Shown: piece after piece, positions 1-64,000 of the stretch | Position numbering within the stretch: the stretch's first letter is position 1 | Layout: each line of letters starts with the position of its first letter | NCBI RefSeq assembly: GCF_963921235.1 | Contig: NC_086097.1 | Location: 84,260,001-84,324,000 of the forward strand | Source of the DNA: Mobula hypostoma | Taxonomy: Eukaryota | DNA: 64,000 nt | Direction of reading: 5' to 3' | Made by a program: the position numbers and the translations under genes | The notes under the pieces: generated by a model | Databases searched by the model: none | What the model was told of the DNA's origin: nothing | Seen by the model: only the letters and a program-made list of their open reading frames with translations

Positions 1-1064
1 AGAGAGAGAATGAGAGAGAGAATAAATACGTTGCACTATTTATTTTACTGTTGTATTGGATGGCTAGATCTTGCTGCTGTGGTACCTGTTGGGAAGATCT
101 ACCATTGGCAGCATCCCCAAACATTTATTTACTTGATCCAGGATGCAGACACCAACCTTGCAGGCCACGCGGTTCTATACTTGAGCAGTATCATCTGGAT
201 CAGGAGAAGTTCTGTATATGGGCACTAAAAAGCCCTGGGTGCAAATTATTCCTGGCAGCTATGACAACTGGCAGAGCTCCATCTCCAGCTTTGGCTGTTA
301 AAATGATTTTTAATGTTTTTTACATATATCTGGCATTCAACATTTAAAAGCTAAATGTTAACTTTTAAAATTAATCTAAAATGCAATAATTAAAAGTATT
401 AAACACGATTGGGGAAAGTATTTTTCCCTTGTTTTGCATCTGTAGCCATTGGAATTGGTGGGTTTTGAGACCTATGTGGATTGCACTGATGAAGCGAACA
501 GATGGTCAGCATTTTGAAGCTGTCCGTAAGTTTGGGAATTGCAGTATTTCCAATTAAACAAGTAGCTATGGGCAGTTCAAGTTGGAACATCCAGTATTCA
601 CTAACAAAATCTTTGCCAAAATACATCTGGTATTGGCTTTTATGTATCTGCAAACAAATAAAAAGTTGATTTCTTTCCCCTGGAAGCCTGTGTTTGTCCC
701 TTTTAAAACTTGAAGAGGAAAAAGAATAAAATTTCACCAAATAGGGGAAAGAAGTGATAAAGAGGAAAGACATTCTCTGATATTAAAAGGAACCGCTCAG
801 CCGTCGAACATTGAAGAATACTCGTGATGGCACGGAGCACAAAGGGACTTGCTGAGAGATCATGTGCAGAGAGGGAGACGAAAACTCGGCTAACCTCCAA
901 TACAATTCAGCTGAAAATAGTACAAATGCTCAGCAGGTCAGCCAGCATCCATGGAAAGAGAAACAGAGTTCGCATTCACATTTCAAGTGTTAATTCTTTC
1001 CACAAATGTCTGTATGATTTATTGAGAGCTTCTAATATTTTCTGTTTTGCCTGGAAAAGCATTT

Positions 1065-1725
1065 CAGTGATGAGGAGAGACTGAATAAGCTGGGCTTGTT
1101 TTCCTCAGAGCAGAAGAGGCTGATTGAGGGGGTGACCTCAGAGATGCGGGATCAGTCTTCTGGAGACTGATTGAATGGTTCCCTAGCATATTAAAATAGA
1201 CTCTTGACCTCACAATATACCTTCTGATCTTGCACCTCATTGTCTACCTGTACTGCACTTTCTTTGTAGCTGTTACACATAATTCTGCGTTCTGTTAATG
1301 TTACTGCCTTGATGCACTGTGAAGTAAATAATCTGTATAAGCAAGAAGCAAGACAAGGTTTTCAGTGTACCTCAGTATGTGACAATAATAAACCTATTCC
1401 AATTCCATTGAACACAAAATTATAAGGGGCATAGATAGGTAGATAGGAAAAGTATCGAAAAGTAGAATTCATTGGTTTAGGGTAATATTTAAGAAGTTTA
1501 GAGCGGATGTGAGGAAGAAATTTCTCACCCTAAGAAAGGGTTGGAATCTGTATGAGTGGATAGTGAAGACAATTCCTCTCTCAATATTTAAGTATCTGGC
1601 TGAGTACTTCAGTTGCCAATGCATAGATGGGTTGAGATCTAGTGCTTGTAAATGGTCTATTATAGATAAGCACTTGATAGTCCTCTGGGAATATGGCTAT
1701 ACCTGAAGAGATCTCATTGGTGTAA
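1065..1725 (+). mobile_element. Degenerate CR1-type LINE 3' end, interrupted by an L2/Rex-like tail (about 1170-1405)
   Basis: Contains ctgggcttgttttcctcagagcagaagaggctga and gaggaagaaatttctcaccc (RKKFLT, NFFTQR-like). The inserted tail ends gtgacaataataaac, like the one at 25385. Confidence 0.55.
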
Positions 1726-1756
1726 AATGCTAACTCTGTTCCTTTTGCTAAAGAAG

Positions 1757-1760
<4 letters not shown>

Positions 1761-1835
<75 letters not shown>
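1761..1835. repeat. Compound microsatellite (CT)n(CA)n
   Basis: Directly visible. Confidence 0.98.
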
Positions 1836-1837
<2 letters not shown>

Positions 1838-3838
1838 CCCGAGTATATCCTGTATTTTCTACTTTCGTTTCAGACTTCCAACATCAACAGTCATTTGCTT
1901 TTGGAAACGTGCTCATGGTTTTGTTTTATGCTTTTGCTTGGATACCACTCTTGTGTCAGGTTGTTTGATCACTGTGCAAATACAGCTGACCTTCTCATCT
2001 CATACCATCATAGAGTTGTACAAGACAGAAACAGGGTCTTTGGCCCAACTTGAACAGCCCCTCCATCCAATTCTGCCCTGGCTTGGTGTTTTTCTCTCAG
2101 GGGATACTGATGTGACAAAAACTGTAACCTAACAGGGCAGATAAAGGGAAAACCAATCGATGGAATACATCAGACTTTGAGGAAGCATTTTAACAGAGGC
2201 TAATGAGAGCTGGTGGCACAAGTTAAGACTGCACTACTTGAGAAGTAGCCATTTGGACCCCTTGTGCTTGCTTAGTAATATTGTGACTGAAGTTTTGCCT
2301 CAGAACCACTTTCTTGCACGAACCCCACATGCCTTGGTTTTCTGAATATTTTAATATTTATTGATCCCTGTTCATGGGGTTGGAGACTATAATATTACTG
2401 TGTTAAAAGACTGGTTAAAGAAAACTGAATAGAAATATGCATTGATTTGTATTTCTATTCAGTGGGCTGTTGCTAGTTGGGGTTACTAGGTTCTGACGAA
2501 GGGCTACAGACTCGTGACTTTGACCATTTCTCTTTACACCAGTGCTGCCTGACCTGCTGAGTTTTCCCAACATTTTCTGCGTTTGTTGCTCGTGGGGTTT
2601 CACAAGGATGGACCTCAGTCACTTGCACTCTATACTCACAATTAAGGTGAAGTGACCCCATTAGATGAATCTATGTTTGGTGACTGTAGGTGGCTGTTTG
2701 GGAGCGTGATCTGTAAGATGGATGCAAAGAATCTCTAATGAGATGTGTATCAGTTATGGGACTGGGACAATGGAGTGTAATGTGAAAAACTGTGAAATCA
2801 TTTGTTTAAATAGAAATAAGAATGTTCTTAAAGAGTGAGAAGCCGGTAAATGATAGTAGTTCCCTAGATCGGGGTGTTTTTGTACATGAGGTATATGGGT
2901 GATATTGAGGAACACGAGGAAGTTTGGGAGACAAGTGGTACTGTATCATTTGTGGTGAGGCAGTTTGAGTATAAGAGCTTAGCCGCTAAGGAGGACTCTT
3001 ATTGCGTCATTTATTTTATTGTTCTTGTTGAATTGGGAAAGCAGAGAGTAAATTCATTGCTCTTTACGGTAAGGTTGCTGTCCATGGAAATCCAACAGCC
3101 CTTTGCAAAGATATCATTGAGAGATGGTGGTGGATCCCATCAGCATTCCTCTCCAAGGTTCTCATTAAAAAACCTTACTGTTTAATGAGATTAACAAATT
3201 CATTCGAAGTACTTCTTTAGCTGTCTCTCTCTTTTCTGCTGTTTTGGCTTCCTGGACTATTTCTAACCTGCAAAGGAAGGATGGTGTGGTTTGGGATAGC
3301 GGGGGGTCAGTGTTCCAGGATTGTAATACTAAAATACCAATAAAATAGGACTTGGATCTGACACTGCTGGTTCTTGGTGTCAACACAGCTTTCGTTGTGC
3401 AGTTGGGATGGCAGCTGTATCAACATTCCTATCTTTGTTAAGCTGATTTTGTTTTGACCTAGCTGTCAAATAATTGTCATCCAAGTTATTAAAAAATTTG
3501 ACAAGTCTGCATTGCAAGTCTTAGCTCCGGCACACAAGGCTGTGCTTGGCTCCAAAGTAAACAGTGTTCCACTGTCCCTGCTTCCCAGTAAAGGTGCTTG
3601 GAGAGTCTTGAATTACAGGCCAGCATTGATTGACAGAAATTCCTACAGGCATCTTTAGCTGGAAGTTATCATGCCATCTGTGAAGAGATTGTCTGATATT
3701 ATTTTAAGATGCTCTTAGCCTTCATGGCTACTGTGTTATAATTGTTGTTGTGGGCATTTAGCTTGTCAACAGATGAATGTGTTCATTTTAGGGTTATGTC
3801 ACAATTTTTAATATAGTACAGAATTCTTTTGTTTTCAG

Positions 3839-4010
3839 TTTTTAATAGGAGACCGTGATCAAGACCTGGAGTGCAATGTACACTGTTCCAGTTCCCAGCC
3901 GAAGCCTCTCTGTGTGTCCGATGGCAGGACTTACGAGTCAAGATGTGACTTCCAGAGGGCCAAGTGCCGGGATCCAACACTGGAGATCACACACCGAGGC
4001 AGATGTAAAG
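3839..4010 (+). CDS. SMOC1: SMOC1 coding exon 2 (Kazal/follistatin-like domain), 172 bp, phase 0 to 1
   Basis: ttttgttttcag acceptor and AAAG|gtacat donor. Translates FLIGDRDQDLECNVHCSSSQPKPLCVSDGRTYESRCDFQRAKCRDPTLEITHRGRCK, matching human SMOC1 FLISDRDPQCNLHCSRTQPKPICASDGRSYESMCEYQRAKCRDPTLGVVHRGRCK. Confidence 0.96.
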
Positions 4011-4087
4011 GTACATCATTCTCTATCGAATTTGCCAGGGGCAGCTGAGAATGGTCAGTAAGTTCAGCAATGCTCAAGTACTGTAGT

Positions 4088-4166
4088 CAGGGGTCCTCAA
4101 ACTTTTTATGCCGTGGATCCCTGTCACAAACCGAGGGGTCTGTGGGCCCCAGGTTGGGGATCTCTG
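4088..4166. mobile_element. Short hAT/Charlie-like MITE
   Basis: Imperfect TIRs CAGGGGTCCTCAAAC and GTTGGGGATCTCTG. A related copy lies in opposite orientation at 58017-58086. Confidence 0.6.
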
Positions 4167-6914
4167 CTATAAGTGAATGGTGGGGGGGGGGCAGCGAAGC
4201 TATTGAGTAGCTTAGCTGCAAAGTGAACGATGAGGGTTAGACCATCTCACAGAAATGTTCCACAGGCAACTTCTGTGGAACAGGGAATCTTCTTTGACAC
4301 TTTAATTGGGGATTAATGGACGCTTCTTACGGCAAAATGGAGTCAAACATCGGCTCGCACCCTGTCTCATTCACACCGTATAACAATTTCCCCGTAGCCT
4401 TGATGTTTTTCGACTGTGTGTACCTACTTTCCTTTTAGAAAGTACAATTTGCTTTGATTGCTCATAGTTCACCCCAGGTTGGAACACATGCTTTTATTTT
4501 AATAAGAACATTCTCCCAATCTCTGGTTCTTCCATTTATCTAATATCTCCTTCCTCTCCTGCAGCTAGACAGTTTTTCTCCCCAACTGCTCCAAGAGAAG
4601 TTTTAAACACTTTAAAAGTCTCCTGCCAACCTTCGCAAGCAATCACAGCCTTTTTACTCTCTCCATATAACCAAAGCCCTGGTGTTGTTCTTGTGAATTA
4701 AGTCAGTAGGAAAGTTGCTTTTTTTGGTGTTCTCCATGTTACTCTTAGTACCATTTGGATATTCATTCACAAGTATGGATATACTTCCCACTTGTTGAAT
4801 GCGGGTTGCAAGCATGCCTGCCCAGTCAGTGCAATTCCTGATGCCCAGCCTTGGGCTTTCAGATCTGGGAAATGGATCCACTCATCTGTTGCATGTGCAT
4901 TGGCTTAAGCACCACTAATATCCAAATCTTCTTCATCCTCGCCATCCTGTCCTCTCCCCCCACCCCTCTGCCTCCTCAGCAGGTTGTTGAGCTTGGCAAA
5001 ATTAGAGATAATTCTCTAAATATCAGACAGATCCACCAGGAAACCCTGCAGTGTTAAGTATCAGGGCACAAGTAATTAGTGTCCAGGGTTTCTGTGAGGG
5101 ACTGGACCAGTGTGCCAACAGATTAATGTAGATTGCGCTGAGGCTTCACAGTGCAGTGTATTGGTGAAGAGGGGATATCAAGTGATGCGCTTGCCATGGA
5201 TGTTCATGCCTTCTCCCCCCTGGCTCTGGCTTGGGCCTGGGATCCCGATTGCCCTATGAGGAGGAGCTTCTTTGGTAGCCTTCAGGTGCTGAAGAGGAGG
5301 GGGCTCAGCCCCTCTGACCACTTGCCCTCCTAATAGCTAGTTGTCTCTGAATGTTGTCAAGGCCTAGTCTATAATCTGCCAGCGTCGTTCCTAAGTTAGT
5401 GGCTCCACGCATGGATGTGTGAGTATGTCAGTATGTTTGAATGCTTCAGTTGGAGTCCATATCGGCAATGAGAAATTTTAATTACTAACGCTTTCACCTT
5501 GCCAGCTCTTGTGGGATCATGGCATTAGTTTCGGGCGTTGAGTCAGGGCCCTCACCCCCACTGGAACTGTCCCGCCCTCCTACCCCACTCTCAGTCCTTG
5601 AGGGTTCCTTGTTGCCTGGTGTACATCCATGTACCAGTGTTTCAGTGCGCAGCCTGTGAACCCCGCACTCTCTGCAGTCCTCCAATGGCAGTCCTGCATA
5701 TCTGCCGGGGGGCGGCGGCTGTTGGGTGGTCTCAGAGAGTGTCCCTTTAAGGGCTGAAACACTGCCATCATTGCTGCTTGGTTAACTGACGGCAGCTGCT
5801 TGAAACTCACACAGCAAACATTGTGACTCTGCTGCTTCGCAAATATGGCAGGGTTACTCACTGCAAAAAAAGCCTCTGCTCATGCATTTGCCCGACGATC
5901 GTGATGCAAGATCATAATCTGAGGACTGAAATATCACAGGGGCAAGGCACGGTGATTATTTAATGCTCCAAAAATAGAGTTGATGAATTTCTAAGGGATA
6001 GAATCTTTCAGTGCATAGGGAGCTCATTCGCTCTCTGTCACATCCCTGACTGTCACAGCCATCCCATTTAGACCAGGTCCCCAGCTTTCTCCTCACAAAC
6101 TTCAAACAAATTAACCTTGCTAAGTAGTGTACATAACTAATTGCTTTATGTAGGTTTGTTTTGAAGCTGATTCCATTGAGCTATCAGGTAAGATGTCCAA
6201 ATCTTAAAGAACCTTTTTTCATTTCCTGTCTGTCGCTTTTGCCAATTATTTCAAACGTCCAACCTCTGATTGCCAAACTGTATGTTTAAGGAATTATTTT
6301 TACCTGCTTTCTCTACCAAAACTTCTCATTGTTTTGCATAACCTCCTTAACCTTCTTGATCGAAGGAAAAAAGTCTCAGTTTATCTAGACTGTCCACAGG
6401 CATTAACTCCAATCCATATGCCCATTCTGATAAAACTTCCTCTGTTCCCTCACCAAGCGCTTGACATCCTGAAGTGAGTTGCCCACAATTGTATGTGATA
6501 TATCATCAGAGGAAAAATAATTTATCAGAGCTTAATTGTACTGGTGTATGGGTTTACAATATCTAATATACATTTTAGCTACACTTGCAGTTTATACTTG
6601 CTGTCACAACATATGGTTTCTCCCAAAGAGTATCCTTGCGACATTAGTTCACACCTGAAATGTGTCTGTCCACCACCCACCAGCCTTGGCCCTCCTGAAA
6701 ACTGCTGCCATCATTCGTGGCACTTAACGGTCTGCTCATGATTTATTGACATTGGACTTTATTAGCAGGTAGAGGTCATTTATATGAAAGACAAAATGTT
6801 ACTATAGTAGCCCGTAGAAACCCCACCACGTGCCTCTCTTCCATCAGGAAATCATCAATATATACCACTTTGTCTTCTGTACCCCAGCTCCTTTTCTGCC
6901 CGTGTTACTGCGAT

Positions 6915-7192
6915 CTTATCTATGTATCTATCTAGATGCAGCATGGGATAGTCTCTCCCGGCCCTTCAAGCCACACCGCCCAGCAATCCCTCGATTTAAC
7001 CCTAGCCTAATCACGGGACAATTTACAACGGCCAATTAGCCTACTAACTGATAGGCCTCTGGACAGTGAGAGGAAACCGGAGCACCCGGAGGAAGCCCAC
7101 ACAGTCACAGGGTGAAGGCACAAACTCCTTGCAGGCAGCATCGGAAATTATACCCGGTGCTGTGAAGCACTGTGCCAACCACTGCACTACCA
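6915..7192 (-). mobile_element. tRNA-derived SINE (HE1/V-SINE-like) with CR1-type tail
   Basis: The reverse strand starts ggtagtgcagtggttggcac (A box) and has the V-SINE-like core gagtttgt...ctccgggtgctccggtttcct. Related copies lie at about 11706-11950, 19155-19330, 29490-29765, 30985-31225, 48893-49200, 56110-56270 and 58450-58720. Confidence 0.75.
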
Positions 7193-7885
7193 AGCGGTCC
7201 CTTGGCAGTCTTCTTAGGCAGTCTCTCAGCATCTGGGATAGTTTGCATTCATTCTGGATTGGGCAGGCAGTGGATGATGTGGCAGGCAAGTAGTTAGTGA
7301 CGTAGTCAGTTCCTCCCACCACATGCACAGACTTGATTCTCGGTACTATCCTGAGTTTCCTCTACACCGAGTGCTCATGGGCCAGAGATTCCCAGACGTT
7401 AATAGCCATGTTATCTTTTCCAAGGAAACTTTGAGCACTCCCCTGAATCATTTCCTCTCTCTGCCTGGTAGTCCTGTCCAGTGACAGAATACAGGAAGGA
7501 ATGTCTGTTTCAGGAGTCTGCTGTCTGTCATGCAGACAATGTAGCTGCCCAATGTAACTTCATCCTTAGTGCTGGGATGTTGGCTCGGGAATGAATACTG
7601 ACCTTGGTCTGCTTCTCCTGATGAAGTTGGAGAATTTTGCTCTTGGATCAAGTAAACTACATTTGACACTCCTCTATATTTCAACAGCAAGATCACTGCA
7701 GAGACACGATCATTTATTACCCTGTTGGTTCCGCTGCCATTTCCATTTGTGTCCAGGATCACCAGACTCCTGATGGTGCTGAGCTGGAATTGCATTTCCT
7801 TCACTTTAGGCAGATGTTATTTTTTTTTCAATAAAGAGATTTACCTGGGTAGGGTAGGATTCTGACTTGGACTTGAGTGTAGCTA

Positions 7886-8407
7886 CGAGGGGTGATTGAT
7901 AAGTTTATGCTCTGTGGTAGAAGGAGTCAATTTTAGAAAACCTAGCACATTTATTTTTCAACATAGTCCCCTCCTACATGTACACACTTAGTCCAGCAGT
8001 TGTGGAGCATATGGATCCCTTCTTTGTAGAAGTCAGCGTCTTGGACCTCCAGAAAGTAGTCCACAGCTGGGGTGATTGATAGGTTCGTGGCCTAAGGTAG
8101 GAGATGAGTTATACAGCTCTCGTTACGTGCACATGCAGTTCAACTCTTTGAGTGATTATGCAGAAAGTTTGAAGTTAATAACGCATCTTCTGCTACCTTA
8201 GACCATGAACTTATCAATCACCCCTGCTGTGGACCACTTTCTGCAGGTCCAAGACGCCGACTTCTACAAAGAAGTGATCTGTTTGCTCCATGACCGCTGG
8301 ACTAAGTGTGCAAATGTAGGAGGGGACTATGTTGAAAAATAAACGTGCTAGGTTTTCTAAAATTGATTCCTTCTACCATAGACCACGAACTTATCAATCA
8401 CCCCTGG
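7886..8407. mobile_element. Mariner-derived MITE with long inverted arms, flanked by TA
   Basis: Ends are TA|CGAGGGGTGATTGATAAGT and ACTTATCAATCACCCCTGG|TA. The arms are reverse complements over about 220 bp. 8226-8342 translates AVDHFLQVQDADFYKEVICLLHDRWTKCANVGGDYVEK*, a mariner transposase C-terminus. Confidence 0.9.
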
Positions 8408-9046
8408 TATGTTGCAGTGTGCCATTCAGTTTCTTGGGAACCTGAAGGAGAAGTGGTGCTGCTCAGGAACGAATGCAAGTTGTGTATTTGATGCAATTTC
8501 ATTCTCTGTGCAAACTTGGGTCAAGAGGGGTAGCCAATTACTGTAATTTCTCATTAACAGGTCTATTTTTGACTTGCCATTGGCACTACTGTAAATCTAA
8601 CCACCTTGTTAGCTTCCCTTCCTCCAGTGATAGGAAGGAGTGTGCTCAGAAGGTGGGAAAAATGTGCCCAGGGCTGCACAACAAGGTGTATGTTTTTTGT
8701 ACTCAAGCTTTTCGACTGGCTGATGGCTGCTAATTCAAGCAATATTCAAACTCCTGTAAGTTCAAGATCCTGGACAAAACGTCCACAAATACAAACTATG
8801 CTAAAGCTGTTCAGCACCTCCTTGTGTGTCATTTCAACACAAGCAATATTTAGAAAATAGCTCCGACTTGCACTTGCTTGGAAACTTTCTTTATAGGTGA
8901 ATGGAGGTTTCTCATTTTAATGGAGCAGTTTTCACTATTGCCGTGACTGAGGCCAAAGGTTCATGCAAGAGCAGAGCGGGTAGCATCCCGACGAGTCACA
9001 ATATTCTGTAAGTACAACAGTAATAAAATCTGCTCTCATTTTACAG

Positions 9047-9162
9047 AGACAGGCCCAACCAAGTGTCGGACAGAGAGGGCACAGCAGGCACAGGAACAGG
9101 CCAAAAAACCACAGGAACCGGTGTTTATTCCAGAGTGTAACGAGGATGGCTCATTTGCTCAG
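9047..9162 (+). CDS. SMOC1: SMOC1 coding exon 3 (N-terminal half of thyroglobulin type-1 domain 1), 116 bp, phase 1 to 0
   Basis: ctctcattttacag acceptor and CAG|gtaagc donor. Translates (E)TGPTKCRTERAQQAQEQAKKPQEPVFIPECNEDGSFAQ, versus human KCRLERAQALEQAKKPQEAVFVPECGEDGSFTQ. Confidence 0.96.
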
Positions 9163-10224
9163 GTAAGCTAACGGGAGGGAGTGTGGAGAAGAAGCCTGTC
9201 TCCTCATATATAAGAGTGTAAAGGTGTTAAAGGTTTTTAGGTTGGTGAACTTTAATCAGAAGCGCCGTTTAGTAGATCAGTTTTTATTTGTATGGACTCC
9301 AATGAGCACCTTGGTGTTTTATCACATCAACCTGTAAATGGAGATTGTTATGTTTCCCTTGGGCTCTTTATATTTCTGTGCTTATTTTGTCTTAATTTAT
9401 TTATTACTTCCTCAATTACTGTGTCTTTCTCTTCGCATTGCGCCTGTGGTCGTGAACTCACTTTCGTGAACTTCAGTTCTGAATGTTGTTTGCTTACTTT
9501 TATTGTTGCACAATTTGTTTTTTTTCAACGCACATTGGGTGTTTGACGGTTTTCTTTTTTATTGGGTCTCTTTGTTTTTGTGACTGCCTATAAAGAGACA
9601 AATCTCAAGGTTGTATAAAGTTTATATACTTTGAAAATAAACTTTGACTGTTGAAGTACAATTTGAGGAGGTTTTTGAGATCTGCAAATCCTGTCTCATC
9701 ACCACCACCACACTTCCCTTCTATATATTGTACACTGGATGGAAGTGAAGATTTTATTGCTAATGCAATAAAAGTTAACCACTGATTTTAAGGTGTAGGA
9801 TCTTCCTGTTTCTTTTCCAGTTTAAAACCTACCAGAGATGTTTCTAACTAGATTGTGAGAACAAATACTGATGTAATCGATGAAGTGAAGACAACTTCAC
9901 TATTCAGGAATAACTTGCTAGTTGCCTTAACTCCTTCAACTGTTGCAGAGTTTCCAGTCTGACCCCTCTGAGTAGAGGTGTTCATGACAGTGCTGTGTAT
10001 AATGACAGGTATAATGACACAAGCAAAACCCATGAGCATTTCCCCGCTTGTAAGTCTTACACAAATGTGATGAATGATCAGCCAACTCATGAGTTGATTG
10101 ATGGATAATGCTGTCGTACAGAAAATATTTTTCCACATTTTTCTGTACATTCTACAACATCTGTCTGACTTAATTTCATATTACTTTTGAAAAATGGAAT
10201 ATCAGATAACAAAATACTGCAGGA

Positions 10225-11075
10225 GTATATTAGCGTAATGCTCTAACGGTGCCAACTAAAGATCGGGGTTCGATTCCAGCCGCTGTCTGTAAGAAGTTTG
10301 TACATTCTCCCAGTGATCATGTGGACTTCCTCTCACACTATGGTTTAGGGTAGTATGAGGTGTCAGGGAGGGGTAGCACCTCTGGTGGGGGTACATGTCG
10401 CGTCCTTTTCAAGGTGGTTAGTCCACCTTTGGCCCCCATCTGGCGCACAGCTCTCACCTGTGGCTCCCCGTAGCTGTTTGCATGCGACAGTAGCCACACC
10501 CTGGGCAATGGCTTCGACAAGCCGGCTAAACCAGGTGAGGGTAGCCGATGGGTCTCAAACCCTCGGTGAGATAGGGAGTTGTCTATCCCAGCATGTGAAG
10601 ACAGACTCCAGCGGATTGAGCGGACGAGACCGATAGAAGGTCCAACGGTCAAGAAGGCGGTCTCTGCAAGCGTTGTGGAACGTGTAGAGCAGGACAAGAC
10701 ACAGAAGATGTCCTGGTCATCCACAGCGCCTAGTCGCATCTCCAGCCATCTAGACTCAGTCTTGCCACTGGATCCAGACGGGAATTGGGAAGAGAGAGTG
10801 AGGCTGATGCTACGCAACTCTTCCTCACTTAAATCCAAACCACGTGCTAGTCTCGAAGCCATCATAATAGTGTTGAGGTCCTCATTGACGTCGACGATGG
10901 ATGAACACATGGTTTAGGGTTAGTAAGTTGTGGGCCTGCTATGTTGCAGCTGAAGACAGGGTGATATTTTGGGCTGTCCCCAGCATATATTTGGACTGTG
11001 TTGGTTGTTGACACACATGGCACATTTCACTGTATGTTACAATGTACATGTGACACATACAGCTAATCTTAATTG
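10225..11075 (+). mobile_element. tRNA-derived SINE interrupted by the insertion at 10352-10908
   Basis: B box GGTTCGATTCC near 10267 and tail gtacatgtgacacatacagctaatctt. An uninterrupted relative lies at 36235-36550. Confidence 0.75.
10352..10908 (+). mobile_element. Non-autonomous retroelement, probably RTE-derived
   Basis: Exact 12-bp TSD ATGGTTTAGGGT at 10340-10351 and 10909-10920. The body is CpG-rich, and the 3' end gacgtcgacgatggatga resembles an RTE-type terminus. Confidence 0.65.
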
Positions 11076-12531
11076 CACTGGAGTACCAGTCTATGTCATG
11101 ACTATTCAAATCCCGATGTGGGACTTAAATTTATAACCTTCTAACCCAGAGATAATTAACGGTGTCCTTTGCACACTGTATGCAAGAGATTTTCTTTCAC
11201 CATATAGTTTTAATTGTTCCTCTTATTTACTATTGTTGGGTTTGGGAATCTTTTCATTTAATTAGTTAAAGTTCAAAGTAAATTTATTATCAAAGTACAT
11301 ATATGTCACCATATACATCCCTGGGATTCATTTTCTTGCAGGCATGCTCAATAATTTGAATAGCCATAATAGAACCAATGGATTTTAAGCCATTGAGACC
11401 TTTAAGATGGAAGATATCTTTCAGGAAGAATAGATTTTGCTTTGTGAGGGATTGCTCTGTTATATGAACCCACGGGTCCATTCAAGAGCAGGGAAAAACT
11501 TTGTGTGGGCAAGTTTGTATCCATGCCAGCCTCTGTGGGTCAATAATCTCAAGCAGAGGGCAGGGAAATGGTTGTTTATATGAGGTAATATAAACTCATT
11601 TCTGTGGCTGCTTTGGTGGAAGTGTCAGGCCTGAGGAAGTACATTAGTGAGAAAATATTGGATGTGGTCAAGACTAAATAAAAGAACAGTAACTTTTTAG
11701 ATACATAGAGTCATGTTGTGCAGAATCAGGCCCTTCTGCTCACAGAGGCTGCACTGACCCATTTACAACAATCCTACTTTAATTCCATCTTTCATTCTCA
11801 TCTCATTCTCAGTCAATCCCCCCACCCCCGATTCTGCTACTCACCTATACAACTTGAGGCAATCTGCAGTGACCCAGTAAACTACCAACCAGCACATCTT
11901 TTGGATATAGGAGGGAACAGAAGAGCCTCAAAGAACCCCACATGGACACAGATCGTGGGCGGATGTTAAGGCGTAATCCTAACAGGCAGTGAGAAAATGG
12001 TGCTGAAAATCTCTTCTTGAACTTGAGGGAGCAGTGATTTCTGAGGGTGGTGTATGACTTGGGGAATTTGGGGGTGGTATTCCCGTACCCCTATTACTCT
12101 TGATCACCCGGGAGCAGGAAGTGTTGTGGGAGAGGCTTCGGTGGCTTTCCAAAGCCAGAGCCACTGCGTGCTGGGGGTGCAGGGAATTACTATTTCGTGG
12201 AATATGTGTCTTCACCAAGTGTGTGAGCTGTGATTGGCCATTATATAAATGTGCTTCCTATTCCTTTTAACAAGTTAATATTAGTAAACTTGATCAGTGA
12301 CAAAATGCAATTCAAGAGCTGCACAGAAGCGAAGTCCTCCTGAACAGATTTATCATTGTGATGCCGAATGTGGTGTTCGCACTGACAGGACCACCTCATC
12401 AAGGTGAAATGAAAACAGCAGTATACCCATCCTGCTCTGTGCTGTGTGTTGTCAGACTAGGGTATAAAATTGTTATTTTTGTAATAGTCTAACTTTTCCT
12501 ATGCTTGCTTATATATTTGTACGATCACCTA

Positions 12532-13074
12532 TAGCACTGTGAAGAAGTCTTAGGCACATACAGTATTTTAGCTAGGGAGCCTAAGACTTCTGCACAGTAC
12601 TGTAGTAATTTTATGTATTGCACTGTACAGCGGCCACAAAATAAAATCATGACACATATGTGAGTGATTATAAACCTGATTCTGATATGAGTCTCTATTG
12701 TGGTCTGAGAATGGGAAGGGAGAAGTTAGAGGGGAATCCTGGTTGGGAAAAAGGGAAGGTAGAGGGGAGGGAGAGGGAAGCACCAGAGAAACATTCTGTA
12801 ATGATCAATAACCCAATTGTTTGAAATCGGATGACCTTGCCTGGTGTGTCAGGGCTGGGGGTATCTGCACCCGTGCCAAACCCCACCCCTGGCACCCCTT
12901 CTCTGCCACCTGTCCCATACCCCTCCCACTGTGCTGCACCCTCACCATTCCCAACTTCCTTTGCTTCTGCCAGATTTACAAACTCGCTGTCTGCTCCACT
13001 TTGACAAATTACTGTCCAAAAGTTTTAGGCACCCGAGCGAAATAAATGTGCCTAAGATTTTTTGTACAGGAGTG
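12532..13074. mobile_element. Tc1-like composite non-autonomous element with a hairpin mini-MITE at each end
   Basis: The TIR motif ACTGTGCAAAAGTCTTAGGCAC occurs in direct and inverted form at both ends (12532-12602 and about 13009-13074), with TA flanks. A homologous partial copy lies at 26190-26602. Confidence 0.75.
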
Positions 13075-13461
13075 TATATGTGGAATTGTTCAGTGAGTTT
13101 TCAGTAATTGTAGTATAGCTGATTCTGTATTTTTCTAGAAGTTTCTCTACAGCCTGTATAATGACACTGAACTTGACTATTTCATAGGCTACTTCTTATC
13201 ACCAGAATGTGCTTTAGCTCTCTGGTGATCTAGATTTTCGTATAATATGATCACAACTTCTTTATCTCTTTGTCTTTTTTTTGTTCTCCATCTTCATTTT
13301 CTCTCTACAATAGAGTGAGTTGGTTACCATAATTTTTTGTTTTGAACACCTGATAAAATGACTATAATTGCAAGATTTGTGCCTCATTCGCGACTTCTGA
13401 AGAACCTCCTGGATCAATATCGCTGGATGCAGCAATGTCAATGCTCATCACTACTGTCATT

Positions 13462-13660
13462 AACACAAAATGCTGGAGGAACTCAGCAGACCAGGCAGCA
13501 TCCTGGAAAAAAGTACAGTCCACATTTCAGGCCAAAACCCCTCGGCAGGATTGAAAGTCGACTGTACTCTTTTCCATAGATGCTGCCTGGTCTGCTGAGT
13601 TCCTCCAGCATTTTGTGTGTGTTGCTCGGATTTCCAGCATCTGCAGATCTTCTCTTGTTT
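13462..13660. mobile_element. Fold-back Penelope-like (PLE) terminal-repeat fragment
   Basis: acacaaaatgctggaggaactcagcagaccaggcagcatc... is followed by its reverse complement. The same sequence terminates the GIY-YIG-coding PLE at 18218-19075. Confidence 0.85.
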
Positions 13661-13676
13661 GAGATATGATCACAAC

Positions 13677-14365
13677 AGACAATAGATAATAGATGCAGGA
13701 GTAGGCCATTCGGCCCTTCGAGCCAGTACCGCCATTCACTGTGATCATGGCTGATCATCCACAATCAGTACCCTGTTCCTGCCTTCTCCCCATATCCCTT
13801 GACTCTGCTAGCTTTAAGAGCTCGATCTAACTCTCTCTTGAAAGCATCCAGAGAATTGGCCTCCACTGCCTTCTGAGGCAGAGCATTCCACAGATCCACA
13901 ACTCTCTGGGTGAAAAAGTTTTTCCTCAACTCCGTTCTAAATGGTTTACCCCTTATTCTTAAACTGTGGCCTCTGGTTCTGGACTCCCCCAACATCAGGA
14001 ACGTTTCCTGCCTCTAGCGTGTCCAATCCCTTAATAATCTTATATGTTTCAATCAGATCTCCTCTCAGCCTTCCAAATTCCAGAGTATACAAGCCCAGTC
14101 GCTCCAATCTTTCAACATATGACAGTCCCGCCATCCCTGGAGTTAACCTCGTGAACCTTTGCTGCACTCCCTCAATAGCAAGAATGTCCCTCCTCAAATT
14201 TGGAGACCAAAACTGCACACAATACTCCATGTGTGGTCTCACCAGGGCCCTGTACAACTGCAGAAGGACCTCTTTGCTCCTATACTCAACTCCCCTTGTT
14301 ATGAAGGCCAACGTGCCATTAGCTTTCTTCACCGCCTGCTGTACCTGCGTGCTCAGTTTTAGTGA
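13677..14365 (-). mobile_element. CR1-type LINE 3' fragment (RT C-terminus plus (CTATT[G]T)n tail)
   Basis: ORF 13946..14578 contains AVKKANGTLAFITRGVEYRSKEVLLQLYRALVRPHMEYCVQFWSP, and ORF 13765..13995 contains TRGHSLRI...NFFTQRVVDLWNALP. Confidence 0.95.
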
Positions 14366-14679
14366 CACTACTATCATGATGATGTTAATACCAACGTGAG
14401 GCTGATTGTAACCTAAAGTGACTGAGTTTGCTCTGTGACTACATCTAAAGAAAAGCACAGAAAGGCATAAAAGGCTACAGACCGAGTGGTGGTAAGTGTG
14501 ATTGGTGTTGATGAGTAGTTGACCTGGTGGACCAAAAGGCCTGTTTCTGTGCTGAGTGACTTCGTGTCCCTCTGGCACCTAATTATCATTGAAAGGGCAA
14601 GAAGTTGGTGTTGGTGCTCTGCTTAAATAGCCAGATGCAGAATATCCAGTCAGTCTGGTTGATGCTTTCAAACTCAGAG

Positions 14680-14922
14680 TTGAGTTTATTATCATTAGTA
14701 TATATATGCACAGGTGCAGTGAAAAACTTAACAGTGTCAGATACATAACACTCCAGGGAAACATTAAAAAACCGCAAGTCCATTGTTGTGCAAAGTGGTC
14801 AAAGCGTTGCTCTACTAAGCAGATGATTGGGGGTGAGCGGGTTGGTTCGTGAATCAAACAGTTGAAGGGAAGTACCTGTTCTTGGACCTGATGGTGTGAG
14901 ACTTCAGGCTTCTGTATCTTCT
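14680..14922 (-). mobile_element. Rex1/L2-like LINE 3' fragment; continues at 16952-17070 after nested insertions
   Basis: ctgttcttggacctgatggtgtgagacttcaggcttctgtatcttct continues as gcctgatggtag...gagaag, matching the intact relative at about 35444-35530. Confidence 0.7.
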
Positions 14923-15161
14923 CACAAACAGAATTTCTGCAGATTCTGGAAATCCAAGCCACACACACAAAATGCTGGAGGCATTCAGCAGGCCAGGCAG
15001 CAACTATGGAAAGGACTGCAGTCGATGTCTCAAGCCGAGACCCTTCCTCGAAAGTGGGGGGGGGGGTGGTCCTGAGGAAGGGTCTTGGCTCAAAACTTTG
15101 ACTGTACTCATTGCCATAGATGCTGCCTGGCCTGCTGAGTTCCTCCAGCATTTTGTATGTG
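14923..15161. mobile_element. Fold-back PLE terminal fragment with 13-bp TSD
   Basis: Inverted arms surround a G-run spacer. TSD is TTCTGTATCTTCT (14910-14922) and TTCTCTATCTTCT (15162-15174). Hammerhead motifs are degenerate. Confidence 0.85.
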
Positions 15162-15179
15162 TTCTCTATCTTCTGCCTA

Positions 15180-16951
15180 TTCACCAGTGAAAAGGACCTT
15201 GATAATTGTGGGGATGAATTATAGCAGACTGAAACGCTTGAGGTGTAGACATCAAGAAAGGATGTGCTGGAGCTTTTGAAAGGTGATAAGTTGCTGGGAC
15301 TGGATGAGATATACCCCAGGCTGCTGTGGGAAGCAAGGGAGGAGATTGCTGAGCCTCTGGCAATGATCTTTGCATCATCAGTAGGGATGGGAGAAGTACC
15401 AAAGGATTGAAGGGTTGCAAATATTGTTTCCTTGTTCAAATAAGGGAGTAGAGATAACCCAGGAAATTATAGACCAGTGAGTCTTTCTTCAGTGGTGGGC
15501 AAGTTGTTGGAGAAGATCTTGAGATGCAGGTTTTATGAGCATTTGGAGAGATATAATCTGATTAAGGATAGTTAGCATGGCTTTGTCAAGGGCAGGTAAT
15601 GCCTAACGCGCCTGATTGAATTCTCTGAGGATGTAACAAAACACATTGAAGGTAGAACAGTGGATGTAGTGTATATGGATTTCAGTAAGGCATTTGGTAA
15701 GTTTCCCCATGCAGGGCTCATTCAGAAAATAAGGAGGCACGAGATCCAAGGAGACCTTGCTTTGTGGATCCAAAATTGGCTTGCCCACAGAAGGCAAAGG
15801 GTGGTTGTAGATGGGTCGTATTCTGCATGGAGAATGGTAACTGGTGGTGTTCCGCAGGGATCTGTTCTGGGACCCTTCTTTGTGATTTTTATAAATGGCC
15901 TGGATGAGGAAGTAGAAGGGTGGGTTAGTAAGTTTGCTGATGACACCAAAGTTGGGGGTGTTGTGGATAGTCTGGAGGGTTGTTAGAGGTAACAGCGAGT
16001 CATCATTTGGATTCAGAACTGGGCTGAGAAGTGGCAGATGGAGTTCAACCCAGATAAGTGTGAAGTGGTTCATTTCAGTAGGTCAAAATTGAAGACAGAA
16101 TGTAATATTAGTGGTAAGTCTGTTGGCAGTGTGAAGGATCAGTAAGATCTTGGGATCCATGTCCATAGAACACTCAAAGCTGCTGCACAGGTTAACAGCG
16201 TAGTTAAGAAGGCGTATGGTGTGATGGCCTTCATTAACTGTGGGATTGAGTTCAAGAGCCATGAGGTAATGTTAAAGCTATATAAGACCTTAGTTAGACC
16301 CCACTTGGAGTACTGTGTCCAGTTCTGGTCACCTCACTACAGGAAGGATATGAGCAACACACACAAAATGATGGAGGAACTCAGCAGGCCAGGCAGCATC
16401 TATGGAAAAGAATGCAGTCAATATTTCAGGCCAAAACCTTTCGGCAGGAAAGATATAGATACTATAGAGAGTATGCAGAGGAAATTTACAAGGATGTTGC
16501 CTGGATTAGAGAGCATGCCTTATGAGAATCAGTCGAGTAAACTTGGCTTTTTCTCCTTGGAGCGACGGAGGATGAGAAGTGAGCTGATAGAGGTGTATAA
16601 GATGATGAGAGGCATTGATTGTGTGAAGGCTTTATCCGAGGGCTGAAATGGCTAATGTGTGAGGGTATCATTTTAAGGTGCTTGGAAGAAGGTACAAGGG
16701 GGATTTCAGAGGTTAGTTTTTCCACACAGAGAGTGGTGGGTGCTTGGAATGCACTGCCAGTGACTCTGGTAGAGGCGGATACAATAGGGTCTTTTAAGAG
16801 ACTCTTAGATAGGTACATGGAGCTTAGAGAAACAGAGGGCTATGCAGTAGGGAAATTCTAGGCAGTTTCTAGAGTAGGTTACATGGTCGGCACAACATTG
16901 TGGGCCGAAGAGCCTGTAATGTGCTGTGGGTTTCTACGTTTTATGTTCTAT
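15180..16951 (+). mobile_element. CR1-type LINE, 5'-truncated, decayed reverse transcriptase
   Basis: Contains [29 protein letters not shown] and LVRPHLEYCVQFWSP motifs with stops and frameshifts, plus a (TTCTATGT)-like tail. Confidence 0.95.
16352..16444 (-). mobile_element. PLE terminal fragment inserted in CR1
   Basis: TSD CAGGAAGGATAT (16340-16351) and CAGGAAAGATAT (16445-16456). Confidence 0.85.
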
Positions 16952-18217
16952 ATTCTGCCTGATGGTAGGTGTGAGAAGATGGCATGGCTTGGATGGTGTC
17001 ATGGATGATGATGGATGTTCCCTTCTTGATCAGTGCCTCCTGCAGGTACTACTGATGGTGAGGAGGGAAGATGATGGAAAAAGATTGTAGAGCATCAGGA
17101 AGTGTGACTAGATATCCAGACTGCTTGTAGCTGCTGTATTTATGTTTTTATGTGATATATTTTGAAAGCTTAAAACTGCAAATGCCAGAAATCCAAAATA
17201 AGACAAGAAAATGCTGGATATACAAAATGGGTTGGAAATGGCTAATATTCTATCAGATGGAAATGTCATACTCTGAAATGGTAACCATTTCCATCTCCAC
17301 AGATGCTGAATCTTTCCAGCATCTACTGTAGCTAGTTTTTCTTTTTGTTGTTGAAGGTTATTTCCTGGCAGTTGTGATACTTACTGCTCTGTCAGCCCAT
17401 GGCTGCACATTGTCCAGATCTTGGTGCATGCGGCCATGAGCAGCATCTTTATCCTGAGCAAATGGAACAGGACTCTGCAATCATGGGAACATCTGGACTT
17501 CTGAACCTGTATAACCACAGAAAACGTTGTTGGCTAGACTCTGACTGCACAGTTTGTCTTGTGCTTTATAACTAAGGATATTCTGTCAGTAAGGTGTTTG
17601 ATTGAAAATGCTGCAAAGACTTGGGGAAAAAAGGAAGGCACAGCCAAATAGTGAATAGCAGTTCTATTTATGAGGAATGCACTACTGTTACAAGCATGGC
17701 ACACTGACAAAGACTCTCACATTTAAGTTCTGCATCAATAAGGCACTGGGCTTTTTTTGACAGGCATATTTAAAAACAATTCCTGTCTGTTCTGCCACAT
17801 TGTGATATGGAAAGAATTAGTTTTGTTTCATGCAATAATCTGGGCCAGTTTGATGTTTTCTGTGAGATTCTTTTATATAGCACAGGATGGTAAGATTGGG
17901 ACTGTTGGGGAGTGCATTCTGGTTCAAGCCCATAGACTTCAAGAGCTACATGAGGGCAATTTGCTGTACAACGTGTCAGAGACTGCTGAAGCTATTTATC
18001 ATGTTGGTTGTGTGCAGCCTTGCTACTCCCCATTGTTATTTTCTGTATTGATCTTCCCATAGATGTGACTGGGCAGACAGGCGATCTGATCTTGGATACC
18101 AACCTGTGCTTTATTCATCTTAGTGGGGAAAGATGCCTCATGAATTCAGTATTCAAAGGAGCGAGGCTGTCAGCAACTGAGTCCTCTTAGATTATGAGTA
18201 CATTGATAATATTTTTA

Positions 18218-19075
18218 CCTCACCGCCCCTCCCCACTCTCCGCTACTCAAAGGGATCACTCCCTCTGCAATTCCCTTGTCCATTTGTCTCTCCCACTAAT
18301 CTCCCTCCAGAGCACTTATCCCTGCAGGCGGCCCAAGCGCTACACCTGCCCATTTACCTTCTCCCTCACCTCCATTCAGGGCCTCAAACAGACCTTTCAG
18401 GTGAGACAACGCTTCACCTGAGAATCTGCTGGGGTCGTCTATTGTGTCCGGTACTCCCGATGCGGCCTCCTCTGCATCGGTGAGACCCGTTGTAAATTGG
18501 GGGGGGGGCGCTTCATCGAGCACCTCCACACCATCCGCCACAAGCAGGACTTCCTGGCGGCCAAACATTTTAATTCGGATTCCCATTCCCGTTCTGACAT
18601 GTTGGTCCATGGCCTCCTCCTGTGCCAAGATGAGGCCACCCTCAGGGTGGTGGAACAACACTTTATATTTCATCTGGGTACCCTCCAACCTGATGGCATG
18701 AATTTTGATTTCTCCTTCTGGTAAACAAAATTCCCTACCCATCCACCCTTCCTCTCTACCCCACTCTGACCTTTTACTTCTTCACACCTGCCTGTTACTT
18801 CCTCCTTGTCCCCTCATCCTTCCCTTTCTCCTATTGTCCACTCTCCTCTCCCATCACATTCTTTCATCTCCAGCCTGTGACCTTTCCCACCCACCAGTCC
18901 TTTTTACCTGACACCTCCCAGCTATTGTCTTTCCTCTCCCTCCCTCTTTTTATTCTGCCATCTACCCCTTCCTTCTCAGTCCTGGAGAAGGGTCTTGGCT
19001 CGAAACGTCGACTGTTTACTCCTTTCCATAGATGCTGCCTGACCTACTGAGTTCCTCCAGTGTTTTCTGCAGGTT
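18218..19075 (+). mobile_element. Penelope-like retroelement 3' part: GIY-YIG endonuclease remnant plus terminal repeat with degenerate hammerhead
   Basis: Translates FTCESAGVVYCVRYSRCGLLCIGETRCKLG / RFIEHLHTIRHKQDFLAAKHFNS...EQHFIFHLGTLQPDGMN. Near 18978 is AGTC-CTGGAGA-...-GAAACGTC-GACT, with the core A changed to G. Confidence 0.92.
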
Positions 19076-19459
19076 ACTCTTAGATTTTGCCTATTACATT
19101 GGAGGGACATTGGCGATTACAGTTACAAAAGAAAGGAAGTGATGTTGAATAGGGAGTGGTTATCACCACCACCTCACAGTTCCTGGGTTTCCGTTTGATC
19201 CTGACCTCAGGAAATGGCTGTGGTATTTGTGTGTTCTCCCTGTGACTGTGTGGACTTGGTCCAGGTGCTGTTATATTGATTGACTGCTGTAAAATATCCC
19301 TTAGTGTAGGCTAATGGCGAAGAGAATGGATGGACATGCTTGAGGCGTTCTCTGTGAGGGAGAAAAATTTGCACTGCATATTTTCTTCAACTGTTCCATC
19401 CTCCCCTAAAATTGCACGCCTTCTTTGAAATCAAAGAGAAGATTGGAAGCTGAGGTAGC

Positions 19460-19775
19460 TGCTAGTTTGTAGGGTTGTTTGCTGAGCTTGGAAATTAGGT
19501 TGCAAACGCTTTGTTGCTAGTTGAGTTGACATCAGAGCGCATCATCAGTTGGACACCCGAGGAACCAATGCTCACGATGGTCAGGGTTACGGGACCCAAC
19601 AGAGACTAGCGGCTGGCGCGACAGCCAACCAATCAGAACAACGAGTCTGATCAATACAAACGAGAGCACTCGGCAGAAATAACACGCAACTGTGCACCGA
19701 TGATGTCAGCTGGACTGGTGACGAAAAGTTTGCGACCTAACCTCCGGGCTCGGCGAACAATGCTACAAACTAGCA
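19460..19775. mobile_element. Fold-back fragment of a second PLE family
   Basis: Inverted arms of about 80 bp (tgctagtttgtag... and ...ctacaaactagca). Hammerhead-like GCA-CCGATGA-TGTCAGC..GGTGAC-GAAA-AGTT-TGC at 19694-19733. Confidence 0.7.
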
Positions 19776-22700
19776 TATCTTCTTCTAATTGACATTTCTA
19801 CCCTGGGAAAAGAATTCTTACTGTCCACCCCTTCTGTGTCCCTCACAATTTTACAAACTTCCACCAGGTCTTCCCTCAGCTGCTGGCATTCAAGAGAAAA
19901 CAATTCAAATTTGCGGGCGTCAAAGGTTCTGTGGAGAAGGCAGGGGTTGAGAGGGATAATAAGTCAGCCATGATCGATTGGCAGACAGACTCAATGGCCC
20001 AAGTGGCCTAATTCTGCTCCTAATAGCTCATACCCATCCTGGTAAATGTCTTCTGCACCCTTTCCAAATCCTCTGTGTCCTTCCTATAAAGGGGCAACCA
20101 GAAATGCATGCAAAGCTCCAAGTGTAGCCTGTGCCATACGTCAGTGTTGTTGAGGGTGCTGCCACTTGCTGTATATGTTCCCCATGGGTATGGATCCAGT
20201 AGGCTGAGTGGTAATTTACTGTGTTGTTATAAGAAATGGTGCATGACTATGGGCTGCAGTTGAATTTTGTATATAGTTTTGGTGGTATGGTGATGTCAAA
20301 GAAATGAAAAATGTCCTGTGTATATAACTAGGATGTTGCCATGAAAGCGGAGTTTGAAGAGAAATTTGAGAAGGTAGTGCTTGCCCCACAGGAGCACTGA
20401 AGGTTAAGTTGACGGCAAAAAGACTACAAAGCAATGGAATGACTAGTGATCTGATGGAGGCAGTAGTCAGAAATTCAAGGTAATCTCAAAGAATTTGAGA
20501 AGAGACTAATGTAACTGTTCTGCAAAAGATGATTTGTGCGGAATTCTCTGGCACAAATTACTTGACCACTTAAAGCAGCTGCACTAGGCTTTAAAAGGCC
20601 CGAGTATTTAAAGGGTATGGAGAAAGAATAAAGAGTGGCTGAAGTAGGTGAGATGTGTGAAGAGAGACTGGAGAATTTTGAAATTTGAACAAGGTTTGAA
20701 TGGCTGAAGGCAGCAACATGTCAGGGACATGACCGGCGCTGTGCTGTAGTGGCAACAAAAACAACCAGTGTTTGCATTGCACCTTTCAACAGAGCTAAAT
20801 GTGATGAGGTGCAGTACATGAACTTTATCAGGGAGAAATTGGGAGAGAGCCAAATAAGAAAACAGTAAAACAGGTCATCAAATGTTTGCTTCAGAAAGAA
20901 CATTTTGAAATGTACCTTAAAGGAAAAGTAAAGTAAGAAAGGTTTGGGACTTGGGGTCTTTGCAGCTGAATTAAACTTGGAGGTGATTGAGATTAGAATT
21001 GGGAGAGTAGTTAACTCATAGGGTTGTAGAGCTCGAGCAGGTAACTGAATAAGATCCATTCTGCTTCATCACCACACTTATAAAACCTCCAGAGAGTTAA
21101 TCTAGACACATGAGTAATGAGAAATATGATCTTTTGTCTGTCTTTCAGCTTTCTATATTTGATCTAGTTGTCCTGGGAATAAACATCGATCAATGTACTA
21201 AGAATTTGAAGATTATTTTTTAATGGTATTGCCCTGCTGGTTCTTGCCAGAATTTGTTCAAGATTCTGAAACTGGATACCTTAATTTGTCAGTGCAATTA
21301 GCTGACATTTCTAGTTAACGTTTTCATATTTTTCGAATTCTAAGGAGACTTGTTTGGATATTTTTACTGTGCGCTTTTGAGAAAAAACAGCTCTTAACTG
21401 GAGTATTTCAAAGCAGTAATGTCCTTTTGGCTATGCCAGTGAGTGATTCTCATAAACAACTCTGACTAGATCATGTGAGAAGGGTTGATTTTTTAGTACA
21501 TAAAAAAAAATTAAGACCAGGAATTTGGTTAATCTCATATATAACTGACCACCATTCAGTTCCCTAGAGGCTTTGAGTCCACTAACCAAACTTGGTGGAG
21601 CCCTTGAAAATTTATGAATATTGACTATTTTTGAAAATCATTAAAAGTATTCTGATCTGAATTCTCCAGATTGAATGTTAAGTATTTCTATGATTACCTT
21701 TTATTTTTTGGCCATTAAATATTTTTGTTCACCTGGCTTCACTTCTTTACTAAAGAGCATGTGTAATGTTCTCTTCCCCTCACGTGAAGGAACTTTGGAG
21801 CAGGATACGACCATTCAGCCCCTCGAGTCCGTTTGCTGTTTGAAGGCTGATCTTCACCTTCAACTCATTCACTTTTTTCATAATGTAATCTATTGAAAAC
21901 AAAGCTGCTGTGCATCTTGAGAATGTCAGTGGATTCCCAACATCTGCAGCCTCTAAAATGGTGGAGTTGATGTCTCCAATAACCTTTGGATTGAGGGTTG
22001 TGTGCAGGATAGAATGGAATATCTCAAGTTTTTTATCCCTTAAGCAGACAAAATGACTGGATTTACCTTATGGAATATCCTTTTAACTCAAGCATCTCAG
22101 GGGAATCATCCTTTTAAAAAGTTCAAATGTTCAAAGGTACTTTTAGCGTCAGAGTATGATACAGAATGCCACCTGAAATTTGTACTCTTCACAGACATCC
22201 ACGATGCAAAGAAACGCCATAAAACAAATTATAGAAACATGGAATCTCCAAAGACTGCCCCCTGCCATTCACACAAGCAGAAGCAAAAGCATTAACCCCC
22301 CCATGCAACTGTGCTAGCAGAATCACCCCCCCCCACCATGCAACCTTTTAATTTTCAGAAAGTGCACTTTAATTGTGCATCCATATTGAAGTATGGTGGT
22401 AAGTCAATGGAAAATGTGTTCCAACTGATGTCCAGCAAAGTTTCATCAAATCTTGCATAGGTGCCCCTTGTTGTTGATGCCCGACACCACCCAAGGATCC
22501 ACTACACCCATTTGAGGGAGATAAGCTAGTGCTGGCAAATGGCACTCTCCTCAGTTTCAGTGCGTGCAACAGCTGTCCAAAGTCAGGAACACTCCTTGAT
22601 GACTCTAGAATGGCTATTGAACTATTTCCTGCTTGCCAGATTTACACGAGCCCATGCTGCCTTTTGGCAAGTACGAAACAAGTGGTTTATAACCTGCTCG

Positions 22701-23562
22701 TCCATTCCCAATGATTGCAGAGAGTCCTGCTCCTGACCTAAGTTGCCCTCTGCTAACTCTGTACCACACATTGCACGTTTCCTTTTGAGCTGCCTCAGGG
22801 CATACATGGCTCTGATTCACTAATACAATCAATAACAGGGCTAAGTCCTCCTCCAGCTTTGCCCTCCCCGGTTTAGTGCTGTCTGTATTCAGCTGGGAAA
22901 CAAGAGGCCAACTATTGAACTGTATTGCTTTACTCATCACCCGATATATCCGTCTTTCCCAAGTACTTGGGTTTCATATTCCATCCTGAATCATCCCTAC
23001 GACCTTTACAAAATGGTTACAACATAATTAAACTGCACCGACGATTTTTCCAGCTCCTGCAACGTGAGTCACCCAAGTGGTTTCACTCACTGGGAGTCTG
23101 ACAACTTTATTGGGAATCTGCTGAAGATTGGCGACATGAAAGCATCTCTCAGGCTCCCCATGTTTTTTTTTGTCGACTTAAAATGATTTGCTTAAGATGC
23201 AGGCTGTTGGAAAACAGTTTTGGCCACCTAGGCACACGGAAGTGTTGAAAGTTCTAGGGCGGAAAGCTGTTGTCTGGAAGAAAGTTGCAAGCTAGCTCCT
23301 GTCACTGCCATGGCAACGATCCATTTTTCAGACTTGACCGTCCTCGTTTCCACTAGGCAGGAATGTTTGTTATCACCTCTTTCCCATTGACAGATCCTGG
23401 ATTTTGCCACTCACCTACATGATAAGAGCATTTTCCAGTGGCAGTTAACCTACTAGCTTGCACGCTTTGGAACGTGAGAGGAAACTGGACCGCCCAGCTG
23501 AAGCTTTCCTGGTCACAGAGGGAATGTGCATTCCCCACTGGAACTGAGACAGTAGCTGTATT

Positions 23563-24272
23563 ACAAACATGAGAAAGTCTGCAGATGCTGGAAATCCAGA
23601 GCAACACACACAAAATGCTGGAGGAACGCAGCAGATTGGGCAGCATCTATGGAAATGAATACAGTCAACATTTTGGGCCGAAACCCTTTCTCAGGGCTGA
23701 AAAGGAAGGGGGAAGATGTCAGAATAGAAAGGTTGGGTGGGGGGGTGGATTTAGAAGGTGATAGGTGAAACAGGGTGGGTTGGAAAGAAGAAGGGCTGGA
23801 GAGGAAGGAATCTGATAAGAGAGGAGCGTGGACTATAGGAGAAAGGGAAGGTAGGAGGGGTCCCAGGGGAGGTGATAGGCAGGTGAGAAGAGATGAGAGG
23901 CCAGAGTAGGGAACAGAAGAAGAGGGGAGGGGGGAGGGAATTTTATTTTACCAGAAGGAGAAATCGATATTCATGCCATCAGGTTGGAGGCTACTCAGAT
24001 GGAAATAAGCTGTTGCTCCTCCACCCTAAGGGCAACCTCATCATGGCACAAGAGGAGGCCATGGATCGACACATCGGAATGGGGATTGGCATTAAAAATG
24101 TTTGACTATTGGGAGGTTCTGCTTGTGGCGGATGGAGTGGAGGTGCTCGATGAAGCATTTCCCCCAATTTACAATGGTGTCACCAATGTAGAGGAGGTGG
24201 TATCGGGAGCATTGGACACAATAGATGACCCCAGCAGATTCGCAGGTGAAGTGTTGCCTCACCTGGAAGGAC
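23563..24272 (-). mobile_element. Penelope-like element 3' part (GIY-YIG remnant)
   Basis: ORF 24092..24274 reads FQVRQHFTCESAGVIYCVQCSRYHLLYIGDT. It is the reverse complement of the 18.2-19.1 kb element. Confidence 0.92.
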
Positions 24273-24619
24273 ATTCATCTCGTCCTCCACCTCCATTCAG
24301 GACAATGTGGTGATTCAGTAAAAATTTAGGATATTATGAGCAGCTGACAGGGCAGATAGAGGGTAATTACTTCTATTGATTTTGAGGAGGGTGTTTGTGG
24401 TCTGTAGGGCATGGTCTCAAATTCTGAGTTGGGTTGTTGGGTGTGATAAAGAATCGGGTGTTTTAAGACTTAGATTTTAGGATTATATCCTAATTGTGCT
24501 GTAGAGGAAATAGACTTTTCCTTTGTAAGTGTCCAATTGAATCCATTTACCATTTCATTATTTTTCCTTAAAAAGCTTATGAGTTTTGACAGTGTGGCCA
24601 GATTCTGCTCTAATTCTAA

Positions 24620-25400
24620 CTTCAAGCTTGCAGATGATTCCTTTGTAATGGGTCATAATTCAAATCATGGAGTACAGGAAGGATATTGAAAAACCTGTGA
24701 CATGGTATCATGACAACAATCTTTCCCTCAATGTCAGCAAAACTAAAGAGGGAGTTATTGATTGGGGCAGTGCTGTAGTAGCCTGTCCTGGTTCAGTCAT
24801 GTAGTTGCCATGGCCACGAAGGCTCTCCAGTGCCTCTACCTCCTCGGGAGGCTAAAGGAATTTGGCATGTTGCGCTTAGGCCCATTGATTCACCATAGAA
24901 GCCATCTTATCCAGATGCATTACGGGTTGATGAGGCAACTGTTGTGCCCTTAACCACAGGAAACTGCACAGTGTTCTGGGCATAGATCACTACATCTTAG
25001 AAAAATTGACCTTGTCTGTACTTCTCATTGCCTCAGCAAAGCAGCCAACATAATCAAAGAGTCCACTCACACCGGACTTCCCCCCCTTCTCATCTCACTC
25101 ATCAGGCAGAAGACACAAAAGCCAGAGAGCATGTACCACCAGGCTCAAGGACAGCTTCTATCCCACTGTTATGAGACCATTGACTCGCTCCCTAGTACAA
25201 TGACATGTATCCTTAACCTCGCAATCTACCTTGCTTTGACCTTGCACCTACTGTCTACCTGCGCTGCACTTACTCTGTAACTGTAACACTTTATTCTGCA
25301 CTCTGTTATTGTTTTACACTGATGTCATGAAATGATCTGAATGACCAGTGTGCAAGACAAGTTTTTTATTGTACTTGGGTCCACGTGACAATAATAAACT
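24620..25400 (+). mobile_element. Decayed Rex1/L2-like LINE 3' part
   Basis: KLADD motif at the start, ctcaatgtcagcaaaactaaagag (LNVSKTKE), accaccaggctcaaggacagcttctatccc (TTRLKDSFYP), and tail gtgacaataataaac. Confidence 0.8.
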
Positions 25401-25589
25401 ACTACACCTTCCTCATAAAACCTTGTGAATTCTGCCACAGAAATCATTTCTAGTCAATGTTTTTTTTCTTGATCAAAGTCACAATGTTAATTCTAAGGAC
25501 TTATGATTTTCACAATCTCTTACATGGAACCTGGCGGGATATCACTTGGCTTTCTAAATAGACAACATCCATAGAAACTTCTCGATTAC

Positions 25590-25730
25590 ATGAAGGGTCC
25601 CACCGAAGGGTGTTGGCCTGAAATGTCAACTGTACTCTTTTCCACAGTTGGTGCCTGGCCTGCTGAGTTCCTCCAGTATTTTGTGTGTTGCTTGGATTTC
25701 CAGCATCTGCAGATTTTCTCTTGTTTGTGT
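25590..25730 (+). mobile_element. PLE terminal fragment
   Basis: gaagggtgttggcctgaaatgtcaactgtactc...ccagcatctgcagattttctcttgttt. Other short or older copies lie at about 905-1050, 2490-2590, 17170-17330, 28331-28457, 43370-43447, 45440-45650, 45797-45965, 56958-57024, 57680-57835 and 59305-59757. Confidence 0.8.
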
Positions 25731-26039
25731 AAGTTCTCTATTGATATTGCTTGTGTTCACTTAAAAAATTGACTAACGGGACTTACCCATTGCAAATTCA
25801 TGCTAGCTCATTGGTAAAATAATAGATCTCTAAGAGCTCAACAGTTTTCATTACAGATTTAAGTATATTTTCTTAATATTGAACTCTAAGGCCTGCAATT
25901 ATGTATTATAAGGATCCCCAGGATGACTTCAGTTTGCCAATTTAAGTGGTACTATTTCTGATTCTAGACAACTTTGGAATATTATGTCTAAAACATCAGC
26001 AATTTCCCAAGTTATTACATAAAATAGCTCAAACAAGAC

Positions 26040-26760
26040 CTTACTTACACGTACTGTCTGTTATGCTGCTGATGTTTAGGGCCACGATGAAGGTTCTCCA
26101 TCTCTAGCAGCCTTCAGGGCTTCCTTCATCGTGTCAGTAGCTTCCTCTCAGTTTTCTCTATTAACACTCATTCAAGTCCCAGGTGGAGACTCTTAGGCAT
26201 GCATCTATATAGTTCGAGTGCCTAAGACTTTTGCACAGAATTACAGTAATTTTATGTATTGTGTTGTATTGCTACTGCAAAAAAAAAATCAAATTTCATG
26301 ACGTGTGAGAGAGGATGAACCTTATTTTGATATGGGTCTCTATTGTGGACTGAGAGTGGGAAGAAGGCAAGGAGAGGGGAATCAGGGAAGGAAAAGGGGA
26401 ATGGAGAGGGGAGGGAGTGGGAAGAACCAGAGAGACATTCTGTAATGATCAATATACCAGTTGTTTGGAATCAAATGACCTTTGACTAGTGTCTCAGGGC
26501 TGGGGGTGTCTGCATCCGCACTACACCCCCCAACCGCTGGCACTCCTCTGCCACCTGTCCCACACCCCTCTTGCGGCACTCCACCCTTGCCATTCCCAAC
26601 ATGGACCACTCTTAGTCTGTCCTCTACCTTTTGACCTGTTCGACATAGGTGACCCTACTGAGATCCAAAGCATAAAGCCCTGACTGCAGCCAGCAAAACT
26701 CTCTGGGTCACTGAGGCACGCAAGCCTCTAACCCACGACAAGGTTGTGGTCCTCTTGGAG
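26040..26760 (-). mobile_element. RTE-derived bipartite non-autonomous element, interrupted by a Tc1-like composite fragment (26190-26602)
   Basis: The reverse strand starts ggaccacaaccttgtcgtggg...gcttgcgtgcctcagtgaccc (similar to RTE/BovB 5' ends) and ends in a (TAAG)n tail. Confidence 0.6.
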
Positions 26761-27077
26761 CAAATAGGATCTAGATCCGTTATTTTCATCATTAACATTT
26801 TCTTCAAAATTTGCCTGAATTCTCAAATTCTTCCTTTTGACTTTCAAATGTATTTGTAGAGCTGGTCTTGTGTCATCTTTTTGTACAGTGAAAACTACCT
26901 CAAAGCACTATTGTAGCAAATATTTCTGTAGCACTTATTATGAACCAAGATGGCATCACCGGTAGCTCTCTCCAGTAGGCTCATTTTTCCCTTCACAATA
27001 AATATGTTGATAAGTGCATTCAATTTTAATATTTCTTGCAATTTTCTTTTCATATTTTTCATATTTTTGTCATTATT

Positions 27078-28096
27078 TGGTGACCAGTGGTGTGCCTCAG
27101 AGATCTGTTCTAGGGCCCCTACTCTTTGTGATTTTTATAAATGACCTGGATGAAGAAGTGGAGGGATGGGTTAGTAAATTTGCTGATGACACAAAGGTTG
27201 GGGGTGCTGTGGATAGTGTGAAGAGCTGTCAGAGGTTACAGCGGGACATCGATAAGATGCAAAACTGGGCTGAGAAGTGGCAGATGGAGTTCAACCCAGA
27301 TAAGTGTGAGGTGGTACATTTTGGTAGGTCAAATATGATAGCAAAATACAGCATTAATGGCAAGACTGTTGGCGGTGTGGAGGATCAGAGAGATCTTGGG
27401 GTCCGAGTCCATAGGACACTCAAAGCTGCTATGCAGGCTGACCCTGTGGTTAAGAAGGCGTACGGTGCATTGGCCTTCATCAATTGTGGGACTGACTTTA
27501 AGAGCCGAGAGGTAATTTTGCAGCTATGTAGGACCCTGGTCAGACACCACTTGGAGTACTGTGCTCAATTCTAGTCGCCTCACTACAGGAAGGATGTGGA
27601 AACCGTAGAAAGGGTGCAGAGGAGATTTACAAGGATGTTGCCTGGATGGGGAGCATGCCTTATGAGAATAGGTTAAGTGAACTCGGCCTTTTCTCCTTGG
27701 GGCAATGGAGGATGAGAGGTGACCTGATAGATGTGTACAAGATAATGAGAGGCATTGATTGTGTGGATAGTCATTTCAACCCTGAGTTTTTCCCCAGGGC
27801 TGAAATGGCTAGCATGAGAGGGCATAGTTTTTAGGTGCTTGGAAGTAGGTACAGAGGAGATGTAAGGGGTAAGTTTTTTTTACGCAGAGTGGTGAGTGCG
27901 TGGAATGGGCTGCCAGCAGCGGGTGGTAGAGGTGGAAATGATAGGGTCTTTTAAGAGACTTTTGGATAGGTACATGGAGCTTAGAAAAATAGAGGGCTAT
28001 GGGTAAGCCTAGGTATCTCTAAGGTAAGGACATGTTGGGCACAGCTTTGTGGGCCGAAGGGCCTGTACTGTGCTGTAGGTTTTCTGTGTTTCTATG
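27078..28096 (+). mobile_element. CR1-type LINE 3' fragment
   Basis: ORF 27014..27574 contains [39 protein letters not shown]...LEYCAQF. Tail is tttctgtgtttctatg. Confidence 0.95.
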
Positions 28097-30132
28097 ATTT
28101 GCTCTACCTTTTGTTGTTTTTACCAGACCTTCCAGATTCATGAGCTTCCATCTATTATTGTGTCAATGCACACATGTGTGCATAGTTTGTTTCTGTTTCT
28201 GACTTTCGTTAACCATGGTTAATTGGTTTCTGTTGAAGGAAAGTGGTCATGAGTTCAGAAATTCTCAAATGACTGTGGTGTATTGCAATTGGGTCTATTC
28301 TGGTTTGTTGGCATGCACTAACTATCGGTCAGAAACACGAGGCTGCACGTGCTGGAATACATTGCATGAAAGGTCTTGACCCGAAGTGTTGACTGTCCAG
28401 TTCCCTCCATTGATGCTGCATAACCTGCTCAATCCATCCAGTATTGTGTGTGTTTCTCTAATTGTCTGTTACTGGATGCTGGTAGGTTTTAGTCTGCTGT
28501 GTGGTGGAAATGAAGGTCCAGTATAGCAAAGGACACTAGTTGAAGATGGAGATTTAATGGATCTGAAATGGAGGTGGGACCCAATGGGCCTTTGACTCCC
28601 CTTCTCACCGAGTGTCGATCCCAGAGGCACACTCCAACCTCTGCTCTGCTTCTCTCGCGCTCGTGCCACATTCCGCAGGATTCTCATCCCATCTTCTCTT
28701 TGTGCAAGAGGAAATGGTAAAAGTGGATGCATTTGCAGTGTTGAAGAAAAATACTTTTTTGGACAGGTTTGTGGATAACAAAGGTGTGACTGGATGTGGG
28801 CCAAATGCAGGCAGATGGGGCTAACTTAGGCATGCACCTTGGTCGGCATGGATGAGTTGAGCCAAAGTGCCTGTGCTGCATAACTCTATGATTCTGTTAA
28901 TATTCACAAGACCATTTGCCTGAAACCCTATTTTCTGTTCCCAGAATCCCTGTCTTGAGACTGTGCTTCGAGACTATGGTACTGACAATGCATCTGATAT
29001 GGTACTCGGGATAAACCCCTCCCAGTACTGGATGGTCAAGGCCTACTCCAAGCAGCAGCACTCTTAAGCCTCCCTTTAAGCCTGGCAGCACTACTTGAGT
29101 CAACATCTTTTACTGTACACAATGAAAGGTGTTCGATTGTACACAATGGATTGAGAGAGAAGTGTGTTTTGTGATGAACACTTGCAATAGATTGAGGAGC
29201 AAAAGTAAGGTGATTTCTTGCCAACTTCCAGTCTAAGGATACCTCTAGCCATGTATTTTATTCTGCCATGTTCAGTGAGAACATTCTCCCCTCGTCATCC
29301 TGAAGTGGAGTCCTTATGGTGGGATTATGGTATCCCTGGCACTGCAACCCTCCAGTACCTCACTCAACAGCTCATGTCGATGTATGTCCCTTGACTAAAA
29401 AGGACTGGTGGTTGATTGCCCTCCCTGCCTCATGACTGTCCAGGTGCAAGCACGCAACGGGAACCTTGACCGTAGACCACCCATTTCCATTCGTCCCATT
29501 TTAATCCTGCCACATTCCCATCACCTGAGCATTTCCCCAAGATCTGAGCACTCAGCTACAAAAGAAGGAACTTACAGCTGCCCACAGTCACCTCCCAAAG
29601 CGTCTTTGGGACATTGGACGTGGAAAGGAGCCAAATTATCCTGCAGACAGCCCACTAGGTCACGGGGGACAATGTACAACGTGCACTCAGAGAGCACAGG
29701 AGGTCAGGGTTGAACCTCTGTTCCTGACATTGTGAGGCAGCAGCCTTACCAGCTGTGCAGCTTTGCCAGCCTCCATGTGTGTGCAACGTGTGCTAGCCTT
29801 GTCTGCAAGAGAAAGGCATGGAGTTATTGGTGTAAATGGCATCGAATTTAACTTAAAAGCAGTGAAGAAGAGGACTGAAAATTGGGATGTTCACAGTGGT
29901 AGCGTTGAAGAGCTGTTTAATTCACAGGAGAATTGTAGAGCTGCAGGTGACTACAGAGAGGGAGTTTGGTACTGACCATGAGGACACGTTAGCTGTAGTT
30001 CCAAGCTGATTTCATTTTGAAGTTCCCTTTCCTGCGCCACAACCCTCCCCCACCTGCCGTTAAATCTGTCCAGACCTGTCAACGTGCAAACCTGATGCCT
30101 CAGTAACTGAAGTGACCCTTTTGTCTGAACAG

Positions 30133-30232
30133 GTGCAGTGCCACACATTCACAGGGTATTGTTGGTGTGTTACTCCCGATGGAAAACCAGTGAGTGGATC
30201 TTCGGTTAAAAATCAAACACCAGTGTGTTCAG
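30133..30232 (+). CDS. SMOC1: SMOC1 coding exon 4 (C-terminal half of thyroglobulin type-1 domain 1), 100 bp, phase 0 to 1
   Basis: ttttgtctgaacag acceptor and CAG|gtactg donor. Translates VQCHTFTGYCWCVTPDGKPVSGSSVKNQTPVCS, with the QC and CWCV thyroglobulin signature. Confidence 0.97.
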
Positions 30233-32145
30233 GTACTGTGCAATTGCTGGAGAGTTCACCGTCACTTATTCAAGGAATGATGGATATCTGTGTACGCTTA
30301 CGTTTGCATTGGTAAACTCAGAACAGGCCCCATTCAGAGTGACGCAAAGTCCATTTCAATTGATCTATGCATTTATCTTTTCCTCTGTAATGATTTTAAC
30401 TTTCACTTGTATGGATGTTCTAGTGTTCCTGCTTTTAAAGAGTGGAGAACCATTGTTGGCTGATTCTAATTTCTTCAGTCGTTAAACTCTTTCAGTGGGT
30501 TTTTACCGTACACAGCATGGCAGCAGCTGTCATGAGATACTCTGGAGGAACCAGTTTTGTGCTGCCATGCAGCGTATAAGGTATAATGCTCAGGATTGAG
30601 TATTTCCACTCATACTGTGTAATAACTGGTGTTTATAGCTATAAGGTTTGTCCCACAATATACAAAATGATTTTCGTTTACTTTCTTTGCCCCATCACCC
30701 TTCATACTTAAGCCTCAACACCTTAGGTTAGCAAAATCCTAACAATTCCAGCTTTAGAATTAGCAGCTGTTCCAAATTTCAGCCACCGATTGTGTGTAGA
30801 AATATTTCTTAACTTGGTTCCTGAAAGCCGAGGTCTCATTTTTCGCTCGAATGCCATCTGGTCCTCCTGGAGATGTTGGAAAAGTTAGGTGAGTTTCCTT
30901 GGAGGGCTGATAGGTGTAAGATATGCACTGAGAGGTATAGATCAAGAGGATAGAAGAAATCGATTCCTTCTGATTAATGAGTAAGTATTTATTTATTTGG
31001 AGATTCAGCACGCTAACAGGCCCAATGAGCCCACACCACTCAATTACACTCATGTGACCAATTAATTTACTAGCCTGTATGTCTGTGAAATGTGGCAGAA
31101 AGCCAGATCACATGCAGGAAACCCATGAAGTTACGGAGAAGACCGTGCAAACTCCTTACAGACAGCAGCGGAATTGAACCTAGTGCTGAAATGGCGTTTT
31201 GCCAGCGCCATGCTCCCGTGCTGTCCCACAAGTAAGACCAGACTCCACCTGGGTGTACCAGTGAACTGACCACAGCTCTGCTGAAATTATGTAAAGGTTA
31301 CTGGTCCAAGGTCATTGGCAGAGGATCTGCTGGAGGAAGTGAGGGGAGACATTTCATTCATTGTACTTGTAGAGCGTATTTCAGACACTTTAAGAGTAAT
31401 TGTGGAATGAGGAATTTACAGCTTTGCAGAGAAAAGTGGTCTTGTGGGATGATGCATGGTTATTCCTTTATCCATTGCAGGGATGATGAGCTGAACAGAT
31501 ATCGCTACCTGTTAGCAAATGAATAAAACAAAAAAGCTTATGAACCAGAAAAAAAACACACATCTTGAAATAGTGGGAAAAAGTATTTAGCAGAGCTGCT
31601 GATAACAGTCAGTGCTGGAAGTGTTTGACTATGGATTGAATGTCTTTGGCAAACTGTTGACTTCCTTCCTGCTTCAGTTTATTGAAGACATATTTGGCTT
31701 TTCTACATATAGTATTTAACAGAGCTTTTTAAAAAGAATAAACAAGATGTGGCAATTGCATTGTGAGACCGTGATACAGGAACCTCTTCACTCATCTTAA
31801 TGGCAATATTCACTTTTTTAAGGTATAATGGTTATATTAATATCCCTTGTGAAGAAGGGGAGGAAATGTGATGTAGAAGTGTTACTCACCCCCAGATCAG
31901 TTCTGACAATGTTATTAAGGATCCTAAGGAACACCCCTAGGACTTCTCAAAGTGAGCATTGAAAGGTTTTGAAATATATTAGATCCTCTACTGATTTTTA
32001 AACACAGGTTTTTTTTTATCGAGTACTAATTCTCTCCTTTGAGTTTAGTTTGCATGTGGGTGAGGATTATGATGTCCTCGGTTTATTCTTCCTCTGTTTT
32101 GCTGCCTCTGCATATGAAGTTGATCTTTTTTTTTTAATTTCAAAG

Positions 32146-32193
32146 GTTCAGTAACTGACAAGCCCTCAGGCCCCAGCAGTTCAGGCAGAAAAG
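32146..32193 (+). CDS. SMOC1: SMOC1 coding exon 5, 48 bp, phase 1 to 1
   Basis: Poly-T tract plus caaag acceptor and AAG|gtgagt donor. Translates (G)SVTDKPSGPSSSGRK, versus human GSVTDKPLSQGNSGRK. Confidence 0.94.
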
Positions 32194-32497
32194 GTGAGTT
32201 GAACTTCTTTGATTTGTTTCAGTGTTTCCTTCTCCTGTCCACTTACAATGCATGCTCAGGTGCTCTTTAGACTGTTGTGCAAGAAGGAGGAGTTTTGCTG
32301 CTCTTAGCACACAGTGGCAGCAGACTGGTGTTCCTTCCCTGTATGGTGGCTCTCTTAGTGGAACGTAACTGTTGGTTGTATGATTTTGATGTATGTGTGT
32401 GGCCTGACTTCAGTACCTGGCAGAGAGGCCTCTGGGTAGCCAATTCATTCGTATCTGGACTGTAATTTGGATTATTGGGTTATTCCTGCATGGAATA

Positions 32498-33221
32498 CAG
32501 GCAGTCCCCAAGTTACGAACAACTCATACTTACGAACAGAGGAAGGAGAATGTCGTCCGCCATTTTAAGTCCGATCACGGCGCTGCCCGCCATTTTAAGT
32601 CGTTGCCGTTAATACTGTGTTGAGTGCGTAACTTTGTATCTGGCTTAAATTTTTCCTAGCAAGATTCACCCTGACCACCCCCCCCCCACCTTTTCCAGTC
32701 AGCACCGCCCCCACTTATCCCATTTAACCTGTCTCAGTGTGGGTGGACTTTAGGACCCGGGGGAGCTCAGGTCAGGACCCACCGCCCGTGGCTACTGCTG
32801 AATCCGCAGTGTTTCTGTTCCGTTGATGGAAAATGATCACAATTGAAAATAAAGTGGAAATAATAAAGCCATCGGAAAGAGGTGAAACGCCATCGGTCAT
32901 CGGAAAAGCGTTAAGCTACAGTCGGTCAACGATTGGAACAATTTTAAAGGATAAAGGATAAAGTGAGAATAATGGAGCATATGAAAGGCCCTGTCCCAAT
33001 GAAAGCTACAATTATTACTAAGCAACGCACTGATTTAAGTATTGCAATACATATGTTTCTTAAGTGTTTTATATGCATAGAAAGGTAAAATATATACTAT
33101 ATACTAAGACAAACGTTTGACTGACGCTAAATAATACCAGATGTGCCTTTTCCAACTTACGTACAAATCTGACAAAGAGGGACTCAGGAACGGAACTTGT
33201 TCGTAACCTGGGGATTGCCTG
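32498..33221 (+). mobile_element. Tigger/pogo-family internally deleted DNA transposon
   Basis: TIRs are TA|CAGGCAGTCCCCAAGTTACGAAC and GTTCGTAACCTGGGGATTGCCTG|TA. The internal ITIENKVEIIKPSERGETPSVIGKALSYSRSTIGTILKDK is a CENP-B/psq-type HTH remnant. Confidence 0.92.
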
Positions 33222-35087
33222 TACAGCACAGTGTGTGGTGAAATGAGTTTGAAATGAATCATGTGAATGTGAGTGTGAGTGTACATACTGTGTAAGTGTC
33301 TGTTTCTATATTAGCATAGTTTTAATAATTGCCAGGGAATTGGTTCCTTTTACTATGGTCAGAAGCACCATGTGACCAGAAATGTTTGGTGTTTGTCATC
33401 TGACAGAACACAGGTGAAGTCCTCTGAGAAATGTTGGGAATATAAATAAAATAAAACTCTTGCTGAGCTGGATGGTCATCTGCCTCGGTGCAGGTTGTAA
33501 ATTTGTCCCTCGGTGTGGGGAAGTGCTTTGAGGGTGAGGGGGAGGAGAATTAAAAAAACTGTTAGTGCTTATCCCAGACAATCAGATCCGACAGCTGGAT
33601 TGTAGTAACTGCTCTCAGATGTAAGCAGGTGACTGGTTCGGTGGAATTCATCGAGTTCCAATAGCTCCCGATGATACTGTATTAAGGGATAGTAGAGCTA
33701 ACTGTTGCAGATGGGATCAGACATTTTGAAGAGAACGCAGACCATTTGTACGGATTGTCAACTCTCTTCTTGCATGAACCAGTTACCAATTTTGTTCAGT
33801 AGTGCTGGTGTAGGTGTGCTGAGTTGAATATCGTACTTTGGCATGTCCAAAAAGGTCAACCTGAATGAGAGAACCGAGCCAACTGGAGAGTCAAAACTTA
33901 AGAGCAGAGGTTGTCTTTCCCTGTCAGTGGCGGGGTTGAATCCACCACTCTCTTGTATCAGCAACATTGAGTAGGAAGTGAACTGGCATCGTTCCCTCCA
34001 TAAATGTATCCACGTATCCTGCTTCCGTTGAAACCATCACTGGCCGATTCTATTTCCTTCAGTTGTTAAACTCTTTCGGTACGTTGTTAACGCGTACAGT
34101 AGCAGCTAACATGAGAAGCTGTGGAGGACCCAATTTTGTTCTGCCATGCAGCGTATAAGGTAAAATGATTGACAATAGCAGTACATTGCTCAGACCATTT
34201 AATTTCCCTGATTGGCTATATGTTGATGGCAGGTAGACTGCAGGCAAGGAAAGCAATGGGAAATAACGGTGCTACCCTCTCCAAGAAAAGGATTTGCCAC
34301 AGATTGTCGCAATACACAAACATGACCTTTTTTCTGTTTGCTTGCACAGAGAAGATGGGCGGAAGATCCTGTTTCTTTTTCCATATTCTGTTGCACAATT
34401 CCCTGCATTGAGGCACAATGAAGGAATTGATGGCTCATCCACATCTGAATCAACTTACAGTCATTTATTATTTTTCCAAGCTTGATTTAACATTTGCCTC
34501 ACTACCCTAAAGTTCTGCCCTCCTATAACTATCTTGATTCATTGAGGTTGAATTGAATAATTGCAGCCCCACTGGTTTTGACACCTGCCATCTATAGCTT
34601 ATTATTATTGGACAATTTAGTCTCTGCTTGTGATCAAAATTGGCCTCTTAATAATCTTATTGCACAGAACAAGGTAACTTAGATCAATGCCCCTTTGGCC
34701 TGCTGCTTTCTCCTTTCCCTTAATCCTGCTATTCCCCAACCCCACCAAAGGATATGTTCAAAACCTTTTGAAACTAAATTTGTATTCACCACATTTAAAG
34801 CACACTTATACCACAGCTGGTCCCTTTGGGCATTGTCTTAGCCGATGTTTAAATGCTATGTTGTTGATCCTCATCTTGTAAAGATGAAAGCTGGAAAAGA
34901 ACCGGACAACAGCTCGTTTTGTGGTCAAAATGAAGAAAATTATCAAGGACCCCAGATGTTGTTCCCGTCTCCAGTTCTCGGCCGGGTTTTGTAAAGGTTG
35001 TTAATAATTTCCACATGCTGCTGCTGTAGCACAGACAAAATACGGGAGAGCGAGACACAGGGCAGGGAAAGTAAGGAAGTGTCAGAC

Positions 35088-35965
35088 AATTCAAAGTACA
35101 AAGTAAATTTATTACCTAAGTACATGTATGTCACCATATACAACCCTGAGATTCACTTTCTTGTGACCATAGTCAATAAATCCATAATAGAATAATAACC
35201 ATAATAGAATCAATGAAAGACTGCACCAACTTGGGTGTTCAACCATTGTACAAAAGACAACAAATAGTGCAAATACAAAAAGGATGAAATTATAATAAAT
35301 AAGCAAAAAATATCAAGAACATGAGATGAAGAGTCATTGAAAGTGAGTCCATAGATTGGGGGAACTTTTCAGTGATGCAGCAAATGAAGTTGAGTGAAGT
35401 TATTCCCTTTGGTTCAAGAGTTTGTTGGTTGAGGGGTAATAACTGTTCCTGAACCTGGTGGTGTGATTCCTGAGGCTCCTGTACCTCCTTCCTGATGGCA
35501 GCAGTGAGAAGAGAGCATGACCTGGGTGGTGGGGGTCCCTGATGATGGATGCTGCTTTCCTGTGACAATGTTCCATGTAGGTGTGCTGAATGATGGGGAG
35601 GGCTTTAGCCGTGATGGACTGGGTCATATCCACTACTTTTTGTAGGATTGTCCATACCAGGGCATTGTCGTTTCCATACCAGGCTGTGATGCAGCCAGTC
35701 AATATGCTGTCCACTGCATGTCTACAGAAGTTTGTCAAAGTTTTAGATGTCGTGCTGAATCTTCGCAAGCTCCTAAGGAAGCAGAATCTCTTCCATTCTT
35801 TCTTGGTAATTGCATTTACAGTCTGGACCCAGGACAGGCCGTCCGAAATGAAGACACTGAGGAGTTTAAAGTTGCTGGCCCTCTCCATCTCTGGTCTTCT
35901 GATGAGGACTCTCATTTCCTCCTCCTGAAGTCAATAATCAGCTCCTCAGTCTTGCTGAGACGGAG
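35088..35965 (-). mobile_element. Rex1/Babar-like LINE 3' fragment
   Basis: ORF 35400..35915 reads FLRSLRRF...LTNFCRHAVDSILTGCITAWYGN...DPHHPGHALFSLLPSGRRYRSLRNHTTRFRNSYYP, and there is a (TTTGAAC)-like tail. Short tail copies lie at about 9465-9650, 11268-11380 and 56293-56325. Confidence 0.9.
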
Positions 35966-36234
35966 CAATTAATTTGTTCAGCTTGTGAAGACAAGGCCCC
36001 CTCAGAGGTGGGCTGCTCATCTGGTATGAACATGAATGCAATATGCCCCATTGGACTCTATTCATTACGGCCTGGTTGTGATGTGCGTTGAGGTCATGGA
36101 TGTGGGGGACCTGACGGCTAAATCTTGTTGCCCTCCTTCTCTGCTGATCGCGCAATGGCAGTAACACATGGTCTTTGTTATCTGGGAGGGAAAAAAGGAG
36201 TGGAATTCTGTGGGTAAAACAAAAGTGTGGACAT

Positions 36235-36552
36235 GGTGGCATAATGGCGAATGTAATGCTTTCCAGTGGCAGGGATCAGCGTTCGATTCCCTCCATTTTC
36301 TGAAAAGGAATTATAGCTTCTCCTTGTGACCGCATGGGTTTTGTCCAGGCGCTCCCGTTTCCTTCCACGTTCCAAAGATGCTTGGATTAGTGAGGGTTAG
36401 CAATTTGTGGGCATGCTATGTTGGTGGCAGAAGTGTGGCAATACTTGCAAGCTGCCCCCAACACATCCTCGAACTGTGTGGGTGGTAGATGCAAGTGATT
36501 CTCTGTATGTTTCAATGTACATGTGACAAATAAAGCTAATCTTTAATCTTTA
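36235..36552 (+). mobile_element. tRNA-derived SINE
   Basis: B box GTTCGATTC near 36280 and tail gtacatgtgacaaataaagctaatctttaatcttt. Confidence 0.75.
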
Positions 36553-36940
36553 AGTGGTGCTGGCAATTTCACCAAGGTTGCCATGACCTACAGCGGAAAC
36601 CCCCACCAGGGGTATAAGAGCTTCTATGTAAGTACCAGCTCGGAAGAAGCATTCCGTCTACAGACCAGCCCATGTTCCTGACCTTGGGAGCTCCTGCCTC
36701 TTTCTCCCTTTATACGAGCTCTTTGACCCCAGCCCCGGCAACAGGCGATAGGCAAAGCCGAGGATTTGTTGCCTTCCCCTCCGGAGATTCTCGATCGCTC
36801 AGTAGCAACGGCAGTGAAGCAGACATTTCAGGAGTTTCTCCAGGTGTTCCTCCGTGCTTCTCACGTCTGTCTCCATCAAATCAGGATTGTGCGCGGTACC
36901 TACTTACAAATACGCTATCATTTCAGAGCAGCCGCACCGT

Positions 36941-37308
36941 ATTGAAAATTATGAGGGGGATAGATAGAGTTGACGTGGATAGGCTTTTTCCATTGAGAGT
37001 GGGGGAGATTCAAACAAGAGGGCATGAGTTGAGAGTTAAAGGGCAAAAGTTTAGGGGTAACATGAGGGGGAACTTCTTTACTCAGAGAGTGGTAGCTGTG
37101 TGGAACGAGCTTCCAGCAGAAGTGGTTGAGGCAGGTTCGATATTGTCATTTAAAGTTAAATTGGATAGATATATGGACAGGAAAGGAATGGAGGGTTATG
37201 GGCTGAGTGCGGGTCGGTGGGACTAGGTGAGAGTAAGAGTTCAGCATGGACTAGAAGGGCCGAGATGGCCTGTTTCTGTGCAGTAATTGTTATATGGTTA
37301 TATGGTTA
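36941..37308 (+). mobile_element. CR1-type LINE 3' end, preceded by a CpG-rich unidentified repeat fragment (about 36712-36940)
   Basis: Translates KIMRGIDRVDVDRLFP...TRGHELRV...NFFTQRVVAVWNELP, with an (ATATGGTT)n tail. Confidence 0.92.
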
Positions 37309-38609
37309 CACCTGGCCCATTTCTAGATTCCAGCTCCAGCCATGCTCCTAGTAATATACCGATAGTAAATCAGCAGATAATGGGTATTTTGTGACAGATA
37401 GTGATCTGCATGGACTGTTTCCTCCTACCGTGCACTCTTCTCCCCACACTTCCAGCAGCTCTCCTGCCTCAGACTGATGCTGACTGGAGTTATCTCCACA
37501 GATGAGCCAGTTTGATACGGGGAAATATTCCCTCCTTAATCCATACTTGTTTCAGAAGAGCATTTGGTGTAAGGCAGTTTATCTCAGTGAGTGGGGTGCA
37601 TTTGAAGATTACCACTGAGGAGACTGTTTGCACAGCAAGATCTTGGCATTTCAAATGTGCTGTCTGAAAAGGTGGCAGTGACAGATCCTGCAAGTTTTAA
37701 GAGAAATCGTCTGAATACTTCAGTAGGAGAAGAAAGCTTGTCTCTATTGGAAAGAATTGATCGACTCTAGTCCAGTGAAGTGCCACAGAAATGGTGGGTC
37801 AGATACCCTCCCCTGCTACTTGAGAATAATTTTCAGAAGCTGTGCAGAGTACTGCACGGTATACCATTGGACTATGCTTTTCGTCGACCTTTTTTTGGCC
37901 TGTTTGTTGGTGATGGATTCTTCACACCTTGACCATTTTCTCCTCCCTCCTTCAAGCTGTTGTCCCTGTTCCCTTCTGCACCCCCCCCCACCCCACCCCA
38001 CCTTCCATTCCCAGCCGCACAGTGTCCTATAGCCTATGAGAAAGCAAGATGGTTTCCCCTGGGCCTTCCCCAGCTCTGGTGGCAAGAGGCAGCTGACAGT
38101 CTGGCACTTAGATGGAGTTGTTCCCCTCTGCTTTCCTGCTGCCCCCTCCTCCTGAGTCAGAGTGCTTCAACATCTGGCTGCTGCTGGTACCTGGGCCACA
38201 TCTGCACCCCCCACCCACCGTAGTGCAGGAGGAGGGACTGAGATTGGCAAACATCCCTAGCTCTTAGAGCCGAACGACCTTGTGGCTTCCAGCCAATTGC
38301 TCAAATATTTCAGCTTTCAGCCAGCAGAACCCCCTCTCATCCGACAAGCTGAAACTTAATTGCTATTCTTTTCTCCTCCCCGCCCCACCGCCTTATCAGT
38401 GTTTCTACTTTTTGATTTGCACTGAAGCTCTTAATCATCTTTGCGTTTGTGAAAATTTATTCGTATACAGTTTCATCTTTTTGCAGTTTGATAAAGGCAG
38501 GGTAGAGTCTGTTTGTTACCTGTGTGTTCACGGTTGGAAGCTTGTGTTTGGGTATTTGGGTATTTGATCCTCCACAATATTCTGCGTGGGAATTAAAACT
38601 GGAAGTGTC

Positions 38610-38753
38610 TTTTTTTTTACGAGGTCAAGTTGCGAGCTCGACATCAACCCCGCGCGGACGGGGAGCGCGCTCGGGAGCGGTCTGTCACTGGATCGAACTC
38701 GGGAACCTCTGTTCTCGAGCCCGGCGCTGATCTCACTGCGCCACCAGCCAACC
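38610..38753 (-). mobile_element. Short tRNA-derived SINE with poly(A) tail
   Basis: The reverse strand has A box TGGCGCAGTGAG, B box GAGTTCGATCC, a GC-rich 3' part and an A9 tail. Confidence 0.8.
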
Positions 38754-39668
38754 AAAAATGGACTGGGAATAGGTTTCAGAGCTTTCACTTGTTGATCGTG
38801 GTTGGTCGAACAAACCAAAAGCAGGAAAACAACACAATGTGGTGTATAAAACTGAACTTGATTTCAAAAGTTGAATGAATGTTTCATTTACTGTATTTAC
38901 ATTGCCTGACCTCAGAAGTTTCTTCTCACCCTGCATCCCACACCTTCTTTGTTGGGACAGGCAGGTTTAGTCGATTCCTCTTACCTTGTGGCAGAAAGGT
39001 CTTCCTGTGAGAATCAATCCCACAGGGAGCTTTCTTTCCCTGCTGGAGTGGCTGGGGACTGGGTGGGGTGGGGGGAGAAAGGCTAGTTAGTGCTAAAAAA
39101 GGGTGAATCTGAAAGTGCCACAACACTGGACAGGCTTCCAGAAATCTGGGTTCTGTCTGCTGGTACTCTGAAGCTAGACTGGAATCCTGTACATATGGAC
39201 TTGGAGACAATGAGGTCAACCCAAAGGCTTGGGAGTCAGCCTGGCAAGCAAGTATCAGCTCCCCTCAGAAAGTGGCTGGGAGGCATGCAAGCGGTAGTTA
39301 GATCTCCAGCATCCCCTTCTCAGTGGCTTATCCCTGCTAGGTGCCAAGAGACTCTGACCAGAAGTGAATACCATTACATTCACACATGGGTCTCTTTTGT
39401 ACCTTTCATATTCCCACAATCTTCCTGCTTTTTGGCTGCGATCCACACTGATTCAGTTTAACAGTCCCTTTGGTTCCTTCCCAATTCACTCATCTCTCGA
39501 TAGCAGAGAGGCCTTGGACTGAAGGACACTCGTCATGGGGAGCTAGGTTCAGACACTGATGAGTAGAAATGCTCCCCCTCTCCCCCTCATCTGGGTAGAA
39601 GCACCGGGATGCTGGTGGGGCTGGTGGTCTGATTCAATAGTCTGTGAAGGGCAAGAGGAAGCCAGGTA

Positions 39669-39940
39669 AAACATAGAAACATAGAAAACCTACAGCACAA
39701 TACAGGCCCTTCGGCCCATGATGTTGCGCCGAACATGTGCTTACTTTAGAAATTACCTAGGGTTACCCATAGCCCTCTATTTTTCTAAGTTCCATGTATC
39801 TATCCAGGAGTCTCTTAAAAGACCCTATCAAATCCGCATCCAGCACCACCGCCGGCAGCCCATTCCACACACTCACTATTCTCTGTGTAAAAAACTTACC
39901 CCTGACATCTGCTCTGTACCTGCTTCCAAGCACCTTAACA
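39669..39940 (-). mobile_element. CR1-type LINE 3' end
   Basis: Reverse complement of 27831-28096; encodes KFFTQRIVSVWNGLP. Confidence 0.92.
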
Positions 39941-42900
39941 TGATGGGGGGAAGGCATCAAGGAATACTCCGATATGGTAGGATGGAGCCCTGAGTTGAAT
40001 AAATTCTGATACAGATCAGCTGGGCTAAATAGTCCGTCACTAGAGATGTTTCATACAACCAGGGCAAATTGTGAGATGCTCGTTTGCTATTCAATTGACG
40101 GAACTAAGAGCTCTCATCAGGCCAGGGTGAGAGGACCTCAGCATGTGCCTGCTGCTCAGCCTTTAATGGAAACTTCATTAGGGTTCTTCCTGTTGACGAG
40201 CTAGAGTAAAAGGTTCCCTAATGCACCACTTGTGCTGTGTAATAGTTGTTGAATTGCACTGTACTGAAGGAGACCATTTGGCCCATTTTCTCTGAACTAG
40301 GCACTGGAATAGAGCTATCTGATTGGCTCATTTTCTCCTCTTCCCCAATCTTCCCAGGAACTCTTTTCATATTGTAGGGCCGCATCCAATTCTTTTTTTT
40401 TGAAATTTGCTTTTAAATCTGCTTCCAACAACTTTTCAGCCAGTTTTATTTTCCCAGATCACAATACTGGGCTGTGTAATATCCCCTTGGTGCCCTTGGG
40501 ATCTTTCACCAGTTAGCTCCGCCGTCTAGTAACCCCCTTTCTGCACCCCCAACCCCTGCTGCCAGTGGAAAATGCTTCTCACCATTTAATCTATCAAAAC
40601 CCCTTCACATAATGGAACATCTTGTCTTGGCTGTGGTAATCCTGTGCCCATATTATAACCATAGATGTTAAGAGGCAATGCAGTGGCAAGGTTAAGATGG
40701 TCTGTTTAAAGCTGTATTACACATGGAATTACAGAGCGCACAGAGGTAGTGAGGAGAGGGGGCTCTTTGTTCTGTCTTCAGAATAAACGCATTGTGCACC
40801 TCAGACAATTAACTCTTCTATTGACTGCGGTCTTTTAAAGCTGCTGCATCCTCAACCACCAACCCCCCCCCCCCCCGCCACTAACCCCTCTCTCTCCCTA
40901 TGTCTCAGGCTCCTTTCACAGTGCTACCATACGGAACTCTGAAAAATCAGCAATAATAGGGGTGAAGATCAACATTGTTCACATTTTAACTTTTTTTTTT
41001 CTCCCTGCAACAGTGAATTTGTCAATCAGATCTGAAAGGCAGAAAGAGGCTTTGAATTTTGATCGCAGGGAGCTGGAGAGCCTCCCAGCTGCATGTGTAG
41101 GCAGCTTGTGGGATGGAAAGGCCGCCCAGTCACAATTGCACAGCCTACTTTGGGATCTGGCTTTGCAGCAGGAGTGGGGGTGGGCATCATCGCTGAGACA
41201 GTGCTGCTTTATCTGAATGCACCTGCAGAAAGGAGGGAGGCAAAATGTTTTTCTCTCCCGCTTAGCTCATTAATTGTACCTTGGAGCTCGAGTGAGGAAC
41301 AATACAGCACATCAGTAAACGAGATTTGGCAGTGAGAGGCATGTTTACTGTACAAGGTTCTTTTACTAGAATAACACTTTGAGTGCAGATTGTCTCATGT
41401 GCTTCTCACTGAGCTGTCAACACTCATTAGGGTCCACAATCTAAGCCCTACAACCAGTTTTGTCTTTCTCTTCATCTTTGATGCCACTCTTTTATCAAAT
41501 CTGCATTCATTTTAAATCCAATGTATTATTTTCCTGCTTTTTTTTCTCTGATTCTCATGTCCACACACAACCAATGGGGATCATTGGCTGGCAGTTCAGT
41601 GGTGAAAGCTCTTTATTTCCCGATTTCCTATCCTCGTAGAGCTGAAGTCACTCTACAGTGCCAGACTTCTCATTCCTGACAAGATCAATTTGGGTCATGT
41701 CCAGTACTGACTGACTCACAAGTACCATTTGCTTGACATTAAAATGGGGACTTGTGAGCAACATGGAAGACAGTTTTAAAAAAAAGTTGCAGCCATAGCT
41801 GAGATTTAATGAGGGTTAAAGTTCATTGGCATCAGATGTAAAGTGAGAATTCATCTATAGCAGCAAAAATGATGAGGTAACGCAGAGAGGGACCATATTT
41901 TTATTTTGGAAACAGAATATCGTTTTAAAAGTAGAATGACAGTCTTCAGTGAAGAATTCATTCAGGAAAAGTTATGGGGACTAAAGTGAAGGAAGAGTAC
42001 AGGGAACGAGGCCTGGAATTAAAGTTTAAAGTGTAATAAGAGTATCATGCCCCCTGCTAATGTTTGCAGAGTTCAATTAGTCTTACCTGTGCTGTTCATG
42101 CACTGAGCATTCCAGCACGGGACTAAACAGGATGAGGGACAAGCTGTAGTAAGTTTGGAATGTACCTCTTGAAGGGGAGATGCCGTCCAGGTCAGAAGAT
42201 GCTGGCAGCTTTCGAAGTGTGAAGCTGACTTGGTGAGACATGAGGGTAGGTTCCCTGCAGGGGAGAATGGGTTGCGAGGCTTTTGGGCACCGTGGTTGAG
42301 ATGCAAATTGGAGAGAGGAGCTGTATCCCTTGATCTTTTTAAAACAATGATCTACCCCCAGTGATCCATTCTCCACAACCCTCCAGTCATCAGGTGTGAG
42401 GGCTCTCTCGGTGGGGTAGGATGCAAGGGTTGCTCTCAACGGCTGCAAGGTTGGCAGTGACGACACCGGTGCACTTCTACAGTTAAATGTTTGGCATGCC
42501 AGGAAGCCAATTACTGACGTGTAGGATAGTGTGGGGCTGTGATTCATAAGAGGACAGCCTGATCCATTATTATTATGCACGTTAAGGACAGGCACAGACA
42601 CATAACATGTCCCTCCAAAAGTGGTCAGATTACAACAGCTTGCCCGCTAGGTAGGGCAGCTTCAATAGCACCCTTGGGGTGCAGTCCCTGGTAGCCTTTT
42701 GTCACAGATTTCATCGCAACACGGTTGCCGACCTTCCAGTGCTGCTGTGGAGCTGTAGTGCTGCCAAGCAATGTTGGTGTGCTAGGCTCGTGCATCATAA
42801 TCTGCGGGGCTGCCACGTCAAAACAGTCCAGCATTCTGTGCTCTGCCAAGTCTATGGCCATCGAGAGTTGTGAAACCTCGATAAATGCCTGAGTTAGCTG

Positions 42901-45900
42901 ATGGTACGGTAAACCAGTGGGCAGGATTTCTCTCCATGTTTTTTAGGTTCACAGCATTTATCATGACATCTACTGTTCTTCATAAGTGTCCACACACACA
43001 TTGGGTCAACATTCTGGCATTATCAATACTGCACTTTCTCATGGGTTCACAACACTGGTTTATTTTAAGGAAACATTTTCCAAATTGTCGTCTTGCTGTC
43101 CTTCTACATATAATCATCACTGGGATAAACTATTGGTTTAGCCTATCTGAAAGATACACCCCGCCATTTATTGGACTTGCTGCAACACGGAAGGCAAAGG
43201 GTAGGATTGTTCAGGTAATGCGTGCTTGGGCTTTGAATCCTGATGCAAGGGTGAGTGATTTCATGAGCAAGGCGAGTGGTTTCACTTCAGATTTAGAAGG
43301 GAGAACGAAATGCTCTAAAATTCTGTCTAATAGTTAGACTTTAGCAGTACTGTTTCTGTGATACCAATCGTAAACACGAGAAAATCTACAGACTCTGGAA
43401 ATCCAAGGCAACTCACACAAAATGCTGGAGGAACTCAGCAGGCCAGGATTGGTTCCTGTGGTGCCAATCAAAGGAGAGCCAATCACTTTGCAACTCCTAT
43501 AAACCATTCATTTTGACAGGTTTCCAATCTTATACAATAGCGCTTTCACCCAAAGGAAGTGAAGAAGGAGGAACAGGGATAAATGGTTCTCCTGGTCACC
43601 TCTGGGTTCTTACCTGTCCTTCAAGCCAGTTTGCCCTTTTGCTGAGTGAGAAAGTGCAGTTCTTTCTTCGGGAAGCCTATGTAGATGTTTAAAAGAGGTG
43701 CATTCCTGCGCCTTCCATACCAGCTTGTTACTCAGGACAAAGACTGGGCTTTCGACAGTCTTGCTGTTCTTCTGAGAGAGTGAGTGAGAAACAGTGAAGT
43801 TTTTATTGGAAGAGGCCGAAGCCCTCTCTGACCTAGATACTTCTGACTAGCTCTGGGTAAGCAGATTTCTCTTTACGACCAGATGGAAGGAGAAGGTTGA
43901 GTAAAGAGGCCACTTGAGCACTTTGTTTGTTTGTCTCAGTTGCCACCGTACCTCCACTGAAGAGACTTAAATTGGCAGACTCTGGCATTGCTTACAAAGA
44001 GCCTGGGCGTTAGCTGTGAAGGCAACAGGCTTCTAAACTATCATAGGCATCACAATCCAACTTATCCTTGCCCATGAACTTCCCAATGAGGGCTTCAGGC
44101 ATGGCAGACATGGTTAATTGCTCTTTACTCGTAATCCAGTGTCACAGTAGCCAGCGTTAGATATGAACGCTGAGCGTGTGGACATTACTGAGTACTCTGT
44201 GTGTTTTCAGATGCAAGTGCTTGGTTGTGCTTTAAGATTATGATCTTAAAGATTGTAGAATTTGAAATGAAATGAGATTACTGGTCTGTGGTTATTTATC
44301 CACCATTAAATATTATAAAGGAAAGTGATCAGAAATGGTGAAATGCTGACTATTATTGCAGGTACTGTGAGCACGATCACACCATCATTGGAATATGACT
44401 TGGAATTGCAATGGAGCGTGATTTTAGATTCCACAATCAAATTATTATTAAGTAAGGTTGGAACGTTGCCTCCATTTTATTCCACTTCTGATGGAATTGA
44501 TAAATAAGCCTCCAGGTCACTTTGATTTAACAAAGAGAAATACTAATCGTCTGTTGAAGGACCTGGATAATTTTTCTTTTTGTAGAAGGGTAGTTGGTTT
44601 TAAGTTGTCTCCTGTGAGTCCATGGTTGAATATTTCTGAACCTTCCATTTGTCATGCCAACTGCAGCAGTCCCATTGTGTCGATTGTGACCTCTGACCCA
44701 TTTAGATGAGCTGGCTGCTATACAAATAGATATTTTTGCTTGGAGTGAGAATTCTTCAGTCTCATAACTGTTGCAGGTTTCTGATGTAATTTGTCTGCAT
44801 TCACTAGCCAAAAAAAAATGGATTACGGTTACCAAGGCACTTAATTCAGTCAATGGCCCCTCTAGTACTTAAACAAAGATCTCTCATCACTTCATAACAG
44901 AAAATTAAAACCTGAACATAAATCAGATGTTGGCTGGAGTCCTTCTATGTTTAAGATGTTTTATAGGGACTTTTAAACAGAGTACCTTGATTGAAAAGTA
45001 CAACACAGCGATGATCCTGCTGACAACAACAGAACTTGAAATTAACCTATAAATTATTTCCTTGGCACTACTTTTGCAGAAGAGCTTGTTCCCCCTTTTC
45101 AATCCATCCCAGACAACTTTGCCAGTGCAATGCCTGTCCCCTGGTTAAAAACAAAGCCAGGATCTCACCTGGTATTTCTTTAACACCCCCTTCGCTCGTC
45201 TCCGGTGCAATGTCTGCTGTGAAGTTGGGCTCCCCCGTTGAGAGAGAAGCTGCACCCTGTTGCCACTTATGGCTTGTTACTGGTGCACCTCCAGTGCACC
45301 CATTTCAAGCTTGTTGCCAAGATGGTCAGTGCTGCTACTGGGCCACATGAAATGGGGACAGGTGAGGTCTTAACTCCTCCCCAGCTCAGACAGCCCCATG
45401 ACTGCAGTAAATCTGCACGTATATTGCTTCTAATGTTGGGTGTGCAAATGCTTATTTCATGCTCTCATCAGGCCAGGCAGCACCTCTGACAAAGAAAACA
45501 ACGTTTCAGGTCTGAGACCTTCCACTGATGCTGGGGAAGTTCTGATGGACCATCCTTGACCAGAATCGTTAACTTTGTTTTTCCCTCCACAGACGCTGCT
45601 TGCTGTTATGGCTTCTCTTTGTTTCAGATCTCCAGCTTCTGCAGTTTAAAAAAAACCTTCTGTACTTTGTTGCCAATTCAAAACCTACTTAATTGCCTGA
45701 AGACTGGACAGTAAGGCAAGATAATACATCCCTCAACAGGCATACAATCTCTCTCTATACTGACTAAGCACTTCACCGTGCTGAATATCCAAGTTACACA
45801 AAAGAGACTGCAGATGCTGGAAATCTGGATCAGCACACGCAAACAGCTGGAAGAACTCAGCTGGCTAGGCAGCCTCTATGGAGGAGAATGAACAGTCGAC

Positions 45901-45956
45901 ATTTCAGACCCTTCATCGGTCCATTGATGCTATCTGATCTGCGGAGTTCCTCCAGC

Positions 45957-45958
<2 letters not shown>

Positions 45959-46022
<64 letters not shown>
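45959..46022. repeat. (TG)n microsatellite at the end of a PLE fold-back fragment
   Basis: Directly visible. Confidence 0.97.
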
Positions 46023-46026
<4 letters not shown>

Positions 46027-47905
46027 GATCCGAAATAGGTAAAAGCAGTTCTCAGGGATTGGAGCTTGTTTTCAGGATGACATTTTGGAGATGAATAACA
46101 ACAGGCCTTTTCAGCGGATCCGGAATGGGAAGCCTCTGAGCCATGCACCCATCTGCGGTTTACTCTGCAACCGTCACACCCAGGACCCTTCACCGCGATG
46201 GCTCAGGTGGAGTATACAAGCTGCGTCTGTGTCAGCGTGGCAGAAACAAAGCAAATATGTGTCACGTTGGGAAGGAGCGCTTGGAAGGCCTGGAAGTCTA
46301 TGGTACTGAGGAAAGTAAGCTAAGAGCGGCTGGGTTAAAGCAGACGATGGCAGATCCAGCACAGCTTTGTGTCCGTCCTGAGTGACCTTTTTGGAGTTGA
46401 TGAAAATGAGGAGAGATGGAAAAACATTTATTCCTATTGCACAGTGTTAAATTTATCTGACTGGCACCCATTGCAGCTATTTCATTTTTTAGTCAGTTGT
46501 TTGGTAATCATCTTTTTTTTAAAATTAGGTTTAACATTTGCAGTTGGGCGCAGGAGTCAACAACTTGCCCCCTCGAGCCTGCTCAGCCTTTTACTGTGAT
46601 AATGGCTGGACCAATGTTATTCCTCTAAATCTTATCATCCGATTCTCCTGCCTCAGATTTTTCAATGCAGAGCCCTCTCTGATCCCACTTACACCCTGGT
46701 ACAAATGCCGGAGGGTGAAGGCAGTGACCTTCGGTTCATCTGGCTGGCACTGTCACAGTTGAGGCTTATCTCGTTCGTTCCCAGTAAGCCCTGTGTTGAC
46801 AGCCTATATCATAGTGGTCATTGCATTGGGAAATATGGTCACCAGCTGTAGCTGGACAAATGTCTGCAACGATCTTGCAACTTTCCACCAGAATTGGCTA
46901 CTCAGTATTGTTTTGAAATACATAACTAAACTTAAAGGAAAATCAGTTGATGCCCTTTTTAAATGCTTGTGTGGTTATCTGCCTGGAGTGCTTGGAGATG
47001 TGTTCAGGAGATTAAAATGTGGGCTAACCCCGGAGCATTGGTGATTCTCTATGTGATCCAGTGGCTGTCTTTTTTCTTGTTCCACGTGGGAAGATGAGAC
47101 TTGCTAAGTTGCTTTAGATGCTCAAGTGGACCATAGAGAGAGGGATCCCTTACAATGTTGGAGCAGGAATAGTCTTCCTAAGGTCTGGTATCACAGAAGT
47201 ATCCTTACCTGCAAAGCTAATGGGAAAAGAATCTGCCATCATGAAGGGTAATGTAAGGGGTTTTTTCATGAACTGTATACTCCGTTTTACTGGGTCATAA
47301 TCCTCGCTAGAAGACCAGGATGCTTCATCGGCCGTCAAAATGCGACAAAGGCAACCTGAATATCTATTGGAAAACATGAAGTATTGAACCCCTAACCCCT
47401 TCAGCCTGAATTTGGTTTAAAGGTCAGAACTTCTGTTTTGCTCCCGCCAATTATTTATTCATATCAGCCAAAGTCATTAAATTAAATTGAAAAGGTGTTC
47501 CTTCAAATTCCAGTGTGCTAGTGTCTGAATTTATTTTTAGATGGTTTTGTCTCTTGTCCAGAGTGGCATATTGAAATGTCTTCTTCATCTGTATTTCAAT
47601 CTTCATCGTGTATAATGCATGTCCTGTGCCTGTCTCACTCTCCTTGTGTCCCTGTCCATGTAATCGGCTGACTCTGGGAAGTGTTTTGTGTTTGTTCTGC
47701 ATGTTTTTCCCGAGGTGATTCTGTGTCCTGGCTCTCTGTGCACTGTGTGCTTTGTTTCATTGCTGTTTTAGTTCGTTTCTTTCTGTTTTGTTCACCAAGT
47801 GGCCGGGCCATGTGCAAATCCCATCATTCAATAGTGCTGGAGAGTAGATAGTATTTACCTCAATAATGGTAGTTTCTTTTCAATTCTTTCTAACGCTGAA
47901 CTCAG

Positions 47906-47962
47906 AAGACGTCTCGAAGCCTACGCCAACCGCGGAAACCCAGCCGGTGTTTGATGGAGACG
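47906..47962 (+). CDS. SMOC1: SMOC1 coding exon 6 (short form), 57 bp, phase 1 to 1; long form starts at 47873
   Basis: ctgaactcag acceptor and ACG|gtgagt donor. Translates (E)DVSKPTPTAETQPVFDGD, versus human DDGSKPTPTMETQPVFDGD. Confidence 0.95.
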
Positions 47963-48222
47963 GTGAGTCGGTTTTGATCATCTTTCTCTGACCTGGTGTC
48001 TTTTTTAAATTGATGTTTGATGGGCATGGTGGGGGGAGGAGTTAGCCATCATACATTCCTCTTTAGAGAAACAATTTCTTCTTTCAATGGGGGAATAAAA
48101 TTGAAATTCATTTACTACTTGAACGAATTTCAATTTTCGAGGATGGCATCAAGTTAAATAATATTATGTCAGTGATTAATTTTTCCCTGTTTCTATTCTT
48201 AATCTGATAGCATCTGCTTTAC

Positions 48223-48880
48223 ACCATAAAATATCGGAGCAGAATTCAACCATTTGGCCCATCGAGTCTGCTTCACTATTTCATCACAGCTGAGCCAACT
48301 TTCCTCTCAACCCCAGTCTCTTGCCTTCTACCCTAACTTATCAAGAATCTGCCTGAAATATACCCAATGACTTGACCTCCACTGCCACCTGTAGCAATGA
48401 ATTTCAAAGATTCACTACTCTCTGGCTAAAGAAATACTCCTTCATCTCTGTTTTAAATCGATGTTCCTCTATTCTGATGCTGTGCCCTCTGGCCTCAGTC
48501 TCCCCCACTATAGGAAACATGCTCACCACATCCACTCTATTGAGGCCTTTCAAATTTTGATAGGTTTCAATAAGATTCGCCCCCCCCCATTCTTCTGAAT
48601 TCCAGTGACTACAGGCTCAGAGTCATCAAACTCTCCTCATACGATAAGACTTACAATCCCAAGATCATTTTTGTGAACCTCCTTTGAACTCTCTTCAATA
48701 TCAGCACATCCTTTGTTAGATAAAAGGCTCAAACTGCTCACAGTTCTCCAAGTGAGCCTCACTAGTGCCTTATAAAGGCTCAACATTACATCTTTGCTTT
48801 TATATTCTATTCCTCTCGAAGTGTACACTAACATCACATTTGGATTCCTCACCACCGACTCAATCTGCAAATTAACCTTT
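48223..48880 (-). mobile_element. CR1-type LINE 3' fragment
   Basis: ORF 48637..48912 contains SRGIEYKSKDVMLSLYKALVR. Same family as 52272-52480 plus 53958-54350. Confidence 0.88.
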
Positions 48881-50215
48881 AGGGGATCCTGCACGGGGTA
48901 GCACAGAGGCACAGCCAGTAGAACTGCTGCCTCTCAGCTCCAGTGAGCTGGGTTTGAACCTGAATTCTGGTATTGTATATCTGGAATTTCCATCTTCTCC
49001 CTGAGTTCCCCCAGGGGTTCCTGTGTCCTGGAAGGTTGGTTGGCCACTGCAAATTGGTTCTGGTGTGGTGGCCGGCAGGAGCATGGGATTGGAGGGCTGG
49101 GGGAGAAATTGAAGGTCACATGGGGAAAATAAAGAGAGATTAGTGCGCTTGATGGTCAGCGAGATGCCAGTGGGTTGAAGACCGGTTGCCATGCCTTACT
49201 TATGACTCTTGTTCTGTGAATCTAATCCTCTCAAGGTCCTTTTCTTTGATAAAAGATGTACAGTTTTAGAAAAGCTACCATATTGACCATCACCTTCAAG
49301 CATGGACAGTGGGGTTTTAAGTAACCAGTTTGGTATTTCCTTTGACTAATACAACCCTGAGTAGAAGGTATTCTTCTAAAACCTTGAGTGAATGGATGAC
49401 GTAGAGATAAGAGGTCTAAGTGTCACCTTGTGCAAAACTGTGCAATGATAAAGGTTTTATTTTTAAGTAACTCAGCATAGTAATGGTTTTTAATGCTTGT
49501 TCTTTTGGAATAAGCAAGTTTCTATCCCAGATTTGTTAAGCAAAAGGGAAGCAATGGAATGAGTGGGGAGCAGAGAGAAGTCAAAATGAGGATCACAGTG
49601 AAAGATGCCCCGATTGCTGTTTTGTGCCATTTAATGATTAATGGAGCAGAGTACCGTCAAATACTGTGGTCTAGGCTGAAAAGAGCAAGGGGTAATGTGA
49701 TAATCTCCACTCTGCTGCCAGGGCTTCAGGGTATTACGCAGACTCCATTTGACGCACATTTCAAAGTTGAGTATTTTGTGTTGACTCCAATGCCTTGTAG
49801 AATGACTGCTTTCTATAGTGAACTAAACATTAAAAGAAAATGAGGCGAATCTAACTCACTTACAAGAATGATTGACCCCACAGTAAGTTTCCCAGCTTGG
49901 GCAGGCAAAGTGTAGGATGTGAGGGTGGGGGTAGAGTAGATGATATCGCTAGTGTTGCTCAGACGCAAAATCAGTATTCTGTCATTATGTAGTTCCTGTC
50001 CTGTTTCATTTGAGTGAAACTGCACTACCTGAAAAAGCCAGGTGTTCAATGCTGAACCTTAGTGATCAGAGCATGTAGTCTTGCTTGTCTTTGGAAGGAT
50101 AGAGGGGAGTGGGAATAAATGAGATAAAAATTGAATGTGAGCAGCTTATGTCATAAGAACAAACCAGAGAAACCAGGATTGAAACCTACTTGATCCCTCA
50201 ATCACTCAATTTGTT

Positions 50216-50430
50216 GGGCATGTGGCCAAGTGGTTAAGGTGTTTGTCTAGTGATCTGAGCCTCAGCTGTGGCAGCATGTTTGTGTCCTTGAGCAAGGCAC
50301 TTAACCACACATTGCTCTAGTGTCTGTGCAAGGAGTGGCGCCCCAAACAGACTTCCAATCTGCGCCTTGTAAGGCATAAAAATGCCTGACGCAGGCCTCT
50401 CATGGTCTGAGTCGACGTTCCCTCCCTCCC
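50216..50430 (+). mobile_element. tRNA-derived CORE-like SINE
   Basis: A box TGGCCAAGTGG, CORE-like tgtgtccttgagcaaggcacttaacc, and a (CCCT)n tail. Confidence 0.7.
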
Positions 50431-51659
50431 TGATTCCTCAAGCCTATCCACCTCATTCAAAAAGACTGGCTGATTTCTTCCAGGACTCATCTCCTGAACT
50501 GTACCAGTTCCACATGTTCCCTATTCAATAAATTAATGTGTGTACTACTAAGGCCAGTCCCCCACCCAACTTCCGCCTTAACAGTAGATGGGTACTTCTT
50601 ATTTCAACCTAATCATTTCATTTTTCAGTGTTTTGGCCAATCCTGTAACTTGTTACACCTCTACCAGAACCAACAGAAACATGGCTTCTATGTTGATTTT
50701 GTGATCAGTGTTGAACCGATCCTTCATCATCCCTAATCTCTGGACCTCCAGTATTTTGACCAATAAATATTGTAGCTGAATATTTCCAATGTCAGCTCCC
50801 CACTTGGCATTTTTCTAAACCACCAGCTTCCCATATTCACATTTATTTTTAGTCAGTGGTGAGGTTAAACTTTTGATACTGAGAGTTTAACATCAAGATT
50901 TGGTTCACTATTGATTAAACAAACAATTTGGGCTTTCACTCCATGAATGGGTGTGATCTTTGAACTTTGGTCTCTCAGCATTTCTCTGATTTTTACATGC
51001 TGGTTCAGGGGAGATCAGTGCAGCTCAGAAATCTGTTGGTAGGAAGAAAAAGAAGTTGCAAATTTGAACCTTGACCCAGGAAGGAAGAGTATCGACTTTG
51101 CAAGTCTAAGTCTCGTTGAGACATGTGTGTTTGAGTGAGATTCTGTTACTGCATATTAAACTGCTGATTCAGGAAGCTGAAAACTAATAGGGCACATTAG
51201 CAACCAAAAAGAACTATGATTGAATTTTACTAGGGAATCTCGAAGAGTCCCAGAAGGTACAGGTGGGAAAGTGGGTTGGTGTGTAGGAGTGTGTTAGTGG
51301 AATTCATTGTCCTAATATCACTGCTAAACACATTCAGTTTTATTAGAATTGTTTTATGAGTCCCCCACGTGTCTAGTAATCTACAGCTCCTGCAGTGCTG
51401 AAGTATTGATCAACCTAAAATCCCTTTTAAGCAGAATCTGCTGGTGTGGTTTGGACACCTAACTCTTGAGCTCAGCTGAATAACTTTTGTTGGGGATATT
51501 ATTGACCAAAAGACTTTGTGTGGTCTTCAACACAGTACTTCAGTCTGCTAGAAATTGGTGTTTCCCATTTAAAAAAATAAACAACTCCAGACTAGGAACA
51601 AATCTCTGCTTGGTGTGGTGCAGACAATTGGTTATGGCCCAACGGTTAGTGTTGATAGT

Positions 51660-52240
51660 CTACATAAGAAACATAATAAATGGGCGGAGGAGCAGGCCAT
51701 CTGGCCTTGTCATCATTCATGAAAATCATGACTAATCTTCTACTTGATTTTCTGCTACTGTCCCTTTTAACACTCAAATCCCTCAATGCCCAGAAACCTA
51801 CCTATATCTGTTTTGAACAAACTCACTGACTGAGCCCTCACAGCCTTCCTGGGTTAAGATTCTTTACCTCAAATAACATATTTCTCCTCATCTCAATTGC
51901 AAATGGCCTACTCCTTATTCTCAAAAGTCCTACACTCCTCAGTCAGGGGAAACATCCTCCCTCCTTGCACTTAGATTGACAAGTCCGTTAAGAATGTTGT
52001 AAATTTTGATAAGATCTCCCTTTATCCTTCTAAACTCTAGAGAGTATAATCCCTGTCCACTCAGTCTCTCCTCATATGGCAAACTCACTATTCCTGGAAT
52101 CCATTTTTGCTACACTCCCGCCATGACAAGAATATTTTCAGATAAGGAGACCAAAACTTCAAACAAAACTCCAGGTCCAGTCTCACCAAGATTCCAGGCA
52201 ATTGCAATAAGACTTTTTTATTCCACTCCTGCAATGAAGG
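51660..52240 (-). mobile_element. Old decayed CR1 3' fragment
   Basis: acataagaaacat tail, and IRSPFILLNSREY antisense to the CR1 RGDL motif. Confidence 0.7.
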
Positions 52241-52271
52241 ATAAACTGGGTTAGGAGGAAAGGCAAAAGGA

Positions 52272-54350
52272 TTATAAGACCATAAAATATAGGAGCAGAA
52301 TTAGGCCATTTGGCCCATTGAGTCTGCTCTGCCATCATGACTGATCGATTTTTCCTTTCAACCCCAGTCTCCTGTGTTCTACCCGTATCTGTTCATGCCC
52401 TGATTAATCAAGAATCTATCAACCTCTGCCTTAAGTATACCTACTGACCTGGCCTCCAAAAGCTGCCTGTGGCAAAGAATTAGACAATAGACAATAGACA
52501 ATAGGTGCAGAAGTAAACCATTCGGCCCTTCGAGCCTGCACCGCCATTCTGAGATCATGGCTGATCATCTACTATCAATACCCGGTTCCTGCCTTGTCCC
52601 CATAACCCTTGATTCTCCTATCTATTAGATACCTATCTAGTTCTTTCTTGAAAGCATCCAGAGAATTGGCCTCCACTGCCTTCTGAGGCAGCGTGTTCCA
52701 CACCTCCACAACTCTCTGGGAGAAGAAGTTCCTCCTCAACTCTGTCCTAAATGACCTACCCTTATTCTTAAAACATGCCGTCTGGTACTGGACTCTCCCA
52801 GCATCTGGAACATATTTCCTGCCTCTATCTTGTCCAATTCCTTAATAATCTTATATGTCTCAATCAGACCCCCCCCAATCTCCTTAATTCCAGCGTGTAC
52901 AAGCCCAGTCTCTCTAACCTCTCTGCGTAAGACAGTCCGGACATCCCAGGAATTAACCTAGTGAACCTACGCTACACCTCCTCCACAGCCAGGTTGTCCT
53001 TCCTTAACCCTGGAGACCAAAACTGCACACAATACTCCAGGTGTGGCCTCACCAGGGCCCTGTACAAATGCAAAAGGATTTCCTTGCTCTTGTACTCAAT
53101 TCCCTTTGTAATAAAGGCCAACATTCCATTAGCCTTCTTCACTGCCTGCTGCACTTGCTCATTCACCTTCAGAGACTGATGAACAAGTATTCCTAGATCT
53201 CTTTGTATTTCTCCCTTACCTAACTCCACACCATTCAGATAATAATCTGCCTTCCTGTTCTTGCTCCCAAAGTGAATAACCTCACACTTATTCACATTAA
53301 ACGCCATCTGCCACGTTTCTGCCCACTCACCCAGCCTATCCAAGTCACCTTGAATTCTCCTAACATCCTCATCACATGTCACATTGCCACCCAGCGTAGT
53401 ATCATCAGCAAACTTGCTGATGTTATTCACAATGCCTTCCTCTAAATCATTGACGTAAATCGTAAACTTCTGTGGTCCCAATACCGAGCCCTGTGGCACC
53501 CCACTAGTCACCACCTGCCATTCCGAGAAACACCCATTCACTGCTACCCTTTGCTTTCTATTTGCCAACCAGTTTTCTATCCATGTCAATATCCTCCCCC
53601 CAATGCCATGAGCTCTGATTTTACCCACCAATCTCCTACGTGGTACTTATCAAATGCCTTCTGAAAGTCAAGGTACACCACATCCACTGGACCTCCCGCG
53701 TCTATCTTCCTGGTTACATCCTCGAAAAACTCCAATAGATTAGTCAAGCATGTTTTGCCCTTGGTAAATCCATGCTGGCTCGGCCCAATCTTAGCACTGC
53801 TATCAAGATATGCCGCTATTTCATCTTTAATAATGGACTCTAGCATCTTCTCCACTACTGATGTTAGGCTAACAGGGCGATAGTTCTCTGTTTTCTCCCT
53901 CCTTCCTTTCTTAAAAAGTGGGATAACATTAGCCATTCGCCATAGATTGCATAGATTCCATAGATTCACCACAGCATAGCTAAAGGAATTCTTCTTCATC
54001 TTTGTTCTAAGAGGAACCCCTCCATTCTGAGGCTGTGCCCCCTGGTCTTAGACTCCCCCACTATAGGAAACATCCTCTCCACATCCGCTCTCTCTCGAGG
54101 CCTTTCAACATTCAATGTTTCAATGAGGTCACCCCTCATTCTTCTGAATTCCAGTGAGCAGAGTCCCAGAGCCATTAAACACTCCTCATATGACAAGCCT
54201 TTCAATCCCAGAATCATTTTTGTGAACCTCCTTTGAACCCTCTCCAATGTCAGCACAAAATTCTTCGAAAAGGGGCCCAAAACTGCTCACAATACTCCAA
54301 GTGAGGCCTCATCAGTGCTGTACAAAGCCTCAGCATTACATCCTTGTTTT
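52272..54350 (-). mobile_element. CR1 3' fragment (52272-52481 and 53958-54350) with a younger CR1 (52482-53940) inserted
   Basis: Inner ORFs 52972..53631 and 53586..53999 contain [32 protein letters not shown] and SKFADDT, with an (AGACAAT)n tail. The outer halves join colinearly when compared with the 48223-48880 copy. Confidence 0.92.
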
Positions 54351-54929
54351 GATGGAATGGAAGACATATGCAAACTGATGTAAAACCTCCAAAGTGAAAA
54401 ACCTCTATGGTTCTAAAGCTGTGATGGAGTTGTTTTGTGGGAAGAGTCCACAGTGGTAGAGTAATGTGGTAGAAGTCGGCACTGTTGTAGAAAAATCATC
54501 TGCCAAGTTTCAGTTCATAGTTTTTCTGAATTTAATGAGTTTTTAGAACACTGTGTTGACAATCAGATTGTTGATCTTGCCCACATTGCACTTTCCTAAT
54601 ACAATGCAATATAGGCCTTTTACACAGTCACTTAACTGTCATGGTGTTAGAAGCATACAGTGACATAAATTTACTTAAGACTGAGCAATTCAGATTTGAT
54701 TCCCAATTTCTAATTATGCTGCTGACCTGTGCCAAGGCAGTGATGGTAAAACGGCGACAGGCCTTGAAATCACTGGAATTGGGAAAATTCACCTGAATGT
54801 TTTCTGCACTGGATTGGTTTTCAGAGATATCAGTGGAAATATGTGTCTGCCTGTCTCTATGCGTGCATGTGGGTGGATGAGGGGTGTGTATGCCTCTATG
54901 TCTACAGTATATGTGGCACACAGTGTGTA

Positions 54930-54931
<2 letters not shown>

Positions 54932-54976
<45 letters not shown>
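54932..54976. repeat. (TG)n microsatellite
   Basis: Directly visible. Confidence 0.97.
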
Positions 54977-54977
<1 letters not shown>

Positions 54978-57471
54978 TTTCTGTCAAGGTTTGCATCTGT
55001 GCGTGAACGTGCCCTGTGGTTGGTGAGCCTGCTGACGCTGACCAGTTACTGCAGAACAGAGTTTAACCGGAGCCACTGCCTTCACTGGTGGAAAAGAGAG
55101 AGCTGCTAGAGAGAAAAGAAAAGTTCTTGTTTTTGAAATTGAGCACTACTTTGACCCTGAGCTAGTGCTGGATGCCTGACCGTCCACCCACAACACAGGG
55201 ACGCAGAGGGCTGTGGAGGAGTAGCTTTGTTTCCCAGACACAGCTTCTGTTTGATCTCCCAATAAGTGTTTTTGTTTCAAATTCCCCTTGAATAATTTAC
55301 TTTCTCTGTGCATGGGAAAGTTATGCAGTCATCTGGGACGGCACAGCTCCCAGCTCGGCCAGGATGACTGTTGTCAGGCACCTGGGCACGGAATTAAACA
55401 CTGCTCTTCACTACAGAATTATGACTACGATTAATGAAGCTCCACGCATTATCAAAGTGTTACACGCACAGGCCCCAGATGAGTGGAAGAGTTCTATGAG
55501 TCAGTGAACAAGGACATACACTTTTGGGATTGCTTTTGACAAGTGGATAACAACAGCCACAACTTGTGCATTCTGAAACATATCTCACAGATGACTTTAC
55601 AATGTGCCCACTATATAGAATTTGTTTTTAAATGGCCCTTTTCCAACCCCCCTTTTGAAACGCCCATCTGTTTAGGTCCTGAGCTGGAGCCAGTATTGTA
55701 GAGTATTTTGACTAATCCAACTTGTGGTTTGAATCCTTTTCATGTCTCTGGGTAGATCTTGGCTGGATGAAACACTGAAGTTGCTCAGGGTTACAGAAAG
55801 GGACAACATTTTCTTGCAGAAAATAAAGCCCTTATTTGCCCAGTGCAGACACACTCTTACCCACTTGAGGAGATTGTTGAAGTTAACTAGAGTGATTTTG
55901 GTGAACGACATCGTGGGGTAGAACGAGTGACCAATGCAACCATTGTAGCTCGCTTGTCTCATCACGTAGCTGACATGGGAGAGAAATGTGGACTGCCAAA
56001 CATACACTCCTTTACTACACAGATTGAGACATCAACATGTACACAATTACAGTTCAGGGACTCGGAGTTCAGAGTTCAATTCCAACATCATCTGTGGAAT
56101 ACCTGGATTTAATCCGGGTATTGCGGTTTCCTCCCACAGTCCAAAGACATATCGGTGGGTTAATTGGTTATTGTAAATTGTCATGATTAGACAAGGGTTA
56201 AATCAGGAGGTTGCTGGGTGGTGTGGTTCGAAGGCCGAAAGGGCCTGATTCACTCTGTATCAATAAATAAATATACCATTTTATTTGCATTAAAGATTCA
56301 AAGTACATTTATTAACAAAGTATTACCTTGGAGAAACTCCCTCAGTCTGTGATTTGAATTTGAGACCCTTGCTCAGCGCGGGGCACCCACCTCTCAAAGG
56401 GGCAGTGTGCTGTACTTCTGAAGTTTGGTTCTTTTAAACAACACAGTTATATTTCGGAAGCAAGGCACAGCCCGTTCGATATGGTACATTAGTGTGAAGG
56501 TACATTTTAACCCCACTGATCTTTTGATGATTTGTTTTGCCTCTAATAGAAAAGCAGGAGATCTTTGAAGTACTAGTAGGTGGTTGTATTTTCTGATGCG
56601 CTTTTTAAAAAACCTTCCAGAAATATTGTGTGGCACAATGTTTGTGTGTGCCAGGTGATGGAATCTTATTGAATACCCAACTCTAAAATCTGATAGGGGA
56701 CTTAGTTCATTAACAGTGCACAGACTACACCTGGGTCCTCTGGGTACAGAACATGACAAGCATATCAAGTGTACAGAGTGAAACCTAATGCCATGGAATG
56801 CTTGTTTTGACCTCACTTGTGTGCAGCCGTGTGAGGTTGATGGCAATGGCTTTACACACTGGCGTATTGAAGCATTGCGGCCTGCTTCAGGGTTACTTAA
56901 GAGGAGCCTGACCTTGTATGGAAGGTGGGTCTGAGATACCCATCTCCTTTAAATTGTAAACACATGTAATTCTGCAGATGCTGGAAATCCAGGGGAACAA
57001 ATACAAAATGCTGGAGGAACTCGACCTTTAAATTGTTTTTTTTCTCTCAGTGATCGCCCCATTCATCTCACCTCTGTGTCTGTTCTCATGACTTAGAGGC
57101 CTTGCACAAAACCGGTCAGTTCCCGCTCCCTGCAAATGGCACTGCTTTAATGTGCCTTTTCATCTGCACAGCAGATTCTAGGCCTCAGATGCTCTCAGGT
57201 TTGTCATTTACTTTATCAGGACACCAATTGGCTTCAACACCCTGTTGGCAAATGTCAATGACATGCTTGTGCACAATGAGACTTAATTGGCCGGGAAACT
57301 GTATCACTTACTGATCGAACAGACCACATATTCAGCCTTGTTCAAGTATGCTTGAAGTATGCTTGAAAGTTGAACCAGATTACATTTTAAGTTTCTGATA
57401 GCAAATAATTTAAAAATGAATTTTCAGCACAGCAGTTCATGTGCAAATGTCTTGATTTTGCTCTCTTTCAG

Positions 57472-57552
57472 AGATCACAGCACCAACCCTTTGGATAAAG
57501 CAACTAGTTAGTAAAGACTCCAAGCATAATGGCTCCAGTATGAGGATTCAAG
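57472..57552 (+). CDS. SMOC1: SMOC1 coding exon 7, 81 bp, phase 1 to 1
   Basis: ttttgctctctttcag acceptor and AAG|gtaagt donor. Translates (E)ITAPTLWIKQLVSKDSKHNGSSMRIQ, versus human EITAPTLWIKHLVIKDSKLNNTNIRNS. An N-glycosylation sequon (NGS) is present in the same region. Confidence 0.95.
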
Positions 57553-60500
57553 GTAAGTGAAGCATGCGAAAAAATATATGGCAACATTTCTAAGTTACCT
57601 AGTAAGGCATCGCTGATGGATAGTGAAAGAAAAAAGCTTATTTCTGAGAAGAACATACTTCATATTTTAAAAGCAAAATACTGGAGAGACTGAAAATCTC
57701 AACTATGAAATGCTGGTGATACTCAGCCAGTGAGGCAATGTCTGTCAAGAGAGAGAGCAAAGTCAGTGCTTGCAGGTCAGTGACCCCTCCAGAGAAGCCT
57801 CTTGATCTGGAGAGTGTCCCCAGCATTTTCTGTCATTAACAAACTTGGATTTGGAAGTGGTTGGAGATTGCTAAACCCATACTGAGGGTTACCTCACTGC
57901 TATAGGTCTTGCGGTGGGGGTGGGGGCAGTTACACATTGTGACGCTCCTTCTGCTCTGTAGTGGGGTTAGCTGTTTGAGACTGTCAGCTGGGACTGATCC
58001 AATAGCACCGAGGCCTCAGGGTTCCCAACCTGGACCCCTCGATTCATGGTAGGGGTCCATGGCATAAAAAAGGCTGGGAATTCCTGATCTACAAATGATC
58101 ACCACTTGACAATGTGTGAACTTGCTGCAAGATGAACTCTTTATTGTTAGGAGTGCTGTTAAAACGAACTGCCATGTTTGTTTCTTCCATCCAGATCAGT
58201 GTTTTCTCTTGAATACATAAGTGACTCTGCAGAATGGCTTGACTGTGCTGGCTTCATTGCCGAAATTGCTGACATAATAGGGCCTCTTTAGAATGTTTGG
58301 ATGAGATGAAGGGAAGAGGCTTTTTTCATTTATCAGTAGGGCCTGTTTCTGTGAATTATTTGATATTCTGGTGACTCTTGTGCCTAGATGTTTGCACTTG
58401 TGACCTGGATCGATGAGGTTGAATCATACTAGTTTCCAGATGATTGGGAAGTAGGCCAATTCGGCCCATCAAGTCTATACTGGCTCACGGAGCAATCTTG
58501 TCTCCCACCCCTCCCCCTAATTTTCCCTTTAGTCTTTTCTCCACAAACCAACTTTGCACTCACTTCACCTACAGCCTAGGGACAATTTAGAGCAGCCAAC
58601 CAATTAATCTACTAGACCAACGTCTTTTTGGGATGCGAGAGGAAATGGACACCACCTGAAGTCAGCACTGAATCTGGGTCTCTGGCACTGCGAGGGAGCA
58701 GCTGTGCCAGCTGCACCAGTGTGAGGTTCAAATAAAATAAATTAAGTAAGTCTGGAAGTTTCAGACTACTGGATTGTTCTCTTAAAACCCGTCTAATTAG
58801 CCCAGTCAGGCTTGTATTTACCTACTTTCTCACGACACAGAAGATGATTATTTAACCTATTAACTCTATTCTCAGAGTGACTCCATCAAGTCCAGTCCTC
58901 AGGTTGCTCAGGAGCAAAATCAGAAAGCACTTTTTTTTTCCCCCACACAAAGGATGGCAAACATATGGAGCTGTCCCAAACAATGTTTGGACATTGGTGC
59001 AAGAGTGGGGCCAGTAGATTTTTTGTAGGTTAGCTTCAGGTGACACAGGGATATGGAACAATGTGTGTGAAAGGAGCTGGGGCATTTGCTAATGGAATGA
59101 TGGGATGGTGCTAGAACACGTAATGGCCCTCTTCCATCAGAATGTGCCTTACCCTCTTTTAATTTTGAGCTGATTATTGTCTTTCTAGTGCAATCCCACC
59201 ACTGAATATTGGCAAAAGACATAGTTTATAGGTGGAGAATCTTCGTGTTTTACCATTTTTAGGATAATCTTTAAACCAGGACCAAAATTCCACTGTAACA
59301 ACATTGATTTCTCTAACTCCTGTTAACCACTCCCTCTTTCTGCTCTCCCCCCTTCCCCTTTCTCCTTTTTGTTTACCCCATTCTGATGGCTCTCTTACCC
59401 CTTCTTTTCTCCTTCCTCATCTTCGTGACCTGCCATTCACCACCACCTCCCCCCACCCAGGTTCCCCGCCTCCCTTTTGCTCCACAGTCCACTCCTATTA
59501 GATTCCTTCTTCCTAAGCCCTCTGCCTCTTCCTCCAATCATCTCTCAGCTTCACCCACTCCCCCACCCACCCACATTTCTCCCCTCACCTGTTATCACCC
59601 GCCAGCTTATACTCCTCCCAATGCTCCCCCCCTCCACTTTCTTATCCTGGCTGCCCTCTTCCTTTCCAGTCCTGATAAAGGATCTCAGCCCAGAACATCG
59701 ACTGTCTATTCCCCTCCATAGATGCATGCCCTGCTGAGCTCCTGCAGCATTCTGTCCCATTGCAGCCGCTTGGGCAGACTCTAGGTGGTAAACATTGTGT
59801 GTGAGGTCATACTGCATTGTAACTGGCAAAGGCAGCTGGGCAGCTAACTTGAGTGTAGCTAGGACTCAGCCTGCAATGAGATAATGACTGTAAACCATAT
59901 TTCAATGATGCTGGTAGGATTCCGCAGCACTCCTCTGAAAAGAGCCAAGTGTCTGTTACGTCCACCTGAGAAGGCAAATGGGTACTTGCTTCACAGCCTC
60001 GTGCAGCAGTACAGGGTCTCCTGTGTACCACATTGCATCGTCGAACCACATCATGGAGCAGGGCTCGAGCCCATGAACTTCATACAGAGGTGCACCCGTG
60101 AGCCCGGCTAATGGAAATGCCTGAAAGTTGTAATGAATAGAATTGGGTGGCACCAGGCACTTTGACCTTCAGGGCTATCCTGATAATTCAGGAAGTCTGC
60201 TCGCTGATGGAAAGACGTGGTATGTGAAGAGAGCTTTATTGAAAAGTGCAGAAACCCTTCGAAGCCACTCTTCGGATATTAGCTGCAAAGTCTTCGGTAA
60301 GTACTTCATGAGTCTAATTCCTAAGTACACACCATCTGCGTGAGTTTGGTGTGGTTTGGAGCAGCTAGTGGTCTGGTGTTGAGGAATAGACTACATTTTT
60401 TTTAGCTGTGCTAAAATTATATACCATTTCATCAATGGCTTTGACATCACACTGCAACCTGGTAAGGGTATTGTCCATTCATTGCTATCTTTGGAGAGAT

Positions 60501-62254
60501 GGCTGTTCACTGATGCATTTCATGACTGGAATGTGTTCTCAATGCAATCATATTTCACCGAAGTTCCCAACTTACCCTTAACTTACTCTTAATTTTTATT
60601 CCCTGTTTGTAATGGAATTTTCATTGATGCCAGTTATTCAAACCTATCCATAGCCAGTGTAGCGTGGAAGCATTGGGTCCACCATGGGCAGCAGTCGGTG
60701 TATCATTACTGTGGACACAGCCTGTTCTCGCTGGTGTCCAGAAACCCCTGCACAGCTCACCTCTTTACAACCTTGGAACTGCCCAGATGCAGATTCTTGG
60801 CTGTGGCATTATCTGATTAAAATCACTCATGCCAAATGCGAATCTGAATAGAAAGGCACTGCAATATTTACAGCATCATTGCTTGGTGCATGGTAAGGAT
60901 TACAGTGTGTCCTTGTGACCTCTGGACAAAGCAGTCAATTTAATGCCAATTTATGGCTTGCTTTGTGCTGAACTTCAACCCAACTGGGAACTTGGTTCTC
61001 TTCATGCAGACCCCTGGCCAATAAGAAAATAGAGGGAAGGTTTCCTTTCCTTTCATTTTTTTCTGGGCTGGATCTGTTCCAAGGTCTTGGAGGTGAAATG
61101 GTTGTCTGCTAATCCATTGTAACAACTAGCCTAGTGGATCTTTGGCAGAATGGAAGCTTATCCTTGCTCATTTGGAGAGCAGAAGTGGTTTCACTGGCAT
61201 TGGGGGAAAAATTCCATGCGACTTACATCATTAAAAATTATTCAAGACACCTTTGTTCCAAAATCAGCAGTAGACTTGTCCTTGGATAGCTCAGCTAATT
61301 ACCAATATGTGTTTACAAGGTTGGAATCTTGTAGTGTTACGTTTACACGAGAGTGGTGAAAATACCTCAAACGCACAGGGCTGCAAGTCTGAGCAGTACA
61401 GAATTACATTGCTCCCACAAGAATAAGCTTCTTTCCAAACACAATTTTTCAGTTTTGCTCAAGAAAGGCCTCCCTTTTGTGCCATGTCGGAGAATTAATG
61501 GAGTTTTAGGGAAATGGGGGAGGTTGCTCTGAGTACAGTCTGCAGCATTGGATAGCCGCAGCTGCTTCCTGCTTCTCTCTCAGGCTGTCATCATTCTCTC
61601 CCTCCACTAGTGCAAAGTTGATTTGGCTTCTGGATGCCCACATGTTTCTCTACCAGTGCTGTTCACCCCTAGATCCCACTATCATTCTGAAGCTGAAGAT
61701 GCATCTCAGTTTTGCCCTCATCTATCTCCAAATCTGTCTTTGGTTTTTATTTCTGATTTACAAGTCCCATCTTGTCTTAAAGCTCTCCTTCAGTCCTCGG
61801 CTCACCTCCCCTTATCTGGCCCAAGAGTTAGCCACCCTTGATAGCTAAATCTGGCTTCACCACCAGCCTTGTTGTTCTAACTGATGACTCATTATATTGA
61901 CCCCTTTTCACACTTACTTTCCCAAGACCTCATAATATTGGCACTGCTTCTGCAGATCATTCCAGCTCCTGAAAGTTATAAGTTTTTAATTCCTAGTCTT
62001 GGCGTTGTCAATAAAACTCAGCTCATTGTCCTAGAAACCCATGGGTATGAGAGACGTGTCCAGTCCATGGGATTTAGCCTTCACACCGGATATTGTTCTG
62101 AACAATCTCCATCCAGACATCTGCTCAGCATCAATGGAATCCTGTAATTTTCATGTAAACAACAGGAATTCTGCAGATGCTGGAAATTCAAGCAACACAC
62201 ATCAAAGTTGCTGGTGAACGCAGCAGGCCAGGCAGCATCTCTAGGAAGAGGTAC

Positions 62255-62290
62255 AGTCGACGTTTCAGGCCGAGACCCTTCATCAGAACT
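62255..62290 (-). ncRNA. Minimal type I hammerhead ribozyme motif (antisense)
   Basis: The reverse strand reads AGTT-CTGATGA-AGG(gtctcgg)CCT-GAAA-C-GTC|GACT. Cores are intact and there is one G-U pair in stem I. Confidence 0.75.
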
Positions 62291-62373
62291 AACTGAAGGA
62301 AGAGTGAGTAAGAGATTTGAGCTGGCCCTTCCCCCCCCCACTTTCAAATCTCTTACTAACTCTTCCTTCAGTT

Positions 62374-62409
62374 AGTCCTGACGAAGGGTCTTGGCCTGAA
62401 ACGTCGACT
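62374..62409 (+). ncRNA. Minimal type I hammerhead ribozyme motif (sense to SMOC1 pre-mRNA)
   Basis: AGTC-CTGACGA-AGG(gtcttgg)CCT-GAAA-C-GTC|GACT. Stem I is AGTC/GACT, the CUGANGA and GAAA cores are intact, stem III is the palindrome ACGT, and the GUC cleavage triplet is at 62403-62405. Confidence 0.8.
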
Positions 62410-64000
62410 GTACCTCTTCCTAGAGATGCTGCCTGGCCTGCTGCGTTCACCAGCAACTTTGATGAATTTTCATGTAGGACATTTTTCATGAGCATCCCGA
62501 TCTAGAGATCATAAACATGTTTTCCCTTTTACAAAGTTAACTTTATCTTTTAAAGGGTTGGCATATTATTTTAATGTGTTTGTAATTCAGGGCCACACAA
62601 AATACTTGTGACGAATTCCTGGTCGATGTGGTCTTTGATGGGCTCACAAAGAAATCAAGTGACTGTAACCATGAATTATCTTTATTTGAATTGATACACT
62701 CTGGATCTCAGGAGATCCCAACATACAATAATTCTATTTAAGAGCACAGCAAGTTCTCTTAATTTGCATAATTATTGGCCAAGGCTCACGCCCTTGGAAA
62801 TGGTGCTCCAGAATCTTCTATACCTGAAGGGGTAGTTAGGCCCTGATTTTAACTTCTCGTTGAGGAACAACCCTTTAGACTAAGCAACACAGACAGTCAT
62901 CAGTATCTTTGTGCTCAGGTTTGGAGACATGATCCATGACCATCTGTTTGAGGCAACGGTGCCACGAAGTGAGCCACCGTTATCATCACAGCAATTTTAC
63001 CTTTGTTGTAAATCTCATATAAAACCTGTTCATGTTCTGTTTAGTGAATGCAGTTAAAGTGTGTATGGGATGGATGGGGCGTGTGGTGGAGGGAGGGAGG
63101 AAGAAAACGTACGCAAATAAGAAGCCCAGCTTTGTGGGACTGCTAAGGCAGCATTAGGTTATACTGTCCAGTGATTTGTAAATGTTTCAGTGTGACAGAA
63201 GTGTGACAGGTTCTTTTAATATATTTGCTTAGCAATAATGTGCTACGGGATGGAAAACTTGAGCGATGATGCAATTACGTGACCCAGTTTAGATAGGTGA
63301 TGAAAAACCAGGCTGAAATTCACGCAATGGATCCTGGGACATAACTTAAAGAGCCAAATTTTGGAACCAACCAAACTGAAACTAATCCATGGCTATTAAA
63401 CCAGGTGAAAATATCATTAGACAAACCTAGCATTGTTATAGTAACCTGCCAGAAGTTTGCACTAGGAGGGGTGGTGGGCTTCAGACTTTCACAAGTGTAA
63501 ATTCCTTTCCCCTTGTTTCCATTTCTTTCTGCATCTTCAAAAGTTGCATTGGCATTTTAAGGGGGGATTTGCTTCTGTAGATGAGTAACTGCTGTTATTT
63601 CCAGCATCTGAAAGCTGGGGAAGACATGGGTTACTGTTTAAGAGTTCTGATTTTAAGATGTTTGCTTTGGGGCAGTGGTTTCCATCTTGATGTTTTGAAT
63701 GAATATTTTTTTCAAAAATATACTTCATTCATAAAACTTGCAAGTAAACAGTACAGTATTTTCATATGTCACATTCGCTGCACATGATATATTATTCACA
63801 TGTTATATCAGCAGAACGTCATTTTTTTCTTTCACATAAGGGATGGTGTGGGCCATTTTTACTCAGGGCCCTATTTAAGTGGGACCTATATTATAGCCAC
63901 TTTCTTATTATAGCCTTAATGATGGCTGTCCTGAATTTCAGCACGTCCCTGGCACTTGGTCGTGCAGCTGGAGCTGTGCCAGCCAGATGCCCTGACTGCT

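Follow-up and report, generated by a model that had tools for sequence, protein, structure and literature searches.

The SMOC1 locus and the acceptors of exon 6

The window analysed here, a 64,000-nt stretch of the genome of the ray Mobula hypostoma, contains exons 2–7 of SMOC1 (Table 1), and no SMOC1 exon beyond exon 7 was found within these 64 kb. Translation of exons 2–6 together with an optional insert at the start of exon 6 yields exact substrings of the Mobula RefSeq proteins P0016 and P0033. Membership of the SMOC family is evidenced by the Pfam architecture of protein P0001, with a Kazal/follistatin domain, two thyroglobulin (TY) domains, a unique linker and an EC domain, and for the window by the identity of exons 2–6. 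The long introns also hold what we take to be degenerate LINE reverse-transcriptase fragments (window positions 15600-16650, 27014-27830 and 52578-54047). Exon 5 has the length reported for mouse Smoc1, 48 bp (PMC8526618).

Table 1. Features of the SMOC1 locus, in window positions
Feature	Position	Strand	Remarks
SMOC1 exon 2, follistatin/Kazal	3839..4010	+	match to Mobula protein
SMOC1 exon 3, start of first TY domain	9047..9162	+	match to Mobula protein
SMOC1 exon 4, end of first TY domain	30133..30232	+	100 nt, equal to mouse
SMOC1 exon 5	32146..32193	+	48 nt; ends AAA G / GTGAGT; phase-1 donor common to all acceptors
Intron end upstream of long acceptor	47848..47872	+	9/16 pyrimidine, lowest among 6 acceptors scored
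Upstream acceptor TAG, long form	47870..47872	+	read from the sequence
Optional 33-nt extension, (V)SFQFFLTLNS	47873..47905	+	no internal AG; intronic in short form
CTAAC, sole yTnAy motif of the insert	47890..47894	+	A at -13; not kept in invertebrate loci
CAG/AAG tandem acceptor	47903..47908	+	short form; short form minus one E
Exon 6 core	47906..47962	+	57 nt, phase 1-1; followed by GTGAGT donor
SMOC1 exon 7, APTLWIKQL helix of linker	57472..57552	+	81 nt, equal to mouse

A preliminary description of this locus had placed a TAG (47870-47872) exactly 33 nt upstream of a CAG acceptor (47903-47905), the two being separated by an in-frame extension without a stop codon that reads VSFQFFLTLNS. 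The sequence bears this out, and the extension is also free of any internal AG. The layout is that of an alternative 3' splice site, with one donor, two AG acceptors, one exon and the reading frame kept. A third acceptor, AAG at 47906-47908, had been overlooked; it fits the RefSeq isoforms which have one E less (P0011-P0013, P0031 and P0036), and the length of exon 6 is accordingly 90 nt from TAG, 57 nt from CAG and 54 nt from AAG. RefSeq isoforms with and without this E, matching the CAG/AAG tandem at 47903-47908, are seen in rays, skates and chimaera. Isoform annotations that leave out exon 6 altogether also exist for other vertebrates, namely zebra shark, coelacanth, birds, frogs and a marsupial, which brings the states of the exon to at least four. 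An extra AG, in frame and 21 nt upstream of the long acceptor, is present at 47850-51; it is used by none of the RefSeq isoforms seen. The intronic stretch before the TAG translates identically (IVFTSIMV) in read-through Ensembl models of the chimaera, indicating that intronic sequence is conserved there.

Other classifications of the long/short choice were rejected. A NAGNAG reading fails because the acceptors lie 33 nt apart instead of 3, although the separate CAG/AAG pair does qualify, and a microexon or cassette exon is discounted as the insert continues straight into exon 6 and has no donor of its own. U12-type introns carry a GTATCCTT-type donor and a TCCTTAAC branch site; this class was dismissed since the donor is GTGAGT in the window and at two invertebrate loci (L002 and L003, see below).

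Branch points are expected to read yUnAy about 18–40 nt upstream, followed by a pyrimidine tract. It had been proposed that the insert doubles as both elements for the short form, a proposal for which the case is weak. The insert is intronic in the short form, and 17 of the 19 positions from -33 to -15 are pyrimidines; close to the acceptor, however, from -14 to -5, only 4/10 are. A single yTnAy motif, CTAAC, is present, and its A at -13 falls on the acceptor side of the pyrimidine block; none of six invertebrate loci has such a motif. CTAAC is at most a putative branch point.

The insert in vertebrate SMOC proteins

The same 11 residues are annotated as an isoform under 16 chondrichthyan species names (sharks, rays and chimaera), usually beside the short form, and the Mobula forms are known as RefSeq models X1-X4; most isoform records are indeed automated gene models. 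In a set of 104 representatives (P0050-P0153), nearly all from bony vertebrates, 65 carry the insert in the form VSF[RH][FL]FLTLN[SP]. Both teleost and tetrapod SMOC1 proteins have it. Within 57 representatives in which exon 5 directly precedes the insert, the insert shares an identity of 0.84 with its shark counterpart, against 0.82 for exon 5 and 0.62 for exon 6: the vertebrate insert is as conserved as exon 5 and more conserved than exon 6. In the Leucoraja erinacea models P0003 and P0022 a 4-residue gap follows the insert, possibly due to an assembly error, and the otherwise matching run assemblies P0004 and P0032 have no gap.

The variant VSFRFFLTLNS, given in the preliminary description as a mouse isoform, is seen in mammalian SMOC1 of Thomomys, Meriones, Myotis, Suricata, Macaca, Papio and Gorilla, and Ensembl exon 6 of mouse Smoc1 measures 90 bp, the length of the long exon in the ray (PMC8526618). 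No mouse or human SMOC1 long protein was found among the cluster members listed (15 of 420 and 15 of 121), and human SMOC1 is given only with 434/435 aa in an Ensembl list of 2016 (PMC5122892). The comparable insert expected in SMOC2 was also found, as VSLQIFS[VI]LNS, and two human SMOC2 transcripts differ by 33 bp, that is 11 aa (ENST00000354536 with 457 aa versus ENST00000356284 with 446 aa; PMC5122892). Human SMOC2 is elsewhere quoted at 457 aa (PMC10493216), and Ensembl also lists 446 aa; given that papers use either form, the choice of isoform may be an uncontrolled variable. A third vertebrate paralogue, 'SMOC1-like', is observed in rays and lungfish (P0161, P0163 and P0174). The lungfish protein has VAFEFFSSLNA as a plus/minus insert, and none of the seven listed isoforms of the ray paralogue contains one.

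Full-length long forms occur in four sequencing-run assemblies (P0150, P0416, P0471 and P0510, the last of these on 25 contigs), on contigs of 2.6-3.1 kb. Such short contigs imply spliced RNA, in species other than this ray. Among the sequencing runs listed as containing the sequence, none was catalogued as RNA. The short form is found in all three listed chondrichthyan and in 8/9 listed goby-type run-assembly proteins, the sole long goby-type protein having been chosen for its insert. Altogether, the long form is probably minor or tissue-restricted.

The insert in invertebrates and its age

In most of the invertebrate SMOC/Magu proteins seen, an additional EF-hand module lies between the two TY domains, and many of these proteins have a near-identical 11-mer directly after it. 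This motif, with the consensus S-F-R-L-F-L-S-L-N-S, lies 4-6 aa past the first EF-hand pair in hemichordate, echinoderm, mollusc, annelid, brachiopod and arthropod proteins. Isoform pairs with and without it are found in an annelid (Owenia, 12 aa), a brachiopod (Lingula), a limpet (Patella), a bee (Lasioglossum, 10 aa), a lanternfly (Lycorma) and a firefly (Photinus), and the changes in the first residue within these pairs fit a split phase-1 codon. Since this first set had been chosen by a regular expression modelled on the vertebrate motif, we scored a second set of 120 proteins with a profile built from vertebrates only, applied to 115 of them after five had been dropped as already selected; the query alignment included long forms. 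The motif was recovered 4-6 aa after the first EF-hand pair in 21/96 anchored proteins, and only two of 51,025 other positions scored, both being the same motif displaced by an extra exon; 10 of the 19 unanchored proteins also contain it.

On the deuterostome side, Glandiceps, Amphiura and Patiria (hemichordate, brittle star and sea star) carry the motif and form a bridge. It was absent from both listed isoforms of amphioxus, from the seven of Anneissia (crinoid), the seven of S. purpuratus and the three of hagfish; these absences cover the listed isoforms, and unlisted ones could have the motif. In one cnidarian and four similar proteins the module is joined directly to the second TY domain, and both linker and motif are missing. 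An insect-like Magu protein (P0268) has LYTQIFTVLNS in a long His-rich linker before the second TY domain, SMOC2-like and far from the EF-hand module.

At the DNA level, a scan of metagenomes with a degenerate pattern gave eight matches. Six of them gave SMOC protein matches, and in every one an AG stands exactly 33 nt upstream of the CAG, which makes the double-acceptor layout common to the ray and to invertebrates; L004 and L006, with no upstream AG and no SMOC match, were dropped as chance matches. At two of the loci a phase-1 GTGAGT donor closes the EF-hand exon, at a distance of 977 nt (L002) and 825 nt (L003) upstream. Nucleotide identity to the ray insert is 23-27/33, a figure partly forced by the search pattern, and at 3-4 of the 7 shared residues the codon differs from that of the ray.

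Protostomes and deuterostomes thus have in common the intron position, the 33-nt spacing, a homologous peptide and an equal intron phase, the latter read from DNA at two invertebrate loci and elsewhere deduced from junction residues. The preliminary description considered the insert older than the split of cartilaginous and bony fishes and possibly than the SMOC1/2 duplication; this holds, and the age had been underestimated, as both motif and layout reach protostomes. The insert likely reflects one splice choice that was already present in the last common ancestor of bilaterians; we hold a single origin across the group with good confidence.

Independent origin of similar peptides

Pyrimidine codons favour F, S and L, and unrelated pyrimidine tracts might therefore yield similar F/S/L-rich peptides if cryptic upstream AGs had arisen separately in each lineage. 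Such convergence is documented for other classes of splice events (PMC9741552), and it would accommodate the invertebrate inserts of 10 and of 12 aa as well as the listed amphioxus and hagfish isoforms in which the motif was not seen. We have thus scored positions 2-10 with a profile derived from nine protostome inserts, against simulated tracts free of AG and stop codons in four base compositions. Of 690 open pyrimidine-rich pseudo-acceptors in the window, none scored as high as the ray insert, and 5-8 of 2.65-2.91 million simulated tracts did, about 2-3 per million; the corresponding rate for the SMOC2 insert was about 0.6-1 in 1000. This rarity argues against convergence, as do the identical phase and site before the second TY domain, the 33-nt spacing at 6/6 SMOC loci and the intermediate taxa that carry the motif. 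Repeated independent origin is very unlikely.

RNA and peptide constraints

A different possibility is that the 33 nt are kept as an RNA element which controls the splicing of exon 6, the long protein being a tolerated by-product of a leaky first AG. The pyrimidine content from -33 to -15 (17/19 in the ray and 14-17/19 at the six invertebrate loci) is consistent with this, and so are the nucleotide identity of 23-27/33, itself partly pattern-forced, the conserved intron upstream of the TAG in the chimaera, the skipping of exon 6 in several vertebrates and the rarity of the long form in run assemblies. However, residues stay while 3-4 of 7 codons change synonymously, the branch-like CTAAC is missing at 6/6 invertebrate loci and positions -14 to -5 are pyrimidines at only 4-6/10. 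In addition, F, L, S and P would be interchangeable in a pyrimidine tract, whereas the 50 distinct 11-mers retain S2 in 41, F6 in all 50 and L9 in 47 cases, partly an effect of the score cut. Codons containing purines also persist within the would-be tract, N10 (AAY) in 43/50 and R/Q/H4 in 46/50 of these 11-mers, five of which resemble chance or diverged matches and were kept in the counts. The acceptor dictates the residue at position 11, and the split codon that at position 1. RNA and peptide constraints probably both act, and an origin of the conservation in splicing control, with the peptide as by-product, seems unlikely. As judged from these sequence patterns, the peptide is quite probably the main constraint, so that selection would act at the protein level.

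Structure and proposed function of the insert

The site of the insert, the SMOC 'unique domain', has a role that a review describes as little studied (PMC6831058). In the mechanism that we propose, a single phase-1 donor could be joined to either of two acceptors spaced by 33 nt. Choice of the first would extend the predicted-disordered linker between the thyroglobulin domains by a hydrophobic peptide of 11 residues, which would likely act there as a switchable linear binding motif and fold on a partner. In the AlphaFold model of a shark protein the insert falls in linker residues 163-234 with pLDDT<50, and in that of Lingula it is helical at 296-304, pLDDT being below 50 from residue 299; neither monomer shows a confident docking site for the insert on SMOC's own domains. 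An insert modelled with low confidence and undocked would suit a linear motif whose folding requires a partner. A homodimer prediction run without an alignment (two copies of long form 40-465) scored 0.00 against a mark of 0.32 and is uninformative either way, and a sequence search of the PDB returned no SMOC structure, only relatives of the TY, EC and Kazal domains. The mean Kyte-Doolittle value of the insert is 0.90, and its hydrophobic moment is larger as a strand (1.68) than as a helix (0.78). The motif may resemble the first helix of TGF-beta/BMP prodomains. Vertebrates seem to have kept the motif and lost the EF-hand module located before it in invertebrates, which makes this module an unlikely partner.

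The partner may be the mature BMP dimer, by analogy with the C-terminal NPFxxxL motif of SMOC. C. elegans SMOC-1 co-precipitates mature BMP, and the double change F253D/L257D in its C-terminal motif weakens this co-precipitation, the F/L pair being needed for full binding (PMC10464977). For human and Xenopus SMOC1, the same source predicts that the linker between the TY domains makes contact with BMP, and does not name the residues involved (PMC10464977); the exon-7 helix is an equal candidate to the insert for this predicted contact. An F-x-x-x-L/I/V/M spacing (positions 3-7) is present in 35/50 insert 11-mers and is broken in SMOC2 and in the third paralogue. The C-terminal NPFxxxL motif is itself variable (P0353-P0380), being present or absent and reading NPFIGRLV or NPFRRLV in mammalian and shark isoforms. 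By this analogy BMP is the leading, though only possible, partner of the insert, one that we put forward tentatively.

The peptide may instead act otherwise, through self-association, another matrix or cell-surface partner, retention in the secretory pathway or cleavage of the linker. The apparent non-covalent dimers as which Xenopus SMOC-1 and its EC-less form elute (PMC5360445) would suit such a role, as would the hydrophobic and strand-like pattern of the insert; the monomer models, on the other hand, show no confident docking on SMOC domains, although low pLDDT is still compatible with binding in trans. We regard these other roles, taken together, as somewhat unlikely.

The whole explanation that we favour, a splice-toggled binding motif kept by selection and derived from a single bilaterian splice choice, is moderately probable. 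Its most specific version is doubtful: here the ancestral choice would persist in the three vertebrate SMOC paralogues as well as in insect Magu/Pentagone because it switches a further BMP-clamping motif of the 'unique domain' on or off. If true, this toggle would tune SMOC between BMP antagonist and range expander. SMOC is a BMP modulator tied to human eye and limb malformations (PMC3131273) and to dental defects (10.1101/416669).

Comparison with known systems

The closest counterparts are the annotated long isoforms of SMOC1 and SMOC2 (XP_062908161.1, Mobula hypostoma X1; human SMOC2; mouse Smoc1), which have the same acceptor pair and the same 11 aa, the event in the ray being their orthologue. 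Database entries list these isoforms, and neither function nor homology of the insert is described there. The open-access literature likewise yielded no account of the insert, of what it does or of its homologues in other paralogues and invertebrates, and no match to four insert peptides searched as text; subscription papers, among them the original descriptions of SMOC-1 and SMOC-2, were outside this scope and may mention the variant. The isoforms are already annotated, and the locus has a real alternative acceptor, probably as old as the bilaterians, with a putative function.

At NAGNAG tandem acceptors, AGs compete at one intron end, as at the CAG/AAG pair beside the insert; unlike in that class, the long/short event of SMOC covers 33 nt and adds a conserved peptide. 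The C-terminal NPF/VxxxL motif by which SMOC contacts BMP (PMC10464977) is, like the insert, short, hydrophobic, placed in a flexible region and variable between isoforms, whereas the insert has no NP, its spacing is broken in SMOC2 and in the third paralogue, and its binding is putative.

Finally, the ancient splice events compiled in PMC9741552 are chiefly tandem duplicated, mutually exclusive exons. About 5% of human splice events are dated even to fish in that study, which reports much convergence and cites no microexon conserved between fly and mouse (PMC9741552). The SMOC insert resembles these events in being deeply conserved, in frame and of small effect on the protein and, unlike the duplicated exons, consists of an alternative 3' site in a disordered linker. 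Few splice choices appear to be common to insects, molluscs, echinoderms and vertebrates.

Follow-up and report, generated by a model that had tools for sequence, protein, structure and literature searches.

This locus raises the question of how a short non-coding sequence that folds back on itself, with a hammerhead ribozyme core on each strand, came to lie in an intron. It occupies positions 62146-62476, flanking repeats included, of the window, by which we mean the whole 64,000-nt stretch of DNA analysed here. The preliminary description took it for a fold-back retro-insertion of Penelope-like (PLE) character, giving a rod-like RNA unit superficially like a retrozyme or viroid, and suggested that masking of the sense ribozyme by the antisense arm acts as an off switch that may explain why the insertion is tolerated. 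The issue is whether the hairpin spreads as a unit or was left behind by the integration of a larger element.

The 307-bp insert lies between two copies of the 12-bp AATTTTCATGTA, at 62146-62157 and 62465-62476, which are identical at 12/12 positions. In contigs of two other organisms (X14 and X15) the upstream flank passes through a single 12-mer into the downstream flank, and this one copy at the empty site establishes that the perfect 12-bp repeat reported around the unit is a true target duplication (TSD); in a third organism element sequence is present at both junctions. The inverted arms, first put at about 120 bp and called near-perfect, are 121 bp long (62200-62320 and 62344-62464), match at 117/121 positions and are separated by 23 nt, and the strand folds with -244.3 kcal/mol (z = -30.2 against 100 shuffles). 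All four mismatches between the arms are one-sided, two of them representing CpG decay, and none is compensatory. When positions 61500-63200 were scanned against Rfam with E up to 5, the hammerhead models gave no match; 19 other matches were returned, every score below gathering, mostly to miRNA-type hairpin models that respond to hairpin shape alone.

The unit is asymmetric. With positions numbered from the 3' tip of the element inward (r1, r2 and so on), its left side is a tail-bearing, 5'-truncated pLTR copy covering r1-r163 (62158-62320, element sense -), of which r1-r42 form a 42-nt PLE 3' tail (62158-62199) that belongs to this arm only. The right side is a tail-less, 5'-truncated pLTR copy, r181-r43 (62326-62464, element sense +), in which 18 nt, 62326-62343, have no mirror in the left arm. 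Between the two copies stand 5 nt of filler, GCTGG (62321-62325), possibly copied from element positions r230-236 by way of a GA microhomology.

Each arm carries a hammerhead, at 62255-62290 on the minus strand and 62374-62409 on the plus strand, with cores of the form CUGANGA...GAAACGUC at 62286-62259 and 62378-62405, respectively; the predicted cut on the plus strand falls after 62405. These two cores, on opposite strands and 91 nt apart, are the only matches to the core pattern in the 64-kb window. With a CUGANGA / GAAA / UH core, stems I and II (stem I being 4 bp in each) and a palindromic 15.2-16.2 region, both arms bear out the minimal type-I class to which they had been assigned. The term 'intact', also applied to them, needs qualification: the core nucleotides are complete on both strands, yet position 11.1 is U in each core, so that a G10.1-U11.1 or A-U pair replaces the usual G-C, and stem I on the minus strand includes a U-G wobble. 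Minimal PLE hammerheads, as described in PMC4209133, have a conserved G10.1-C11.1 pair and were inactive as monomers, one of them being weak as a dimer, and another PLE hammerhead required PLE protein (PMC11167929). The window cores resemble the former in a helix III consisting of palindromic ACGU only, in the 4-bp stem I and in the extra A after A9, and differ from them in a short stem II (3-4 bp) and in the U11.1 of the dominant subfamily. In metazoan PLEs, Cervera and de la Pena described dual minimal hammerheads in 2014, one on each strand and separated by ~100-700 bp (PMC4209133).

A family search of the 3.48-Gb genome that contains the window yielded 652 candidates, and among the 40 that were scored many copies match the left arm at 98-99% identity at their 3' ends and continue for up to ~3 kb, the long copies bearing ORFs. 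One copy (L032) has an 871-codon frame whose ESM Atlas neighbours are RVT_1/GIY-YIG/HTH_animal clusters (score 0.98); this frame matched no Pfam family at E 0.001 and had no match in a PDB sequence search, and another copy (L046) gave GIY-YIG at E 0.002 and RVT_1 at E 0.098 in Pfam, both below the cut-off. The YIGET...H endonuclease motif occurs in 7/7 copies read, and in 6/7 it is preceded by a CxxxxCxxC linker (CKRNKCYTC-type); a Cys motif in the RT-EN linker is described as a feature of Neptune and Nematis (PMC8557442). In two further copies (L157 and L160) the pLTR and tail are followed by ~425 nt and then by the ORF body at r3093, which is a partial-tandem 5' pLTR. Judged from these sequences, the parent is an EN+ PLE with RT and C-terminal GIY-YIG, a partial-tandem pLTR and a hammerhead within the pLTR, and its putative Neptune-type assignment rests on the linker motif. 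The Penelope-like origin proposed at the outset holds, the arms being the pLTR of an element with RT, Cys linker and GIY-YIG, and we infer that the window hammerheads are inherited pLTR passengers. Exact 31-nt hammerhead cores number 45,156 with U11.1 and 8,612 with C11.1 genome-wide, U11.1 thus dominating the 53,768 counted, and an exact 27-nt 3' motif has 68,081 matches; reversed-pattern controls for each of these counts gave 0 matches. Head-to-tail arrays have formed at other loci of this PLE family.

The junction between the arms distinguishes a unit that is copied whole from one that is made anew at each insertion. In the 3.5-Gb genome the window junction occurs once, even with one mismatch allowed, and the 11 best whole-length matches have spacers and flanks that are all different. 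A junction-blind sample was taken as the first 100 listed of the 68,081 3'-motif matches, a set confined to the initial 3.8 Mb of contig C1. These resolved into 87 insertions, of which 49 are solo arms and 38 are paired head to head. In every one of the 38 pairs a tailed arm (tip r1-r7) faces a tail-less one (tip mostly r27-r54). One pair, whose partner arm had 74% identity, was set aside; the other 37 all have distinct junctions, and their total lengths, from 93 to 3,621 bp, form a continuum. Replication of the whole unit is contradicted by this single genomic copy and these 37/37 distinct junctions. A TSD of 12-19 nt was called in 28/37 pairs, with one mismatch tolerated and microhomology possibly included, and in 9/37 there was no call. 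Thirteen of the 37 resemble the window copy, with neither arm stopping short of r129 or exceeding 200 nt. Head-to-head core pairs less than 100 nt apart numbered 6 among the first 100 exact U11.1 cores listed, from which we extrapolate ~2,700 such close hairpins genome-wide. The two kinds of arm, tailed and tail-less, seemed to carry a fixed difference at r130, a reading that was rejected: A is found there in just 2/84 covering arms of the junction-blind sample, and the apparent difference was a selection artefact, because copies had been chosen by their likeness to the window left arm.

Across the 37 pairs, subfamily alleles agree between the two arms of one insertion at 188/214 non-CpG sites, as against 51% +/- 8% in shuffled pairs, and 0/5,000 permutations reach the observed value; the arms differ at the other 26/214, r149 of the window copy included. 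These shared alleles argue for a single source locus or RNA behind both arms. We consider it highly probable that a Neptune-type PLE inserted at this site with both copies 5'-truncated, leaving a dead insertion in which two pLTR ends were joined head to head by twin priming. The identity of the element is held more firmly than the twin-priming step, and both arms were likely made in one integration event. In outline, the RT-GIY-YIG protein would cut both target strands, ~12 nt apart, and each 3'-OH would serve as a primer for copying element RNA of common origin. Of the two cDNAs, one would begin at the tail start site, r1, and the other ~36-42 nt further in; both would terminate early, at r163 and r181, and the cDNA ends would be joined with the 5-nt filler, fill-in then producing the TSD. 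According to PMC11167929, purified PLE protein, for which a dimer is predicted, cleaves and extends both target strands, and PLE RT begins at two sites bounding the tail. The earlier suggestion that an inverted terminal copy arises at integration is supported.

Alternatively, the same element could have produced the hairpin through fold-back or self-priming, whether with the use of an antisense or read-through template or by snap-back of the first cDNA; self-priming has been proposed for palindromic head-to-head PLE junctions (PMC3846280). The alleles common to both arms are compatible with such an origin, several of the 37 junctions are palindromic, and arm lengths are coupled: they are correlated (Spearman 0.54), lie within 10 nt of each other in 15/37 pairs where 6.7 are expected (reached by 1/5,000 permutations), and in some pairs end at the identical position (628/628, 159/159, 142/142, 72/72). 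This coupling exceeds the prediction of independent priming, and fits either fold-back or self-priming in some copies or a shared stop at the RNA end. In the window, however, neither arm contains the other (r1-163 vs r43-181), and therefore neither is a plain fold-back copy. Furthermore, the tail-less arm is longer by >10 nt in 13/37 pairs (the tailed arm in 9/37), and as a tail is not copyable from a longer arm that has none, snap-back of a single cDNA cannot account for those 13. The one-tail rule also agrees with two RT start sites (PMC11167929). As the origin of the window hairpin, fold-back is in our judgement unlikely.

Returning to the twin-primed insertion as the preferred reading, the 5' ends of the arms concentrate at r125-154, just 5' of the core. 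This zone takes 34/100 arms, at 1.9 ends per 100 nt at risk versus 0.09-0.65 elsewhere, in a mapping that is blind below r70, is accurate to a few nt and includes paired arms that are non-independent. Among the 5' ends there is no clear peak where the ribozyme would cut, r99-105 holding 4/100 ends at a rate of 0.65 per 100 nt at risk compared with 0.36 and 0.44 on its flanks. The window arms, ending at r163 and r181, reach slightly past the main stop zone. The pile-up upstream of the core suggests that the template was an uncut RNA initiated in the pLTR, off whose 5' end the RT ran; the alternative is stalling of the RT at a predicted local hairpin. An internal promoter within the pLTR has been reported for Penelope (PMC2377424), and the template used in vitro was mainly uncut RNA (PMC11167929). 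It is a tentative suggestion, to which we give somewhat less than even weight, that the thousands of stumps are an in vivo record of PLE integration, in which one protein complex primes both strands at the two RT start sites on RNA of a single locus and extension of most short cDNAs ends by run-off just upstream of an uncut hammerhead. If that were true, the ribozyme would be dispensable or later-acting, and in the most successful subfamily the pair at 10.1-11.1 would be free to drift to G-U.

The proposal that the hairpin is a rod-like non-coding RNA with a ribozyme for each polarity, spreading whole like a retrozyme or viroid and tolerated through its off switch, appears very improbable. It draws on the completeness of both cores, on an RNA that would fold as a rod and on the predicted masking of the ribozymes. 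In a plus-strand pre-mRNA the antisense arm does precede the sense arm, and within the whole unit the predicted stem I pairing probability is ~0; the sense ribozyme is thus predicted to be masked by the antisense arm in any read-through RNA, as the preliminary description had anticipated. Masking is likewise to be expected for any head-to-head insertion in either direction, and it is not needed as an off switch to explain tolerance, because 30/49 solo arms keep a complete unmasked core and the right arm by itself is predicted not to form stem I (probability 0.002-0.004). Against spreading as a whole stand the single-copy junction, the different junctions of the 37 sampled pairs and their continuous sizes. 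In retrozymes and viroids, moreover, monomer release needs two same-sense ribozymes or multimers, and here the ribozymes are opposite-sense and mutually masked. The one-strand A-to-G bias left by A-to-I editing was absent from the window copy, and 0/63 pairs were flagged for it. Animal non-LTR retrozymes, as presented in bioRxiv 10.64898/2026.07.22.740005, are alike in being non-coding, in having a type-I hammerhead and in deriving from a PLE pLTR, but they are head-to-tail, same-sense arrays. The window holds a single head-to-head pair, with cores on opposite strands and a junction found once genome-wide, and does not qualify as a retrozyme- or viroid-like unit.

The surroundings of the hairpin were considered with regard to a role in the host gene. 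Thyroglobulin-1 exons lie on the plus strand at ~9.06-9.17 kb and 30.1-30.3 kb of the window, and the nearest identified exon upstream is a Thyroglob_assoc exon at 57472-57552 (+; PF16597, E 1.8e-08). The next identified exon, a second thyroglobulin-1 (+, E 2.1e-21), is 28.5 kb beyond the hairpin, outside the window. To go by these domain matches, the order of thyroglobulin-1, Thyroglob_assoc and second thyroglobulin-1 is the SMOC architecture, and with such exons on both sides, all in plus orientation, the earlier placement of the insertion inside an intron of a SMOC-type gene stands, the intron being the one after the Thyroglob_assoc exon. By its exon peptides the gene is putatively SMOC1 rather than SMOC2, and the host is presumably a cartilaginous fish. 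Over a 114-kb SMOC region, family matches are 11 sense and 14 antisense, mostly old, and this small set shows no obvious orientation bias. One run presumed to be RNA (X13) contains pieces of the family, and no X13 contig spans the hairpin locus.

That the host has recruited the hairpin to regulate the SMOC gene from within its intron, be it in splicing, as an editing substrate or as a source of small RNAs, also has very little probability. ADAR or Dicer could be expected to act on a near-perfect duplex of 121 bp if it were transcribed, and the hairpin is common to organisms A and B; these points favour recruitment. The hairpin is, however, missing from organisms D and E, whose flanks are only ~5-7% diverged, the one-sided mismatches include no compensatory change, the nearest identified exon is 4.6 kb away, and thousands of similar stumps are expected across the genome. 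Least probable of all, to a degree that we consider negligible, is a MITE-like, non-autonomous TIR family mobilised by a DNA transposase: the element is short and non-coding and has inverted repeats and a TSD, but its ends are asymmetric, only one carrying the 42-nt tail; TSDs range in length from 12 to 19; copies have neither junction nor size in common; and the arms of longer copies run into the RT ORF, a continuum that refutes this origin.

In L1 twin priming, both target strands prime and the result is an inversion inside the TSD, made of non-overlapping segments of one RNA. The window copy is similar in its inversion within the TSD and different in its palindromic form, which results from the two arms each beginning at the 3' end. 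An inverted, 5'-truncated pLTR with a one-sided tail and a TSD is a described PLE layout (PMC3846280, PMC8557442), and the head-to-head stump is in this respect ordinary. The EN+ PLE units Pen2a_Av (PMC3846280), those of Fig. 2 in PMC8557442 and Penelope of D. virilis (PMC2377424), as depicted there, share with it head-to-head inverted pLTRs with a TSD around the unit, a tail on one arm, a hammerhead in the pLTR and a partial-tandem parent. The window insertion differs from them in that its copies are each <200 nt, so that only two ends remain, in a tail of 42 nt rather than 30-40 bp, and in tens of thousands of family copies. For PAc (Poseidon of Anolis; Frangieh et al. 2024, PMC11167929), the two start sites, extension on both strands and an uncleaved template predict the layout of the window; PAc is of a different PLE clade from the Cys-linker Neptune-type, and joining of two cDNAs is not among the PAc results considered here. 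Among the titles listed in literature searches outside subscription journals and Repbase, no paper dealt with this PLE family or with PLE twin priming.

As a single insertion the hairpin carries little weight, since the genome is estimated to contain a few thousand like it. It does provide a caution, in that short PLE insertions by default show a hammerhead in both polarities within a rod-like RNA, and can mimic viroid-like elements in searches. The stump population has some value of its own, as the origin of the inverted pLTRs and tails of PLEs is described as an open question (PMC8557442). The one-tail rule, the alleles common to paired arms and the clustering of stops 5' of the ribozyme translate into testable predictions for the in vitro system of PMC11167929.

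Short head-to-tail tandems of the terminal repeat (pLTR) found in the window hairpin, which carries the hammerhead, were recovered at six loci (L163-L165, L147, L148/L149, L152, L161 and L167). At L163-L165 (G000:C1:46047315-46048500, a contig of the same genome), units of ~441 bp, each comprising r254-r1 (counted inward from the 3' tip of the Penelope-like element, PLE) plus ~190 nt downstream, provide three to four hammerhead-bearing ends, all in the same sense. This arrangement is retrozyme-like and dimer-competent in its layout. The tandem junctions vary from locus to locus, lying ~+165 to +195 past the 3' tail at five of the six.

Some copies of the family are inverted in another manner, resembling that of L1, with segments that are non-overlapping or partly overlapping rather than two 3' ends (L034, L040 and L051, the last at ~206-1513 with r1-953 forward and r943-1303 inverted). 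The family has also inserted into itself at L030 (~1064-1199), where a PLE end (r1-137) is nested in one arm of a different head-to-head copy. Older related ends (~75-84% identical), both head-to-head and as solo stumps, occupy introns of the SMOC-type gene in both orientations (window 13471-13659, 14927-15162 and others, and 92250-92332 just beyond the window); among them, one solo degenerate core is sense-oriented and shares its intron with the window hairpin. A further self-inverted repeat of ~525 bp and 82% identity (window 7884-8409) gave no match to the PLE reference.

In two copies, L157 and L160, a stop codon precedes the opening of the ORF frame, which lies a short way into the tail region beside polypyrimidine-AG stretches. 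Drosophila Penelope has an intron within its pLTR, and the L157/L160 pLTR may hold a candidate counterpart.

Genome-wide, U11.1 replaces the conserved C11.1 of the stem II pair 10.1-11.1 in 45,156 of 53,768 exact 31-nt cores (84%), which suggests that the most successful PLE subfamily spread while carrying a non-canonical closing pair of stem II.
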